Part shown: positions 1 through 37,959 of the stretch, one piece after another | Layout of the letters: each line of letters begins with the position of its first letter | How positions within the stretch are numbered: the stretch's first letter is position 1 | Source of the DNA: a virus | Taxonomy: Duplodnaviria > Heunggongvirae > Uroviricota > Caudoviricetes | DNA length: 37,959 nucleotides | Reading direction: 5' to 3' (one strand) | IMG/VR virus record: IMGVR_UViG_2541047683_000006 | Span: 1-37,959 of that record | Notes under the pieces: generated by a model | Seen by the model: the letters and a program-made list of their open reading frames with translations, nothing else | Databases searched by the model: none | What the model was told of the DNA's origin: nothing | Translations under genes and position numbers: made by a program

Positions 1-435
1 ATGCATCTAGAAGTCTCTATTAATCCAGAAACTAGAGCTGAATTTTTTGATGAAGTTTTTCTCAAATTCCCGGAGCTAGAGTCTTCTATCATTGATGATT
101 TCAAGAGATACAAAGCAACCGGTGAGCTTCCGCATTATTTCGGTAGGGACGTTGCGTATACTCAGCCCTATGGTGCTTTTCGGGCTGGGTTGATGCATAT
201 CCATCTTTGTCTACCGCCAAACAAGTTTCCCGAGAAACTTCCACAACCGGATAGGGTCTGCAAGAAAGGTGATCCTGATAATGATGCTTGTCTTGTGTAT
301 GTCCAAGGTGAGCTTTATGAGAATAAATATTCACTCATTGCTATTATGTATCCCGATGCACATGAAAAAGCAAGAAAACATGATGTGATGAGCTATCTGG
401 CGCGAATTGCCCAGAATTATAAAGATGAAAACTAA
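1..435 (+). CDS. YafO-family type II toxin-like protein (ribosome-dependent mRNA interferase family)
   Basis: 144-aa ORF with ATG at base 1; motif pattern LPxYFGRD...HIHL...LVYxQG...IAIxYPDAHxKAR matches my recollection of E. coli YafO; AT-rich; followed by hairpin plus T-run. A cognate antitoxin, if present, would be upstream outside the window. Confidence 0.5.
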   Translation: MHLEVSINPETRAEFFDEVFLKFPELESSIIDDFKRYKATGELPHYFGRDVAYTQPYGAFRAGLMHIHLCLPPNKFPEKLPQPDRVCKKGDPDNDACLVYVQGELYENKYSLIAIMYPDAHEKARKHDVMSYLARIAQNYKDEN

Positions 436-455
436 CCCGCCGAAGCGGGTTTTTT
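436..455 (+). terminator. Rho-independent terminator after the YafO-like gene
   Basis: cccgc-cgaa-gcggg stem-loop directly after the stop codon, followed by TTTTTT. Confidence 0.6.
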
Positions 456-461
456 GTGAGA

Positions 462-734
462 TTAGTTATTTATTTTCCTATTTGTTCTTACCCTCTCCCA
501 TTCAATTCTGCCTTCTTCACGCCGTTTATCTATATATTCAGCAAGATCCTGAATGTTGATGCAGCGCTTTGCTTTCTGTGATGTACCAACACGATAAGTC
601 GGGATCGGCAATTGGCATGCATTTGCTTTCGCTTCTGCTGTGTTAGGGCTCATACCGAAATACTTTTGGCATACAGCTGACAGCTCAATGTTTGGGGTAT
701 TGAATTCAGCCATCAGTAAAAACAAGGTGTTCAT
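462..734 (-). CDS. PrtN-family (pyocin-activator / excisionase-like) small DNA-binding protein
   Basis: Track ORF 462..761 begins with GTG; an internal ATG (MNTLFLL...) has GGAG 9 nt upstream. N-terminus MNTLFLL and motif LPIPTYRVGTSQKA resemble the PrtN family as I recall it; first gene-end of the leftward early operon. Confidence 0.45.
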   Translation of the reverse strand: MNTLFLLMAEFNTPNIELSAVCQKYFGMSPNTAEAKANACQLPIPTYRVGTSQKAKRCINIQDLAEYIDKRREEGRIEWERVRTNRKINN

Positions 735-770
735 AATTTTCTCCATCAAAACCGGCTGCACCCGGGAAAA

Positions 771-1343
771 TCATAATTCTGTGCTGGTGGCAGGAATTAG
801 TTTCTGCCAGATAGCGGAAACATATTTTGCCTGATGACGGGCATCAGCCAGGGCGTTGTGCCGTTCGCCATCGAAAGGCATGTCCATTTTTGGGTCGAAT
901 CCGATGGAACGCCCAAGCGTAACGATCGTGCGTACATCGTGGTCATTCCAGTACGCCCACGGGCAGATTTGTCCTGCTCGCTCGTAAGCTCCACGTAAAA
1001 TTACGTTGTCGAAGGTGGCCCCGTTACCCCAGACTTTTAAATATTTTGTATTGTCTGCATGCTGATTAATGAAATGGCTCAGTTCAGAGAGTGCATCGCT
1101 GATCGACAAAGTATCATCAATACAGATTGCAGCTCGTGCTTCAGAGCTCTGTTTCAACCACCACAGGATGGTATCGCCGTCAGGTGTAGCTCCTTGCCCC
1201 ATAGCACTTTCCAGGCTAACAACCGTATAGAATTCTTGTCCGATGTCTCCGGTTTCTGGAGTGAAGAACACCGCGCCAATGGAAACGATCGGTGCATCCT
1301 TATTTTTCCCCATCGTCTCAAGGTCGATCATTAAGTTATTCAT
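771..1343 (-). CDS. DEDDh-type 3'-5' exonuclease (DnaQ-like fold)
   Basis: 190 aa; motifs IDLETMG, WGNGATFD and HNALADA are consistent with a DEDDh exonuclease; strong SD AGGAGGTG upstream; start overlaps the stop of the upstream gene. Confidence 0.65.
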   Translation of the reverse strand: MNNLMIDLETMGKNKDAPIVSIGAVFFTPETGDIGQEFYTVVSLESAMGQGATPDGDTILWWLKQSSEARAAICIDDTLSISDALSELSHFINQHADNTKYLKVWGNGATFDNVILRGAYERAGQICPWAYWNDHDVRTIVTLGRSIGFDPKMDMPFDGERHNALADARHQAKYVSAIWQKLIPATSTEL

Positions 1344-1654
1344 TACTTCACCTCCTGCGTTTCTTTGCTGCTGTGAATTCGCCAGTTACCGACGCCTTCC
1401 CATTCAAACTGGCGGTTACTAATTCGCGTCCAGCCCCTGCCGAAAAGCAAATCCAGATACCAGTATTTTAAAGTTCTGATAATTGCTCTTACAGTTGGTT
1501 TGCATCCAGAAGTCTTTGATGCGCAAATAAAGCACCGAGTTATGCTCATGGCTTCTACAAAAGGCCAGATAAACCAAACCCAGATGCAAAGAGCCACGAA
1601 CAACATGAGCGCGATGTTAGCCACTAAGCCAGACCAGTACAGATAATTGCTCAT
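1343..1654 (-). CDS. Hypothetical small membrane protein
   Basis: 103 aa with a hydrophobic N-terminal segment (LVANIALMLFVALCIWVWFIW); SD GGTGGAGG; 4-nt overlap with neighbours suggests translational coupling. Confidence 0.4.
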   Translation of the reverse strand: MSNYLYWSGLVANIALMLFVALCIWVWFIWPFVEAMSITRCFICASKTSGCKPTVRAIIRTLKYWYLDLLFGRGWTRISNRQFEWEGVGNWRIHSSKETQEVK

Positions 1655-2034
1655 TGGTTGCCTCCACCTTGGCTCTGAAGCATGGCAGCGCGGCAGGCGT
1701 TCCAGCCATCAACATACCCAGCCCTGATATATCGATTAAAACCCACCTCTTTCTGTGCGCGTGCCAGATTCATTTCCTCCGGCACGTGTACTGGCTGAGC
1801 TATATATAGCGGCTGAACATACCAACCCTTTGATAACCAACTGTCAGCAACGTTTTTACTCCGTGTTATTGCCGGAATACCTAAGCCATTGTCTGAATGC
1901 AGCCATGCCACCGGTTCTGCTTCCAGCGATGCCAGCGTAATCCGTGCAAGTTCCATTTGTTCACCACGGGTAAGCCCGTTTTCAAGCGGATTTTTAATGA
2001 TTAATTCGATACGTTCTTTGGTAATAGAATTCAT
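1651..2034 (-). CDS. Hypothetical phage early protein
   Basis: 127-aa ORF with ATG, tightly packed in the leftward operon; no family recognised. Confidence 0.4.
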   Translation of the reverse strand: MNSITKERIELIIKNPLENGLTRGEQMELARITLASLEAEPVAWLHSDNGLGIPAITRSKNVADSWLSKGWYVQPLYIAQPVHVPEEMNLARAQKEVGFNRYIRAGYVDGWNACRAAMLQSQGGGNQ

Positions 2035-2035
2035 G

Positions 2036-2227
2036 CTATTTCACCTTAATCTCAACATTTCGCAGCTTTATGTCTACTGGTAGGTCTGACTTTCCTGTTA
2101 ACGCTAATGCGAGATTTTCAGGAGTAATGAGAGCAGTTATTGTTTTCCCCATTGCCAGACGAATAATCATTCGTATCTCGCGATCGTCACATGCTCCCGG
2201 TCGAACAATTGATATTTGTCCGATCAT
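2036..2227 (-). CDS. Hypothetical small protein (63 aa)
   Basis: Internal ATG of track ORF 2036..2257 preceded by strong SD AAGGAGAG at about 6 nt; start lies 1 nt beyond the stop of the Ead-like gene. Confidence 0.35.
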   Translation of the reverse strand: MIGQISIVRPGACDDREIRMIIRLAMGKTITALITPENLALALTGKSDLPVDIKLRNVEIKVK

Positions 2228-2228
2228 C

Positions 2229-2816
2229 TCACTCTCCTTTGATGCGAATGCCAGCAAGCCAGTTTCTTATGCCGATATATTCAGCGTTCCTGAAACCGCT
2301 TTTTACATATATAAATGGCAAGCGAAGATTGTGACCGTTGGCTGCCAGGTAGTCTTTACAACCCTGTTCGGTGAAACAGCAGGTAACGAATTCATCAATA
2401 TCTTTCACAGCAACGCGCCGCCATTTTTCTGGTGGTTCCCGAAAGTTTTCATGAAGTAGTTCGAGACGACGACTTTGGAGTTTATTGGCTTCATTGCCAT
2501 CTTCATCAACCCAGACAATCCGGTCATAGTCATAATCAGCATCAACAACAATTTCGCGCTTTTGATACACACAAAACATAGGGTCTGACGTTATTCGATT
2601 ATCCTGTGTTCGAATATTTTCACCGATGATGCCAAACGAATCTGGCGTAGGTTTTGTCTGTAACTCTTCGATACGTTCAGCCAGCGCCGCGCACTTGGCC
2701 TCAGCTTCAGCAAATTTACGCACCAGGTACTCAGCGTTTGTTTCGTTCACTTTCAGATCTCGCGGTACACATTTCCCGCGAAGAAACCCTTCCATTTCGA
2801 AAACATTCATGCGCAT
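2229..2816 (-). CDS. Ead/Ea22-like early protein
   Basis: 195 aa, acidic, coiled-coil-like N-terminus (AEAEAKCAALAERIEELQ) and position in the early-left accessory region typical of Ead/Ea22-like proteins; by recollection only. Confidence 0.4.
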   Translation of the reverse strand: MRMNVFEMEGFLRGKCVPRDLKVNETNAEYLVRKFAEAEAKCAALAERIEELQTKPTPDSFGIIGENIRTQDNRITSDPMFCVYQKREIVVDADYDYDRIVWVDEDGNEANKLQSRRLELLHENFREPPEKWRRVAVKDIDEFVTCCFTEQGCKDYLAANGHNLRLPFIYVKSGFRNAEYIGIRNWLAGIRIKGE

Positions 2817-3343
2817 TTGCGTAACCCCGATAACTCGTTAAAACGTTCCATAAACATCCCGTAGGCATGGCCTGGTGACAGTGGAATAACTTTGAACATC
2901 TCTGTCGCCGGGATACCTTCCAGTACAGGCCAGAAAGAACCATCATCAAGCCCGAGATCGCGGCGTTCGGTTGCCAGCATAATGAGATCGGCATATTTCA
3001 CTGGCGTGCTCATAACAGGAGGTAACCCGTATTTCTCACGGATTACGGCGTCTATTTTTTCTTCCATCTGTTTATAGTCAGGAAGAAGGCGTTTCAGTGG
3101 AGCGGGGATGTCCTGGCAATACGCTTCTGTTGCATCATGCATTAACGCTTCAAAAGCAAATTCCTGCGGTACCAGCTGGCTGCAAAGAACCGCATGTTGG
3201 GCGACGCTGTAGAAGTGCGAAAGATGACCGGCAAAGCGACAGATATTTGAAAGGGAAACCGAGATATCGTTAATATCGATGTCGTCTTTATTTATCCTGT
3301 CATAATAAAAATGCTTACCGGAAAAAGTTTTAATAAATGACAT
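2807..3343 (-). CDS. HD-domain phosphohydrolase (YfdR-like 5'-deoxynucleotidase family)
   Basis: H...HD motif (AQHAVLCSQ...ALMHDATEAY); track ORF 2807..3370 starts at GTG with no SD; the ATG at 3341-3343 has GGAGAA 6 nt upstream, so that start is preferred. Confidence 0.6.
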   Translation of the reverse strand: MSFIKTFSGKHFYYDRINKDDIDINDISVSLSNICRFAGHLSHFYSVAQHAVLCSQLVPQEFAFEALMHDATEAYCQDIPAPLKRLLPDYKQMEEKIDAVIREKYGLPPVMSTPVKYADLIMLATERRDLGLDDGSFWPVLEGIPATEMFKVIPLSPGHAYGMFMERFNELSGLRKCA

Positions 3344-3436
3344 TTTGTTCTCCACGTATATGCGCTGCACCGCGCTGAATTCTGGTAAAAGGAAGCCCTC
3401 ACCATCCGGCGATTATTGAGTTAATTACGTTTCCAT

Positions 3437-3458
3437 AAATGCCCCCGCAGGGGCATTT
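3437..3458. other. Perfect 9-bp inverted repeat (aaatgcccc-cgca-ggggcattt) between the YfdQ-like and HD genes
   Basis: Seen directly; no flanking T-run on either strand, so it is more likely an RNA processing/stability hairpin or a protein-binding palindrome than an intrinsic terminator. Confidence 0.5.
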
Positions 3459-3470
3459 GCAGTAATGAAA

Positions 3471-4295
3471 TCAGGCGGTGAAAGTACCAATAAAGGTTTC
3501 TACTTTGCTGTCTTTGAATTTCTCAACAAGCAGATCACGAAATTCGTTAGCCATTTCTTCCTGCACTGCTTCCAGCTGAATAATGCGCAGAACCAGTACA
3601 GGACGATCGCCAGTGATAATGCTGAGGCGTAATTTAAATGGACGTTCTTTCAGACCTTCAAACGGAACGCATTTAAATTCAAATGCCACTGGCATAATAT
3701 CTTTGGTCTTCGCTTCGACAGACTCCATCAGGGAGCGTTTGCCGCTGAAGTCATTATCTTCAAAATCAGCGGTCTGGTTTGCTTCAATCGTGATTTTACG
3801 GACAGCCGCAGCCGATTTTGTTGCCTGAATAGCGTCACCATTAGCATCAAAGCCCACAAGGTAGTCGGCCCAGTCTTCAATCCATTCTGCCAGTGACTTC
3901 TGGGAGTTACGCTCGCCATTAACAGACAACAGAGCAGAGAACGGTGCTGTCTTTTTCAGTTTGAGAGTGGCGGTGTTATCTGCGTGACCTGGTTCATCAA
4001 TAGTACCCAGGTTAATCACACTGACGGCTCGCATATTATCGGCATCGATAAAGCAGCGGGTGCCTTCATCTGCAAGATCTTTAGAATAACGGGTAAAGTC
4101 ATCGATGCTGGCAGTGGAAAGCGCACCACGGAAACGGAAGCGATTTAAATTAAATTTCTCCAGATCATGAATGCGGAAATTCTCAGGCAATGCCACAGCA
4201 TCGGCACCAATCTTACTGATAATTTCATTAACACCCTGAGCAGAAATAAGGGCATGGATTTGATTAATTGCGGTTGCGTCTAAGTTCTGAGACAT
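3471..4295 (-). CDS. YfdQ-like protein (DUF2303 family)
   Basis: 274 aa; overall resemblance to E. coli CPS-53 prophage YfdQ as recalled, and adjacency to YfdP-like and YfdR-like genes; SD GAGGA upstream. Confidence 0.5.
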
Positions 4296-4360
4296 AATAA
4301 GTCCTCACTATATAAAGATATTCAGTGATGAGATAAATAATCGGTTAATTAAGAACGATA

Positions 4361-4723
4361 TTAATGACCTGCTGCGCGGAGTTTTCCGTCAGGTTCACCG
4401 GCAAGAGTCAGTAATTGTCCCTGGTCTTCCTGCAGAATAGTCAGGCGGCCACCGCGATTGACATACATCGGCGTTTCGGTGGTGTCTTCTTCGGAAATTT
4501 TCCCGCGGTTAGTCGGGCGAACATATGAGAGTTTGTGTTTGATTTTCACACGGTTCTCATCAAATGGTTCGATTTCCAGGTTGAGCGAGACCTTACCTTT
4601 GGTTTTCGTGTTCATCACACCGGAAGCGACTTCACTGAGAACTGCGCCGATTTTGGTTTCAAATACGCCGCCGTCCAGCTCCCCGATAAATGCCTGCACA
4701 TCAGTACTGCGTTCGCTAGCCAT
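4361..4723 (-). CDS. YfdP-like hypothetical protein (120 aa), first gene of the PL operon
   Basis: Internal ATG (MASERSTDV...) of track ORF 4361..5041 with SD GAGGAG upstream; the track extension upstream is GC-rich and low-complexity, so treated as non-coding leader. Confidence 0.45.
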   Translation of the reverse strand: MASERSTDVQAFIGELDGGVFETKIGAVLSEVASGVMNTKTKGKVSLNLEIEPFDENRVKIKHKLSYVRPTNRGKISEEDTTETPMYVNRGGRLTILQEDQGQLLTLAGEPDGKLRAAGH

Positions 4724-4771
4724 TTTGCTGCTCCTCATCATATCGACCCTGCAAGGTCGGTTGGTTTCTCC

Positions 4772-4860
4772 ACAAAACAGAGAAGAACACCTGCGGTGGC
4801 AGCCGCCCGGATGGATTGGGTTATGAGCCCGTCGTCCGGTGATGCTCTTCTCTGTTTTGT
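4772..4860. repeat. 15-bp perfect inverted repeat (acaaaacagagaaga / tcttctctgttttgt) with a 59-nt spacer, inside the PL leader
   Basis: Seen directly at 4772-4786 and 4846-4860; a second 10-bp inverted repeat gcggtaccag/ctggtaccgc lies at 4868-4877 and 4897-4906. Confidence 0.7.
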
Positions 4861-5062
4861 AAAAAGAGCGGTACCAGCCGGAAGCAAGTGTACAAACTGG
4901 TACCGCCAGGACTACACACAGCATAAAGTTGTGGTGCCGGGTGCCTCCCGGTGCCTGGCGAAGGTTGCACACCAGGCGGGTGGGTATCCACAGAAGGTCG
5001 ACTGTCAGCCTCAACCTTAACCCGCGTGCGCTGAGCCGCATTCACCACAACTCTAAAAACAA

Positions 5063-5115
5063 ATGTAGGATATCCAACATGTGAGTGTCAAGAGTTTATG
5101 TTGGTTATCCTACAT
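5063..5115 (-). promoter_or_regulatory. PL-like leftward early promoter with two operator palindromes (OL1 5063-5080, OL2 5098-5115)
   Basis: ATGTAGGATATCCAACAT and ATGTTGGTTATCCTACAT are the same palindrome seen three times at OR; minus-strand TTGACA (plus 5086-5091) with a -10-like TACATT overlapping OL1. Confidence 0.55.
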
Positions 5116-5130
5116 AAAAAGATAGGCTCA

Positions 5131-5157
5131 TAAAAAAACCGGGGATACCCCGGTTTT
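5131..5157 (-). terminator. Intrinsic terminator downstream of the repressor gene (possibly bidirectional)
   Basis: ccgggg-ata-ccccgg stem flanked by A7 on one side and T4 on the other; lies between the cI stop (5178) and PL. Confidence 0.55.
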
Positions 5158-5177
5158 GCGATAGTGAGGAAGATGTG

Positions 5178-5831
5178 TCAAAAATCCATTATTACTTGTT
5201 TGACAAGACCAACTATTCTGCAGTTCTCACCGCATTCAATAGTTTTATAGTTAGGATTTAGTGGGACGAGATACCTGTTCGGCCAGTCCTCAACAAATTT
5301 TTTGAGTGTCGCTTCTTGCCCACCATTGATATGGGCAACAACGATTTTTCCGTTAATACACTCTGTATCAATAATATCTGGCTCTACGATAACGATAGAA
5401 CCTTCTGGTATCGATGGTGAGCCGAGGGGATTGGTCATTGAATCACCACGGACCCGTAGTGCAAATGCCATTTCTGATACAAGGGCGGTAGTATAAACCC
5501 ACTCTTCAGCATCTTCTTTCCTGACACCAGGCTCCGTCATTGTCCATGAACCCGCCTGAACCCACGAGATGAGGGGGACTTTTTTAACTGCGAATATTTC
5601 AGGTTTTAGATTTATCTTTGGTTCAGGCGAGCCTTTTCCGCTAACAAGCCACAGAGGATCGCATTTAAGTGCGTTGGCTAGGGCTTGAAGGTTGGCTCCA
5701 TTTGGTTGGTAGTCGTCCTTTTCCCATCCAGTAACCGTGACACGGTTCACACCAGTCAAATCAGCCAGTGCTTGTTGTGTCAGGTTCAGTTCTTTTCGCC
5801 TTTGGCGAATACGATCACTCATGTTCATCAT
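5178..5831 (-). CDS. cI: CI-like prophage repressor (XRE-type HTH plus S24 LexA-like autopeptidase domain)
   Basis: 217 aa; N-terminal HTH (LTQQALADLTGVNRVTVTGWE) and C-terminal S24 signature (RVRGDSM...K); divergent from the cro-like gene with operators between them. Confidence 0.85.
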   Translation of the reverse strand: MMNMSDRIRQRRKELNLTQQALADLTGVNRVTVTGWEKDDYQPNGANLQALANALKCDPLWLVSGKGSPEPKINLKPEIFAVKKVPLISWVQAGSWTMTEPGVRKEDAEEWVYTTALVSEMAFALRVRGDSMTNPLGSPSIPEGSIVIVEPDIIDTECINGKIVVAHINGGQEATLKKFVEDWPNRYLVPLNPNYKTIECGENCRIVGLVKQVIMDF

Positions 5832-5895
5832 GTAGGCAATCCTACCACATGCCCATGTAGGATTCTTGACATTGGTATGTTGGATATCCTACATT
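5830..5895. promoter_or_regulatory. OR region: three operator palindromes (about 5830-5845, 5855-5872, 5877-5894) with rightward PR and presumed divergent PRM
   Basis: atgtaggcaatcctac, atgtaggattcttgacat, atgttggatatcctacat; TTGACA at 5866-5871 and TACATT at 5890-5895 upstream of the cro ATG at 5927. Confidence 0.6.
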
Positions 5896-5926
5896 TCTGC
5901 TTAACGTAATTTAACGGGAGACAGAA

Positions 5927-6124
5927 ATGCGGAAATCCGACGTGATTAATTATTTCGGCGGAGTTTGTAAAACCGCCGAAGCCCTAGGTATTAAGCATCC
6001 GTCTGTTTCAGAGTGGCCTGAGATTATTCCTGAAGGCCGAGCGTACCAGTTAGAAAAAATTACTAACGGGAAACTGAAAGTTGACGTGTCTTTATATCAA
6101 AAGACTAACAGTGCTGCGGCATAA
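5927..6124 (+). CDS. cro: Cro-like small HTH regulator
   Basis: 65-aa ORF immediately right of OR, SD GGGAGA; HTH-like segment CKTAEALGIKHPSVSEW. Confidence 0.7.
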   Translation: MRKSDVINYFGGVCKTAEALGIKHPSVSEWPEIIPEGRAYQLEKITNGKLKVDVSLYQKTNSAAA

Positions 6125-6151
6125 AAACACCACAGAAATGAGGAATTAACC

Positions 6152-6736
6152 GTGGGTAAAGAACCTGAATGGAAAGTTGATAAACAACCAGCATGGCTGG
6201 TGGCAGCAATACGAAGAACGATTGCTGATTTACCTCATGGCTATGAGGAAGCAGCAGAAATTCTTGGTTTGTATAAATCTGATGATATCACCCCAGCAAA
6301 AGATCAATTGCATAACAGACTGCGTAGCGGTGGGGATCAAATTTTTCCACTTGAGTGGGCCATGGTTTTACAGGATGCCAGTGGTACCAGGCATGTAACA
6401 GATGCAATAGCCCGTCGTAGTAATGGGGTGTTTGTGCCGCTGGTGGTCATTGATGACATTGACAATGGTGACATTAATCAGCGGCTGATGGAGTCAATAG
6501 AATGGATTGGCAAGCATTCCCAGTACTTACGCAAGGCAACTGCTGATGGAGTTATTGACCAAGCTGAGCGTGAGCAAATCGAAGAGAACAGCTACCAAGT
6601 AATGGCGAAGTGGCAGGAGCATTTAACACTGTTATTTCGTGTTTTTTGTGCGCCGGAAAAGAGTAACGCCCGCGAGTGTGCAGCTCCGGGCGTCGTGGCG
6701 TCGATTGCTTCTGGTTGTGGAGAAACTAACGCATGA
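6152..6736 (+). CDS. CII-like regulatory protein (phage 186 CII / CP76-like, possibly YdaT-like)
   Basis: 194 aa, GTG start with SD GAGGA; position directly after cro and loose pattern similarity to 186 CII as recalled; family assignment uncertain. Confidence 0.35.
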
Positions 6737-7071
6737 ACAGTTTAACAACACACTACCGTCGTTCGCAACTGATTGCGCTTCCTGTACCGGGTGGAAAAGC
6801 GAAGGTGGAGTATTGCTATGCAGTGAATGTACCAGGTGACAGGGAAATTGTAACCCACAGCTTTGCAGAGTGGGCTGTGGGTGATTTCAACCGGCAGAAG
6901 GAGACAGTCCTTTGCGACAAGTTAACCGCTGGTTCAAAGATCACTACGGAGTGCCCGTCAGAGTCATTCGTTGGGAACCGGAAACACAACGGGTTATCTA
7001 CCTCCGCGAAGGCTATGAGTATGAGTGCTTCAGCCCGCTCGAACAGTTTCGTCGTAAATTCAGGGAAATAG
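6733..7071 (+). CDS. Hypothetical protein; reading frame uncertain (possible frameshift or overlapping TTG-initiated ORF from about 6912)
   Basis: N-terminal half of the track ORF looks protein-like, the C-terminal half is low-complexity; the -1 frame from about 6885 to 7091 encodes a well-formed basic sequence ([52 protein letters not shown]) preceded by AGGAG. Confidence 0.3.
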
Positions 7072-7080
7072 AGGTCGGTC

Positions 7081-8022
7081 ATGAGCACTAAATTAACCGG
7101 CTATGTATGGGATGGTTGCGCAGCGTCAGGCATGAAATTATCCAGCGTGGCAATTATGGCCCGCCTGGCTGATTTCAGTAATGACGAAGGTGTGTGCTGG
7201 CCATCAATTGAAACCATTGCCCGCCAGATTGGCGCGGGGATGAGTACCGTCAGAACGGCTATCGCACGGCTGGAAGCAGAAGGCTGGTTAACGCGTAAGG
7301 CGCGTCGCCAGGGTAACCGCAATGCGTCGAATGTTTATCAGCTTAACGTTGCGAAGCTTCAGGCAGCGGCATTTTCTCAACTGTCAGCTTCTGACCCGTC
7401 AAAATCTGACGCATCAAAATCTGACCCGTCAAAATTTGATGCGTCGAAATCTGGCAAAAAAGCGGGTTTTCACCCGTCAGAATCTGGCGGGGATCCGTCA
7501 GTAAAATCAAAACATGATCCGTCAGATAAAAAAACTTCTCGTCCGGGCGCTTCGCAACCGGACACGCAGAAGGCTGAACAGGATTTTTTAACTCGCCATC
7601 CTGATGCGGTTGTATTCAGCCCTAAAAAGCGCCAGTGGGGAACGCAGGATGATTTGACCTGCGCACAGTGGCTCTGGAAAAAAATCATCGCCCTGTACGA
7701 GCAGGCTGCCGAATGTGACGGCGAGGTGGTTCGTCCCAAAGAACCGAACTGGACAGCCTGGGCAAACGAAATTCGCCTGATGTGTGTGCAGGATGGTCGT
7801 ACTCACAAACAAATCTGCGAGATGTACAGCCGCGTCAGCCGCGATCCGTTCTGGTGCCGTAACGTGCTCAGCCCGTCGAAGCTGCGGGAAAAATGGGATG
7901 AGCTTTCCCTGCGCTTATCGCCGTCCGTCAGCACGCACACAGAAAAATGCGAAGACCCGTACTTCAAAGCCAGTTACGACAATGTGGACTACAGCCAGAT
8001 CCCGGCAGGATTCAGGGGGTGA
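7081..8022 (+). CDS. Replication initiation protein (lambda O-like role; N-terminal HTH, internal repeat region, DnaT-like C-terminus)
   Basis: 313 aa; N-terminal winged-HTH-like segment, central SKSD(A/P) pentapeptide repeats encoded by 15-bp DNA iterons, conserved C-terminal region; standard position after cro/cII. Confidence 0.6.
   Translation: MSTKLTGYVWDGCAASGMKLSSVAIMARLADFSNDEGVCWPSIETIARQIGAGMSTVRTAIARLEAEGWLTRKARRQGNRNASNVYQLNVAKLQAAAFSQLSASDPSKSDASKSDPSKFDASKSGKKAGFHPSESGGDPSVKSKHDPSDKKTSRPGASQPDTQKAEQDFLTRHPDAVVFSPKKRQWGTQDDLTCAQWLWKKIIALYEQAAECDGEVVRPKEPNWTAWANEIRLMCVQDGRTHKQICEMYSRVSRDPFWCRNVLSPSKLREKWDELSLRLSPSVSTHTEKCEDPYFKASYDNVDYSQIPAGFRG
7396..7455 (+). repeat. Four tandem 15-bp iteron-like direct repeats inside the initiator gene (candidate replication origin)
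   Basis: ccgtcaaaatctgac / gcatcaaaatctgac / ccgtcaaaatttgat / gcgtcgaaatctggc, then degenerate copies (ccgtcagaatctggc, ccgtcag...) and an A-rich stretch up to about 7530. Confidence 0.55.
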
Positions 8023-8024
8023 TC

Positions 8025-8513
8025 ATGAGTCTTTTGAATGACGTTCAGAAATTCATTGAAGCCCATCCGGGGTGTACTTCCGGAGACATTGCGGATGCTT
8101 TTGCAGGTTACTCACGGCAGCGCGTTCTGCAGTCAGCAAGCAAGTTACGTCAGAGTGGGCGTGTGGCTCACCGTTGTGAAGGAGATACACGCAGACATTT
8201 CCCACGCCTGACTGAGAGAGCGCAGGAGCCGGAACCACAACCAGTTCGTGAAACCAGACCTGTGCGCAATTTCTATGTCGGCACTAACGATCCCCGGGTG
8301 ATTTTGTGCCTGACCCGCCAGGCTGAAGAACTGGAGTCAAGGGGCTTATACCGTCGTGCTGCAACCGTGTGGATGGCGGCATTCCGTGAAAGCCACTCCC
8401 AGCCAGAACGAAACAATTTTCTGGCGCGTCGTGAGCGGTGCTTACGGAAAAGCAGCAAGCGAGCTGTATCGGGTGATGAGTGGTATCTGTCAGGGAATTA
8501 CGTGGGGGCTTAA
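8025..8513 (+). CDS. PerC-family transcriptional regulator-like protein
   Basis: ATG at 8025 (track ORF starts earlier at 7947); C-terminal region LESRGLYRRAATVWMAAFRESHSQPERNNFLARRERC resembles PerC-type proteins as I recall them. Confidence 0.4.
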   Translation: MSLLNDVQKFIEAHPGCTSGDIADAFAGYSRQRVLQSASKLRQSGRVAHRCEGDTRRHFPRLTERAQEPEPQPVRETRPVRNFYVGTNDPRVILCLTRQAEELESRGLYRRAATVWMAAFRESHSQPERNNFLARRERCLRKSSKRAVSGDEWYLSGNYVGA

Positions 8514-9166
8514 TGAGTAATAAATATTGCCAGGCGCTGGTGGAACTGCGGAACAAACCAGCCCATGAACTGAAGGAAGTGGGCGATCAGTGGCGCACGC
8601 CGGACAACATTTTCTGGGGAATTAACACCCTGTTTGGCCCGTTTGTTCTGGATCTGTTCACTGACGGTGATAACGCCAAATGTGCTGCGTATTACACGGC
8701 GGAAGACAACGCGCTGGCGCATGACTGGTCAGAACGTCTTGCGGAGCTTAAAGGGGCTGCCTTTGGTAATCCCCCATACAGCCGCGCCAGTCAGCATGAG
8801 GGGCAATACATCACCGGCATGCGTTACATCATGAAACATGCCAGTGCCATGCGTGATAAGGGTGGGCGCTATGTTTTCCTGATCAAAGCTGCCACCAGCG
8901 AAGTGTGGTGGCCGGAAGATGCAGACCATATTGCTTTTATTCGCGGGCGTATTGGTTTTGAACTGCCTGCCTGGTTTATCCCGAAGGATGAGAAGCAGGT
9001 GCCGACAGGCGCTTTCTTCGCTGGTGCTATTGCTGTTTTCGACAAGACCTGGAAGGGACCGGCAATCAGCTACATCGGGCGCGATGAACTTGAGGCATGT
9101 GGTGAGGCGTTTTTGGCGCAGGTTCGCCAGCAGGCAGAAAAACTTGTCAGGGAGATGGCGGCATGA
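8513..9166 (+). CDS. DNA N6-adenine methyltransferase (phage Dam-like, orphan)
   Basis: 217 aa from ATG 8513, which overlaps the upstream stop; catalytic NPPY motif (FGNPPYS); no adjacent restriction endonuclease gene. Confidence 0.7.
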   Translation: MSNKYCQALVELRNKPAHELKEVGDQWRTPDNIFWGINTLFGPFVLDLFTDGDNAKCAAYYTAEDNALAHDWSERLAELKGAAFGNPPYSRASQHEGQYITGMRYIMKHASAMRDKGGRYVFLIKAATSEVWWPEDADHIAFIRGRIGFELPAWFIPKDEKQVPTGAFFAGAIAVFDKTWKGPAISYIGRDELEACGEAFLAQVRQQAEKLVREMAA

Positions 9167-9489
9167 CGACGTTAACTCAATGCCAGCAGCAGGTGCTGGA
9201 TATGCTGATTTCTTACCAGCAAGAGCGTGGCTTTCCGCCAACCAATCAGGAGGTGGCAACCATGCTGGGATACCGTTCAGTGAATGCAGCGGTGGAGCAT
9301 CTTCGCGCACTGGAGAAAAAAGGCGTCATCACGATAAAGCGTGGCGTGGCCCGGGGGATAACGCTTCATACCGCGGTGAAGGACGACGACAGCGAGGCTG
9401 TCGGGATTATCCGCGCACTGCTTGCCGGTGAGGAAAACGCAAGGCTGCGTGCAACCCACTGGTTACATGAGAGGGACCTGAAAGTATGA
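9163..9489 (+). CDS. LexA-N-terminal-like winged-helix DNA-binding protein (no peptidase domain)
   Basis: 108 aa; QQVLDMLISYQQERGFPPTNQEVATMLGYRSVNAAVEHLRALEKKGVI resembles the LexA DNA-binding domain. Confidence 0.45.
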   Translation: MTTLTQCQQQVLDMLISYQQERGFPPTNQEVATMLGYRSVNAAVEHLRALEKKGVITIKRGVARGITLHTAVKDDDSEAVGIIRALLAGEENARLRATHWLHERDLKV

Positions 9490-9875
9490 AGCTGATCCTG
9501 CCTTTTCCGCCCAGCGTGAACACGTACTGGCGACACCCCAACAAAGGGGCGTTTGCTGGTAAGAGCCTGATAAGCGCGGCGGGGCGAAAATTCCAGAGCG
9601 CGGCGTGCGCAGCAATAGTTGAGCAGTTACGTCGTCTGCCGAAACCAACGTCGGCACCTGCTTCAGTGGAGATCGTGTTGTTTCCTCCGGATAACCGGAT
9701 CCGCGATCTGGACAACTATAACAAGGCGCTGTTTGACGCCCTGACCCACGCGGGTGTGTGGGAAGACGACAGTCAGGTGAAAAGAATGCTGGTGGAGTGG
9801 GGACCGGTTATCCCGGAAGGGAAGGTCGAGATCACTATCAGTAAGTACGAGAAAACGGCGGGTGCAGCCGCCTGA
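9486..9875 (+). CDS. rusA: RusA-family Holliday junction resolvase
   Basis: 129 aa; N-terminal PPSVNTYW and acidic DLDNYNKALFDALT...DDSQV motifs typical of RusA. Confidence 0.8.
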   Translation: MKLILPFPPSVNTYWRHPNKGAFAGKSLISAAGRKFQSAACAAIVEQLRRLPKPTSAPASVEIVLFPPDNRIRDLDNYNKALFDALTHAGVWEDDSQVKRMLVEWGPVIPEGKVEITISKYEKTAGAAA

Positions 9876-9894
9876 TAAAGAGGAGAAACGAAGT

Positions 9895-10704
9895 ATGAAT
9901 AATCTGATGGTCATTGATGGTATTGAAGTTCGTCGTGATGCTTATGGGCGTTACAGCCTGAACGATCTGCATCGCGCAGCAGTAGCATCTGGTGCAAATG
10001 CCAGAACCAAGGAGCCAGGAAAGTTTCTTTCCAGCCAACAGACTGTTGAGCTTGTTCATGAATTGACCAACACCCAGAATTTGGGTGTTGACCCGGTGAG
10101 TGTGATTCATGGGGGAAATGAACGGGGAACGTATGTCTGCAAGGAACTGGTGTATGCCTATGCAATGTGGATCAGCCCGTCATTCCATCTGAAGGTGATC
10201 CGTACTTTCGATATGGTAACCAGCGCACCGGAAAAATTATCCGGGCAGGCTGCTGACAAGATGCAGGCTGGTGTGATTCTGCTGGACTTTATGCGTCGGG
10301 AATTAAACCTGTCTAACTCATCTGTGCTTGGGGCTTGTCAGAAACTCCAGGAGGCTGTTGGCTTACCGAATCTGGCACCGCGCTATGCCATTGATGCTCC
10401 TGCTGATGCACACGATGGCTCAAGTCGCCCGACACTGTCACTGAGCGCACTGCTGAAACAGTATGGTATACGCCTGACGGCTAATCAGGCATATCACCAG
10501 ATGGTGAAACTGGGGATCGTCGAGCAGCGCGAACGATACAGCCGTACCGCGATTAACAACATCAAAAAATTCTGGTCGCTGACAGCGAAAGGCTGCATGT
10601 TCGGCAAGAACATCACCAGTCCTGCAAATCCGCGCGAGACGCAGCCGCATTTCTTCGAATCCCGATTCCCTGAGCTGTTAAAGCTGCTCGATACCGTTCA
10701 TTGA
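9895..10704 (+). CDS. KilA-N domain protein (antirepressor-like)
   Basis: ATG at 9895 with SD GAGGAG (track ORF starts at 9862); N-terminal segment (VIDGIEVRRDAYGRYSLNDLHRAA...) resembles the KilA-N domain as recalled. Confidence 0.5.
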   Translation: MNNLMVIDGIEVRRDAYGRYSLNDLHRAAVASGANARTKEPGKFLSSQQTVELVHELTNTQNLGVDPVSVIHGGNERGTYVCKELVYAYAMWISPSFHLKVIRTFDMVTSAPEKLSGQAADKMQAGVILLDFMRRELNLSNSSVLGACQKLQEAVGLPNLAPRYAIDAPADAHDGSSRPTLSLSALLKQYGIRLTANQAYHQMVKLGIVEQRERYSRTAINNIKKFWSLTAKGCMFGKNITSPANPRETQPHFFESRFPELLKLLDTVH

Positions 10705-10705
10705 G

Positions 10706-11701
10706 GTGACCGTGAGAGCACTACTGACCCCTGAAATTGCCCCGCGTATGGGGATCGTATTGTTCAGGCCAGGTTCAGAGCTGATGCCCCTGTTTATGCA
10801 GGGGCGTGTTCTGCTGGAGCCTGAGCCGGAACGTTATTCATCTTTCGCCAGTGGTGCCGTTCCGGCGGCATCACAACCGCTGGCGGATGATCCTGCCGTT
10901 CGGGCCGTGTTCCGCAATGAGGCAGTGATCCGTCGTGCTGGTGGCGTGGAATGTCTTGAAAGCTGGTTACTTCGTGAAAAAGGCTGCCAGTGGCCTCATT
11001 CCGACTGGCACAGCGAGAACATGACCACAATGCGACACGCTCCGGGCGCAATCCGTCTGTGCTGGCACTGCGATAACCAGCTGCGCGATCAGTTCACGGA
11101 ACGGCTGGAATCAATGGCAACGGATAACTGTGCCCGCTGGGTGTTGTCTGTTGTGCGTCGGGATCTCGGTTTTGATGATAGTCACGTTGTGACAATGCCG
11201 GAACTGTGCTGGTGGCTGATTCGTAATGACCTGGCGGATGCCTTACCGGAAAGTGCAGCCCGTAAGGCACTGAGATTACCAAAGCCTGTTGTGCCGTCTG
11301 TCACCCGGGAAAGTGACCTTGTGCCTTCGGTTCCTGCCACCGGCATCATCCAGGATAAGGCAAAAAAGGTGCTGGCGCTGAAAGTGGATCCGGAGTCGCC
11401 GGAGTCTTTTATGTTACGCCCAAAACGCCGCCGCTGGGTTAATGAAAAGTACACGCGCTGGGTTAAGACACAGCCGTGTGCATGTTGTGGAAAGCCTGCT
11501 GATGATCCCCACCACCTGATAGGCCACGGTCAGGGTGGAATGGGTACAAAAGCGCATGACCTCTTTGTGTTGCCTTTGTGCAGAAAGCATCACGACGAGC
11601 TGCATGCGGATACCGTGGCATTTGAAGAGAAGTATGGCTCCCAGCTGGAGCTGATATTTCGTTTTATCGATCGTGCGCTGGCAATTGGCGTATTGGCGTA
11701 A
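10706..11701 (+). CDS. DUF968-family protein with a C-terminal Cys/His HNH-like motif
   Basis: 331 aa; C-terminal CACCGKPADDPHHLIGHGQGGMGTKAHD...CRKHHDELH; GTG start is uncertain, an alternative ATG lies 42 nt downstream. Confidence 0.45.
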   Translation: MTVRALLTPEIAPRMGIVLFRPGSELMPLFMQGRVLLEPEPERYSSFASGAVPAASQPLADDPAVRAVFRNEAVIRRAGGVECLESWLLREKGCQWPHSDWHSENMTTMRHAPGAIRLCWHCDNQLRDQFTERLESMATDNCARWVLSVVRRDLGFDDSHVVTMPELCWWLIRNDLADALPESAARKALRLPKPVVPSVTRESDLVPSVPATGIIQDKAKKVLALKVDPESPESFMLRPKRRRWVNEKYTRWVKTQPCACCGKPADDPHHLIGHGQGGMGTKAHDLFVLPLCRKHHDELHADTVAFEEKYGSQLELIFRFIDRALAIGVLA

Positions 11702-11714
11702 GTGGAGAACGAGC

Positions 11715-12467
11715 ATGAACCTTGAAGCCTTACCAAAATATTACTCCCCAAAATCTCCAAAATTGAGCGATGACGCACCGGCGACAGGCTCAGGTGGTTT
11801 AACGATTACGGATGTGATGGCTGCGCAGGGGATGGTGCAGTCGAAAGCACCGCTTGGGTTTGCCTTATTCCTGGCAAAAGTTGGTGTTCAGGATCCTCAA
11901 TTTGCGATTGAAGGTCTGCTCAATTACGCGATGGCACTGGATAACCCGACATTGAACAAATTGAGTGAAGAAACCCGGTTACAGATCATCCCTTACCTTG
12001 TGAATTTTGCCTTTGCTGATTATTCCAGGTCTGCGGCAAGTAAGGCTCGCTGTGAGCATTGTGCTGGTACTGGATTTCATAATGTATTGCGCGAAGTGGT
12101 GAAACACTCCAGAAGCGGGGAATCTGTTATCAAGGAAGAGTGGGTGAAGGAACTATGTCAGCATTGCCATGGTAAGGGAGAAGTCAGCACAGCGTGCAGA
12201 GGGTGTAAGGGTAAAGGTATTGTCCTGGATGAAAAAAGAACCCGGCTTCATGGTGTGCCTGTTTATAAGATTTGTGGGCGTTGCAATGGCAACCGGTTTA
12301 GCCGTTTACCAACCACACTGGCGCGGCATCATGTCCAGAAACTGGTACCGGACCTGACGGATTATCAGTGGTACAAAGGATATGCAGACGTTATTAATAA
12401 ACTGGTTACAAAGTGCTGGCAGGAAGAAGCGTATGCTGAATCGCAATTGAGAAAAGTGACGAGATAA
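11715..12467 (+). CDS. Late-gene antitermination protein Q-like
   Basis: 250 aa from ATG 11715 (SD GGAGAA); four CxxC pairs (CEHCAGTG, CQHCHGKG, CRGCKGKG, CGRCNGN); directly upstream of a promoter plus short terminated transcript and the lysis genes. Confidence 0.55.
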   Translation: MNLEALPKYYSPKSPKLSDDAPATGSGGLTITDVMAAQGMVQSKAPLGFALFLAKVGVQDPQFAIEGLLNYAMALDNPTLNKLSEETRLQIIPYLVNFAFADYSRSAASKARCEHCAGTGFHNVLREVVKHSRSGESVIKEEWVKELCQHCHGKGEVSTACRGCKGKGIVLDEKRTRLHGVPVYKICGRCNGNRFSRLPTTLARHHVQKLVPDLTDYQWYKGYADVINKLVTKCWQEEAYAESQLRKVTR

Positions 12468-12498
12468 ATGATTTTCGCCGAAGATGGCGACATGATTC

Positions 12499-12527
12499 TT
12501 GCATTTTTCAAAAAATTTGGTTAGGAT
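12499..12527 (+). promoter_or_regulatory. PR'-like late promoter
   Basis: TTGCAT, 17-nt spacer, TAGGAT immediately downstream of the Q-like gene. Confidence 0.45.
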
Positions 12528-12573
12528 TCTCCTGACGATGGGCTTTGTGTGTCTACCGTTGATAATCTTCAAG

Positions 12574-12596
12574 AAACCGCCACCGAGCGGTTTTTT
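12574..12596 (+). terminator. tR'-like intrinsic terminator
   Basis: aaaccgc-caccga-gcggttt stem followed by a T6 run, about 45 nt downstream of the putative late promoter. Confidence 0.5.
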
Positions 12597-12755
12597 ATTG
12601 ATGTCAATTGTGTTTTTAAGGCTCTCCTTCCTTAAAGTGTGTTGTACAAAAAACTGGCAGCCAGCTACGCTCATTTTGAAAAAGTGACACCCTTCAATGT
12701 TTCTTTTGAATGGAATTGCTACCCATAAATCTCTATCAAAAACAGGAGAGCATAT

Positions 12756-12998
12756 ATGGTGGAGCGTTGTTCTGTTTGTGAGCAGTCATTAAGTTATTCA
12801 CGAGAAGTTGAACAAGATGGCGTTGAATATAAATCTTGCCCAAAATGTTCTGCTGATGCCGGAGTGCACGTTTTTTATAAAACAATAGACTTTGGTTATA
12901 GGGATATGGGAGACGGAAGGCATATCGTTCAGTCATGGTGTCCGGCTTGTCGTTCTGGTGAAAAACCTTCTATACCACCAGCATTTAAATGTTGTTAA
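12756..12998 (+). CDS. Cys-rich small protein (zinc-ribbon-like), moron between Q and holin
   Basis: 80-aa ORF with ATG and SD CAGGAGAG; CxxC pairs CSVC, CPKC, CPAC and a C-terminal KCC; AT-rich context; followed by a strong terminator. Confidence 0.4.
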   Translation: MVERCSVCEQSLSYSREVEQDGVEYKSCPKCSADAGVHVFYKTIDFGYRDMGDGRHIVQSWCPACRSGEKPSIPPAFKCC

Positions 12999-13017
12999 CT
13001 CAATGAATTATAAAAAG

Positions 13018-13042
13018 AGGCTGCCTGTGGGCGGCCTTTTTT
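13018..13042 (+). terminator. Rho-independent terminator after the Cys-rich ORF
   Basis: aggctgcc-tgtg-ggcggcct stem (one G-U pair) followed by TTTTTT. Confidence 0.6.
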
Positions 13043-13129
13043 GTGCACTACGCAACTTTTGCGACTCAGCGCTATAACCAGCTTCTTTCCCTTCACTCGT
13101 TGCACTTCCGATAACCGGAGGTGGGAATT

Positions 13130-13471
13130 ATGAAAATGCATAACGATCCTCATTCCTGGTCTGACTTACTTGAATTGTTACAGAGCTGGTGGCGTGGAGA
13201 CACACCGCTGGGCGCAGTAATTATGTCGATCGTTATGGCTGGCTTGCGCATTGCCTATTTTGGCGGTGGTGGTGGCTGGAAGCGAAAAACGATCGAGATT
13301 TTGCTCTGCGGCGCTCTGACGCTGACTTTTGCATCCGCTCTTGAGTATGTCGGATGGCCTAAATCGCTTTCTGTTGCCATTGGTGGTGGCGTTGGGTTGA
13401 TCGGTGTCGATGCTATTCGTGGGGCTGCAATGAGAGTAATCGGTAATAAGTTTGGTGGCTCTAAGGAGTAA
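13130..13471 (+). CDS. Holin with dual-start motif
   Basis: N-terminus MKMHND (Met-Lys-Met), hydrophobic helices, Gly-rich GGGGGW and a charged C-terminus; SD GGAGGTGGG; directly upstream of the endolysin. Confidence 0.65.
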   Translation: MKMHNDPHSWSDLLELLQSWWRGDTPLGAVIMSIVMAGLRIAYFGGGGGWKRKTIEILLCGALTLTFASALEYVGWPKSLSVAIGGGVGLIGVDAIRGAAMRVIGNKFGGSKE

Positions 13472-13474
13472 TTT

Positions 13475-13951
13475 ATGCAGGTACTAAATTCCCAGCGTAA
13501 AGCTTTCCTCGATATGGTGGCATGGTCAGAAGGAACGGATAACGGGCGACAACCGACACGTAATCACGGTTATGATGTTATTGTTGGCGGAGAACTGTTT
13601 ACTGATTATTCTGATCACCCTCGCAAACTTGTCACGCTAAACCCCAAACTCAAATCAACAGCCGCCGGACGTTATCAGCTTCTTTCACGCTGGTGGGATG
13701 CCTACCGCAAGCAGCTTGCTCTGAAAGACTTCTCCCCCAAAAGCCAGGATGCTGTGGCACTGCAACAGATTAAAGAGCGTGGCGCTTTACCGATGATTGA
13801 TCGCGGTGATATTCGTCAGGCAATCGACCGTTGCAGCAATATCTGGGCTTCACTGCCGGGCGCTGGTTATGGTCAGTATGAACATAAAATCGGTGATCTG
13901 ATTGCCCGGTTTAAAGAGGCTGGTGGGGTGGTAAATGAAGTTGAGCTATAA
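13475..13951 (+). CDS. R: Endolysin, lambda R-like lytic transglycosylase
   Basis: 158 aa, highly similar along its length to phage lambda R as I recall it (NSQRKAFLDM.AWSEGTDNGRQ.TRNHGYDVIVGGELFTDYSDHPRKLVTLNPKLKST). Confidence 0.9.
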   Translation: MQVLNSQRKAFLDMVAWSEGTDNGRQPTRNHGYDVIVGGELFTDYSDHPRKLVTLNPKLKSTAAGRYQLLSRWWDAYRKQLALKDFSPKSQDAVALQQIKERGALPMIDRGDIRQAIDRCSNIWASLPGAGYGQYEHKIGDLIARFKEAGGVVNEVEL

Positions 13952-14327
13952 GTTGGTTATCGCTGCATTCTTCTTTACTGTCATCGGTTCTTTCATCTGG
14001 TCTGCCAACCACTACTACAGCAAATATCAGCACGAAAAGAAACGTGCTGATGAGGCTGTACAAAATGCCAAATCGGCAACTGTCATTACCAATAACGTCC
14101 TGCAATCACTGCAAATCGTCAATACAGTTCTGGAGGCTAACCAGCATGCAAAACAGCAGATCACACTGGAGTCACAGAGAACCCAGGAAGATATCAAAGT
14201 GGCTGTTGCGGATGATGATTGTGCTTCACGTCCTGTGCCTGCTGTCGCTGCTGACCGGTTGCGGAAATTCGCGAACGGTTTACGTGAGCGCTCCGGTGGC
14301 ACCACTGCCAGCCAGCCTGACTTCTGA
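13935..14327 (+). CDS. i-spanin (Rz-like)
   Basis: 130 aa with an N-terminal transmembrane helix then charged/coiled region; ATG overlaps the end of the endolysin gene; contains an embedded out-of-frame lipoprotein ORF. Confidence 0.65.
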   Translation: MKLSYKLVIAAFFFTVIGSFIWSANHYYSKYQHEKKRADEAVQNAKSATVITNNVLQSLQIVNTVLEANQHAKQQITLESQRTQEDIKVAVADDDCASRPVPAVAADRLRKFANGLRERSGGTTASQPDF

Positions 14328-14487
14328 TACTCCTGTACCGTTTATACCCAATCCGCTGACGTATGGTGCCAGTCTGGAGTTGAATGTGAGTCTGTTGTCA
14401 GCGTTGGGACAATGCAATATTGACAAAGCGGGGATTAGAAAGATAGAGGCGAGCCGGTCAGGTAGAAATGAATCAGACTCAAAGTGA
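14212..14487 (+). CDS. o-spanin (Rz1-like lipoprotein), overlapping the Rz-like gene in another frame and extending past it
   Basis: Internal ATG of track ORF 14044..14487; signal peptide with lipobox LLTGC; Pro-rich mature region. Confidence 0.5.
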   Translation: MMIVLHVLCLLSLLTGCGNSRTVYVSAPVAPLPASLTSDTPVPFIPNPLTYGASLELNVSLLSALGQCNIDKAGIRKIEASRSGRNESDSK

Positions 14488-14780
14488 AGCGGAAAAGGTA
14501 TGTGGCACAAACTGATGCTACCATAATTACAGCCTGATGACTTGTGGAATGAAACATGTTGAACCTCCTTAATTGATGTTATTCGAGTGAGGAAGGCATT
14601 CTGTCCTTCTATAGTGTCAAGTAAATCACACGGGAAACTTGCCTCACGCGTGAGACAAGCCTCTCCCATCAGTGAGTTGTATTGATCTCGACTCTTCAAA
14701 GAATTCATTACTGGGTAGATGAAAATAGTTTCACGACGAATGGAGGAGACTATGTCGGTAGCTTCTTCATTGGAGTACAT

Positions 14781-15131
14781 ATGCCACCACGAACCCCAAA
14801 AGCCTGCCGAGTTCGCGGCTGCCGCCATACCACGACTGACCCGTCAGGTTATTGCGAAAGCCACAAAAGCGAGGGCTGGAAGCAATACAAGCCAGGCCAG
14901 TCCCGACACCAGCGCGGTTATGGTTCGAAATGGGATGTTATCCGGGGGCGTGTACTAAAGCGTGACAAAGGCCTGTGTCAGTTGTGTTTGCGTGCCGGTG
15001 TGGTGCGCGAGGCGAAAACCGTTGACCACATCATCCCTAAAGCGCATGGCGGCACTGATGCCGACAGCAATCTGCAGAGCCTGTGCTGGCCGTGTCATAA
15101 GGCGAAGACGGCCCGTGAACGGCTGAAGTAA
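14781..15131 (+). CDS. HNH endonuclease (terminase-associated)
   Basis: 116 aa from ATG 14781 (SD GGAG at 5 nt); CxxC...CxxC zinc finger plus HNH core (DHIIPKAHGGTDADSNLQSLCWPCH); directly upstream of TerS. Confidence 0.8.
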   Translation: MPPRTPKACRVRGCRHTTTDPSGYCESHKSEGWKQYKPGQSRHQRGYGSKWDVIRGRVLKRDKGLCQLCLRAGVVREAKTVDHIIPKAHGGTDADSNLQSLCWPCHKAKTARERLK

Positions 15132-15157
15132 GAACCAGTTCCCACTGCCAGAGGGGA

Positions 15158-15217
15158 GGGGCGGGTCAAATCCCTGTGACCTGACGTCTTCCGGACTGCC
15201 CGCCCCATCGTTTTTTT
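15158..15217 (+). other. GC-rich inverted repeat plus T7 run between the HNH and TerS genes (candidate cos/packaging site or terminator)
   Basis: ggggcggg ... cccgcccc arms with nested gtca/tgac symmetry, followed by TTTTTTT; the HNH/TerS intergenic position is where cos lies in HK97-type phages. Confidence 0.35.
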
Positions 15218-15256
15218 ATACCCGCGAAAAATGAAATTTAACCAGGAGTGCCGCAT

Positions 15257-15751
15257 ATGGCTGGAACGACGGGGCGTTCCGGGCGTCGCCCCAAGCCAAC
15301 GGCGCGCAAGGCGCTGGCCGGAAATCCCGGCAAGCGAGCCCTGAACAAAGATGAGCCTGTTTTTACGCCCATCAAAGGTGTTGAGCCACCGGAGTGGTTC
15401 GCTGAAGAAAATCTCCCTCTCGCCACGATCATGTGGCAACTGACAACCAAAGAACTCTGCGGTCAGGGCCTGCTGTGCGTGACTGACCTCGCGGTGCTTG
15501 AGCGGTGGTGCGTGGCCTACGAGTTCTGGCGACGTGCCGTGAAAAATATTGCCAGACAGGGCAACACCATCACCGGTGCAATGGGCGGTATGGTCAAAAA
15601 TCCGGAGCTGACCGTCAAAAAAGAACAGGAGTCCGAGATGAGCAGTACGGGGGCAATGCTCGGACTCGACCCCAGCAGCCGCCAGCGTCTGATTGGCCTG
15701 GCGGGGCAGAAGAAAGCCACTAACCCGTTTCTGAAAATCATCGAATCATGA
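15257..15751 (+). CDS. Terminase small subunit (P27 family)
   Basis: 164 aa from ATG 15257; N-terminal [10 protein letters not shown]...GNPGKRALN typical of P27-family TerS; 4-nt overlap with TerL. Confidence 0.75.
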
Positions 15752-17481
15752 GCCGGAAATCTTACCCCAACGTAAATGCTGCCAATCAGTATGCCCGTGA
15801 TGTCGTGCACGGAAAGATTGTGGCCTGCCAGTTTGTGATTCAGGCCTGCCAGCGCCATCTTGATGACCTGATGGAGGAAAAAAGTAAGTCGTTTCGTTAC
15901 CGCTTCGACAAGGACCTGGCTGAACGGGCCGCGAAATTTATTCAGCTGTTGCCGCACACCAAGGGTGAGTGGGCATTTAAGAGGATGCCCATCACGCTGG
16001 AGCCGTGGCAGCTCTTTGTGATCTGCTGCGCGTTTGGCTGGGTCAATAAAGGCTCCCGGCTGCGCCGCTTCCGTGAGGTGTATACCGAAATCCCCCGTAA
16101 GAACGGCAAATCGGCAATCTCTGCCGGTGTCGCCCTGTATTGTTTTGCCTGTGATAACGAGTTCGGCGCGGAAGTGTATTCCGGTGCCACGACGGAGAAA
16201 CAGGCATGGGAAGTCTTTCGTCCGGCAAGACTGATGTGTAAACGCACACCCATGCTGACGGAAGCGTTCGGGATTGAGGTTAACGCCTCAAACATGAACC
16301 GTCCGGAGGATGGTGCGCGTTTTGAACCGCTGATCGGTAACCCCGGTGATGGTTCATCACCCCACTGTGCCGTGGTGGATGAATATCACGAGCACGCCAC
16401 AGATGCGCTTTACACCACGATGCTTACCGGGATGGGGGCGCGACGTCAGCCACTGATGTGGGCTATCACTACCGCCGGGTACAACATTGAGGGGCCGTGC
16501 TACGACAAACGGCGGGAAGTCATCGAGATGCTCAACGGCTCGGTGCCTAACGATGAACTGTTCGGGATCATCTATACCGTTGATGAAGGTGACGACTGGA
16601 CCGACCCGCAGGTGCTGGAAAAAGCCAACCCGAATATCGGGGTGTCGGTTTACCGTGAGTTTTTGTTAAGTCAGCAACAGCGTGCGAAAAATAACGCCCG
16701 TCTGGCAAACGTCTTTAAAACAAAACACCTCAATATCTGGGTGTCGGCGCGTTCGGCGTATTTCAACCTGGTGAGCTGGCAGAGCTGCGAGGATAAATCA
16801 CTGACCCTTGAGCAGTTCGAGGGGCAGCCGTGCATTCTGGCCTTTGACCTGGCGCGTAAGCTGGATATGAACAGCATGGCGCGACTTTATACCCGCGAGA
16901 TTGACGGTAAAACGCATTACTACAGTGTGGCCCCGCGTTTCTGGGTACCGTATGACACGGTGTACAGCGTCGAGAAAAATGAAGATCGACGGACAGCCGA
17001 ACGCTTTCAGAAATGGGTGGAAATGGGCGTTCTGACCGTTACCGATGGTGCGGAGGTGGATTATCGCTACATCCTCGAGGAGGCCAAAGCGGCGAACAAA
17101 ATCAGCCCGGTCAGTGAGTCACCCATCGACCCCTTCGGGGCGACCGGGTTGTCACATGACCTTGCTGATGAAGACCTGAACCCCATCACTATCATTCAGA
17201 ACTACACCAACATGTCCGACCCGATGAAAGAGCTGGAAGCGGCAATTGAATCGGGGCGCTTTCATCATGATGGCAATCCCATCATGACCTGGTGTATCGG
17301 TAACGTGGTCGGCAAAACCATTCCGGGTAACGATGATGTGGTGAAGCCCGTCAAAGAGCAGGCGGAAAACAAAATCGATGGTGCAGTTGCGCTGATTATG
17401 GCGGTTGGCAGAGCCATGCTGTACGAGAAAGAAGACACGCTGTCTGACCACATTGAGTCCTATGGGATCCGCTCGCTTTAA
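15748..17481 (+). CDS. Terminase large subunit
   Basis: 577 aa, immediately after TerS; size and sequence character consistent with Terminase_1-type large subunits. Confidence 0.85.
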
Positions 17482-17492
17482 CTGAGGTAATT

Positions 17493-17675
17493 ATGATCAT
17501 GCTGATTCTCGCGCCTCTGGTGGGCGTGCTGGGGGCGCTTTTGCTGGCGTATGGTGCCTGGCTGATTTATCCCCCGGCGGGGTTTGTTGTTGCCGGGGCG
17601 TTGTGCCTGTTCTGGTCGTGGCTGGTGGCGCGATATCTCGACCGTACACAGTCGTCTGTCGGCGGAGGTAAATAG
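17493..17675 (+). CDS. Hypothetical small membrane protein (60 aa)
   Basis: ATG with SD GAGGT; two hydrophobic segments; sits between the terminase and portal genes. Confidence 0.4.
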
Positions 17676-18916
17676 TGTTCTTTTCGGGATTATTTCAACG
17701 AAAAAGTGACGCACCGGTGACCACGCCAGCAGAGCTGGCGGATGCTATCGGGTTGTCCTACGACACCTATACCGGAAAGCAGATCAGCAGCCAGCGGGCC
17801 ATGCGACTGACGGCGGTTTTTTCCTGTGTCAGGGTGCTGGCGGAGTCGGTCGGGATGTTGCCCTGCAACCTGTATCACCTGAACGGCAGCCTGAAGCAGA
17901 GAGCCACCGGCGAACGTCTGCATAAGCTGCTCTCCACGCATCCCAATGGCTATATGACGCCGCAGGAGTTCTGGGAGCTGGTGGTCACCTGTCTGTGCCT
18001 GCGGGGAAACTTTTACGCCTACAAAGTGAAAGCATTTGGCGAAGTGGCTGAACTGCTGCCCGTCGATCCCGGCTGTGTGGTACCGAAGCTTAACAGTAGC
18101 TGGGAGCCGGTCTATCAGGTCACATTCCCGGATGGCTCCACGGATGTACTGAGCCAGGAGGATATCTGGCATGTGCGCACGCTGACGCTGGACGGACTGG
18201 TGGGGCTGAATCCCATCGCCTATGCCCGCGAGGCAATATCGCTGGCGGCAGCGACCGAAGAGCACGGGGCCAGACTGTTCAGCAATGGCGCGGTGACGTC
18301 GGGTGTGTTGCGTACAGAGCAGACGCTGTCAGATCAGGCTTACGAGCGCCTGAAGAAAGATTTTGAGGAGCGTCACACCGGGCTTGGCAATGCTCACCGC
18401 CCGATGATCCTTGAGATGGGGCTGGACTGGAAGTCGATGGCGCTGAACGCCGAGGACAGCCAGTTCCTGGAAACCCGCAAGTTTCAGCTTGAAGAAATCT
18501 GTCGTCTGTTCCGGGTGCCGTTGCACATGGTGCAGAACACCGATCGCGCCACCTTCAACAATATCGAAGAGCTGGGGCTGGGATTTATCAACTATTCACT
18601 GGTGCCGTATCTGACCCGCATCGAACAGCGGATCAACACCGGACTGGTACGAAAAAGTAAGCAGGGCGTTTATTACGCCAAATTTAACGCCGGGGCGTTA
18701 CTGCGCGGGGATATGAAGTCCCGTTTTGAAGCCTACGCCACCGGGATCAACTGGGGAATTTACTCTCCCAATGACTGCCGCGACCTGGAAGATATGAATC
18801 CACGACCCGGTGGTGATGTCTATCTCACACCGATGAACATGACCACGAAACCCTCCGATGGCAGTAAAGCCGGTAAGCAGAAGGATAACGCCAATGCAGA
18901 CGAAACAACGTCTTGA
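17675..18916 (+). CDS. Portal protein (HK97 family)
   Basis: 413 aa, GTG start with SD GGAGG; position after TerL and before the prohead protease. Confidence 0.8.
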   Translation: MFFSGLFQRKSDAPVTTPAELADAIGLSYDTYTGKQISSQRAMRLTAVFSCVRVLAESVGMLPCNLYHLNGSLKQRATGERLHKLLSTHPNGYMTPQEFWELVVTCLCLRGNFYAYKVKAFGEVAELLPVDPGCVVPKLNSSWEPVYQVTFPDGSTDVLSQEDIWHVRTLTLDGLVGLNPIAYAREAISLAAATEEHGARLFSNGAVTSGVLRTEQTLSDQAYERLKKDFEERHTGLGNAHRPMILEMGLDWKSMALNAEDSQFLETRKFQLEEICRLFRVPLHMVQNTDRATFNNIEELGLGFINYSLVPYLTRIEQRINTGLVRKSKQGVYYAKFNAGALLRGDMKSRFEAYATGINWGIYSPNDCRDLEDMNPRPGGDVYLTPMNMTTKPSDGSKAGKQKDNANADETTS

Positions 18917-19544
18917 TGTACCGCTGAGTCTGAAATCTGTCAGTGACTCCGGTGAGTTTGAAGGGTATGGCTCCGTCTTTGGTGTAAAGGACAGCCACGA
19001 TGATGTGGTGATGTCCGGGGCATTTGCTGCTTCCCTGCGGGCGTGGAGTGACAGAAAAGCGTTACCTGCGCTGCTCTGGCAGCACCGCATGGATGAACCC
19101 ATCGGTGTTTACACTGAAATGAAGGAAGACGATGTCGGGCTTTACGTCAGGGGACGGTTGCTTATTGATGATGATCCCCTCGCAAAACGCGCACATGCAC
19201 ACATGAAGGCCGGTTCGTTAACCGGCCTTTCTATTGGGTACGTCCTGAAAGACTGGGAATACGACCGGAGCAAAGAAGCCTTTCTGCTGAAAGAAATCGA
19301 CCTCTGGGAAGTCAGCCTGGTGACGTTCCCGTCTAACGACGAGGCGCGGATCAGCGACGTCAAGAACGCACTGGCCCGCGGGGAAATCCCCGAACAGAAA
19401 AAAATCGAAAGAGTCCTGCGTGATGTCGGACTCTCCCGTACCCAGGCCAAAGCATTCATGGCCGGGGGCTATGGCGCACTGTCCCTGCGCGACGCTGAGG
19501 ATGTGGGCTCTGCACTGAATGCACTGAAAAATCTGAACTTCTAA
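18894..19544 (+). CDS. Prohead protease (HK97 family, S78)
   Basis: N-terminal EGYGSVFGVKDSHDDVVMSGAF is typical of HK97-type prohead proteases; ATG 18894 preferred over 18858 because of a better SD. Confidence 0.75.
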   Translation: MQTKQRLDVPLSLKSVSDSGEFEGYGSVFGVKDSHDDVVMSGAFAASLRAWSDRKALPALLWQHRMDEPIGVYTEMKEDDVGLYVRGRLLIDDDPLAKRAHAHMKAGSLTGLSIGYVLKDWEYDRSKEAFLLKEIDLWEVSLVTFPSNDEARISDVKNALARGEIPEQKKIERVLRDVGLSRTQAKAFMAGGYGALSLRDAEDVGSALNALKNLNF

Positions 19545-19558
19545 TCAGGAGAAATACG

Positions 19559-20764
19559 ATGGCGGTTGATATTAAAGATGTCGAACAGGTCGCGCAGGAG
19601 CTGCAGCAGAAGTTTGACGACTTCAAAGCAAAGAACGACAAGCGCGTGGATGCGATTGAGCAGGAAAAAGGCAAGCTTGCCGGGCAGGTGGAAACCCTGA
19701 ACGGGAAACTCAGCGAGCTGGAAAACCTCAAAAGCGATCTTGAAAAAGAGCTGCTTGAGCTGAAACGTCCGGCAGGTGGTGCGCAAAATAAACTGGCCAC
19801 CGAGCATAAAGAAGCGTTTGTGGGCTTCCTGCGTAAAGGCCGTGAAGATGGTCTGCGCGATCTGGAGCGCAAGGCATTACAGGTGGGCACCGATGAAGAC
19901 GGCGGCTATGCCGTGCCGGAAGCACTGGATCGCAACATTCTCACCCTGCTGAAAGATGAAGTGGTGATGCGCCAGGAAGCCACGGTGATCACCGTTGGTG
20001 GTTCCGACTACAAAAAACTGGTGAATCTGGGCGGCACGGCTTCCGGATGGGTTGGCGAGACTGACGCGCGCTCCCAGACTGCCACCTCAAAACTGGGCCT
20101 GATTGAACCTTTCATGGGGGAAATCTACGGTAACCCGCAGGCCACCCAGAAAATGCTGGATGATGCCTTTTTCAACGTGGAAGCATGGATCAACAGCGAG
20201 CTGGCAACCGAATTTGCCGAACAGGAAGAAATTGCCTTTACCACCGGCGATGGTACCAAGAAGCCGAAAGGGTTCCTGGCGTATGAATCCACGGATGAAA
20301 CCGATAAGGTCCGGGCGTTCGGCAAACTTCAGCATATTGTATCCGGCGACGCGACGGCGGTGACCGCAGACGCCATTATCAAACTGATTTACACGCTGCG
20401 TAAGGCACACCGCACAGGCGCGAAGTTCATGATGAACAACAACAGCCTGTTTGCCATCCGTCTGCTGAAAGACAGCGAGGGTAACTATCTGTGGCGTCCG
20501 GGGCTGGAGCTGGGGCAGCCGTCCTCTCTGGCGGGTTACGGTATCGCTGAAAACGAACAGATGCCGGATATCGCCGCTGATGCGAAAGCCATTGCATTTG
20601 GTAACTTCAAACGGGGTTACACCATCGTTGACCGTATCGGCACCCGCATTCTGCGTGACCCGTACACCAATAAACCGTTTGTCGGTTTTTATACCACCAA
20701 ACGCACCGGCGGCATGCTGGTCGATTCGCAGGCCATCAAACTGCTGAAGATTGCAGTGGCGTAA
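19559..20764 (+). CDS. Major capsid protein (HK97 fold) with N-terminal scaffolding-like coiled-coil delta domain
   Basis: 401 aa; the first ~100 aa are coiled-coil rich (scaffold-like), as in HK97 gp5; follows the protease. Confidence 0.8.
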   Translation: MAVDIKDVEQVAQELQQKFDDFKAKNDKRVDAIEQEKGKLAGQVETLNGKLSELENLKSDLEKELLELKRPAGGAQNKLATEHKEAFVGFLRKGREDGLRDLERKALQVGTDEDGGYAVPEALDRNILTLLKDEVVMRQEATVITVGGSDYKKLVNLGGTASGWVGETDARSQTATSKLGLIEPFMGEIYGNPQATQKMLDDAFFNVEAWINSELATEFAEQEEIAFTTGDGTKKPKGFLAYESTDETDKVRAFGKLQHIVSGDATAVTADAIIKLIYTLRKAHRTGAKFMMNNNSLFAIRLLKDSEGNYLWRPGLELGQPSSLAGYGIAENEQMPDIAADAKAIAFGNFKRGYTIVDRIGTRILRDPYTNKPFVGFYTTKRTGGMLVDSQAIKLLKIAVA

Positions 20765-20770
20765 TCACTC

Positions 20771-20792
20771 AGGGGCGCGGAACCGCGCCCCT
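20771..20792 (+). other. Perfect 10-bp inverted repeat immediately after the capsid gene (stem-loop)
   Basis: aggggcgcgg-aa-ccgcgcccct; no T-run, so probably an RNA-stabilising or attenuating hairpin rather than a full terminator. Confidence 0.5.
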
Positions 20793-20812
20793 GTTCTGAC
20801 GGGTGAAGAATC

Positions 20813-21013
20813 ATGATCCTGAAACAAGATCTGAAATGGTCACCGGACGGTATGCGTGTTGAGGTCATTCGGGCCGGTGAGTATGACGACGGGGCGCTTC
20901 CTGCCCGGGTGCAGGAGATTGCACTTCAGGCCGGGTTAGCAGAGCGCGGAATCAGTGCAAAAAGCAGTAAAGCGGCAAAAGAGAAAAAAGCCACGACCAG
21001 TAAAGAGGGCTGA
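20813..21013 (+). CDS. Hypothetical small head-module protein
   Basis: 66-aa ORF with ATG between the capsid and connector genes; Lys/Ala-rich C-terminus. Confidence 0.35.
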   Translation: MILKQDLKWSPDGMRVEVIRAGEYDDGALPARVQEIALQAGLAERGISAKSSKAAKEKKATTSKEG

Positions 21014-21015
21014 GT

Positions 21016-21339
21016 ATGCTTCTGACAATGGAAGAGATTAAAGCCCAACTCCGGCTGGATGAGGATTTCGATGCTGATGACCGCCATCTGCAACTGCTGG
21101 CCTGTGCGGCACAAAAGCGGACGGAAACGTATCTGAACCGGAAGCTCTATGCACCGGATGAAACCATTCCGGACAGCGATCCGGACGGGCTGCACCTGCC
21201 GGATGATATTCGTCTGGGGATGCTGATGCTTATCAGCCATTTTTACGAAAACCGCTCGTCGGTTACGGAAGTGGAGAAACTCGACATGCCGCAGAGTTTT
21301 GGCTGGCTTGTCGGCCCGTACAGGTACTTTCCGCAATGA
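21016..21339 (+). CDS. Head-tail connector protein
   Basis: 107 aa; N-terminal MLLTMEEIKAQLRLDEDFDADD...; position and size. Confidence 0.6.
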   Translation: MLLTMEEIKAQLRLDEDFDADDRHLQLLACAAQKRTETYLNRKLYAPDETIPDSDPDGLHLPDDIRLGMLMLISHFYENRSSVTEVEKLDMPQSFGWLVGPYRYFPQ

Positions 21340-21746
21340 AAATTCGTCAGGCGCAGACCAGCGCAACCTACATTCTGCCTGACCCAGGCGAGCTGAATAA
21401 ACGCGTCCTGATCCGCCAGCGGGTGGATATGCCCGCGGATAACTTTGGCGTGGAGCCTCAATACCCGGTTGCGTTCCGGGCATGGGCGAAGGTTATCCAG
21501 ACCAGTGCCACCACCTGGCAGGAAACCGCGCAGACTGGAGACGCCATCACCCATTACATCACCATTCGCTACCGCCGGGGGATCACCGCTGATTATGAGG
21601 TGGTCTGCGGTGACAGTGTGTACCGGGTGAAACGTCAGCGCGATCTGAACGGGGCGCGGCGCTTTCTGCTGCTGGAGTGTACGGAACTGGGCGAATTTAC
21701 GCAGAGTCACGGAGGCAGCAATGGCGACTCCCTTTTTTCACGTTGA
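21336..21746 (+). CDS. Head closure / head-tail adaptor protein
   Basis: 136 aa, overlapping neighbours; position between connector and gp10-like gene. Confidence 0.5.
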   Translation: MKIRQAQTSATYILPDPGELNKRVLIRQRVDMPADNFGVEPQYPVAFRAWAKVIQTSATTWQETAQTGDAITHYITIRYRRGITADYEVVCGDSVYRVKRQRDLNGARRFLLLECTELGEFTQSHGGSNGDSLFSR

Positions 21747-22227
21747 TGTTCAGCAGCCCGCGGAGATGCGCTTTAACCGCGCCCGTGTCCGGCGGGCGTT
21801 TGTCACGATTGGGCAGCGTCATATGCGTGATGCCCGTCGGCTGGTGATGCGCCGTGCGCGGTCGGCACCGGGTGAAAATCCCGGTTATCAGACCGGACGT
21901 CTGGCTCGTTCGATTGGTTACATGGTGCCGAGAGCCAGTAAAAAGCGAGCCGGTTTTATGACACGCATTGCCCCTAACCAGCGCAACGGGAAGGGGAACC
22001 GGATGATCTCTGGTGACTTCTATCCGGCGTTTCTGTTTTTTGGTGTCCGGGGAGGAGCAAAACGTCGTCGTAGCCATCATCGTGGTGCATCCGGTGGCAG
22101 CGGCTGGCGGCTGGCTCCACGTAATAACTTTATGGTGGAAACTCTTGAAAAGAACCGCAGCTGGACACGCTATTTTCTGGCGCGGGAATTACGTAAATCA
22201 CTGAAGCCGGAGCGACGACGCAGATGA
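21721..22227 (+). CDS. HK97 gp10-family morphogenesis protein
   Basis: 168 aa, basic; conserved neck-module position. Confidence 0.5.
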   Translation: MATPFFHVDVQQPAEMRFNRARVRRAFVTIGQRHMRDARRLVMRRARSAPGENPGYQTGRLARSIGYMVPRASKKRAGFMTRIAPNQRNGKGNRMISGDFYPAFLFFGVRGGAKRRRSHHRGASGGSGWRLAPRNNFMVETLEKNRSWTRYFLARELRKSLKPERRRR

Positions 22228-22784
22228 AACTGACGCCTGTTATTGCTGCGCTGCGTGCCCGCTGCCCGTATTTTGAAAACCGGGTGGCAGGCGCGGCACA
22301 GTTCAAAAATCTGCCGGAGGTCGGAAAGCTGAGACTCCCGGCGGCGTATGTGGTACCGGGTGATGACTCTCCGGGAGAAAACAAAAGCCAGACCGACTAC
22401 TGGCAGGAGCTGAAAGAGGGCTTCTCCGTGGTTGTCATACTGAGTAACGGGCGTGATGAGCGCGGTCAGTTTGCCTCGTATGATGTGGTGGACGATGTCC
22501 GGCAGATGCTCTTTAAGGCCCTGCTGGGCTGGAACCCGGAAGCGTGCGGTAACCCGATTACCTATGACGGCGGCACGCTGCTGGATCTGAATCGTCATGA
22601 GCTGATTTATCAGTTCGATTTTTCGGTCATCAGCGAGCTGACTGAAGACGATACCCGCCAGCAGGATGACCTGAACAGTCTGGATGAACTGCAAACGCTG
22701 GCGATTGATGTTGATTATCTCGATCCCGGTAACGGGCCTGACGGCGATATCGAACATCACACCGAAATAACCCTTCCTTCCTGA
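22224..22784 (+). CDS. Tail-associated protein (possible tail terminator/completion)
   Basis: 186 aa directly upstream of the DUF2635-like ORF and the sheath gene. Confidence 0.4.
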   Translation: MKLTPVIAALRARCPYFENRVAGAAQFKNLPEVGKLRLPAAYVVPGDDSPGENKSQTDYWQELKEGFSVVVILSNGRDERGQFASYDVVDDVRQMLFKALLGWNPEACGNPITYDGGTLLDLNRHELIYQFDFSVISELTEDDTRQQDDLNSLDELQTLAIDVDYLDPGNGPDGDIEHHTEITLPS

Positions 22785-22792
22785 GAATCTTC

Positions 22793-22963
22793 ATGTTTGT
22801 GAAACCTGTTAAAGGGCGGTCAGTTCCTGACCCTGCCCGCGGCGACCTTTTGCCAGCCGAAGGGCGAAATGTTGACGAGAACAACTACTGGCTGCGCCGT
22901 GAAGCAGCGGGTGATATCCGGCGCGTGAATAAAAAGGTGAATACCGATGACGATAAGCTTTAA
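22793..22963 (+). CDS. Small DUF2635-like protein preceding the tail sheath gene (56 aa; below the ORF-track cut-off)
   Basis: ATG at 22793, stop at 22961-22963; MFVKPVKGRSVPDPARGDLLPAEGRNVDENNYWLRREAAGDIRRV; a short conserved ORF occupies this position in Mu-like tail clusters. Confidence 0.4.
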   Translation: MFVKPVKGRSVPDPARGDLLPAEGRNVDENNYWLRREAAGDIRRVNKKVNTDDDKL

Positions 22964-24443
22964 CACCATTCCGTCGAATACGCTGGTTCCGTTGTTTTAT
23001 GCGGAAATGGATAACCAGGCGGCGAATACTGCACAGGACAGCGGAGCATCGCTGCTGATTGGTCATGCCAATAACGGTGCAGAAATTGTTGCCAACAGTC
23101 TGGTACTGATGCCGTCGGCAGACTATGCCCGCCAGATTTGTGGTGCGGGAAGTCAGCTGGCGCGTATGGTCGAGGCTTATCGCCAGACTGACCCGTTTGG
23201 TGAACTGTATGTGATTGCCGTTCCTGAATCCACAGGCGCGGCGGCAACGGTTACGCTGACGGTGACCGGGGCGGCAACCGAAACCGGCACGGTGAATGTG
23301 TATGTGGGACGTACCCGCGTGCAGGCACCGGTGACCAACGGCGATAACGTCACGATGATTGCCAGTAGTATTCAGGATGCCATCAATGCCGTTCCGACCC
23401 TGCCGTTTACGGCTTCATCTTCGGCAGGCGTGGTCACACTGACCGCGCGTCATAAGGGGCTTTGCGGGAATGAAATTCCTGTCAGCCTCAATTACTACGG
23501 CTTTGGTGGGGGCGAAGTGCTGCCAGCGGGCGTACAGATTGCCGTGGCGACGGGTACCGCCGGAACGGGTGCTCCGGTTCTCACCGGCGCGGTGGCTGCA
23601 ATGGCGGATGAGCCGTTTGATTATATCGGCCTGCCGTTCAACGACACGGCCTCCGTTAACACGCTGGTGACCGAGATGAACGATACCAGCGGTCGCTGGA
23701 GCTATGCGCGTCAGCTGTATGGTCATGTGTATACGGCAAAGATCGGCACGCTGTCAGAACTGGTGACCGCAGGTGACCAGTTTAACCAGCAGCACATTAC
23801 CCTGGCGGGGTACGAAAAAGACACCCAGACGCCTGCCGACGAGCTGGCGGCAAGCCGTACCGCCCGCGCAGCGGTGTTTATCCGCAACGATCCGGCACGT
23901 CCCACGCAGACCGGTGAGCTGGTAGGTATGCTGCCTGCGCCGAAGGGGAAACGGTTCACGATGACCGAGCAGCAGACCCTGCTGTCTCATGGCGTGGCAA
24001 CGGCGTATGTCGAAAGCGGGGTACTGCGCATTCAGCGTGATGTCACCACGTACAGGAAAAACGCTTACGGGGTTGCGGATAACAGCTACCTCGACAGCGA
24101 GACGCTGCATACCAGCGCGTATGTACTGCGCAAACTGAAATCCGTCATTACCAGTAAGTACGGGCGTCACAAGCTTGCCAGTGACGGTACCCGCTTTGGT
24201 CCCGGTCAGGCGATTGTCACCCCGGCGGTGATCAAAGGGGAACTGCTGGCAACCTACCGTCAGCTCGAGCGTGCGGGGATCGTGGAAAACTACGAACTGT
24301 TCAAGCAGTACCTGATTGTGGAGCGTGATGCCAGCGATCCGAACCGCCTGAACACGCTGTTCCCGCCTGACTATGTTAACCAGTTGCGTGTCTTTGCCGT
24401 GGTTAACCAGTTCCGTCTTCAGTATTCAGAGGAGTCTGCATAA
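22947..24443 (+). CDS. Contractile tail sheath protein
   Basis: 498 aa; size and position before the tube gene; begins the Mu-like tail block. Confidence 0.8.
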   Translation: MTISFNTIPSNTLVPLFYAEMDNQAANTAQDSGASLLIGHANNGAEIVANSLVLMPSADYARQICGAGSQLARMVEAYRQTDPFGELYVIAVPESTGAAATVTLTVTGAATETGTVNVYVGRTRVQAPVTNGDNVTMIASSIQDAINAVPTLPFTASSSAGVVTLTARHKGLCGNEIPVSLNYYGFGGGEVLPAGVQIAVATGTAGTGAPVLTGAVAAMADEPFDYIGLPFNDTASVNTLVTEMNDTSGRWSYARQLYGHVYTAKIGTLSELVTAGDQFNQQHITLAGYEKDTQTPADELAASRTARAAVFIRNDPARPTQTGELVGMLPAPKGKRFTMTEQQTLLSHGVATAYVESGVLRIQRDVTTYRKNAYGVADNSYLDSETLHTSAYVLRKLKSVITSKYGRHKLASDGTRFGPGQAIVTPAVIKGELLATYRQLERAGIVENYELFKQYLIVERDASDPNRLNTLFPPDYVNQLRVFAVVNQFRLQYSEESA

Positions 24444-24799
24444 TGGCCCGTATCGGGGGAACCTGTTATTTCAAAATTGACGGTCAGCAGCTATCGCTGA
24501 CCGGCGGCATTGAGGTGCCCATGAACAAAACGGTTAACGATGACATCATCGGTCTGGATGGTTCAGTGGACCGCAAGGAAACTCACCGCGCGCCTTATGT
24601 CAAAGGAACCTTCAAGGTGCCGAAGAATTTTCCGGTGAGCAAAATCACCTCGTCTGATGAGATGACTATCACTGCCGAGCTGGCGAACGGTCAGGTCTAT
24701 GTACTGTCGTCTGCCTGGCTGCACGGCGAAGCGAACCATAATGCCGAAGAAGGCACGGTTGATCTTGAGTTCCACGGTGAAGAAGGGGATTACCAGTGA
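24443..24799 (+). CDS. Tail tube protein
   Basis: 118 aa immediately after the sheath gene. Confidence 0.7.
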   Translation: MARIGGTCYFKIDGQQLSLTGGIEVPMNKTVNDDIIGLDGSVDRKETHRAPYVKGTFKVPKNFPVSKITSSDEMTITAELANGQVYVLSSAWLHGEANHNAEEGTVDLEFHGEEGDYQ

Positions 24800-25119
24800 T
24801 TGAGCTTGTACTTAAAAAACCGATCATCGCCCACAAAGAAACACTGCATGTGCTGGAAATACGTGAGCCTACGTATGACGAGATTGAGGCGCTGGGGTTC
24901 CCTTTCTCTGTTTCGCCTGATGGTGGTATGAAAATGGACAGTCAGGTAGCGCTGAAATATATCCCGCTTCTGGCCGGGATCCCGCGCTCGTCTGCAGCGC
25001 AGATGACGAAGCTGGATATTTTCAAGGCAGGCATGATTGTAATGCGTTTTTTTACCGGCTTGGAGACGGAAGAGACCTCCGGAAGCGATTCTACAATGTC
25101 GCGTGGTTCTGGAAATTAA
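24796..25119 (+). CDS. Tail assembly chaperone (short form), with a probable -1 frameshift extension to 25211
   Basis: 107 aa between the tube and tape-measure genes; slippery run T TTT TTT at 25047-25053; the -1 frame stays open for 53 codons and stops at 25209-25211, overlapping the tape-measure start. Confidence 0.6.
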   Translation: MIELVLKKPIIAHKETLHVLEIREPTYDEIEALGFPFSVSPDGGMKMDSQVALKYIPLLAGIPRSSAAQMTKLDIFKAGMIVMRFFTGLETEETSGSDSTMSRGSGN

Positions 25120-25203
25120 ACCCCCTTGAACTTCGCCGGACGGCTATTTCCCACTTTGCTGATCTGGAGGCAGAGGCCGTCCGTATAAATGAGGAGATGA
25201 AGC

Positions 25204-27105
25204 ATGGCTGATAATTTTCAGCTGAAAGCCATCATCACCGCCGTTGACAGGCTATCCGGCCCGCTTAAAGGTATGCAGCGTCAGCTTAAGGGGTTTCAGA
25301 AAGAAGTCTCCAGCCTTGCTCTGGGCGCTGCCGGGGCGGGTACTGCAATAATGGGGGCACTGGCACTCCCTGTAAAATCAGCCATCACCCTTGAATCGAA
25401 GATGGCTGATGTCCGCAAAGTGGTGGACGGTCTGGATACGCCGGATGCGTTTAAGGCCATGACGGAGCAGGTACGCGCTTTGTCTACTGAGCTTCCCATG
25501 TCTGCAGACGGGATCGCGGAAATTGTGGCGGCTGGCGGTCAGGCCGGGATTGCACGTGATGAACTGATGCAGTTTGCCACTGATGCGGTGAAGATGGGCG
25601 TGGCCTTTGATACCACGGCTGAAGAGTCCGGGCAGATGATGGCCCAGTGGCGTACTGCGTTTAATATGACGCAGGATGAAGTGGCCGGGCTGGCTGACAA
25701 AATCAACTACCTTGGTAATACCGGCCCGGCGAATGCGAAGAAAATCTCCGATATTGTTACGCGTATTGGTCCTTTAGGTGGTGTTGCAGGTGTGGCTTCC
25801 GGCGAAATCGCGGCAATGGGGGCAACCATTGCCGGGATGGGCGTGGAGTCAGAAATTGCCGCCACAGGGATCAAGAACTTCATGCTTTCCCTGACCGCGG
25901 GAAATTCCGCGACAAAATCGCAGAAACAGGCATTACGTTTTCTGCGGATCAATCCGAAGAAATTAGCTGCTGATATGCAGAAAGATGCCCGGGGAACCAT
26001 GCTGTCTGTACTGGATGCGATGGCTAAAGTGCCTAAAGAAAAACAGGCAGCTGTGCTGAATGCCCTGTTCGGGAAAGAGTCTCTGGGCGCGATAGCACCT
26101 CTGCTGACTAACCTTGATTTGTTGCGTACCAACTTCAGGCGGGTTGCGGATTCCCAGCAGTATGGCAGTTCGATGCAGAAGGAATATGCTTCGAGGGCAG
26201 CGACGACGGAAAACCAGCTTTTACTTCTGCAAAATCAACTTGATGCCATTTCTTCCACTCTGGGGGAAACGTTTCTTCCTGAGGTTAATGATGGTCTTGA
26301 AGCGGTAAAACCGCTCCTTGAGGAAGTGAGAACGTTTGTCCGTGAAAACCCGGAGCTCGTTAAGACCATTGCTAAAATCGGTCTGGCTTTACTGACAGTG
26401 GGAGCCGCTGCAGGCTCTTTGTCCAGAATCATGAAAGTTCTCGGCGGAGTGATGAATATGACGCCTGCTAAGGGGCTGATTGCTCTTCTGGTTGGTGGCG
26501 CTTACCTCATTATTGATAATTGGGAAACCGTAGGTCCTGTCATAAAAAAAGTCTGGCACGTGGTGGATGAAACGGCGCAGGCGATGGGGGGATGGGAAAC
26601 TGTTCTGAAAGCGATTGCCCTGTTTATGGCAACCAAATGGGTTGCTGACGTTACCAAATCCATTACCGCAGTGACCAGAGAGATGCGTACGCTGGGGAAG
26701 GTATCGGCAGAAACGGGATTGATGGGGAAAGGCCGCGGCTTTATCGGGAAGGCCGGGGTATATGGTTTTCTGGGAACCCTGATGTATGAGCCGGTTAAAG
26801 ATACTCTGGAAAGTGTTGTTCCTGAAGATACGGTTAACTGGCTGGATAATAAAGGGCTGTTTCTGGCTTCAGACTGGACGCCTTTTTTTGATCGTAAAGA
26901 GTACGAGCAGTATCAGGCCAGCCTGAGTCAGTACAAACCCAATGTTCCGCTGTTGAATCCATCTTCTTCCATGACACAGCACAGCGAGCTGAAAGTCACG
27001 TTCGAGAATGCTCCGCCAGGTATGAAGATAATTGATGTACCGGGCAAAGCCGATCCCCTGATGAAAATCACGCACGATGTGGGGTATTCTCCATTCAGAC
27101 GATAA
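25204..27105 (+). CDS. Tail tape measure protein
   Basis: 633 aa, Ala/Gly-rich with predicted helices and hydrophobic segments; follows the chaperone pair. Confidence 0.85.
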   Translation: MADNFQLKAIITAVDRLSGPLKGMQRQLKGFQKEVSSLALGAAGAGTAIMGALALPVKSAITLESKMADVRKVVDGLDTPDAFKAMTEQVRALSTELPMSADGIAEIVAAGGQAGIARDELMQFATDAVKMGVAFDTTAEESGQMMAQWRTAFNMTQDEVAGLADKINYLGNTGPANAKKISDIVTRIGPLGGVAGVASGEIAAMGATIAGMGVESEIAATGIKNFMLSLTAGNSATKSQKQALRFLRINPKKLAADMQKDARGTMLSVLDAMAKVPKEKQAAVLNALFGKESLGAIAPLLTNLDLLRTNFRRVADSQQYGSSMQKEYASRAATTENQLLLLQNQLDAISSTLGETFLPEVNDGLEAVKPLLEEVRTFVRENPELVKTIAKIGLALLTVGAAAGSLSRIMKVLGGVMNMTPAKGLIALLVGGAYLIIDNWETVGPVIKKVWHVVDETAQAMGGWETVLKAIALFMATKWVADVTKSITAVTREMRTLGKVSAETGLMGKGRGFIGKAGVYGFLGTLMYEPVKDTLESVVPEDTVNWLDNKGLFLASDWTPFFDRKEYEQYQASLSQYKPNVPLLNPSSSMTQHSELKVTFENAPPGMKIIDVPGKADPLMKITHDVGYSPFRR

Positions 27106-27169
27106 TATAACTACTTTAATCAAGTAGGGTTATTGAGTGGTAAAGTTTGTGCTGAATGTAGGAGAGAAT

Positions 27170-27658
27170 ATGAAGAAAATGTTTATATTGTTGTTGGCTG
27201 TAGGACTGCCATTAAACTCCTTTGCGAAGCCAGTAACGGAAAAGCAGCTTGCTACATACTTTATAGATAACGTTAAAACTTCAGCGGATAAGAATATAGA
27301 TCTAGATGTAGAGGGAATAAATAGACTGTCTGTAATATGCCCAGCAAAGTCGGCAAGTGGAACTCTTTTAATAAAAAAAGCATCCTACGAGTTTAATAAA
27401 AGCATTGGTGCTTTTGATTTTGAAAATAACTCACAATCTGCACCATTGACTTTTATTGTACCAATTAGTGAGGATGAAAATAACTTTGACTCGGAAATTA
27501 TTGGTTTCTCTTTTGCATTTAAAATGCCAAGAGGGCAATTCTTTGTTGATGTTACGAAAACAGGGAAGGTAAAGGCTGGCGTAAATATTAGTGGTGAAAG
27601 CGGAATTACTTATTCATCATGTAGAATAGATACTCATAATGTTGATTATGATCGTTAA
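27170..27658 (+). CDS. Secreted/periplasmic protein of unknown function (moron inserted in the tail operon)
   Basis: 162 aa from ATG 27170 (SD GGAGAG); signal peptide MKKMFILLLAVGLPLNSFA with no lipobox Cys; strongly AT-rich block; own terminator downstream. Confidence 0.5.
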   Translation: MKKMFILLLAVGLPLNSFAKPVTEKQLATYFIDNVKTSADKNIDLDVEGINRLSVICPAKSASGTLLIKKASYEFNKSIGAFDFENNSQSAPLTFIVPISEDENNFDSEIIGFSFAFKMPRGQFFVDVTKTGKVKAGVNISGESGITYSSCRIDTHNVDYDR

Positions 27659-27674
27659 TTTTATTACCTAATAA

Positions 27675-27699
27675 AAAACCGCGTTTACACGCGGTTTTT
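27675..27699 (+). terminator. Intrinsic terminator after the moron (A-run / ccgcg-tttaca-cgcgg / T-run)
   Basis: Hairpin flanked by A6 and T5; ends 16 nt before the DNA-circulation gene start. Confidence 0.6.
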
Positions 27700-27714
27700 A
27701 TTTGAGGTGACGCC

Positions 27715-29088
27715 ATGGATTTTTCTCATATTTCTTCGTACCTATCCTCTGATTCTCGAAGTGGCTGGCGTGAAAAGCTACTTGAAGCATCATTTCGAGG
27801 TGTGCCGTTTAAGGTTGAAGAAGAAAGTGCGGGAACCGGTCGCCGTGTGGAAACACATGAATACCCGAACCGCGACAAGCCCTATACCGAAGATCTGGGA
27901 AAAGTCACTTTCCGCCCGTCCATCACAGCTTATGTGGTGGGAGATGACTGCTTTGACCAGCGCGATCGCCTGATTGAAGCGCTGAATAAACCCGGTCCCG
28001 GCACGCTTGTCCACCCGACATATGGTGAGCTGAAAGTCTGTGTTGACGGGGAAGTTCGGGTCAGCACATCGAAAAGTGAAGGGCGTATTGTCCGCTTTGA
28101 CCTGAAGTTTGTCGAAGCAGGAGAACTCTCTTACCCCACATCAGGTGCGGCGACGGCGCAGACGCTGATGTCATCCTGTTCTGCACTGGATGACTGCATC
28201 AGTGACAGCTTCAGCGGTTTCAGTATCGATGGTGTGGCGGATTTCGTGCAGAACGACGTTATCGGTAATGCCAGCATAATGCTGGGGTATGTTTCTGATG
28301 CGATGAAAGTGGTGGATTCTGCCGTATCGGATGCCGCCAGGCTGTTGCAGGGGGATATCTCGGTACTTCTGCCGCCGCCATCGTCAGGCAAAAATTTCGT
28401 TGAGCAGGTGCAGAAAATGTGGCGTACCGGGAAACGCCTTTATGGTAACGCCAGCGACCTGGTCACCATGATCAAAACGCTTTCCGGTGTCAGCCTCGGC
28501 AGCGATCTGCAACCGCGCGGCGTCTGGAAAACGGACAGCAAAACCACCGCCACGGCGACGCAGCAGCGTAACGTGGTTGCCAGCACCCTTCGTACGACCG
28601 CAATCAGCGAAGCGGCGTATGCCGTCACCCGATTGCCTGCGCCAACAACTTCCGCGGTGATGCAGAATTCCGCAGTGGGGCAGGCAACAACACCTGCGCA
28701 GAGCACTGGCTGGCCTTCCGTCACGCATCCGGCACTGAACAATGCACCGGCGGTGAAAAACACGGTTGACCTGCCAACGTGGGAAGAACTGACCGACATT
28801 CGCGACACACTGAATACGGCAATTGATAAGGAGTTGTCCCGTACAACCAGTGATGCGCTGTTTCTGGCGCTGCGCCGGGTGAAAGCAGATCTGAATGCGG
28901 ATATCAACACGCGCCTTGAACAGTCTGCACGGATCATTCAGCGCACGCCGGATGAGGTTTTACCCGCGCTGGTGCTGGCGGCGACCTGGTTTGATAACGC
29001 GGCGCGTGACGCGGACATTATCCGGCGTAATGCCATTACGCATCCCGGCTTTGTGCCGGTGATCCCTCTGAAGGTGCCAGTGCAATGA
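27715..29088 (+). CDS. DNA circulation protein (Mu gp43/N-like)
   Basis: 457 aa; N-terminal region (LLEASFRGVPFKVEEESAGTGRRVETHEYPNRDKPYTEDLG) resembles the Mu DNA-circulation protein as recalled; position after the tape-measure gene. Confidence 0.75.
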   Translation: MDFSHISSYLSSDSRSGWREKLLEASFRGVPFKVEEESAGTGRRVETHEYPNRDKPYTEDLGKVTFRPSITAYVVGDDCFDQRDRLIEALNKPGPGTLVHPTYGELKVCVDGEVRVSTSKSEGRIVRFDLKFVEAGELSYPTSGAATAQTLMSSCSALDDCISDSFSGFSIDGVADFVQNDVIGNASIMLGYVSDAMKVVDSAVSDAARLLQGDISVLLPPPSSGKNFVEQVQKMWRTGKRLYGNASDLVTMIKTLSGVSLGSDLQPRGVWKTDSKTTATATQQRNVVASTLRTTAISEAAYAVTRLPAPTTSAVMQNSAVGQATTPAQSTGWPSVTHPALNNAPAVKNTVDLPTWEELTDIRDTLNTAIDKELSRTTSDALFLALRRVKADLNADINTRLEQSARIIQRTPDEVLPALVLAATWFDNAARDADIIRRNAITHPGFVPVIPLKVPVQ

Positions 29089-30164
29089 ACGATAACGTCA
29101 CGCTACGGGTAAATGGCCGGGAGTGGAATGGCTGGACATCGGTGCGCATCGGTGCCGGTGTTGAACGACTGGCGCGGGATTTCAGTGTGGAGATCACCCG
29201 CCAGTGGCCGGGAGATGAGGGTATCACCACGCTTCAGCCGCGCATTAAAAACGGTTCAAAAGTGGAAGTGCTGATTGGTGATGAGCTGGTGATCACCGGC
29301 TGGGTGGAGGCGACGCCCGTTCGTTACGATGCCCGTTCGGTCAGCACCGGTATTGCCGGACGCAGTCTGACCGCTGATCTGATTGACTGTGCAGCCGAAC
29401 CGACACAGTTTAACGGACGATCGCTGGTACAGATTGCGCAGGCGCTTGCTGCGCCCTTCGGCATTGAGGTGGTGAACAACGGTGCGCCGTCGGGTGTTAT
29501 TCCTGACGTCCAGCCTGATCACGGTGAAACGGTGATTGAGGTAATCAACAAAATACTCGGTCAGCAGCAGGCACTGGCTTACGACGACCCGCACGGCAGG
29601 CTGGTGATTGGCGGTATTGGCTCAACGCGGGCACATACTGCGCTGGTACTCGGGGAAAACATCCTTTCCTGCGATACGGAGAAGAGTATCCGGGAGCGAT
29701 TTTCTGTTTACCAGGTGGCGGGGCAGCGTGCCGGAAACGACGATGATTTCGGTGAGACCACCACCACCGCGCTGCGGGCCCGCACAGAGGACGCATTTAT
29801 TGCCCGTTACCGTCCGATGTATATCAGGCAGACAGGGCAGGCTACGGGAGCAGGCTGTATTGCCCGTGCGGACTTTGAAGCCCGACAACGGGCGGCGCGG
29901 ACGGATGAAACCACCTATGTGGTGCAGGGCTGGCGACAGGGTAACGGTACGCTGTGGCAGCCCAACCAGCGGGTGATTGTCTTTGATCCGGTCTGTGGTT
30001 TCGACAATACCGAACTGCTTGTTTCGGAAGTCACGTTTACTCAGGACCAGAACGGCACCCTGACGGAAATCCGTGTCGGCCCGCCTGATGCTTATCTGCC
30101 TGAACCCGAAGCCCCCGGCGCGCGGAAAAAGAAAAAAGCCAGAGTACAGGAGGACCCGTTCTGA
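29085..30164 (+). CDS. Baseplate hub protein (Mu gp44/P-like)
   Basis: 359 aa; conserved order after the DNA-circulation gene. Confidence 0.65.
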   Translation: MNDNVTLRVNGREWNGWTSVRIGAGVERLARDFSVEITRQWPGDEGITTLQPRIKNGSKVEVLIGDELVITGWVEATPVRYDARSVSTGIAGRSLTADLIDCAAEPTQFNGRSLVQIAQALAAPFGIEVVNNGAPSGVIPDVQPDHGETVIEVINKILGQQQALAYDDPHGRLVIGGIGSTRAHTALVLGENILSCDTEKSIRERFSVYQVAGQRAGNDDDFGETTTTALRARTEDAFIARYRPMYIRQTGQATGAGCIARADFEARQRAARTDETTYVVQGWRQGNGTLWQPNQRVIVFDPVCGFDNTELLVSEVTFTQDQNGTLTEIRVGPPDAYLPEPEAPGARKKKKARVQEDPF

Positions 30165-30712
30165 TGAGGACGATTGAAGCCATGCAGCGACAACTCCTCG
30201 GCCTGATTGGGCGGGCCGTGGTGAAAAGCATCAGTGCCGCCACGAAATGTCAGACCGTGGATGTGTCCCTGATTGCCGGTGAACCCAAAGCCGGGGTTGA
30301 ACATCTTGAACCCTACGGTTTTACCGCAAGGGCAAACAGCGGTGCGGAAGCTGTGGTGTTGTTTCCGGATGGCGACCGTTCTCATGCGGTGGTTGTTACG
30401 GTGTCGGACCGTCGCTACCGCCTGAAAGGGCTGCAGACTGGGGAGGTGGCTGTCTATGACGATCAGGGGCAGTCCGTGACGCTGACCCGGGAGGGGATCG
30501 TGGTGGACGGTGCTGGTAAAACGATCACGTTTCACAATGCGCCTAAGGCACGTTTTGAAATGGACCTGGAAGTGACAGGACAGGTGAAAGACCTGTGCGA
30601 CTCCAGCGGCACCACCATGTCAGCGATGCGGCTTGCCTATAACGGGCATCGTCACAGAGAGAACGGTCAGGGCAGTAACACCGACAAACCTGATAAAGCG
30701 ATGGAGGCATGA
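30164..30712 (+). CDS. Baseplate spike/assembly protein (gpV / Mu gp45-like)
   Basis: 182 aa; conserved order. Confidence 0.65.
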   Translation: MRTIEAMQRQLLGLIGRAVVKSISAATKCQTVDVSLIAGEPKAGVEHLEPYGFTARANSGAEAVVLFPDGDRSHAVVVTVSDRRYRLKGLQTGEVAVYDDQGQSVTLTREGIVVDGAGKTITFHNAPKARFEMDLEVTGQVKDLCDSSGTTMSAMRLAYNGHRHRENGQGSNTDKPDKAMEA

Positions 30713-31137
30713 TGGAACTGTGGCTGACGGTGAACGGTAAACGCACCTGCGCCAGCGCACCGCTGGATCCGCTGACCCGCGCCGTGGTGATTTCCCTGTT
30801 TACCTGGCGGCGGGCGGAGCCTGATGACAACGCCGGCGTCCCGATGGGATGGTGGGGGGATACCTGGCCTGCGGTACAGAATGACCGTTACGGCTCCCGA
30901 CTGTGGCTGCTTCAGCGCAGCAAACTGACCAATCAGTTGGTGCAGACGGTAAGGGGGTATATCCGCGAATGCCTGCAATGGATGATTGATGACGGCGTGG
31001 TGTCCCGTATTGATCTGGATATCCGCCGCACCGGGATTAATGAACTGGGTAACAGTATCACTCTCTGGCGTCGTGACGGACCGGTAATGATTTCTTTTGA
31101 TGATCTGTGGAGTGCGATAACGCATGGCGGACAGTGA
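30709..31137 (+). CDS. GP46-family baseplate protein
   Basis: 142 aa; conserved order in Mu-like baseplate clusters. Confidence 0.65.
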   Translation: MMELWLTVNGKRTCASAPLDPLTRAVVISLFTWRRAEPDDNAGVPMGWWGDTWPAVQNDRYGSRLWLLQRSKLTNQLVQTVRGYIRECLQWMIDDGVVSRIDLDIRRTGINELGNSITLWRRDGPVMISFDDLWSAITHGGQ

Positions 31138-32182
31138 ATTTCAGCGCCCGACGCTGGCAGAAAATATCAGTATGCTCCGTAACGATTTATTCGCCAGGCT
31201 GGACGTCAGCGACACGCTCCGGCGCATGGATGAAGACGTGCGGGCAAAGGTGTATGCGGCGGCGCTGCATACGGTTTACGGTTACATCGATTATCTGGCA
31301 ATGAACATGCTGCCTGACCTGTGCGATGAGTCCTGGCTGGCGCGACATGCTGCGATGAAACGGTGTCCGCGCAAGGGAGCCACGGCTGCCAGTGGGTATA
31401 TGCGCTGGGAAGGTGTCAGCGATGGCCTGAAGGTGACCGCCGGGAGTGTTATTCAGCGCGATGACCTGGTGCAGTACACGACAACTGACGATGCAACCAG
31501 CTCCGGTGGTGTCCTGCGCGTGCCGATCGCCTGCTCAAGTGCAGGTGCGGTCGGTAACGCTGACGACGGTACGGCATTAATCCTGGTCACGCCGGTGAAT
31601 GGTCTGCCGTCTTCCGGTGTGGCTGACACCCTGACAGGCGGATTTGATACTGAAGAGCTGGAAACGTGGCGCGCCCGCGTCATTGAGCGGTATTACTGGA
31701 CGCCGCAGGGCGGGGCTGACGGGGACTATGTTGTCTGGGCTAAAGAAGTGCCCGGCATTACCCGCGCATGGACATACCGTCACTGGATGGGAACGGGAAC
31801 TGTCGGTGTGATGATTGCCAGCAGTGACCTGATTAATCCCATTCCTGAAGAATCAACGGAAACGGCGGCAAGACAACATATCGAGCCACTGGCCCCGGTG
31901 GCAGGCTCTGATTTGTATGTATTCAGGCCGGTGGCACATAAAGTGGATTTTCATATCCGCGTGACGCCGGACACACCGGAAATACGAGCCGCCATTACTG
32001 CGGAGTTGCGTTCGTTCCTGCTGCGTGATGGTTATCCGCAGGGAGAACTGAAGGTGTCGCGTATCAGTGAAGCGATTTCCGGTGCGAACGGGGAATACAG
32101 CCATCAGTTGCTTGCACCGGCGGACAATATCTCCATTGCAAAAAATGAACTGGCGGTTCTGGGGACGATTTTATGGACGTGA
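31124..32182 (+). CDS. Baseplate J-like protein (Mu gp47-like)
   Basis: 352 aa; conserved order. Confidence 0.75.
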
Positions 32183-32757
32183 CAAACGATGATTACATCC
32201 GTCTGTTGTCGGCACTGCTGCCGCCCGGTCCGGCGTGGCCAGCTAGCGATCCGGCGATTGCCGGTGCAGCACCGTCATTAACCCGTGTTCATCAGCGTGC
32301 GGATGCCCTGATGCGGGAGCTGGATCCGCGCACCACCACCGAACTGATAAATCGCTGGGAGCGTCTGTGCGGCCTGCCGGATGAATGTATTCCCGCAGGG
32401 ACACAGACCCTTCTCCAGCGTCAGCAACGGCTGGATGCGAAGGTTAACCTGGCGGGCGGCATCAACGAGGATTTTTATCTTGCACAGCTTGCTGCCCTGG
32501 GCAGACCAGATGCCACCATCACGCGATACGACAAAAGCACCTTCACCTGCTCATCGGCCTGTACTGACGCGGTGAATGCGCCGGAATGGCGGTATTACTG
32601 GCAGGTCAACATGCCAGCCGCCACCAACACCACCTGGATGACATGTGGCGATCCCTGTGATTCCGCACTGCGTATCTGGGGCGACACCGTTGTCGAGTGT
32701 GTGCTTAACAAACTCTGCCCTTCGCATACCTACGTAATTTTTAAATATCCGGAGTAA
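32173..32757 (+). CDS. Mu gp48-like tail protein (DUF2313/YmfQ family)
   Basis: 194 aa; conserved position between the J-like gene and the fibre gene. Confidence 0.65.
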
Positions 32758-32760
32758 TCC

Positions 32761-34689
32761 ATGCATCGTATAGACACGAAAACCGCGCAGAAGGATAAGT
32801 TCGGCGCGGGTAAGAACGGTTTTACCCGTGGTAACCCCCAGACCGGCACACCTGCCACCGATCTGGATGATGACTACTTTGACATGTTGCAGGAAGAACT
32901 TTGTAGCGTGGTGGAGGCCTCCGGTGCCAGCCTGGAGAAGGAGCGGCACGACCAGTTGCTTACCGCGCTTCGTGCGCTGCTGTTAAGCCGCAAGAATCCG
33001 TTTGGTGATATCAAATCGGACGGCACAGTACCAACGGCTCTCGAAAACCTTGGATTTACAGACCCGGATGACGGGGATTCCCTGGTAGCAGTTAAACAGG
33101 ACCTGGAGAATGCTGTTATCCGAAATCAGCACGACAAAAACGCAGAGATTATTAGTGTGAGGGATTTTGGGGCTATCGGTGACGGTATTGCTGACGACAC
33201 TGCGGCGATACAGCGGGCAATTGACTCGGTTCCGGCAGGATCGCGACTGGGATTCTGGAGAGGAAAGTATTTGTTCGACACTGTAACGTTGTCAAAACCC
33301 ATTGTTCTGGTGGGAGATGCAGACCTGGTTCACAACGGATTCGTTATAAAATCAAGTAATATAACATCGTTATTAACGGGCATGCAGACCTGTCGTGAAT
33401 ACCATCATTCAGCCAGGGCGTTTTCGTGTAATGCCCACCAGGACTTATCTGACTACAAAAATATAAAAATCCTGTTCAACAAGTTTGCGGGTTTTTTCTA
33501 CGCAACTGATATAACAGCCAGGGATTACGATGCGATGTCTGACAATCCGGATAATCGAGTTGTCAGTGATACCCTGATACTTGGTTGTACGTCAGTAGCC
33601 CCTGAGGGTGTAAACGCCGGGCACTTTCAGCATATAGGGGTAACCAACGCAAAGTGCGTCGGCAATTCAACGCACGGAGGGAAAAACGCGACCTCATACA
33701 ATTTTATCAACGGGAACGGATATCTGATTGTTCAGGGTAATTACGATTACGGAAATACTTATGGCTCCTGTGAGGTTGAAAACGATTCCAGTAATACAGT
33801 AATTTCCGGGAACGCATTCAGGGGCAAAATCTGGATTGATGACAGCAGCAACGTCACTGTCAGCGGAAACACCGTTGACGACGAAATTTTGATTACGTCC
33901 CAGACTGACGATGTGCGAAACGTTCTGGTTGCAGGGAATACGGCCAAACGAATAGTCGTTCAGCAATTTGGAGACGAACCTGTCGGCTGGGCATACGATT
34001 GTCATATACAGGGAAATCTGACAACGGGTAATCCGGAATACGAACACGATATTCTGTTGTCGTCACTGATTAGCGGAACAGTGGAAAATAATCGCCTGAA
34101 CGGAGAATCGAAATATTCTATTGGTATTATACGTCATCACAATACGGACCTGATAATACGTAACAATACCGGGAAACGAGAAGCCATTATTTCTGGTAGT
34201 GGCGGAAGAATAATCGATTACGCAAATATAGGTTTTAATGTATTTACTCAGTCAGACAGTCGACACGTTTCCACACTATTGACCCCGGTGTCGGATTATC
34301 TTGATTTACCAGGAAAATACTTGCACGGAACTAAATACGCCGGACAACTGATACCAGGCGGGAATACTGTTATTTCGCTATCAGTACCAGATGTAAAAAA
34401 CTTAGTTTTCAGGGGGATATCGCTGTGGGTGCTAATCCGTGACCCTGCAAATAACAATATGTCCAGCTACAGAATTGATGGATTTTTCATGGTTGTAGGT
34501 TCATCCGTGTCAATAAGTTTTGGAGCTCCTTATTCAGTTCTGGGAGTCGATTCTGGATTTGTGACCGTTGCGAACCAGGGAAGCACAACAACAGCTATCA
34601 TGCTGAGCATAACGAATACCCACGAAACGAAAAATCTGCAAGTTACGATGCTGCCAGCAGTTACCAGCAGATTTGGGCTGGACGATTAA
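32761..34689 (+). CDS. Tail fibre/tailspike with conserved N-terminal anchor and pectate-lyase-like right-handed beta-helix domain (putative polysaccharide depolymerase)
   Basis: 642 aa; N-terminus [22 protein letters not shown]...[14 protein letters not shown] is fibre-anchor-like; [22 protein letters not shown] is the canonical pectate-lyase-3 signature; Asn/Gly/Thr-rich repeats; strongly AT-rich 3' two-thirds. Confidence 0.7.
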
Positions 34690-34707
34690 AAATCTGACAA
34701 ATTGACG

Positions 34708-34753
34708 CGCAATTCTGGGCGGAGAGCGCACAACCTGACAGCCCAGAATTGCG
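34708..34753 (+). other. Perfect 13-bp inverted repeat (cgcaattctgggc ... gcccagaattgcg, 20-nt spacer) 19 nt after the tailspike stop
   Basis: Seen directly; could be the late-operon terminator hairpin (weak T-run follows) or a relic recombination site next to the invertase remnant. Confidence 0.5.
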
Positions 34754-34946
34754 TGTTAATTTGCCCAGAAAAAAACGCAAAGTTACAACTGCTCGCGCAC
34801 AGGGACGAACTGGAGGTCGCTGTCCAGAACAATGGGCGCAGGCTGGACGACTAATTGCATCAGGAGTTTCTCGCCAGAAGGTAGCGATCATCTATGATGT
34901 TGGCGTATCGACTTTGTATAAGAAGTTTCCGGTCGGAGATAAATGA
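34749..34946 (+). pseudogene. Remnant of a Gin/Hin/Pin-family serine DNA invertase (C-terminal HTH domain only)
   Basis: Track ORF starts at TTG; GGRCPEQWAQAGRLIASGVSRQKVAIIYDVGVSTLYKKFP matches the C-terminal DNA-binding domain of Gin/Hin as recalled; the ~130-aa catalytic N-terminal domain is absent. Confidence 0.55.
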
Positions 34947-35049
34947 AACCGTAGCACGTCGTATGCAAGAACGTGCCACGGCTGGCTGGTTAACTTTCGA
35001 TAGTGCGAGTATTGAATGATTTCCAGCCGTTACCGATTTTACGTGTTAA

Positions 35050-35298
35050 TTAGTGAACAAACCACTCATCAGCAGATTCCCAGGTATCTTTCAGAGTCTC
35101 CTGAACAAAAGTTTTTGCAGAATCCTTATCTGCGGTGCGTGTAACAGAAAGGCCATCGTTGCTGGTGGCTTTTACGATCACCTCTACATCGTCATAACGT
35201 TTACTGATGCGTCGGGTTAATTCTTCCTTTAACGCATCCACAGCACCGGTTGGCATTTTAGTCATTTTTTCTTTGGCTATGCAGATTTCAATACGCAT
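35050..35298 (-). CDS. dinI: DinI-family DNA-damage-inducible protein
   Basis: 82 aa; MRIEI.IAK...LP.GA.DAL..EL.RRI...........V.....N.LSV.....KD......ETW.SADEWF matches DinI; SD GAGGGA; two LexA boxes upstream. Confidence 0.8.
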
Positions 35299-35313
35299 AA
35301 AAGTCCCTCTATA

Positions 35314-35357
35314 CTGTGTTTGTATACAGTGTTATTTTTAACTGTATGGATAAACAG
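35314..35357 (-). promoter_or_regulatory. Two SOS (LexA) boxes in the dinI-like promoter region
   Basis: taCTGTgtttgtatACAGtg (35314-35329) and aCTGTatggataaACAGtg (35342-35357), both fitting CTGT-N8-ACAG; the second abuts the integrase stop. Confidence 0.7.
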
Positions 35358-35359
35358 TG

Positions 35360-36457
35360 TCAAGAGGTCTTATTTCTGCTCTTTTGGAGCTCTTCAAAAC
35401 GATTATGTAAAGATTTCGGATACAGTTCGGTATATACCTGCCATAGCACGTTTAATGAACGATGCCCTGTAACTTGGGCGACTTCCTCAATACTAAAACC
35501 AGCCTCAAATAAGCGACTTGCCCCTTCTCTACGCAAATCATGGTATCGCAGATCTTTAATACCTAATTTGCTTCTTACCCTCTGAAATCCCGCAGTAACA
35601 GAAGTGCTGTTATATGGAAAAATGAATTCCGATTTTTGGGGCTGTCGTTGGACGATATCCCAGGCTTCCCCAAGCAAGGCTACTTTCATGTGGTTGCCTT
35701 CCTTTTTGCGTGGATCTTTCCTGTCTCTTACGAGTATAGATTTTTGTTCCTGGTCGAGATCTTCCCATCGTAACCGGCATACTTCTCCGATTCGCATACA
35801 GGACCACACAGAAAATTTGAGGATATCAACGAACGGAATTTTTGAGCATTTATGTGTAGATCGTTGTTGAAGACCTTCAATGAGCATGTCCAGTTCATCA
35901 GATGCCGGTCTACGATTACGACGGTTTGATTTACCAATCAAACCAAGTTTAAGTAGATATGGACGAGCACTTTTCGCCGGGTTTGATGTGTAATTAATTC
36001 CGTATACAGGTTTGGCCGCATCCAGAACACTGCCAAGATAACTAACATCGTGGCTGACTGTTGCTGGACCTGCACCAGCGTTGTTTCTTAGCCTACAATG
36101 TTCAATTACGTCATTTTCTGTCAGTTCGGATAGTTTGATCGCGGAGATGTCACTATCCATAAGCAGTTCCAGCACATATCTTTTAGTACGACCTGCTTTA
36201 CCTCCGGCATTTGGGTCATTTAAATATTTGTGTAGTAAGTCACGGACTGTAAGTCCGTCAACTGCATTTGATGATGGAATGCCATATAGATCTAATTCCA
36301 TCACTTTCTGTGTACCCCATGTTTTGGCATGGGCATGTTTAGGGAATGTTTTGCTTTCCCTGTAAGTGATAACACCTTTTTCTTTGATAATCACATTACA
36401 GCGATAGCGTGGTGTGCCATCGGATTTTAGTCGTTTCTCTATGTTATAGTACGCCAT
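35360..36457 (-). CDS. int: Tyrosine-type site-specific integrase (dusA-associated)
   Basis: 365 aa; C-terminal catalytic region containing HDLRR...GHRS..Y-type motifs; adjacent to dusA. Confidence 0.85.
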   Translation of the reverse strand: MAYYNIEKRLKSDGTPRYRCNVIIKEKGVITYRESKTFPKHAHAKTWGTQKVMELDLYGIPSSNAVDGLTVRDLLHKYLNDPNAGGKAGRTKRYVLELLMDSDISAIKLSELTENDVIEHCRLRNNAGAGPATVSHDVSYLGSVLDAAKPVYGINYTSNPAKSARPYLLKLGLIGKSNRRNRRPASDELDMLIEGLQQRSTHKCSKIPFVDILKFSVWSCMRIGEVCRLRWEDLDQEQKSILVRDRKDPRKKEGNHMKVALLGEAWDIVQRQPQKSEFIFPYNSTSVTAGFQRVRSKLGIKDLRYHDLRREGASRLFEAGFSIEEVAQVTGHRSLNVLWQVYTELYPKSLHNRFEELQKSRNKTS

Positions 36458-36545
36458 TACACGACCTCGTTATTTCGGGTTCCCATAAATCGTGGGAACC
36501 TGCGCGGGAACCTAACGCGAGAAAAATAGCCTGAAATGTTCAAAA

Positions 36546-37583
36546 ATGCACGATAATCCTGAAACACAGAAAACTAATCAAACCAGCGCGATGCCTGAGA
36601 AAACTGGCGCTTACGGGAGTTCTCGGTTTAGCATTGCTCCTATGCTCGACTGGACGGACAGACATTGCCGCTATTTCTTGCGTCTGCTTTCCCGCAATAC
36701 GTTGCTGTATACCGAAATGGTGACTACAGGGGCGATTATTCACGGTAAAGGTGATTACCTGGCGTACAGTGAAGAAGAACATCCGGTAGCATTGCAACTG
36801 GGCGGTAGCGATCCGGCGGCGCTGGCGCAGTGTGCAAAGCTGGCAGAAGCGCGCGGATATGATGAGATCAACCTGAATGTCGGCTGCCCGTCTGACCGGG
36901 TGCAGAACGGCATGTTTGGGGCGTGTCTGATGGGTAATGCGCAGCTGGTTGCCGACTGCGTGAAAGCGATGCGCGATGTGGTGTCGATTCCGGTGACGGT
37001 GAAAACGCGTATTGGCATCGACGACCAGGACAGCTATGAATTTCTCTGCGATTTCATCAACACCGTTTCCGGCAAAGGCGAGTGTGAGATGTTCATCATC
37101 CACGCACGTAAAGCCTGGCTTTCGGGGTTAAGCCCGAAAGAAAACCGTGAAATCCCGCCGCTCGATTATCCGCGTGTGTATCAACTGAAGCGTGACTTTC
37201 CGCATCTGACAATGTCGATTAACGGTGGCATCAAGTCGCTGGAAGAGGCAAAAGCGCATTTGCAACATATGGATGGCGTGATGGTCGGGCGCGAAGCGTA
37301 TCAGAATCCGGGTATTCTGGCGGCGGTAGACCGAGAGATCTTTGGTTCCTCGGATACCGATGCCGATCCGGTGGCGGTAGTGCGCGCCATGTATCCGTAC
37401 ATTGAGCGTGAACTCAGCCAGGGGACGTATCTTGGCCATATTACCCGGCATATGCTGGGCTTGTTCCAGGGTATTCCTGGCGCGCGGCAGTGGCGGCGTT
37501 ATTTAAGTGAAAATGCCCATAAAGCTGGTGCTGACATTAACGTGCTGGAACAAGCGCTCAAACTGGTGGCAGATAAGCGTTAA
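36546..37583 (+). CDS. dusA: tRNA-dihydrouridine(20/20a) synthase DusA
   Basis: 345 aa matching E. coli DusA as recalled ([14 protein letters not shown]..., [14 protein letters not shown]...); the extreme 5' end may be prophage-supplied. Confidence 0.9.
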
Positions 37584-37613
37584 CTTTTCACCAAAAAGTA
37601 GTCAAATTCACCA

Positions 37614-37641
37614 CGCCCTGCGCACCGTCGCGGGGCGTTTT
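37614..37641 (+). terminator. Intrinsic terminator after dusA
   Basis: cgccctgcg-caccgt-cgcggggcg stem (one G-U pair) followed by TTTT. Confidence 0.45.
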
Positions 37642-37665
37642 GCTGTTAAATCAATAGATTATTTT

Positions 37666-37680
37666 TGGCATGATTCTTGT
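37666..37680 (+). promoter_or_regulatory. Sigma-54-type promoter upstream of pspG
   Basis: TGGCATGATTCTTGT fits the -24 TGGCA / -12 TTG spacing; pspG is known to be sigma-54 and PspF dependent. Confidence 0.45.
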
Positions 37681-37716
37681 AATGCCAGCAAGAGATTTCA
37701 TATTTGGGAGAGCATC

Positions 37717-37959
37717 ATGCTGGAACTACTTTTTGTGATTGGCTTTTTTGTCATGCTGATGGTCACCGGCGTTTCGTTGCTGGGTATTATCGCTGCGCTG
37801 GTTGTGGCGACGGCCATTATGTTCCTCGGCGGTATGCTGGCATTGATGATTAAGTTGCTGCCGTGGTTACTACTGGCGATTGCGGTGGTGTGGGTTATTA
37901 AGGCGATTAAAGCACCAAAAGTGCCTAAATATCAGCGTTATGACCGCTGGCGTTACTAA
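37717..37959 (+). CDS. pspG: Phage shock protein G
   Basis: 80-aa very hydrophobic protein ending ...KVPKYQRYDRWRY, matching E. coli PspG; the track ORF starts further upstream, but the ATG at 37717 follows the sigma-54 promoter. Confidence 0.85.
   Translation: MLELLFVIGFFVMLMVTGVSLLGIIAALVVATAIMFLGGMLALMIKLLPWLLLAIAVVWVIKAIKAPKVPKYQRYDRWRY

Follow-up and report, generated by a model that had tools for sequence, protein, structure and literature searches.

A YafO-family toxin gene at the end of a dusA-integrated prophage is paired with a conserved and apparently exported partner protein

Introduction

YafO of Escherichia coli K-12 is a ribosome-dependent mRNA interferase that causes growth arrest (PMC2814082; Zhang et al. 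2009 as cited in PMC7180214). In the survey of Leplae et al. 2011, YafO was paired either with Phd or with untested candidates proposed through guilt by association, and no YafO had been found on a phage at that time (PMC3141249). YafO genes of prophages and tailocins have been reported as orphans without an antitoxin (PMC10449497, PMC4684702, PMC9836087).

The DNA analyzed here, referred to as the window, is the 37,959-nucleotide stretch of IMG/VR virus record IMGVR_UViG_2541047683_000006, and a YafO-like gene lies at its very left edge. A preliminary description of the window expected a YafN-like antitoxin gene just outside it or, failing that, an orphan toxin. The locus thus raises the question of what stands upstream of this gene, and whether the gene belongs to a canonical yafNO pair, has no partner, or is part of a different arrangement.

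The toxin gene and its family

The toxin gene at 1–435 (+) is a complete coding sequence for 144 aa with an ATG start, and is the second gene of a two-gene cassette. Window positions 1–460 are identical to DNA of E. coli PD7 (0 mismatches), in which PGAP calls the same start and the same stop for this coding sequence; its product is WP_000549966.1, named 'type II toxin-antitoxin system YafO family toxin' in PGAP/RefSeq. An in-frame TAG is present in PD7 at 9 nt 5' of the toxin ATG, so the open reading frame does not continue upstream as a longer gene, a possibility that the preliminary description had allowed.

The YafO-type motif pattern noticed earlier in the 144-aa product is genuine: HIHL (residues 66–69), LVYVQG (98–103), and IAIMYPDAH (113–121) all align with motifs of K-12 YafO. 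The profile search that had been advised gives a significant match to Pfam PF13957 (YafO_toxin), with 76.5 bits against a cut-off of 25 and E = 1.9e-21 over profile positions 1–100 of 101. BLASTP finds 36% identity to K-12 YafO over 117 residues (E = 2e-19), and the score against NCBIfam NF007377, the K-12 YafO equivalog, is 75.8 bits, which is below the cut-off of 153. The protein is thus a member of the YafO family and not the same protein as K-12 YafO. The two have PF13957 and the HIH, LVYxQG, and P(D/E)xH motifs in common, whereas the window toxin falls below the NF007377 cut-off and belongs to a separate clade of 142–148-aa proteins.

When the phage-clade toxins are aligned with K-12 YafO, 21 columns are invariant. 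Among them are three histidines, one arginine, one lysine, and two tyrosines, and they include K38, H66-I67-H68, R85, L98-V99-Y100, G103, P118, and H121. This invariance out to K-12 YafO makes purifying selection on the toxin clear, and argues for a conserved active site. The AlphaFold model of the toxin is confident and predicts a RelE/HigB fold, in line with the RelE-like fold proposed for YafO in PMC2814082; no YafO structure was found in the PDB. Compared to RelE, HigB, YoeB, and YafQ, the ribosome-dependent RNase toxins of the RelE/ParE superfamily, the toxin has an identity of just 7–17%, and its model is about 50 residues longer, with extra predicted N-terminal helices and a long C-terminal helix. 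Judged by its sequence, the gene is a real and intact, prophage-borne YafO-type RNA-cutting toxin gene, and by homology to K-12 YafO its product would cleave mRNA on the ribosome.

Prophage context and the edges of the window

Near the right end of the window, a tyrosine integrase gene (35360–36457, −) is followed by host dusA (36546–37583; Pfam Dus, E = 8e-105) and by host pspG (37717–37959), with which the window ends. The stretch 35360–37959 is partly non-phage, as dusA and pspG beyond the integrase belong to the host. Phage sequence replaces the 5' end of dusA, which is typical of dusA-specific integration. The real end of the prophage is the displaced dusA 5' fragment, which in PD7 and elppa4 is found some 760 bp left of window base 1. 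The displaced fragment, together with the integrase and dusA at the right end, identifies a dusA-integrated lambdoid prophage.

The YafO-like gene is located at the far end of this prophage, with attL on one side and, on the other, the excisionase-like gene that ends the early-left operon. The latter, a PrtN-family or excisionase-like gene at 462–761 (−), stands outside the cassette and is the right boundary of the moron. Its product matches PF11112 (E = 4.4e-24) and phrog_1300 'excisionase' (E = 2.5e-40), and PGAP calls the equivalent gene at 462–734. All early-left genes, from 462–761 and 771–1343 onwards to the cI-like repressor at 5178–5831, are on the minus strand, and the toxin gene on the plus strand is therefore convergent with the early-left operon, as had been described. 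One of these early-left open reading frames (1343–1654, −) encodes a 103-aa product that lacks a Pfam match and is strongly hydrophobic near its N-terminus (MSNYLYWSGLVANIALMLFVALCIWVWFIWPF...); it may be a small membrane protein.

Many IMG/VR provirus contigs begin exactly at the toxin ATG, and others begin at the partner ATG (edge-placed loci L048, L049, L051, L054, L059, L065–L067, L071, and L072). These starts at gene borders indicate that the left edge of the window is an artefact of provirus calling that splits a two-gene unit. The same gene arrangement is found in two sequenced phages, PhiR40_1 and PhiR55_1. The depositor of PhiR40_1 named the upstream gene 'YafM antitoxin' (PV340560.1) and the downstream one 'YafO toxin', apparently from their position.

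The upstream gene and the comparison with yafNO

The gene upstream of the toxin lies outside the window, at 5445–5984 of the E. coli PD7 locus L001, on the same strand as the toxin gene. It encodes a 179-aa 'hypothetical protein', is 16 bp upstream of the toxin gene, and ends 17 nt before window base 1. The YafN-like antitoxin that was expected in this place is not there, and inspection of the upstream DNA for a small antitoxin gene led to this 179-aa protein instead, which has no similarity to K-12 YafN (BLASTP E = 0.24; hhalign probability 0.3%) and in which neither Phd/YefM nor any other Pfam domain was found. The same 179-aa protein is upstream of the toxin in 49 complete E. coli genomes and in the two isolated phages.

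Searches of the partner against Pfam, NCBIfam, and PADLOC gave no consistent match, and the PDB sequences held no relative among solved structures. Neither a DNA-binding domain nor a known antitoxin fold was detected by profile and fold searches. In PHROGs, the partner belongs only to phrog_8416, 'unknown function', and for the toxin and the partner alike PADLOC-DB v2 returned 0 families at E ≤ 0.1. The partner family is small: clustering at 50% identity gives it 98 clusters out of 1.84 billion representatives, and nearly all of its members are stand-alone proteins of 160–190 aa. The isoelectric points of the partner and the toxin are both about 6, and a contrast in pI is thus uninformative.

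A canonical yafNO pair would have a YafN gene of the Phd/YefM type just upstream of base 1, as K-12-type YafO genes do in K-12 (L004) and in Marinospirillum (L043, where the upstream open reading frame matches YafN with E = 5e-25). Among the loci compared, YafN homologues of 97–99 aa occur only beside these short K-12-type YafO genes, and no YafN-like open reading frame precedes any partner-carrying toxin gene. The DNA identical to the window has the 179-aa non-YafN protein in that position, and the toxin itself scores 75.8 against the 153 demanded for K-12-type YafO by NCBIfam. We consider the canonical arrangement refuted.

The cassette nevertheless resembles K-12 yafN-yafO in its organization, with the partner gene first, the toxin gene second, both on one strand, and a short gap. 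The differences lie in the partner, which is a 179-aa protein with a signal peptide-like N-terminus and has no detectable homology to the 97-aa Phd/YefM-type YafN of K-12, and in the genomic setting. In K-12, yafNO is part of the LexA-regulated dinB-yafN-yafO-yafP operon, whereas the cassette is a moron at the end of a dusA-integrated prophage. The antitoxins of RelE, HigB, YoeB, and YafQ are cytoplasmic DNA-binding proteins; in contrast, the partner has no detected DNA-binding domain and has a signal-like N-terminus.

Further kinds of neighbor were seen beside other YafO-family genes. L107 (IMGVR_UViG_2826149675_000005, 2428–4552) carries two YafO-family cassettes in tandem: the first consists of a 186-aa signal-peptide partner and a 145-aa toxin, and in the second a 136-aa YafO-family gene has a 10-nt overlap with the gene of a 198-aa protein that lacks a signal peptide. 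This second pair would be a further partner type. In a Pontibacterium metagenome-assembled genome (L044, 2363–3360), a 196-aa protein without a signal peptide is upstream of the YafO-family gene, and in L045 (2133–2767) a 64-aa open reading frame takes this position. None of these three neighbors (198, 196, and 64 aa) has homology to the partner family, and those of L044 and L045 do not resemble YafN. The YafO family thus has at least four kinds of upstream neighbor, and the phage clade has exclusively one.

Linkage, co-divergence and distribution of the pair

The partner and toxin genes are on the same strand with the partner first, and the gap of 16 bp found here ranges from −1 to 35 bp elsewhere. 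A scan of one genome per species, together with look-ups in Yersinia, Gilliamella, Providencia, and Photorhabdus, gave 41 toxin-bearing loci with the partner family upstream (32 from the genome scan). The gap at these loci is −1 to 21 bp, except for one truncated toxin gene with a gap of 194 bp, and nearly all of their toxins have 142–148 aa. The hosts are Enterobacterales, Orbaceae, Pseudomonas, and Halomonas. In IMG/VR, the partner is present in 68 of the 69 toxin-seeded loci with enough upstream sequence, and the toxin in 43 of the 44 partner-seeded loci; the sequence of the one exception stops 271 bp past the partner. Protein searches with the partner and with the toxin also led to adjacent locus tags and shared contigs.

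For 76 distinct pairs, identity between partners is correlated with identity between their toxins (Pearson 0.88), and the partner diverges at about double the rate, with a mean identity of 28% against 55% for the toxin. Faster evolution is usual for antitoxins and immunity proteins. The pair is strictly linked in both directions and co-diverging.

Of 5426 complete E. coli genomes, 49 carry the cassette, and their copies share at least 99.4% identity. The pair is annotated as intact in all the E. coli records listed, and one record shows the partner alone, at the record start. Matches to the flanking early-left genes were found in 747 E. coli records, but the cassette in just 50. The cassette and early-left genes also occur at 30807–32160 of NZ_CP142787.1, a 55.6-kb 'plasmid' of E. 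coli SX12, and on the SX12 chromosome; NZ_CP142787.1 may be an excised or circular prophage copy captured in the assembly.

Phages differ in where they carry the cassette. It adjoins att in the E. coli dusA prophage; in Yersinia it is in a P2-like prophage between the tail tube/E genes and the tape-measure gene, beside ParDE; in Gilliamella it is between tail-fibre and lysis genes; and in Providencia and Photorhabdus it is among tail or baseplate genes. In Yersinia mollaretii (L005, 2328–4438), the cassette directly follows a ParD/ParE pair and an extra orphan ParD gene, and this region looks like a small toxin-antitoxin or defence gene island within the tail operon. The variable presence (50 against 747 records) and the differing insertion sites amount to the behavior of a moron.

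An orphan or relic toxin would mean that the upstream gene is an unrelated moron, and that the toxin is weakly active and tolerated, or decaying. Such a reading could draw on the papers that list prophage 'YafO' without an antitoxin (PMC10449497, PMC4684702) and on the weak Shine-Dalgarno sequence of the toxin gene, but the same partner family stands beside the toxin in every context and taxon examined. Moreover, the 21 invariant residues point to purifying selection, and the near-identical E. coli copies are annotated as intact genes in all the records listed. With the upstream gene so strictly conserved the toxin is no orphan, and the orphan alternative raised in the preliminary description has fallen to a very small residual probability.

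Composition, expression signals and the case for an RNA antitoxin

The toxin gene has a GC content of 40.7% against 51.4% for the prophage, which places it in the lowest 3% of 435-bp windows, and the cassette as a whole ranges from 40.7 to 43.9%. An intrinsic terminator at 434–457 overlaps the toxin stop codon and consists of a 7-bp GC-rich stem with a GAAG loop (434–451) followed by TTTTTT; the corresponding hairpin in PD7 is at 6434–6451 of L001. Its predicted folding energy is −11.1 kcal/mol (z = −2.53), and one of 200 shuffled sequences folds equally well. The AT-richness and the gene's own terminator, both pointed out in the preliminary description, are thus confirmed. The terminator scan called the hairpin on both strands, with a weaker tail on the minus strand, and the terminator may also stop the convergent early-left transcript.

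A promoter-like site is present in PD7 at L001 5363–5391, in a scan in which the count of such sites is no higher than the shuffle expectation. The partner gene is preceded by the Shine-Dalgarno sequence GAGG, and the toxin gene by just a weak GGA. With a promoter-like site and a terminator to itself, and a place between attL (in dusA) and the last early-left gene, the cassette is likely to be expressed in the lysogen. The only operator-like palindrome upstream of the partner is a weak 14-nt inverted repeat with 79% complementarity. About 670 bp to the left of window base 1 (L001 5318–5337), in the AT-rich DNA that separates the dusA fragment from the partner gene, there is a perfect tandem direct repeat of two 10-nt units (TCTATTCATA twice), which may be an integrase arm-type binding site of attL and not an operator of the cassette.

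A type I or type III RNA antitoxin in or beside the cassette, with the 179-aa protein doing another job, has nothing positive to recommend it, and was considered only because the protein partner looks exported. Rfam searches came nowhere near threshold: the best match, isrK, scored 19.6 bits where the gathering score is 50, and falls on the terminator. There is no tandem repeat array of the ToxI kind, the sole repeat being the 2 x 10-nt one in the att-proximal spacer. In addition, the flanks of the cassette are entirely different between phage contexts. We therefore regard an RNA antitoxin as highly improbable.

Prophage morons and prophage toxin-antitoxin or abortive-infection cassettes occur, for example, in the accessory hotspots of P2-like and lambdoid phages. 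Like them, the cassette has its own promoter-like site and terminator, a deviant GC content, a minority presence, and varied insertion sites. The cassette is a conserved bicistronic phage moron, marked by low GC, terminator, promoter-like site, and variable presence.

Export signal and predicted structure of the partner

The N-terminus of the partner reads as a Sec signal peptide, MNPFNAITFAALCGPLACPAAMA/QEF. Partners from other hosts begin with MNFFTVAKFAMLSAAMPQPAASA/QM in Yersinia, MNLSLRSCLAVVLFGGVLSVPSFSA/GY in Photorhabdus, MKAIKMILAALATGVATVPS... in Providencia, MANHSVINSAILAALFAFSSQA/DE in Gilliamella, and MSAKAAAPALIVAAMALVGDYSAAA/EG in Pseudomonas, and MKKQMKNQSKASGALMASLLALAMGMTASTLATVQA/ST is an example from a remote representative. 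In the distant partners this segment is conserved in character and not in sequence: a short uncharged hydrophobic core, often a K/R-containing n-region, and a small-x-small site.

The signal-peptide call was made with a rule-based heuristic of our own and comparative reasoning, and not with SignalP. The rule asks for an uncharged run of at least 14 residues with a 10-residue hydrophobic core and a small-x-small site after it. By this rule, a signal is present in 59 of 60 members of the partner family, 67 of 83 distant representatives, and 0 of 38 toxins. Of the 68 long open reading frames in the window, seven are also called, several of which are real membrane or exported proteins. The h-regions of the partners are mostly of 10–15 residues, a length which fits a cleaved signal better than a membrane anchor. 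On these sequence features the partner appears to be exported. A lipoprotein reading of the partner was rejected, as Cys13 is outside any lipobox and is not conserved. Export of the toxin by Tat hitch-hiking was likewise rejected, the signal regions having no twin-arginine motif.

The AlphaFold model available for the partner is that of a homologue with 76% identity. It predicts an isolated N-terminal helix at 6–24 with low confidence, a disordered linker of about 20 residues at 25–43, and a confident helical bundle of about 135 aa at 44–176. Fold searches with this model retrieved generic helical bundles and nothing more specific.

Proposed mechanism

Taken on its sequence and that of its neighbors, the window gene is neither a part of a canonical yafNO pair nor an orphan; it is a phage-borne variant with an apparently exported partner. 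The scheme that follows is inferred as regards toxicity, the neutralizing action of the partner, its export, the trigger of the module, and its function. The preferred reading, which we hold at somewhat short of even odds, is a toxin-antitoxin-like module in which the partner precursor would neutralize the toxin, export would lower the free pool of the partner, and an interruption would lead to abortive infection or prophage retention. A role of the partner as the restraint on the toxin fits with its strict linkage, its first place in the pair, the close spacing of the genes, its stronger Shine-Dalgarno sequence, and its faster evolution.

In this module, the toxin would halt translation by cutting ribosome-bound mRNA, as K-12 YafO does. 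The partner would be made first, from the stronger Shine-Dalgarno sequence, and would serve as the cognate neutralizer or controller in place of YafN. As a precursor, either cytoplasmic or at the membrane, it would act on the toxin. Free partner would continually be exported, so that protection would need ongoing partner synthesis. An infecting phage that shuts off host expression or disturbs the envelope, or the loss of the prophage, would be the trigger. The freed RNase would then arrest the cell, in the form of abortive infection or post-segregational arrest. Abortive infection or prophage stabilization, the two roles suggested in the preliminary description, is a plausible function.

The preferred reading meets a compartment difficulty, since a cytoplasmic RNase needs a cytoplasmic restraint and the partner appears to be exported. 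Once exported, a periplasmic protein cannot bind a cytoplasmic RNase. One way to meet this would be a genuine Sec-exported antitoxin, of which only the newly made precursor neutralizes the toxin, and which is cleared in its free form by secretion and not by proteolysis. We regard this specific form as doubtful.

On the other hand, and as the main rival, the partner may be purely periplasmic and act in superinfection exclusion, for example by blocking DNA entry, or in sensing damage to the envelope, with the YafO-like RNase as a latent abortive-infection effector that is restrained otherwise, by low expression, a host factor, or an activation requirement. Such an envelope-sensing, two-layered defence is possible, if on balance unlikely. 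In its favor, Sec-type signal features are kept although the family has otherwise diverged to 15–20% identity, the predicted disordered linker parts the N-terminal helix from the folded bundle, no DNA-binding or antitoxin-like domain was detected in the partner, and the cassette occupies prophage positions of the moron or defence type, adjoining ParDE in Yersinia. However, independent genes should shuffle among phages, and the pair is instead strictly linked, tightly spaced or overlapping, and co-diverging. Moreover, a soluble periplasmic protein would have no evident signaling route to a cytoplasmic RNase, and an RNase with conserved catalytic-type residues that is not neutralized should be counter-selected, whereas the toxin is annotated as intact in all the E. 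coli records listed.

Significance

The YafO toxin family and the RefSeq annotation of this gene as a YafO-family toxin are already known. What is apparently new, from the sequence comparisons, is that the phage YafO clade is always paired with one partner family, that this partner carries a predicted signal peptide, and that it has no known relatives. In the searched literature, a RelE-fold RNase was not found together with an exported partner in any toxin-antitoxin or abortive-infection system, nor was there a characterized YafO toxin with this partner family or an exported antitoxin for a RelE-fold toxin.

YafO genes of prophages and tailocins are routinely annotated as 'type II TA toxin', and a fixed partner would correct this recurrent annotation. 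The pair also gives an entry point to the partner family, with about 100 sequence clusters and none of assigned function. If the partner is indeed a Sec-exported antitoxin, the pair would be a compartment-gated module, and its activation would signal the state of translation, of Sec, or of the membrane, as when a phage injects its genome or the host is shut off; such control logic was not found described for a RelE-fold toxin in the searched literature. If the partner does not neutralize the toxin, the pair would be a two-compartment defence cassette. If it does, the partner would represent a new class of antitoxin, and possibly a new coupling of a toxin to envelope or secretion status.

Follow-up and report, generated by a model that had tools for sequence, protein, structure and literature searches.

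STnc100 and PasD are small RNAs that prophages carry in Salmonella and in pathogenic E. coli; the PasD sRNAs are northern-validated, associate with Hfq and have intrinsic terminators at their 3' ends, and STnc100 is regarded as an sRNA of this type too (bioRxiv 10.64898/2026.05.13.724894). DicF (Rfam RF00039), from the dicBF operon of Qin, occurs as a 190-nt species; RNase III generates the 5' end of this species, RNase E shortens it to a 53-nt form, and no longer, read-through species was detected (bioRxiv 10.1101/2023.04.14.536235). In HK022, a lambdoid phage without N, a structured RNA encoded in cis, putL, lies directly after PL, with terminators downstream (PMC9378689).

Here we analyse the interval between PL and the first early-left gene of another N-less phage; 'the window' denotes the whole stretch of its DNA that was analysed (37,959 nt). 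To judge from its fold and from related phages, the interval belongs to the PL transcript as its non-coding 5' leader and is built from conserved RNA modules. By sequence and structure matches it holds two known elements, an STnc100-type fold and a DicF-like terminator hairpin, and a third conserved hairpin that has no Rfam match. We suggest, with a probability of about 0.5, that the leader is a PL-driven small-RNA precursor that would double as a transcription attenuator before the early-left genes. The leader is bounded by the following features:

5062..5091, minus strand: PL promoter (-35 TTGACA 5091-5086, 18-nt spacer, -10 TACATT 5067-5062)
5063-5080 and 5098-5115: two 18-bp operator-like palindromes, flanking and overlapping the PL hexamers
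about 5054-5055, minus strand: transcription start predicted from the PL hexamers
4744..4759, minus strand: small GC-rich hairpin CGACCUUGCAGGGUCG, 8 nt upstream of the ribosome-binding site
4736-4731, minus strand: Shine-Dalgarno GAGGAG before the first early-left gene
4361..4723, minus strand (ATG 4723-4721): yfdP-like first early-left gene, 120 aa, no Pfam match
3471-4295, minus strand: yfdQ (DUF2303), after the yfdP-like gene

The PL hexamers agree with the consensus at 10 of 12 positions, the -35 being the consensus itself, and identical hexamers are found in PR at 5866-5895. An inverted-repeat search gave the two operator-like palindromes as 94% complementary, each being itself palindromic. 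Similarity to SfV-type phages with other immunity regions ends at 5056, next to the predicted start. The same two genes are annotated YfdP and YfdQ in the 99%-identical phage vB_EcoM-720R4. A preliminary description of this DNA had held that the first PL gene is not N-like and that no N-like gene is recognisable, and indeed none of the 20 window ORFs scanned against Pfam, nine of them in the early-left operon, matched an N family. The arrangement is not that of lambda-type N/nut, the first PL gene being yfdP-like and a boxA-like string in the leader being without boxB. The Q-like late antiterminator gene, also named in that description, is present at 11673-12467 (PF03589, E 7e-54).

The leader had been described as about 330 nt long, GC-rich and structured. 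It measures 332 nt from PL to the ATG at 4723 and contains 55.5% G+C (60.6% in the core defined below); the window as a whole has 51.4% and the early-left genes have 45.9%. The minus-strand RNA 5056-4715 folds at -153 kcal/mol, compared with -119 +/- 5.4 in dinucleotide shuffles (z = -6.2), and none of 100 shuffles folds as well. Taken module by module, the z-scores are -7.4 for the D3 junction, -3.7 for the core, -3.1 for the terminator hairpin and -1.05, which is not significant, for the hairpin next to the ribosome-binding site; in ST64B, LLS and Kp4866-6 this last slot holds a hairpin of other sequence. Folding and covariance analysis across homologous leaders, which the preliminary description had recommended, thus gave a significant fold and paired arms that covary. 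It had also mentioned symmetric elements besides its two named repeats; one such element, which it did not name, is a 13-nt inverted repeat at 92% (4924-4936 / 5043-5055) that closes the entire 5' domain. This domain is made up as follows:

4924..5055, minus strand: STnc100-class core, B-type, 132 nt, matched by RF02076; a five-helix junction inside a closing helix, with a pseudoknot that covaries
5055-5043 / 4936-4924, minus strand: P1, the closing helix, 13 bp, an inverted repeat
5042-5040, minus strand: junction AAU, the U of the family's GAAU motif being 5040
5039-5024, minus strand: P2 hairpin with loop UCAGC (GUGAAU, then GCGGC-UCAGC-GC-A-CGC)
5018-5012, minus strand: 5' strand of the pseudoknot, AAGGUUG, pairing with the P4 loop; a variable region comes next
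4977-4953, minus strand: P4 hairpin, whose loop bears the 3' strand of the pseudoknot, CAACCUU (4967-4961)
4951-4937, minus strand: P5 hairpin CCGGG-AGGCA-CCCGG, whose loop AGGCA is constant; the 3' strand of P1 follows directly

The Rfam model of STnc100 (RF02076) matches 5075-4859 on the minus strand over its full length (47.8 bits, E 1.9e-7, model positions 1-206 of 206, terminator included), 0.8 bit over the gathering cut-off of 47 bits. A near-identical copy in L279 and the copy in ST64B score below this cut-off, and together with the marginal window match they place such copies at the edge of the family; judged by its sequence, the element is a divergent, 'B-type' copy of STnc100. The window has the P1 helix, the GAAU junction, a P2 with a UNNGC pentaloop and one bulged base, and P5, all features of RF02076. 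Three pairs of P2 differ from the common version, and all are compensated. Across relatives, 95.5% of the cells in P1 and P2 are paired and nine pairs show double changes, a score reached by none of 500 shuffles. The pseudoknot, between the strand 3' of P2 and the P4 loop, was derived in this analysis and is absent from the Rfam consensus structure: mean complementarity is 6.46, against 4.63 +/- 0.10 with permuted loops, and a set reduced to one genome for each species gives 5.91 against 4.43 +/- 0.09 and contains 86 different pairings. P4 carries compensatory changes relative to ST64B, and the P5 stem varies (CCUGG/CCAGG, CCAAG/CUUGG, GGUGG/CCACC) around an unchanged AGGCA loop. The combined core motif has one match in the window, where none is expected.

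What follows the core differs between copies. In about 115 distinct copies a terminator lies about 30 nt off, and in the STnc100 family the terminator stem lies a median of 29-33 nt past the end of the P5-GGC motif. About 60 B-type copies, without terminator, stand 23-60 nt before a start codon with its Shine-Dalgarno sequence, and these resemble a cis-acting 5'-UTR element rather than an sRNA gene. (Rows labelled 'A, no terminator, SD' were left out of these counts, since they duplicate B-type copies through an upstream GTGAATT string.) Upstream of family members, -10-like hexamers are enriched at two offsets in only about 40% of distinct sequences, and this partly through relatedness. The rest of the leader, beyond the core, consists of these modules:

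4908..4923, minus strand: single-stranded linker UGCUGUGUGUAGUCCU, 16 nt, candidate seed and putative RNase E entry site
4907-4867, minus strand: intrinsic-terminator-like hairpin, stem GGCGGUACCAG / CUGGUACCGCU, formed by a 10-bp repeat (-24 kcal/mol, z -3.1)
4866-4859, minus strand: U-run CUUUUUAC, 3' of the terminator hairpin, where the RF02076 match ends
4772..4860, minus strand: D3, a three-way junction (-51.2 kcal/mol, z -7.4)
4860-4841 / 4791-4772, minus strand: lower stem of D3, formed by a 15-bp repeat
4839-4807, minus strand: D3a, the invariant arm, with the conserved motif CCGG-ACGACGGGCUCAUAACCCAAUCCAU-CCGG
4806-4793, minus strand: D3b, the variable arm, whose length varies among relatives

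The linker is unpaired in the predicted folds. Its sequence GCUGUGUGUAGUC is found exactly in LLS, Kp4866-6, L205, L229, L234 and L271, though the flanking cassette and hairpin differ there; it has one substitution in ST64B and F1055, and a shortened end in L239. The linker is thus kept while the modules that adjoin it are swapped. Under an sRNA model, the stretch UGCUGUGUGUAGUC within it would be the putative target-pairing site.

The preliminary description had reported two inverted repeats, one of 10 bp (4868-4877 / 4897-4906) and a perfect one of 15 bp (4772-4786 / 4846-4860), and considered attenuator or terminator hairpins among the possible functions of the leader. Both repeats exist at these coordinates and both are perfect, and for the first the proposal is supported: almost all of 70 distinct relatives retain the GC-rich hairpin and a run of 5-7 U, though in altered sequence, and by this comparison the element is conserved as a terminator. 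A boxA-like string, CGCUCUUUUUACAA, spotted by eye and without a boxB partner, overlaps the terminator tail. For the 15-bp repeat, which extends to 25 nt at 84% (4772-4796 / 4836-4860), the arm does end in a U-run in the window (CUGUUUUGU), as had been noted, but this run is not conserved (LLS, Kp4866-6). We therefore rejected D3 as a second terminator and take the repeat to be the stem of a conserved three-way junction. Its lower stem shows double changes (G-C to C-G, G-C to A-U), and the D3 motif CGACGGGCTCATNACCCAATCCA is found in more than 120 viral contigs, once per contig and almost always right after the terminator U-run. Rfam searches with D3 and with the small hairpin next to the ribosome-binding site gave noise only and no family match.

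Of 5426 complete E. coli genomes, 2780 carry the leader, K-12 among them in its prophage e14; both in e14 and in other places its DNA is annotated as protein (ymfH or 'hypothetical protein'), and our search for literature on ymfH as an RNA found nothing. The svsR / C0293 RNA (PMC12803456) was considered and set aside as a different element, located at the 3' end of cI. In sister phages, the slot enclosed by P1 holds quite different RNA cassettes before the same terminator. The Rfam tRNA model matches the cassette of L287, and ARAGORN gave no match on the slot cassettes.

If the leader is such a precursor and attenuator, RNA polymerase would start at about 5054 once the repressor leaves the operators. 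Its first product would be the 132-nt pseudoknotted STnc100-class domain, with the closing helix starting at the 5' end of the transcript, then the 16-nt conserved single-stranded stretch, then the GC-rich hairpin and U-run, at which a large share of transcripts would be expected to end, giving an RNA of about 194 nt. By analogy with DicF, a cut by RNase E in the linker would leave a 3' fragment of about 55-65 nt, consisting of the putative seed, the terminator hairpin and the U-tail; this is the usual form of an Hfq-dependent base-pairing sRNA. Polymerases that read through would enter the D3 junction and the small hairpin; after removal of the sRNA part, the yfdP-yfdQ... message would begin with these structures. 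A small regulatory RNA was among the options first offered for this interval, and it is supported by the match of the 5' 197 nt (5055-4859) to STnc100 and by a build that is that of long-form DicF. A simple base-pairing sRNA could do without a pseudoknotted domain of 132 nt and its invariant loops, so the core probably plays some further role. Should the short RNA really act as a regulator, prophage induction would produce it in a burst, by which the host could be reprogrammed at an early stage of lytic growth.

One alternative dispenses with a target in trans: the leader might be purely a processing or stability scaffold acting in cis, providing nuclease-resistant ends and keeping Rho off a long untranslated leader. 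P1 begins at the predicted +1, so that the transcript would be almost without a single-stranded 5' end, and 5'-terminal stem-loops protect E. coli mRNAs from RNase E. In addition, with few exceptions the 70 distinct relatives have D3 starting directly behind the U-run, a hairpin precedes the ribosome-binding site, and the yfdP-first phages all have structured leaders of 450-800 nt. Simple protection, however, requires neither invariant loops nor a covarying pseudoknot. The conservation of the U-run after the hairpin also speaks against a mere scaffold, as do the strong conservation of the linker, which is the mark of a seed or recognition site, and the fact that the homologous families are, by experiment, trans-acting sRNAs. 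We consider this alternative unlikely.

An RNA of the HK022 put type had also been proposed for this interval. The core would then be a processive antiterminator that binds the elongating RNA polymerase and reads through the 4907-4859 hairpin and later terminators, replacing N/nut. The position agrees, since the core, like putL, is a structured RNA encoded in cis right after PL in an N-less lambdoid phage, with an intrinsic terminator immediately downstream. No N-family gene was found in the window, mEp460, Stx2a_1447, ST64B or LLS, all of which have the yfdP-first layout; the core loops are invariant across Enterobacterales, as expected for binding to a conserved host machine; and A-type copies occur in late leaders containing up to four terminators. 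Size, architecture, sequence and copy number do not agree. The core has 132 nt, five helices and a pseudoknot, compared with about 70 nt and two stem-loops for put, and leader and putL/putR have only chance words of 6-7 nt in common. HK022 has a second copy, putR, downstream of PR, whereas a search of the PR operon, the late leader and the whole window at relaxed thresholds found no second core. Moreover, the P1 slot of sister phages holds unrelated cassettes before the same terminator (module X, a tRNA-like RNA, a short cassette), and it is unlikely that all of them bind polymerase. PasD RNAs, which are related, accumulate as terminated sRNAs, and the DicF work detected no read-through. HK639 has put RNAs of its own (cited in PMC9378689), and it carries STnc100 only in its late leader and not at PL. 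A put-like antiterminator is thus quite unlikely, and it seems distinctly improbable that the core is, more broadly, a cis-acting device that, by binding RNA polymerase or another conserved host factor, allows transcription from PL to proceed beyond the DicF-like terminator in N-less lambdoid phages. If it were, it would be a second class of phage antiterminator RNA, unrelated in structure to put, in about half of E. coli genomes.

The core might also be an aptamer for a metabolite or for a host or phage factor, its occupancy deciding termination, or translation where a start codon follows; this we regard as very improbable. Its build is aptamer-like: a helix closes a junction of several helices, there is a pseudoknot, and the loops are invariant while the peripheral hairpins vary. 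Its two downstream contexts (terminator or start codon) recall those of riboswitch classes. The window sequence CGCCAGG, the 3' arm of P4, has its complement in CCUGGCG, which flanks the terminator on the 5' side, but ST64B does not keep this alternative pairing. Over the family, complementarity between cores and their own terminators is -11.9 kcal/mol, against -11.1 +/- 0.23 in permuted pairs, an excess that is small and confounded by relatedness. Against a sensor, too, the genes that follow are of many unrelated kinds (dicB, yfdP, lysis genes and unknowns), copies occur in tandem arrays of 3-5, which is unusual for riboswitches, and unrelated RNAs can take the place of the cassette in its slot.

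Finally, we give practically no credence to a protein-coding leader: a 226-aa ORF (4361-5041, minus strand) does traverse it in frame with the yfdP-like gene, and RefSeq and GenBank give hypothetical proteins or YmfH (K-12 e14) over homologous DNA, but in the comparison with phage ST64B (80% identity) substitutions are even over the three codon positions (22/21/23) and eight of the nine indels (1, 10, 10, 1, 1, 3, 1, 2 and 1 nt) are not multiples of three and break the frame, ATG 5041 lies only about 14 nt from the predicted start and has no Shine-Dalgarno sequence before it, the translated extension is rich in Arg, Cys and His and unlike protein, RNA pairings including G-U pairs covary on the minus strand, and long open frames arise by chance in G+C-rich DNA. 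The earlier remark that the interval carries no convincing ORF is therefore upheld.

For the N-less lambdoid phages (SfV, ST64B, mEp460 and several Stx2 phages), a conserved terminator ahead of all early-left genes raises the question of how these genes are turned on. In the core, the covarying pseudoknot and the invariant loops, and in D3 the arm that is invariant, offer concrete targets for mutagenesis and structure work.

Among known systems, lambda 6S RNA and StxS (initiated at PR' and ended at tR') offer a parallel to the proposed reading: there a promoter-proximal terminator makes an abundant short RNA out of the start of a long phage operon, and the short PR' transcript of a Stx phage is said, by Sy and colleagues in 2020, to act as an sRNA. 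These are, however, late-operon leaders that are read through by Q, whereas the window has an early-left leader for which we know of no antiterminator.

The likeness to STnc100/PasD extends to the closing helix, GAAU, the P2 UNNGC loop, P4, P5, the spacer and the terminator, and to the lambdoid prophage context; PasD, moreover, adjoins a Q gene of the same Pfam family as the Q-like gene of the window. The P2 stem, CCCCC/GG-GGG in STnc100, is represented in the window by the covarying B version GCGGC/GC-CGC. STnc100 is typically found between Q and the lysis genes, frequently as tandem copies beside tRNA genes, whereas the window copy would begin at the +1 of an operator-controlled PL and has coding genes downstream. 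STnc100 and PasD are also detected in lysogens, in which the PL of the window phage is repressed.

DicF belongs to the same kind of early-left lambdoid operon under a cI/Cro-type switch. In Qin-like prophages, a stem GUUGUGG...GCUGCAAC encloses a cassette of about 135 nt, followed by a linker and then DicF (Rfam 76.7 bits). Long-form DicF and the window thus have in common the P1 sequence (GUUGUGG...CCACAAC in the window), a structured cassette, a single-stranded stretch, a hairpin, which begins UGGCGGUA-CAGUUU, and a U-tail. In the Qin-like L211, the distance from the start of the stem (4890) to the end of the U-tail (5079) is 190 nt, equal to the published 190-nt species, and in the window it is about 194 nt (5054 to about 4861). 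In Qin, the module that follows dicF and precedes dicB is a B-type STnc100 core, and in L205-type prophages the window-type linker and hairpin occupy the dicF slot. The RF00039 model aligns over its full length to 4920-4866, at 15.4 bits (E 0.89 in a 411-nt search) against a cut-off of 48 bits; the likeness rests mainly on position and architecture, and terminator hairpins can converge. The cassette inside the DicF stem is a different RNA from the window core, and the 5' end is a predicted primary transcript end in the window but an RNase III cut in long-form DicF. The single-stranded 'seed' of DicF, UUUCUGGUGACGUUU, differs from the window linker, so that the targets would differ. Read as RNA, the leader nevertheless links STnc100/PasD with DicF, which have been studied separately so far: they share one build, in which a structured cassette enclosed by a stem is followed by a single-stranded stretch and a terminator.

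The window phage is SfV-like and lambdoid, with 99% identity to Escherichia phage vB_EcoM-720R4; where SfV-type phages have a different immunity region, its likeness to them stops at 5056.

Features around the immunity region
4361-4723, yfdP-like gene, first gene left of PL, without Pfam match
next gene after it, yfdQ (DUF2303)
5091-5062 (-), PL promoter, hexamers identical to those of divergent PR
5178-5831 (-), cI-type repressor
about 5178-5260, cI 3' end, corresponding in place to svsR in prophage NC-SV
5866-5895 (+), PR promoter, hexamers identical to those of divergent PL
5927-6124 (+), P22-Cro-type gene
6152-6736 (+), cII-like gene
11673-12467, Q gene (Pfam PF03589)

The predicted PL start (~5054) lies about 332 nt from the first start codon, no N-family domain occurs in the 20 window ORFs scanned, and a Q-like gene is present, so that the setting proposed in the preliminary description, a long leader in a phage with Q but no recognisable N, is right. 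Immediately past the cI stop, a perfect 10-bp hairpin (5135-5157) set between A-runs and U-runs (AAAACCGGGG...CCCCGGUUUU) is likely a bidirectional terminator insulating PL from cI transcription. In the lambdoid prophage NC-SV, integrated in icd as is e14, the cI 3' end is reported to carry the C0293-like sRNA svsR (PMC12803456, 2026). At its far end, the early-left operon codes for a PrtN-like protein (pyocin activator family; 462-761, -) and an Rv2179c-like 3'-5' exoribonuclease-domain protein (771-1343, -).

The leader is indeed GC-rich (55.5% G+C, against 45.9% in the early-left genes), and both inverted repeats noticed earlier were recovered (4772-4786/4846-4860 and 4868-4877/4897-4906). 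Folding is stronger than in shuffled sequence, with z = -6.2 overall and -7.4 for the D3 element alone. A 226-codon open frame in phase with yfdP does span the leader. However, substitutions relative to the ST64B homologue (80% identity) are spread evenly over codon positions 1-3 (22/21/23), and the nine indels measure 1, 10, 10, 1, 1, 3, 1, 2 and 1 nt, a pattern which indicates that the stretch is non-coding, as had been supposed.

Rfam assigns 5075-4859 (-) to the sRNA family STnc100 (RF02076) over the full model length, with 47.8 bits (E = 1.9e-7) for a cut-off of 47. Because this score is marginal, the family was rebuilt from scratch. The P5 motif is present in more than 120 viral contigs, and a two-anchor pattern detects the element in over 100 Enterobacterales species; the fold was derived from more than 100 distinct copies, many of them closely related. 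From 5' to 3', it comprises a closing helix P1 (8-13 bp), a GAAU junction, P2 (5 bp, one bulge, loop UNNGC), a strand pairing with the P4 loop, one or two variable hairpins, P4, P5 (5 bp, constant loop AGGCA) and the 3' strand of P1. Across homologues, the paired arms of P1, P2 and P5 are kept with compensatory changes, as expected of the structured RNA envisaged in the preliminary description: in P1 and P2, 95.5% of cells are paired and nine pairs changed on both sides, a covariation score matched by 0 of 500 shuffles, and the P5 stem covaries (CCGGG/CCCGG, CCUGG/CCAGG, CCAAG/CUUGG, GGUGG/CCACC).

The Rfam consensus structure, as printed, lacks the core pseudoknot. Its mean longest complementarity is 6.46 in viral contigs (4.63 +/- 0.10 with loops permuted among sequences) and 5.91 with one genome per species (4.43 +/- 0.09 permuted; 86 different pairings), permutations that ignore relatedness and thus overstate significance. 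The stronger argument is the number of different compensated sequences, and comparison supports the pseudoknot in these two independent sets. The window copy has every family feature, P2 being the covarying B version and the pseudoknot AAGGUUG/CAACCUU. Two copies escape the Rfam model, that of ST64B and a near-identical one with a single P5 mismatch; the B-type is therefore on the margin of the curated family, probably the reason for the leader's lack of annotation.

One module order is common to the leaders of ST64B, LLS, Klebsiella phage Kp4866-6, F1055, mEp460 and many IMG/VR contigs.

Leader modules, 5' to 3'
1, stem GUUGUGG...CCACAAC enclosing a cassette
2, single-stranded stretch
3, GC-rich hairpin and run of 5-7 U
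4, D3 element, immediately past the U-run
5 and 6, small hairpin, then first gene

In module 2, GCUGUGUGUAGUC is kept in eight other compared leaders (two with one substitution), even with a differing cassette and hairpin, and the P1-stem cassettes are interchangeable.

Cassettes in early-left leaders (L-numbers, loci compared)
STnc100-B core: window, L271, L251, LLS, Kp4866-6
"module X": F1055, L239, and Qin upstream of dicF
short cassette: L229, L309
another long RNA: L234, L265
variant core, P2 and P5 loops complementary (GCUGA/UCAGC): mEp460
tRNA-like RNA, ~55-nt insertion (Rfam tRNA, 43.9 bits): L287

The mEp460 loops hint that two loops may touch each other in this family; ARAGORN called no tRNA in the L287 cassette. 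Instances of the stem slot are L287 1077-1203, L448 2700-2830 and L211 4890-5020, and also L228, L239, L229 and L234.

The preliminary description had offered terminator hairpins as one reading. This is supported for the hairpin and U-run module (5-7 U), a predicted terminator common to the compared leaders, and fails for the 15-bp repeat, which is D3 (4772-4860, -): its U-run is gone in several relatives, ruling out a conserved terminator. D3 is instead a conserved RNA three-way junction, undescribed so far and without Rfam match, with a covarying lower stem, an invariant arm (CGACGGGCUCAUWACCCAAUCCAYCCGG) and another arm varying in length. It stands before differing first genes and nearly always starts right behind a terminator U-run (in L225-L228 and in some 70 distinct copies from IMG/VR among the matches listed). 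On visual inspection, the string GGCGGUAC in the 5' base of hairpin 4859-4907 (-) looks like the RfaH ops core GGCGGUAG (first seven bases match, position 8 differs), and CGCUCUUUUUACAA, which spans the terminator tail, looks like boxA (GCUCUUUAACAA).

Most A-type copies are found in the stretch from Q to the lysis genes, often in tandem (periods about 220, 253 and 484 nt), adjoining tRNA genes and isrI, each usually with its own terminator; HK639 has one STnc100 copy amid four annotated terminators in the Q-holin interval. Tandem arrays of up to five units occur in phage late regions (L023, L039, L076, L013, L022, L048, L064, L037, L073, L078), some units lacking a terminator. In contrast to many relatives, the window has no STnc100 copy in its Q-to-lysis interval (12467-13121, about 650 nt), where pattern scans detected a single + strand terminator-like site (12475-12490) and nothing promoter-like on that strand. 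B-type copies lie in early-left operons, in two groups. The smaller, window type is immediately behind PL; the much larger occupies the dicF-dicB spacer of Qin-like prophages and stops 23-31 nt short of the dicB ribosome-binding site. This layout recurs in 4631 of the 5426 complete E. coli genomes, and the core is unannotated in the E. coli records listed. One such spacer is L211 5090-5225. In e14 (E. coli K-12 C600, L327 2501-2821), ymfH overlies a leader copy of 89.5% identity just upstream of xisE-intE, and is probably a mis-called ORF.

The best-supported reading, to which we give a probability of about one half, couples a PL-driven sRNA precursor to an attenuator. The majority of transcripts would stop at 4860-4866, giving a ~194-nt RNA from which RNase E could free a short seed-plus-terminator sRNA; in read-through transcripts, the yfdP message would begin with a structured region made of D3 and the small hairpin. 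Fold, homology, module order and terminator conservation are established by comparison of sequences, and all expression and processing is argued from DicF and PasD. A pure stability and processing scaffold explains part, namely P1 at +1 and D3 immediately past the U-run, but leaves the invariant loops and conserved linker unaccounted for. A riboswitch-like sensor is consistent with the aptamer-like fold and with the two sorts of context seen downstream, although neither a conserved switch nor coherent downstream genes accompany it. A put-like antiterminator, suggested earlier, is attractive in that N is missing from this phage and the rest of its group, which yet keep a terminator before all early-left genes, but position is the one testable put feature that holds, all others failing, and unrelated cassettes fill the same slot ahead of the same terminator.

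The precursor-attenuator reading has a parallel in DicF, which exists as a 190-nt form whose 5' end is generated by RNase III and a 53-nt form produced by RNase E, both stopping at the DicF terminator, longer read-through species being undetectable (Ragunathan et al., bioRxiv 10.1101/2023.04.14.536235). In Qin-like L211, stem start (4890) to DicF U-tail end (5079) likewise spans 190 nt. An end-to-end alignment of the DicF model with 4920-4866 scores only 15.4 bits, and in L205-type prophages the window-type linker and hairpin occupy the dicF slot. Given the shared build, this alignment and this slot occupancy, the window hairpin module is here called DicF-like in position and build, without being a member of DicF. 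The window's first ~194 nt share build and P1 sequence with the long form of DicF; unlike that RNase III product, however, the window RNA would begin at the predicted primary PL start.

Follow-up and report, generated by a model that had tools for sequence, protein, structure and literature searches.

The Q-to-lysis interval of the Escherichia coli prophage studied here carries a small gene, hereafter gene X (12756..12998 on the + strand of the window, i.e., of the whole 37,959-nt stretch of DNA that was analyzed), the product of which probably acts in the contest between phage and host over DNA methylation, rather than as a toxin or a lysis factor. X is the sole cargo between the tR'-like terminator and the holin gene of this SfV-like lambdoid prophage, and the only consistent genomic partners of its protein family are N6-adenine methylases, DpnII-type endonucleases and HNH nucleases. 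Based on these associations, the stand-alone X protein is read, with a probability of about 0.5, as a nucleic-acid-binding module that would work at the interface between adenine methylation and restriction, with counter-restriction as its preferred mode of action.

The gene lies downstream of a gene for a Q-type late antiterminator (11715..12467, + strand, 250 aa), which is QuuQ/YdfT-like and contains a DnaJ-like CxxCxGxG zinc module. In profile searches, this Q matched PF03589 (E-value, 6.9e-54) and phrog_127 (1.6e-108); its identical copies in E. coli are labeled "antitermination protein" by PGAP, and the Q of phage SfV shares 97% identity with it. A putative late promoter PR' (12499..12542, + strand) can be read from the sequence after Q. 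Its −35 hexamer TTGCAT (12499–12504), a 17-nt spacer and the −10 hexamer TAGGAT (12522–12527) are followed by ACGATGGG (12535–12542), which we take to resemble the sigma-dependent pause element of lambda PR'. This candidate scores 8/12 against a promoter-scan threshold of 9; the PR'–tR' segment after Q is conserved in 178 E. coli genomes and in phage SfV, and 12499–12542 would serve as a functional promoter. Directly after PR' lies a tR'-like intrinsic terminator (12571..12596, + strand) with a hairpin of −13.1 kcal/mol (z −3.9) and a T6 run; the SfV record labels the homologous hairpin a putative rho-independent terminator.

Immediately beyond tR', the homology to related prophages breaks. 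At the left joint (12597..12626), a recombination joint, the homology with SfV and with the relatives L002 and L003 stops at 12596–12600: L002 has a 1.7-kb two-gene insert exactly between window positions 12596 and 12627, and L003 departs from the window at 12600. At the right joint (13045..13117), SfV homology resumes at 13118, just before the ribosome-binding site of the holin gene. Outside the joints, SfV is 97% identical to the window over 11261–12596 and 89% identical over 13118–14456. Given these sharp breaks at both joints, the cassette can be said to fill a bounded exchange slot (12597–13117). Presence or absence in related prophages had been named by the sequence-only reading as a way to check its proposal, and the cassette is indeed missing from SfV, L002, L003 and L103, all of which have their flanks in common with the window; other E. 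coli prophages, too, hold different genes between flanks that are 89–97% identical.

In SfV, the slot is occupied by orf47 (64 aa), a gene for a 350-aa DNA methyltransferase and a different terminator. Cargo of this type was found in the slot of 1194 out of 5426 complete E. coli genomes, while the 663-nt Q-to-holin interval of the window was detected at an identity of at least 97.7% in 23, making X a rare alternative cargo in this species. The SfV cargo is located at the same place downstream of Q, PR' and tR' as X, is likewise followed by its own rho-independent terminator, and Q-dependent read-through would be expected there as well. The stx genes of Stx phages also occupy the same position. 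It was this position that had suggested an analogy with Shiga toxin genes, and the positional part of the analogy stands. The cargo itself differs, being an 80-aa zinc protein instead of a methylase or a toxin; nothing about X is toxin-like, and the contexts of its relatives are those of adenine methylation and restriction.

The cassette begins with a leader (12627..12755, + strand), about 110 nt of which are homologous to the leaders of distant X homologs, and which contains a Shine–Dalgarno sequence (AGGAG, 12744–12748) 7 nt before the start codon. Gene X starts with ATG and encodes an 80-aa predicted zinc protein of the phrog_7682 family (MVERCSVCEQSLSYSREVEQDGVEYKSCPKCSADAGVHVFYKTIDFGYRDMGDGRHIVQSWCPACRSGEKPSIPPAFKCC). 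It is followed by an intrinsic terminator (13013..13042, + strand) with a 13-bp stem, a TGTG loop and a T6 run (−19.6 kcal/mol; z −3.35 versus shuffles). The terminator belongs to the cassette, since nucleotide homology with distant X loci runs from within the ORF and ends at 13042–13044, and a hairpin followed by a T-run is found 3' of X in 38 of the 50 distinct homologous loci; the stem sequences differ between loci, apparently in a compensating manner. A simple terminator scan missed both this hairpin and that of tR' because A-U pairs at the base of the stems consume the T-run, and an Rfam search of 12300–13300 gave sub-threshold matches only, located over the terminator. The G–C content across 12600–12999 is 0.365–0.41, below that of the upstream (0.455–0.565) and downstream (0.46–0.535) sequences. 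Downstream of the slot, a lambda-family holin S gene (13130..13471, + strand; PF05106, 6.2e-28) is followed by genes for endolysin (13475–13951) and Rz/Rz1, with matches to phrog_126 and phrog_90 and PGAP annotation for the lysis genes. The earlier description of an AT-rich cassette with a Cys-rich 80-aa ORF, a strong Shine–Dalgarno sequence and a strong hairpin/T6 terminator between a Q-like gene and the holin was thus borne out in all of these parts.

X is a genuine, selectively maintained gene with a product of about 9 kDa. The median dN/dS for X homologs was 0.16 (pairwise Nei–Gojobori, 231 usable pairs), and this purifying selection argues that X is not a spurious ORF. All E. coli copies examined have an intact ORF, so that disruption without a signature of selection, which would have spoken against the gene, was not observed. 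Several E. coli genomes have an intact X that PGAP leaves unannotated; the idea that X is disrupted in genomes lacking the PGAP call was dropped after five of them had been checked, as the ORF was intact in all, with mostly synonymous differences. In a word-indexed search, 20 clusters of X relatives of 78–80 aa (55–99% identity) were found, and an exhaustive profile search of 1.8 billion proteins yielded 277 family representatives at E ≤ 1e-3, 57 of these at E ≤ 1e-10. Contrary to the statement that no family could be recognized, X matches PHROG 7682 over its full length (E-value, 7.2e-60; residues 1–80 on profile positions 1–80 of 80); phrog_7682 carries no known function, and in this respect the statement holds. 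The family is catalogued yet uncharacterized, and a match to a known late structural or lysis-accessory protein was not found. Searches of X against Pfam and NCBIfam returned no family above the cut-offs, PADLOC-DB v2 returned no defense model at E ≤ 10, and PDB and BFVD gave no significant structural neighbor and no similar solved fold. Among 50,697 deposited phage genomes, no match to X was detected by tblastn, and the sole megablast match to deposited phage genomes covered the first 93 nt after Q. A literature search on the record accession and on DUF6996, DUF6997 and DUF7226, which are found next to some X homologs (see below), retrieved no papers.

The X protein contains three CxxC pairs (C5/C8, C28/C31 and C62/C65) and ends in KCC, as the sequence-only reading had noted; the final Cys80 is not conserved (usually Lys), whereas Cys79 is. 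In the X alignment, no variation is seen at C5, C8, C28, C31 or H38 and almost none at C62, C65 and C79. Among 170 family members, a short subfamily that lacks C5/C8 also lacks His38 and the C-terminal Cys and always keeps C28/C31/C62/C65, and the same joint loss of ligands was observed in one of the fusion proteins (P0141). Since C5/C8, H38 and C79 covary, the alignment suggests two zinc sites, namely, a core Cys4 site (C28/C31/C62/C65) and an accessory Cys3His site (C5/C8/H38/C79); an alternative pairing would be C5/C8/C28/C31 and H38/C62/C65/C79. In either arrangement, X probably binds two zinc ions. The residues universal in all forms of X are K26, C28, P29, C31, G47, R49, G54, C62, C65 and R66. 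The description of the protein as zinc-ribbon-like is supported by the conserved Cys/His tetrads, by which zinc ribbons and treble clefs are recognized, and matches to zinc-ribbon profiles stayed below the cut-offs (Zn_ribbon_TFIIB, 14.9 bits against 22; FmdB-type CxxC_CxxC_SSSS, 19.5 bits against 31.3). A match to Hpy99I and the CxxC…H…CxxC pattern raised the possibility that X itself is a nuclease, which was rejected for lack of conservation of the candidate catalytic residues; the signature of HNH/beta-beta-alpha-Me nucleases, a beta-beta-alpha core with a catalytic His and a metal-binding Asn/His/Asp, was not found in X. E. coli X is slightly acidic, with a net charge of −1 and a pI of ~6, in contrast to the basic fused and short forms (median pI 8.6–9.0). 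In addition, an RDMGDGR loop that the fused forms do not have is specific to the enterobacterial subfamily.

In the fusion relatives, the X domain is found at the N-terminus, with an HNH domain at the C-terminus, in P0073, P0086, P0089, P0119, P0128, P0083, P0122 and L035, and is the only non-catalytic domain of P0122 and P0083. In P0141, it is located N-terminally to NOV_C, which we take to be a restriction-endonuclease-like domain, and in P0080, C-terminally to DndB. The ASCH-HNH, HNH and PD-(D/E)xK-type nucleases to which X is fused are encoded within restriction-modification cassettes of the DpnII/Dam type (GATC, N6-adenine). Thus, the genes for P0073, P0089 and P0122 overlap a DpnII endonuclease gene or start 0–9 nt downstream of it, with D12 (DpnM-like) and/or N6_N4 (DpnA-like) methylases alongside. 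The gene for P0086 follows a MutH-like gene (a faint match) and overlaps that of an N6_N4 methylase, the gene for P0141 lies 10 nt after a D12 methylase gene, and L035 is found between D12 and N6_N4 methylase genes. The X fusion relatives resemble the modification-dependent PUA-HNH enzymes (VcaM4I, an EVE-HNH protein, TagI and EcoKMcrA) in carrying a PUA-like domain (ASCH/EVE/YTH-like) and a McrA-like HNH domain; they differ from them in the extra N-terminal X domain and in the location of their genes beside DpnII and adenine methylase genes. The protein of the window differs further, as it consists of the X domain alone, without a nuclease.

Stand-alone X genes are directly linked to N6-adenine methylases at 17 of the 39 genomic loci, and the methylases belong to three unrelated families. 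MT-A70 methylases are encoded upstream of X, from a 4-nt overlap to a distance of 53 nt (L010, L011, L012, L088). These are minimal proteins of ~190–200 aa, almost wholly covered by the catalytic-domain profile. N6_N4 methylase genes occur 126 nt upstream of X (L009 and relatives), 204–209 nt downstream of it (L013, L014, L079, L091, L092) or on the opposite strand, 6–58 nt away (L030, L034, L041, L042), and D12/Dam methylase genes lie 3–13 nt upstream (L033, L037, L038). Cassettes with the order D12–DUF6996/6997/7226–X–N6_N4 were observed at L029, L030, L039, L041, L042 and P0142, and in one phage contig X is followed by a ParB_N-N6_N4 gene near the terminase. The methylase encoded downstream of X at L013, L014, L079, L091 and L092 is 80–82% identical to that of the SfV slot, and L099–L101 carry X, orf47 and the methylase together. 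These SfV-type methylases appear to be M.EcoGII-like; M.EcoGII (349 aa) is reported to be one of a large family of prophage methylases with homologs in enterobacterial phages (PMC5778455). The consistent linkage of the X family to adenine methylases, DpnII-type systems and PUA-HNH nucleases is new, and as judged from these neighborhoods, X is most likely tied particularly to GATC/DpnII-Dam systems and to phage methylases of the M.EcoGII type.

According to the literature, the RAMA, HARE-HTH and ASCH domains were predicted to discriminate m6A on the basis of their fusions to nucleases and their operons with N6A methylases (Iyer, Zhang and Aravind 2016, PMC4738411; see also PMC11037411). The same contextual signature is seen for the X family, which is both fused to HNH, NOV_C and DndB proteins and linked to N6A methylases in operons; by the same reasoning, X is likely to be a nucleic-acid-binding module. 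No relationship in sequence or fold to RAMA, HARE-HTH or ASCH exists, X being a small Cys/His domain and a putative m6A reader at most. Under the favored reading, X would bind nucleic acid and would work at the methylation/restriction interface during lytic growth; its ligand would most likely be DNA at, or in the vicinity of, adenine-methylation targets, and binding may depend on their methylation state. As a sub-mechanism, it is preferred that X would occlude sites on adenine-methylated phage DNA, or would decoy nucleases that use the same module; in the fused proteins, X would then be the N-terminal targeting or sensor domain of the nuclease. A bolder version, held tentatively and with low confidence, is that the X family represents a new two-zinc DNA-binding fold reading the state of adenine methylation, e.g., at GATC. 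Hosts would use it to target the companion nucleases of DpnII/Dam-type restriction-modification systems, and the phage copies would be captured decoys or shields, the free-standing phage X traveling with promiscuous phage adenine methylases or replacing them.

Several observations weaken the favored reading. E. coli X is slightly acidic, and the absence of the RDMGDGR loop from the fused forms means that the function of the enterobacterial X may have diverged. The X of the window has no adjacent methylase gene; the nearest one, for a phage Dam-type N6-adenine methyltransferase (8513..9166, + strand; TIGR01712 phage_N6A_met, 1.7e-76, and PGAP annotation), is located 3.6 kb upstream in another operon, in the early-right region of the prophage. 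Finally, some homologs reside in housekeeping or unrelated contexts (L025, L026, L032, P0173, P0242).

Among the alternatives, a possible though doubtful one is that X is a small zinc-finger regulator, similar to Mu Com or to a C protein, which would time or restrain the expression of a toxic adenine methylase or nuclease. The small size of X and its operonic placement next to methylase and nuclease genes favor this view, and at five loci X lies directly upstream of the M.EcoGII-like methylase gene, in the position of SfV orf47; M.EcoGII is reported to be toxic and silent in lysogens (PMC5778455). Mu Com, the zinc-finger translational activator of mom, is likewise a small phage zinc protein linked to an adenine-modification gene, and its first two Cys pairs are spaced similarly to the CxxC-x19-SCPKC segment of X. 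In fact, two sources label members of the family as "phage FluMu protein Com". However, X is longer than Com, has eight conserved ligands versus four and varies in its order relative to the modification gene, being found more often downstream of the methylase than upstream and sometimes on the opposite strand. Homology to Com was examined and rejected: hhalign of the X family against Mu Com gave a probability of 4.2% over 26 columns, and Zn_ribbon_Com (PF10122) recognized Mu Com (2.7e-9) without matching X at E ≤ 1 or the "Com"-named P0201 and P0242 at E ≤ 10. Moreover, the X of the window has no target gene next to it, and the repeated fusion to nucleases as the only non-catalytic domain (P0122 and P0083) better fits a substrate-targeting module, as in the favored reading.

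A Ral/Lar-like cofactor role with adenine methyltransferases, in which X would bind the enzyme or DNA and stimulate or redirect methylation instead of blocking a nuclease, is unlikely but, like the regulatory role, a serious rival to the favored reading. The tight operons with three methylase families (MT-A70 genes overlap X by 4 nt or lie up to 53 nt away, D12 genes 3–25 nt), the minimal size of the MT-A70 partners and the Dam-type methylase encoded by the window prophage itself are all compatible with such a role. Lar is a Cys-containing ribbon-like protein, and Lar/Ral are small prophage proteins acting on the balance of restriction and modification, as proposed for X; their target is the type I system EcoKI, while the links of X are to systems of the Dam/DpnII and M.EcoGII types, and the match of X to the Lar-like phrog_6422 was not significant (E-value, 0.7; 11.3 bits). 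The partner methylases, on the other hand, are unrelated to one another, and the larger ones may have recognition domains of their own. X is also fused to nucleases without any methylase domain, and no X-methylase fusion was seen among the fusion proteins scanned.

Quite unlikely is the interpretation of X as a classical moron expressed in the lysogen, with a Q-independent phenotype in the host such as phage exclusion or an effect on physiology. The moron proposal of the sequence-only reading holds insofar as X is swappable cargo with its own terminator, and sequence features place X at three of the four usual marks of a moron, i.e., presence or absence between conserved flanks, deviant base composition and the terminator. 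The fourth, a promoter of its own with expression from the repressed prophage, was not found in the window: the promoter scan of the + strand over 12300–13300 detected no sigma-70-like site at ≥9/12, although a weak or non-canonical promoter may escape it. With no promoter detected in 12597–12755 and tR' standing between PR' and X, the gene reads as the first of the late operon, and its expression in the window is probably Q-dependent. Q-modified RNA polymerase would most likely pass tR', transcribe X as the first late gene and also read through the cassette terminator to reach S-R-Rz; without Q, tR' and the cassette terminator in series would insulate the lysis genes.

The arrangement differs at many loci outside E. 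coli, where a strongly conserved element, TAACGCGTACGCAAAAACTATCGTAA.CTGTTAAGAGTGGTC, precedes X by ~150 nt. A total of 233 E. coli genomes that lack X also have this element; there, it comes after small "antiterminator Q family" genes and is followed by a short hairpin terminator and then by tRNAs (L102) or by a lambda holin gene (L103). We take it to represent the region of the late promoter that goes with a different type of Q. At the single locus scanned, L070, no terminator was detected between this late-promoter-like element and X, suggesting that at loci of this kind the expression of X from PR' would not require Q. The possibility that 12640–12690 of the window is a diverged copy of the element was dropped, as MAFFT did not align the two and only the ~110-nt leader is homologous. 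In many relatives, X sits between an inferred PR' and the first predicted terminator; should this PR' be constitutive like that of lambda, lysogens would produce X there. Such expression would fit purely lytic counter-restriction less well. Some homologs are also located in defense islands with GmrSD, AIPR or STAND genes. Nevertheless, an 80-aa domain without an effector is an improbable stand-alone defense protein, and no PADLOC model matched it. It is very improbable that X has a lysis-accessory or structural role among the late proteins, or that the ORF is non-functional, as the former is favored only by the position of X immediately before the holin gene and its co-transcription with the lysis genes and is opposed by the absence of any membrane-span-like stretch in a hydrophobic-segment count, by homologs in restriction-modification cassettes and non-phage contexts and by the homologous lysis cassettes of SfV, L003 and RX24 that do without X, and the latter is ruled out by purifying selection.

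Lambdoid phages carry high-impact cargo, including Shiga toxin and the non-specific adenine methylase M.EcoGII, in the slot that separates Q from the lysis genes, and the rare alternative cargo described here belongs to a widespread, unnamed zinc-domain family for which the linkage to adenine methylation provides a testable function. In practical terms, the intact genes missed by PGAP in several genomes represent an annotation gap. If methylation-dependent DNA binding by X is true, a zinc-based reader would join the m6A discriminators wH and YTH and the predicted ASCH, RAMA and HARE-HTH domains, and X would offer a handle on the uncharacterized four-gene DpnII-like systems with a second nuclease. 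X would also be a candidate anti-restriction gene of E. coli prophages and, should the bolder version with a new two-zinc fold prove correct, would encode, as the leading gene of the late operon, a counter-restriction protein of a new class.

The phage SfV genome (NC_003444) carries, at L126 1457–2892, the counterpart of the window slot between tR' and the holin (12597–13117). The flanks of the slot are 89–97% identical between SfV and the window, while the contents differ: the SfV slot is occupied by orf47, an adenine methylase that resembles M.EcoGII, and a terminator. The 64-aa product of orf47 resembles a winged-helix protein of small size, and its place upstream of the methylase is taken in five other loci by X, the 80-aa zinc protein of the phrog_7682 family. 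Among the 5426 E. coli genomes, the SfV-type cargo was found in 1194, whereas X was found in 23. A two-gene insert upstream of X in E. coli E7476 (L002 2272–3855) coincides exactly with the tR' junction, falling between positions 12596 and 12627 of the window. The first gene encodes a protein of 336 aa; the product of the second is 188 aa long and contains about four hydrophobic segments. NCBIfam gave no match for either gene. In E. coli FHI_NMBU_10 (L003), where Q, PR' and tR' are the same as in window 11600–12600, the tR'-to-holin slot contains a Cys-rich ORF of 60 aa (L003 4204–4383; WP_023154804.1, MSNTRCSNESCNKEF...ICPYCGH...), followed by a holin that differs from that of the window. This ORF differs from X and shows no homology to it. 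Small zinc-ribbon-like proteins may be a recurrent cargo of the tR'-to-holin slot.

A DUF6996-DUF6997-DUF7226 protein of about 430 aa (L029 1966–3246, L030 2656–3954, L039 1790–3076 and L113 2105–3388) is flanked by D12 (DpnM-like) and N6_N4 (DpnA-like) methylases, which is the position of the endonuclease. The protein is a candidate for an uncharacterised restriction endonuclease of GATC-type systems; a literature search on DUF6996, DUF6997 and DUF7226 returned no paper naming these DUFs.

In several complete E. coli genomes (L104–L108), the 80-codon ORF of X, corresponding to window 12756–12998, is intact and left unannotated by NCBI PGAP; the identical sequence is called a hypothetical protein by PGAP in other E. 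coli genomes. Two representatives of the X family, P0057 and P0139, have a DUF3553-like N-terminal segment (GDxVxH...G.V), reminiscent of the Tudor-like domains at helicase C-termini, fused ahead of the X domain. In Photorhabdus (L016–L023, L027), the usual terminator after X is replaced by a long inverted repeat that is nearly perfect but has no T-run, and in L019, L023 and L027 the region upstream of X is flanked or interrupted by ERIC-like repeat copies. In one IMG/VR prophage contig (L089), a match to the Rfam sRNA family STnc100 is located directly downstream of X (4463–4651); at 72.9 bits it exceeds the gathering score.

A conserved element of about 42 nt, TAACGCGTACGCAAAAACTATCGTAA.CTGTTAAGAGTGGTC (L070 3836–3877, L102 2501–2542, L103 2501–2541), is kept upstream of X across many genera, and is also found in 233 E. 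coli genomes that lack X. The element probably represents the region of late promoter and Q loading in a small-Q type of phage. In L102, a 36-aa CDS annotated by PGAP as an 'antiterminator' begins at the 3' end of the element. Between the small Q gene and this late-promoter-like element, L103 carries a reverse-strand cassette (607–2459, minus strand) that encodes DUF262 and a HEPN-like nuclease, and reverse-strand cassettes are found in the same interval in L070, L089, L093, L096, L100 and L102. These cassettes have the appearance of defence cargo that occupies a second slot.

Follow-up and report, generated by a model that had tools for sequence, protein, structure and literature searches.

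A probable podovirus-type tailspike joined to a constant baseplate anchor at a gix-like site in an SfV/e14-like prophage of Escherichia coli

Introduction

In phage Mu (S/U with Gin), e14 (StfP/TfaP with Pin), and P2-like phages (H/G with an invertase), the place after gp48 is taken by a fibre locus with a gix-like site, encoding xNLGx, at the junction between constant and variable parts. The same place in the E. coli prophage DNA analysed here (37,959 nucleotides, hereafter the window) is occupied by a gene at 32761-34689, which an earlier note had read as a tailspike with a pectate-lyase-like β-helix in place of the usual Mu-type fibre and its invertible segment. The locus raised the question of what kind of receptor-binding protein this gene encodes and how it came to stand where a switchable fibre is found in other phages. 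Exchange of receptor-binding modules and variability of fibre/invertase loci are already well documented, and nothing conceptually new is claimed for them here; Det7 and CBA120 are natural myoviruses with tailspikes. Our reading, which we consider likely, is that the gene product serves a temperate SfV/e14-like myovirus as its only receptor-binding protein and is a horizontally acquired podovirus-type tailspike carried on a constant anchor. Features are on the plus strand unless stated otherwise.

Results

The window holds an SfV/e14-like prophage

Over 32000-35400 the DNA matched E. coli strain 1428 at 99.9% identity. The window contained head, tail, lysis, and regulatory genes in full complement, including those for a tyrosine integrase, TerL terminase, an S24 CI-like repressor, an HK97-type capsid, a tail sheath, and a tape measure. 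The window ended with a DinI gene on the minus strand (35050-35298), followed by the tyrosine integrase abutting dusA. The baseplate genes were Mu-like according to Pfam (DNA_circ_N, Gp44-like, V, gp46, Baseplate_J, and Phage_Mu_Gp48). Because SfV, SfI, SfII, and SfIV were the closest sequenced phages, and because the integrase, TerL, the CI-like repressor, and the HK97-type capsid were found together, the phage is an SfV/e14-like temperate E. coli myovirus with a Mu-like tail and baseplate. A transposable Mu-like phage (Muvirus) was ruled out by the same genes, by the position of the integrase next to dusA, and by the kinship with the SfV group. The term 'Mu-type' in the earlier note thus applies to the tail/baseplate module but not to the phage.

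One intact gene is annotated in two pieces

The gene at 32761-34689 was a single intact ORF of 642 aa with an ATG start. A GGAG ribosome-binding site (32751-32754) lay 6 nt 5' of the ATG, at the stop codon of the gp48/YmfQ gene (32755-32757), so that the gene was packed into the baseplate operon gp44-gp48 directly after gp48/YmfQ. PHROG 20231 ('tail protein') matched the protein end to end with 1213 bits, and no NCBIfam model matched it at cut-off.

The same intact ORF was present in strain 1428, where RefSeq/PGAP has two pieces, a 'StfP pseudogene' and a 'glycoside hydrolase family 55 protein'. The two-gene model was rejected, in that the frame is continuous and homology to the Sf6 tailspike (aa 101-161) spans the proposed split. 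The GH55 name was rejected as well. Judged by two tandem β-helix domains plus family-wide sequence similarity, the protein did not qualify, since its similarity to the GH55 structures 5m5z and 3eqn was limited to aa 128-187 (the helix cap) and its predicted model contained one helix. The GH55 product name is a cap-motif artefact, and the split of one gene into a 'StfP pseudogene' plus a 'GH55 family protein' is a recurring mis-annotation in RefSeq that the present locus exposes.

A constant anchor ends at a gix-like crossover core

The DNA from 32000 to 33057 was 95-96% identical to SfV, SfI, SfII, SfIV, and hundreds of E. coli prophages, after which similarity ended; for the anchor region, identity to sibling prophages and SfV-group phages was 95-97% and ran up to 33054-33064. 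The first part of the gene (32761-33051, aa 1-~97) encoded a constant N-terminal baseplate anchor of the StfP/SfV-fibre type, matched by PHROG 1396 ('tail fiber protein') over aa 1-103 and distantly similar to Mu S (29% identity to Mu S aa 42-110, E 9e-7). With the Mu S and e14 StfP fibres the protein had only these N-terminal ~100 aa in common. GC content was 0.55 for 32761-33050 and the upstream structural genes versus 0.45 for 33064-34689. The composition and the end of sibling identity at 33054-33064 both bear out the proposal that a conserved fibre anchor was paired with a foreign, AT-rich domain.

Comparison with relatives, which had been put forward together with a GC profile as a way to map the recombination breakpoint, placed the left junction at a degenerate gix/pix-like invertase crossover site at 33038-33063 (CTCTCGAAAACC-TT-GGATTTACAGAC), which encodes ALENLGFTD. 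Its position and the peptide it encodes make it the homologue of Mu gixL, which marks the G-segment boundary as annotated in Mu (TTATCCAAAACCTCGGTTTACAGGAA, encoding FIQNLGLQE), and its counterpart at the left junction in a P2-like prophage of strain 51489 (L002) was GTTCTTGATTACCTTGGATTTACAGAC, encoding VLDYLGFTD. Two siblings (L003 and L004) had the left half-site only in common with the window, and the P2-like copy had the right half-site only; the cassette therefore begins at the crossover core in both chassis.

The site was detected with a search for the 12-nt core only, in which it was the sole gix-like site within 32900-34900 at no more than one core mismatch, and the full 24-nt gix consensus gave 0 matches in the window at up to 3 mismatches. 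No partner crossover site was found in 32900-34900. For comparison, P2-like relatives in which the locus is complete had gix sites there; in L006 these lay at 806 and 3477, on either side of an inverted fibre/chaperone set that adjoins a recombinase. A second match to the 12-nt core, at 5138-5163 of the window, looks like chance.

The imported cassette ends just past a hairpin and abuts an invertase relic

The imported DNA was a cassette of ~1.7 kb (33052-34765) comprising the tailspike neck, β-helix, C-terminal domain, and a 3' hairpin, and it was absent from the sibling prophages at dusA. The window segment 33039-34772 was 99.0% identical to positions 4993-6726 of the P2-like L002, inside a gene for an 805-aa 'tail-collar fibre'. 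There the cassette sat at the equivalent xYLG gix position and was followed by a truncated invertase of P2-like type.

A hairpin with a 23-bp stem lay just 3' of the stop codon (34698-34763, -42.8 kcal/mol, z -9.0). No shuffled sequence folded as well, and the hairpin, common to the window and the P2-like copy, was seen in cassette carriers only. The right end of the DNA common to the two (about 34765) was just past it. The hairpin was rejected as a classical intrinsic terminator, since it lacked a U-tract and was not flagged by a terminator scan; because no U-tract follows it, a terminator role is uncertain. The idea that part of its 3' arm was invertase coding sequence was also ruled out, in that the homology of the P2-like copy to full-length invertases began past the hairpin (L002 6720).

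Next came a pseudogene relic of a Gin/Pin-family serine invertase (34782-34946), ~55 codons with only the C-terminal HTH left and a 12-bp internal deletion. It matched Pfam HTH_7 (E 4.5e-11) and PHROG 125 ('DNA invertase'), and aligned with Gin aa 127-180 it showed 56% identity and a gap of 4 residues. The ~125 aa of the catalytic N-terminus were missing, and PGAP labels it 'incomplete, missing N-terminus'. From 34789 onwards the relic had 93% DNA identity to the invertase pseudogene of the sibling L004. Sibling identity resumed at 34789, inside the invertase pseudogene of strain CX12, or at 34929-34945. Between the junctions the siblings hold the distal part of the fibre, one or more tail-fibre assembly genes, and a recombinase/Pin/Gin invertase. 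In the window, by comparison, the stretch from the stop codon at 34689 to the DinI gene at 35050 contained the hairpin and the truncated relic only, and neither the ORFs nor Pfam revealed a Tfa/tail-fibre chaperone gene there, as the earlier note had said.

Left with one degenerate site that lacks a partner, and without a catalytic domain, the invertible host-range switch in the window is dead. The sibling comparison and the invertase relic support the view that the fibre, its chaperone, and its invertible segment were replaced, with the correction that the invertible system is not wholly gone, since the relic and one degenerate crossover site persist.

The distal part is predicted to be a β-helix spike

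The residues next to the anchor formed a neck/linker and β-helix cap homologous to the Sf6 tailspike (33061-33243, aa 101-161), with E 4e-13 against 2vbe/4urr/7sg7 by phmmer against PDB. Within this region lay the motif DFGAIGDG...AIQRAID (33163-33228, aa 135-156). Pfam PF12708 matched aa 130-341 with 38.2 bits against a cut-off of 27 (E 1.7e-9). An AF2 model (monomer, 19-sequence alignment, mean pLDDT 69.9) predicted a right-handed parallel β-helix at aa ~130-490 (33148-34230), built of stacked short strands with pLDDT about 69-96, mostly >80. The coils were three-stranded and stacked in the right-handed sense with an Asn ladder. The β-helix signature noticed earlier was thus corroborated by the Pfam match, the Sf6 homology, and the predicted fold. 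The model was poorly defined for the N-terminal 128 residues, which were helical with pLDDT <50, and for a predicted β-sandwich at aa 520-635 with pLDDT 52-77. This C-terminal domain (34318-34665, aa ~520-635; AF2 strands 523-635) was conserved across the family and preceded by an invariant YLDLPGKxLHGTK motif.

When the family profile was compared with Sf6 gp14 by hhalign, a probability of 96.6% was obtained over aa 117-187 (74 columns), covering the neck and cap only, and no sequence alignment of the helix beyond the cap to solved tailspikes resulted. Assignment of catalytic residues by alignment to Sf6 was therefore given up, and candidates were nominated solely by conservation. Across 30 members of the family, which had 25-52% identity to the query, no variation was seen at E340, N341, D360, D361, a few glycines and aromatics, and an asparagine ladder. 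The candidate catalytic acids are E340 (33778-33780) and D360-D361 (33838-33843), with E338 and D329 nearby. In the model, E340 is the last residue of AF2 strand 337-340 and D360 that of strand 357-360, and these two strands occupy corresponding places in successive coils.

The chemistry that such residues would support can be weighed in two ways. One is that the protein is a lyase acting on polysaccharide, or else an epimerase or a spike that only binds; an acidic capsule or exopolysaccharide would then be cut by β-elimination, as the label 'pectate-lyase-like' implies. Judged by fold alone, lyases and hydrolases are matched about equally well. In GH28 and GH87 enzymes an acid is followed one coil later by a DD pair. 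Because the placement of E340 and D360-D361 on adjacent coils resembles that pattern, it suggests by analogy a glycoside hydrolase (acid/base) rather than a lyase. Pectate and polysaccharide lyases of families PL1, PL3, PL6, and PL9 have an Arg or Lys as conserved catalytic base, together with an acidic cluster that binds Ca. No invariant or near-invariant Arg or Lys was present in the helix among the 30 family members. We regard the lyase, epimerase, or binding-only alternative as unlikely, and a putative hydrolase is the reading kept below.

The family is widespread in E. coli prophages on several anchors

The cassette was found in 13 of the 5426 complete E. coli genomes, 12 on the SfV-like chassis and one on the P2-like, and in 5 IMG/VR prophages. 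A large group of E. coli proteins, each 663 aa long and bearing the P22 head-binding domain PF09008, matched the entire receptor-binding module at 54% identity. Relatives at about 54% were found on P22-like, phiV10-like (Uetakevirus), and G7C-like podovirus anchors. The module was also seen with PF18668 and other N-termini. Among sequenced phages, the best matches (45-54% over 90-99% of the module) were EC.W1-9, phiv142-3, St11Ph5, and Aeromonas phages, and Arthrobacter phages reached about 35% identity over the helix. About 33 clusters matched at E <1e-30 among 1.84 billion representative proteins. Exact peptide patterns, which see close kin only, gave no relatives in other species among the GTDB representative genomes, and no biochemical characterisation of family members was found in the literature. 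The proposed horizontal origin of the domain agrees both with the 99% identical cassette in a P2-like prophage and with the roughly 54% relatives on P22-like and other anchors.

In BAA-2469 the prophage carrying the cassette lay next to prfC instead of dusA, and its right junction was identical, which points to one origin on the SfV-like chassis. Comparison of the two E. coli alleles showed 13 nonsynonymous and 3 synonymous codon differences, which were confined to aa 368-630 and gave an ω of about 1.3. Nine of the 13 amino-acid differences were at aa 539-630, and residue 577 was M, R, or K. Ordinary purifying selection makes such differences unlikely (P = 8e-4 under an ω of 0.2), whereas neutrality is compatible with them; the pattern could stem from adaptation at the receptor-binding end or, just as well, from relaxed constraint.

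A second rival reading is that a defective prophage carries the gene as a relic in decay, formed by accidental fusion through a deletion that also destroyed the invertase, and without a role in adsorption. In favour of such a relic are the neighbouring invertase, an evident pseudogene that has lost a further 12 bp; the PGAP annotation of the locus as a pseudogene plus a separate CDS; the ω of about 1.3; and the finding that no isolated phage in a collection of 50,697 records carried the allele at >60% identity. However, the 642-codon frame was open in 13/13 carrier complete genomes and 5 IMG/VR prophages, in two chassis and at two integration sites. All family-invariant residues were kept, the ribosome-binding site and operon coupling were intact, and the window retained its full gene set. 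Moreover, the changes clustered in the distal helix and the C-terminal domain with three states at residue 577, which is typical of receptor-binding adaptation. Decay is thus a very improbable account of this gene, and we favour a tailspike that probably still serves in adsorption.

Carriers do not share one O-serogroup

O-antigen clusters were typed in three carriers. The wzy of strain 1428 occurred in 80 of 5426 genomes, one of them named CE-O153H30, and was shared by BroCaecum-55; among the matches listed (roughly 70 of the 80 wzy records), 2 of the 13 cassette carriers appeared, namely 1428 and BroCaecum-55. BAA-2469 had an rfbBDAC cluster with an 'O25 family flippase', which differs from the wzy cluster of 1428 and BroCaecum-55. 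A single O-serogroup for all carriers was therefore ruled out as a simple rule, with at least two O-antigen clusters among the three typed. Since the clusters differ, the lysogens are not of one O-type, and a reading in which the tailspike matches the O-antigen of its host is unsupported. A full-text literature search gave nothing useful on carrier serotypes.

Pas et al. reported the phiv142-3 subtype in prophages of serogroup O5, O1, O102, and O51 strains, doubted O-antigen specificity, and proposed a common receptor such as K-antigen for this subtype (PMC10408124). St11Ph5 can infect without O-antigen recognition (PMC6393563). The data of Pas et al. and the limited carrier check together suggest that the tailspike family is not tied to one O-serogroup, and such a depolymerase would hold some interest for therapeutic use or for typing.

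Discussion

The protein has the modular architecture of the P22, Sf6, and HK620 tailspikes, with a particle-binding N-terminus, a neck, a right-handed parallel β-helix, and a C-terminal β domain, and its gene stands at the tail-tip position after gp47/gp48. The neck and cap are homologous in sequence to those of Sf6, and the predicted fold matches tailspikes of this group. In contrast to the P22-like tailspikes (the endoglycosidases Sf6 gp14, HK620, and P22 gp9), the N-terminus here is a myovirus baseplate anchor instead of PF09008. phiv142-3 (Uetakevirus), EC.W1-9, St11Ph5 (Gamaleyavirus), and the Aeromonas phages share the receptor-binding family, whereas their anchors and virion types differ.

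On these grounds we propose that the anchor (aa 1-~97) plugs into the gp47/gp48 baseplate wedge, and that from aa ~99 the protein is a podovirus-type tailspike made up of an Sf6-like neck, a β-helix of ~360 residues, and a C-terminal β-sandwich. By analogy with solved tailspikes, a homotrimer would probably bind and cleave a surface polysaccharide, which would allow the baseplate to reach the outer membrane. The ~1.7-kb cassette would have entered exactly at the gix/pix-like core between the constant and variable fibre parts, and would have replaced the variable part, the chaperone or chaperones, the alternative inverted segment, and the 5' two-thirds of the invertase gene. Such a replacement would make the host range unswitchable and a separate chaperone unneeded.

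Compared with the Mu, e14, and P2-like switches, the variable fibre, chaperone, second site, alternative segment, and invertase catalytic domain are all gone here. The distal part is a predicted β-helix spike rather than a fibre tip, and the system is fixed. The engineered R-pyocin AvR2-104, as described by Scholl et al. 2012 (PMC3303846), indicates that a prophage tailspike on a contractile-tail fibre base works. The fusion in the window differs from AvR2-104 in being natural, in belonging to a temperate SfV-like phage, and in having been made at an invertase crossover site. In this locus a podovirus-type tailspike sits on a contractile-tail anchor in a clean, naturally formed fusion, and both junctions are mapped within a few bases. 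The locus is of practical use for phage and tailocin engineering because it marks a natural, tolerated fusion point, between ...ALENLGF and TDPDDGD....

The most interesting detail is the position of the junction at the invertase crossover core, common to two chassis. This position would fit a scenario in which Gin/Pin-type recombination at a quasi-site captured or transferred the cassette and then destroyed the switch, and recombination at the short conserved coding sequence for xNLGx could equally explain it. Two broader ideas are offered as rather doubtful conjectures: the invertase crossover site in fibre genes may be a portable docking point for receptor-binding cassettes, and, separately, the glycan recognised by the tailspike family may be one that different O-serogroups have in common. 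As regards docking, in two unrelated chassis, the SfV-like and the P2-like, the cassette starts at the central dinucleotide of the gix-like site, and each chassis keeps its own left half-site. As regards a shared glycan, the O-antigen clusters of carriers differ, and two isolate genomes in IMG/VR hold, besides the cassette prophage, a second prophage with a 54%-identical paralogous module.

Results and Discussion

The tailspike gene is one intact ORF, both in the window (32761-34689) and at two comparison loci (L001, 3762-5690; L011 of E. coli BAA-2469, 3692-5620), and was split into two features by the RefSeq/PGAP annotation. The first was called a pseudogene, 'StfP, incomplete, missing C-terminus', and the second, 510 aa in length and starting at an internal GTG, was called 'glycoside hydrolase family 55 protein'. 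The fibre genes of sibling prophages were also labelled StfP pseudogenes. Such two-feature or StfP-pseudogene calls at mosaic fibre genes look like a systematic annotation artefact. Among otherwise near-identical alleles, codon 577 (34491-34493), in the C-terminal domain, was found in three states: the window has M, strain 1428 and the 99% identical cassette copy of a P2-like prophage have R, and BAA-2469 has K. Residue 577 may be a receptor-contact hot spot.

Directly 3' of the tailspike stop codon lies a very stable hairpin (34698-34763; stem of 23 bp, loop of 20 nt). It moves with the imported cassette and was present in cassette carriers only; a U-tract was absent. It may serve as an mRNA stabiliser or a terminator, or may be a recombination relic. 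A 65-aa ORF with a TTG start was called at 34749-34946 in the ORF listing, and was rejected as a gene, being an in-frame reading of the invertase relic. Compared with the sibling invertase, this relic lacks 12 bp (residues PKLT). The 12-nt gix core, the core of the invertase crossover site, was matched a second time near the repressor region (5138-5163; ACCGGGGATACCCCGGTTTTGCGATA, one mismatch). Located far from every fibre or invertase gene, this second match is probably a chance occurrence.

The integrase gene (35360-36457, minus strand) adjoins the 5' end of dusA (36546-37583, plus strand), a known integration hot spot, and the window showed no att repeat of the dusA end. In BAA-2469 (L011, 6449-8035), the same tail module and tailspike were located in a prophage adjoining prfC, with no integrase at the prfC end. 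Since the tail and tailspike block lies by dusA here and by prfC in BAA-2469, it is carried on at least two integration modules. The prophage's early/accessory region, at the window's left end, encodes a YafO-family toxin (1-435, plus strand), an Rv2179c-like 3'-5' exoribonuclease (771-1343, minus strand) and a DUF2303 protein (3471-4295, minus strand).

Two IMG isolate genomes, 2675903658 (L013 and L021) and 2778261576 (L015 and L024), each harbored this prophage together with a second prophage carrying a paralogous tailspike module. The second module was in both cases a 54%-identical paralogue, belonging either to the P22-like type of 663 aa or to the 709-aa type. Because both prophages sit in the same isolate genomes, there is a hint that both tailspike alleles target one and the same cell surface. 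The closest host genome, that of E. coli 1428, has an O-antigen flippase gene annotated as truncated (L007, the O-antigen region, 38732-41121, outside the window), and an IS1 element was located about 1 kb downstream of it. This lysogen may fail to produce O-antigen.

Follow-up and report, generated by a model that had tools for sequence, protein, structure and literature searches.

The region between a tailspike gene and a DinI-like gene in an E. coli prophage integrated at dusA holds a perfect inverted repeat followed by what is left of a DNA invertase gene, and this raises the question of whether the two are remains of one former invertible host-range switch or whether the palindrome came from elsewhere. 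The initial annotation had read both as the scar of such a switch, replaced by a fixed tailspike. The window analysed is the whole stretch of 37,959 nucleotides, to which strain 1428 (NZ_CP023366) is 100% identical over the query; its relevant features are collected in Table 1. The resident prophage is integrase-borne rather than a transposable Mu-like phage: tblastn with the A and B proteins of the Mu-like prophage in strain E2348/69 found no Mu A/B homologue in the window. Two tandem CTGT-N8-ACAG palindromes, at 35313–35330 (ACTGTGTTTGTATACAGT) and 35341–35358 (ACTGTATGGATAAACAGT), lie just upstream of the dinI-like gene start and resemble what we take to be the consensus of LexA (SOS) boxes.

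Table 1. Features of the tail-fibre locus and its surroundings (positions in the window).
Feature	Position	Strand	Evidence
Constant tail-fibre N-terminal part, ~98 codons, StfP/Mu-S-like, native to the resident prophage	32761–33056	+	98% identity to L001 (strain 104)
pixL remnant: outer half-site (CTCTCGAAAACC) and TT core; inner half now GGATTTACAGAC	33038–33051	+	Alignment with L001 pixL and pixR
Imported tailspike body, pectate-lyase-like beta-helix	33057–34689	+	Pfam PF12708, E 1.7e-9; no L001 counterpart
Left palindrome arm, R3-like repeat; TTCTGGGC at 34713–34720	34698–34720	+	
Right palindrome arm, R2-like repeat; TTCTGGGC on the - strand at 34741–34748	34741–34763	-	
R1-like terminal repeat (GCCCAGAAAAAAACGCAAAGTTACA), ending in the terminus ...ACA-3' at 34787	34763–34787	-	Homologous to the last 25 nt of L021, L029 and L030
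pinE pseudogene stub, codons 129–184 and stop	34788–34946	+	97% identity to L001 from 34789 on; Pfam HTH_7; PDB Gin/Hin; PGAP pseudogene
DinI-like gene	35050–35298	-	
Tyrosine integrase	35360–36457	-	
dusA	36546–37583	+	

The invertase remnant is what the initial annotation said it was, a decayed gene of which only the C-terminal helix-turn-helix survives. The reading frame 34698–34946 contains no ATG, and its product matches Pfam HTH_7 (resolvase HTH; E 8e-11, above the gathering score). Alignment with Gin, Hin and Pin proteins, as had been proposed, identifies the C-terminus of a Gin/Pin-family protein: the stub is 75% identical to PinE residues 120–184 and aligns to Gin (PDB 3uj3, residues 125–181, E 4e-13) and to the DNA-binding domain of Hin (PDB 1hcr). 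The C-terminal HTH DNA-binding domain of serine DNA invertases is therefore present. The N-terminal resolvase-type catalytic domain with its active-site serine is absent, since homology to PinE begins at codon 129 and Pfam returns HTH_7 only. Just after 34824 there is additionally a 12-bp in-frame deletion (CCCAAACTTTCA), which converts GGRRPKLSPEQW to GGRCPEQW, so that PKLS of the GGRRPKLS arm is gone, R has become C and the minor-groove arm (GGRRPK) ahead of the HTH is not intact; this arm corresponds to the minor-groove-binding arm of Hin. With no start codon, no catalytic domain and the four arm residues PKLS missing, the stub is unable to make an invertase. It is an ordinary pseudogene that RefSeq already flags, the PGAP annotation of strain 1428 describing 34788–34946 as a 'helix-turn-helix domain-containing protein, incomplete, missing N-terminus'. 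The stub had also been placed immediately after the palindrome, and it does lie downstream, but invertase-derived DNA begins only at ~34788/34789, and the in-frame stretch 34698–34787 is non-coding foreign DNA.

Two side observations concern the same stretch. Rfam gives a match below threshold to CssrB, an sRNA encoded on the Shigella chromosome, that covers the end of the stub and the spacer after it (34924–34980; 31.7 bits, where the gathering score is 76; E 2e-4). An independent pin stub is found in a lambdoid prophage beside a serine acetyltransferase gene (L003, 4998–5123), and it starts ~2–4 nt from the right edge of the 12-bp deletion in the window (...CA/CCAGAACAATGG, the slash marking the edge), which may be coincidence or may mark a fragile spot.

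That an invertible host-range switch once stood here and gave way to a fixed tailspike is supported by comparison with a related prophage that keeps the segment intact. E. coli strain 104 carries a 97–98% identical prophage, also at dusA, with a complete invertible tail-fibre segment and pinE (L001); its gene order is fibre, tfa, inverted tfaE, inverted fibre end, pinE, DinI, integrase and dusA. By blastn, window positions 29388–33056 correspond to L001 1–3669 (98%) and 34789–37959 to L001 5954–9135 (97%), so that the breakpoints fall at 33056/33057 and 34788/34789. Between them, 1,732 bp of the window (33057–34788, the tailspike body plus ~100 bp) stand in place of 2,284 bp of L001 (3670–5953), and the DNA missing from the window comprises both variable fibre ends, both chaperones and pin codons 1–128. 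Alignment with the L001 pixL and pixR sites shows that the left divergence point is the pixL crossover site, which reads CTCTCGAAAACC-TT-GGTTTGGGAGAA in L001 and CTCTCGAAAACC-TT-GGATTTACAGAC in the window. A search for residual crossover sites, also suggested at the outset, was thus successful in part: the outer pixL half-site survives at 33038–33051, and it is the only one found, with no second pix- or gix-like site anywhere in the window and hence no pair of inverted 26-bp sites around an invertible segment. The new inner sequence at 33052–33063 (GGATTTACAGAC) resembles, with one extra base, what we take to be a Mu gix half-site (GGTTTACAGGAA), and the tailspike module may once have stood behind a site of the gix type.

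The tailspike body is fused in frame to the native fibre N-terminus, giving a single ORF of 642 aa (32761–34689). The last 107 bp of the native part (32950–33056) match the S gene of the Mu-like prophage in E2348/69 at 89% identity, and the PGAP label for the equivalent of 32761–33056 is 'StfP, missing C-terminus'. PGAP splits the ORF into a 'StfP pseudogene' and a 'glycoside hydrolase family 55 protein' (L002, 1262–1555 and 1658–3190); despite this split, 32761–34689 reads as one continuous open frame. In the protein database the nearest outside relatives of the body are tailspikes of the P22 type, at 54–55% identity. DNA searches of E. coli genomes and phages with the tailspike return only the same cassette, in 13 genomes, and an IMG/VR search returns only the same prophage; no donor Mu-like phage carrying this tailspike was found in these collections or in the protein database. 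One candidate donor, P0002, was discarded as a deletion derivative of the same prophage family.

The palindrome lies within this imported segment. The perfect 13-bp repeat is present as first described (CGCAATTCTGGGC at 34708–34720, GCCCAGAATTGCG at 34741–34753) and forms the core of two 23-nt arms that are complementary at 21 of 23 positions and separated by a 20-nt spacer. Both mismatches are G.U-compatible on the + strand, so that all 23 positions pair as RNA; the predicted fold of that strand has a free energy of -42.6 kcal/mol (z = -9.5), and none of 200 shuffled sequences was as stable. The inverted repeat is conserved in many genomes and is therefore not a chance occurrence. Similar copies, with 82–90% identity, occur in ~86 other E. 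coli genomes, just 3' of the last tail-fibre or chaperone gene, and across the aligned copies the conserved unit is the hairpin plus GCCCAGAAAAAAACGCGAAGTTACA. In the alignment all independent copies are conserved as far as ...GTTACA and then diverge at once.

This sharp boundary coincides with the terminus of a transposable element. Three complete Mu-like prophages bear the hairpin and its flank at their right junction, and each encodes a Mu-type transposase, an AAA ATPase, Mor and a gpT head protein: L021 in strain E2348/69, which also has a Mu-type tail, L029 in strain 08-00022 and L030 in strain CFS3292. They split eutC, an HTH gene of a resident prophage and mhpT, respectively, with 4-bp target duplications of CACT, CTTG and ATTC, and all three have the termini 5'-TGTGGGGTAG...GAAGTTACA-3', with the GTTACA terminus abutting the split gene. 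(The L021 junctions are at 9936 and 45671; those of L029 are read as the reverse complement.) A 5-bp duplication with a right end of ...GTTAC was ruled out, because the insertion in mhpT is compatible only with 4 bp and TG...CA ends. Overall the right end is present in 94 of 5,426 E. coli genomes (~1.7%), beside many different host genes, among them eutC, mhpT, fliH and genes for an ABC protein and an M24 peptidase, as transposition predicts. In the window, blastn similarity to the E2348/69 prophage ends exactly at 34787, and the terminus ...GTTACA (34782–34787) is followed directly by pin, in keeping with the rule of a terminal CA at the target junction. The window keeps the right junction only, so the 4-bp duplication of the complete prophages has no counterpart here; it also contains no Mu-like left-end sequence, which makes the right end an orphan.

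The ends of the complete prophages share a repeated motif, TTCTGGGC. The 46.5 kb of L021 contain seven occurrences, against 1.4 expected overall, and six of the seven lie within ~130 bp of the two termini. Three are found at each end, oriented + + + on the left and + - - on the right, and the motif occupies nt 18–25 counted from either terminus. In the window the triplet is again + - -, at 34713, 34741 and 34763, with the same spacing of 28 and 22 nt as in L021. The ends of Mu itself each carry three MuA-binding sites with different spacings (Craigie 1984, reviewed in PMC3145075), a layout that the triplets mirror. By analogy with the MuA sites L1–L3 and R1–R3, the TTCTGGGC repeats would be bound by the transposase, and the palindrome arms would be the two inner, mutually inverted repeats among these presumed sites (R3-like and R2-like). 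We consider it probable that 34698–34787 is the right, attR-like end of a Mu-like transposable phage; it is foreign to the resident prophage, given that the window has no Mu A/B homologue. Among named phages, those nearest to the transposase region of the E2348/69 type reach only ~70% identity, and the paper describing SfMu, a close relative of Mu proper, is silent on the Mu-like family found here (PMC4406740). Directly before attR, L021 (45461–45553) and L030 (38946–39038) carry ~30 N-terminal codons of a gin-like invertase (MFIGYVRASTNDQDTDLQRNALNCAGYELIF, then a stop codon); both of these full prophages retain an invertible-looking fibre segment, and their switch is presumably frozen too.

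These observations bear on two other interpretations of the palindrome. The idea that it is a scar of the switch itself, as a degenerate gix, hix or pix site or some other remnant of the invertible segment, draws on its position between a tail-fibre gene and the stub, the former place of pixR, which in L001 lies just upstream of pinE. It is nevertheless very improbable: the palindrome is unlike the L001 pix sites and has no AAACCNNGGTTT core, it is not in the intact sister locus, where the inverted repeat I2 is AAACCTTGGTTTGGGAGAAG / CTTCTCCCAAACCAACGTTT, it falls within the imported 33057–34788, and it is homologous to the right termini of Mu-like prophages. This part of the initial annotation is accordingly abandoned. 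Alternatively, the hairpin could act first and foremost as RNA, terminating transcription or stabilising the mRNA at the 3' end of the tailspike cassette, and would occur at Mu-like ends only because tail-fibre genes come last there. It starts 8 nt past the tailspike stop codon, other prophages too have it behind their last tail-fibre or chaperone gene, its RNA stem is very stable, and both arm mismatches become G.U pairs on the sense strand. Against this, a terminator scan found no intrinsic terminator in 34300–35500, the loop is 20 nt long, the 3' flank CCCAGAAAAAAA has no U-tract, and even at a permissive E-value Rfam gives only generic miRNA-hairpin matches, far under their gathering scores. 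Moreover, the left end of the Mu-like prophages, which is not the end of any gene, also has three copies of TTCTGGGC, and conservation of the hairpin flank reaches the exact transposon terminus. We regard a primary RNA function as unlikely, while the hairpin may have been exapted secondarily as a 3' stem-loop of the tailspike mRNA.

The best explanation for the junction as a whole is, in our judgement, the transposition of a Mu-like phage into pin followed by a homologous deletion, and we hold it with reasonable confidence. The resident dusA prophage would once have had a tail-fibre switch of the e14/Mu-G type, as its sister in strain 104 still has. A Mu-like phage whose last gene was a fusion of a constant fibre N-terminal region (Sc) to the tailspike would then have inserted after codon 128 of pin, reading in the direction of the resident late genes, with predicted junctions ...GAAGCTG/TGTGGGGTAG on the left and ...GTTACA/GCTGCTCGC on the right and a 4-bp duplication of GCTG. 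Homologous recombination between the two co-directional Sc regions would have removed the invertible segment, two-thirds of pin from its 5' end and nearly the whole Mu-like genome, leaving the resident Sc, the tailspike body, attR and the 3' stub of pin. The 107 bp shared at 89% identity between the Mu-like S gene and the end of the window's Sc provide a substrate for this deletion. In a variant of the scheme, the host DNA carried on the right end of Mu-type virions would have served as the second homology arm; prior insertion into pin would still be needed. At the right junction, base 34788 is A where strain 104 has G, and pin homology runs from 34789; with similarity to the Mu-like end stopping at 34787, the transposon terminus abuts pin codon 129 within 1 nt. 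Both relics are identified, their breakpoints are placed, the right one to within 1 nt, and the ancestor-type locus exists intact in strain 104; the order of events is what we infer from them. The stub and attR are probably two juxtaposed relics, both functionless.

Some findings speak against this explanation. Neither a donor phage nor a pin-inserted intermediate was found; a Mu-like left end attached to the 5' part of pin occurs in 0 of 5,426 complete E. coli genomes. The hairpin is also flipped relative to bona fide ends: in all copies of the tailspike cassette its arms and loop (GGAGAGCGCACAACCTGACA) are inverted with respect to the terminal repeat and the upstream tail gene, and in the comparison with L004, L005, L007, L010, L012, L013 and L015–L017 every non-cassette copy has the opposite orientation. 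The flip thus sets the window lineage apart from every bona fide end examined, and suggests that a small inversion took place between the 23-nt arms, or else that the donor lineage already differed in this way. Finally, a P2-like prophage (L019; NZ_CM135151, 4216–6865) contains the tailspike and hairpin (window 33039–34772, 99%) attached, at the same ACCTTGG core, to the N-terminus of a P2-type fibre and joined to codon ~149 of a different invertase, of which L028 4057–4656 is an intact version. The break in L019 falls within the R1-like terminal repeat (...CAATTAGCC/GAGCAAATAGC), and this junction was therefore not made by transposition; it is either secondary or independent.

It might then be supposed that the cassette came without any transposition into this pin, by illegitimate recombination, or that a ready-made block of tailspike, attR and pin stub was imported by recombination in flanking homology. 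A degenerate prophage near ssrA (L020) does contain window block 31609–34971 at 98–99% identity, from the fibre N-terminus through the tailspike and attR to the pin stub, with the same 12-bp deletion, and this, together with the non-terminal junction in L019, makes it clear that the block, once formed, was moved by recombination. Import of this kind accounts for the spread of the block and not for its origin, however, and a junction at most 1 nt from a transposon terminus is expected of strand transfer and improbable by random breakage. An origin without transposition into this pin is for these reasons decidedly unlikely, and transposition into pin somewhere in the lineage remains the simplest origin.

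Orphan ends of this type are not confined to the window family and L019. Degenerate Mu-like right ends also lie just 3' of the tail-fibre genes in a P2-like prophage at prfC (L005, 3975–4062) and in the lambdoid phage phiSTEC1575-Stx2k (L006, 1905–1982), whose DinI-integrase-dusA module is 98% identical to that of the window. This distribution is a hint that several types of phage have acquired fibre modules of Mu-like origin. Tentatively, and with more doubt than belief, we raise the broader possibility that Mu-like phages act as recurrent shuttles of receptor-binding modules into non-transposable prophages (e14-like, P2-like and lambdoid Stx), recombination at the fibre N-terminus leaving behind a new fibre or tailspike and an orphan attR that a transposase may still recognise. 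The orphan end in the window keeps all three repeats and the terminus, and should the transposase of a co-resident Mu-like prophage still recognise it, the tailspike cassette would remain mobilisable.

In sum, we read the palindrome as the orphaned end of a Mu-like phage and as a record of how the tailspike arrived, a new detail within known kinds of process. The locus is genome archaeology rather than a working device, and provides a base-resolved case in which a phase-variable, two-state host-range device was exchanged for a single tailspike of the O-antigen type. The comparison also identifies the ends and the repeat motif of a fairly common, uncharacterised family of E. coli Mu-like prophages, whose orphan right end may serve as a marker of tail-fibre modules from such phages. 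Our understanding of invertases and of Mu is unchanged; annotation is refined and one documented route of mosaicism is added.

The locus can be set against four groups of known systems. With the invertases it shares an HTH_7 domain related to PinE of e14 and Gin of Mu and, as in e14, Mu and P1, a position downstream of the tail-fibre genes; it differs from the Hin, Gin, Cin and Pin systems in retaining codons 129–184 only, with no start, no catalytic serine domain and four arm residues deleted, and in retaining one half of one crossover site. Its intact sister in strain 104 has the architecture of the Mu G, e14 P and P1 C segments, namely a constant fibre N-terminus, a crossover site, two opposed C-termini with chaperones and an invertase, whereas the window has lost the segment and has one non-invertible tailspike joined on at the crossover site. 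Like the right end of Mu (R1–R3), the end found here has a terminal ...CA and three repeats, common to the left end, within ~90 bp of the terminus, and its full-length relatives abut target DNA with a short duplication; unlike Mu, the family of L021, L029 and L030 duplicates 4 bp rather than 5 bp, the TTCTGGGC core is unrelated to what we take to be the MuA site consensus, and the window end is an orphan, with no left end and no transposase genes, whose inner two sites are flipped relative to functional copies. The receptor-binding body, lastly, resembles the P22-type tailspikes of podovirus prophages in sequence and in its PF12708 pectate-lyase-like fold, but the protein does without the P22 head-binding domain and is carried instead on a myovirus fibre N-terminus of the Mu-S/StfP type.
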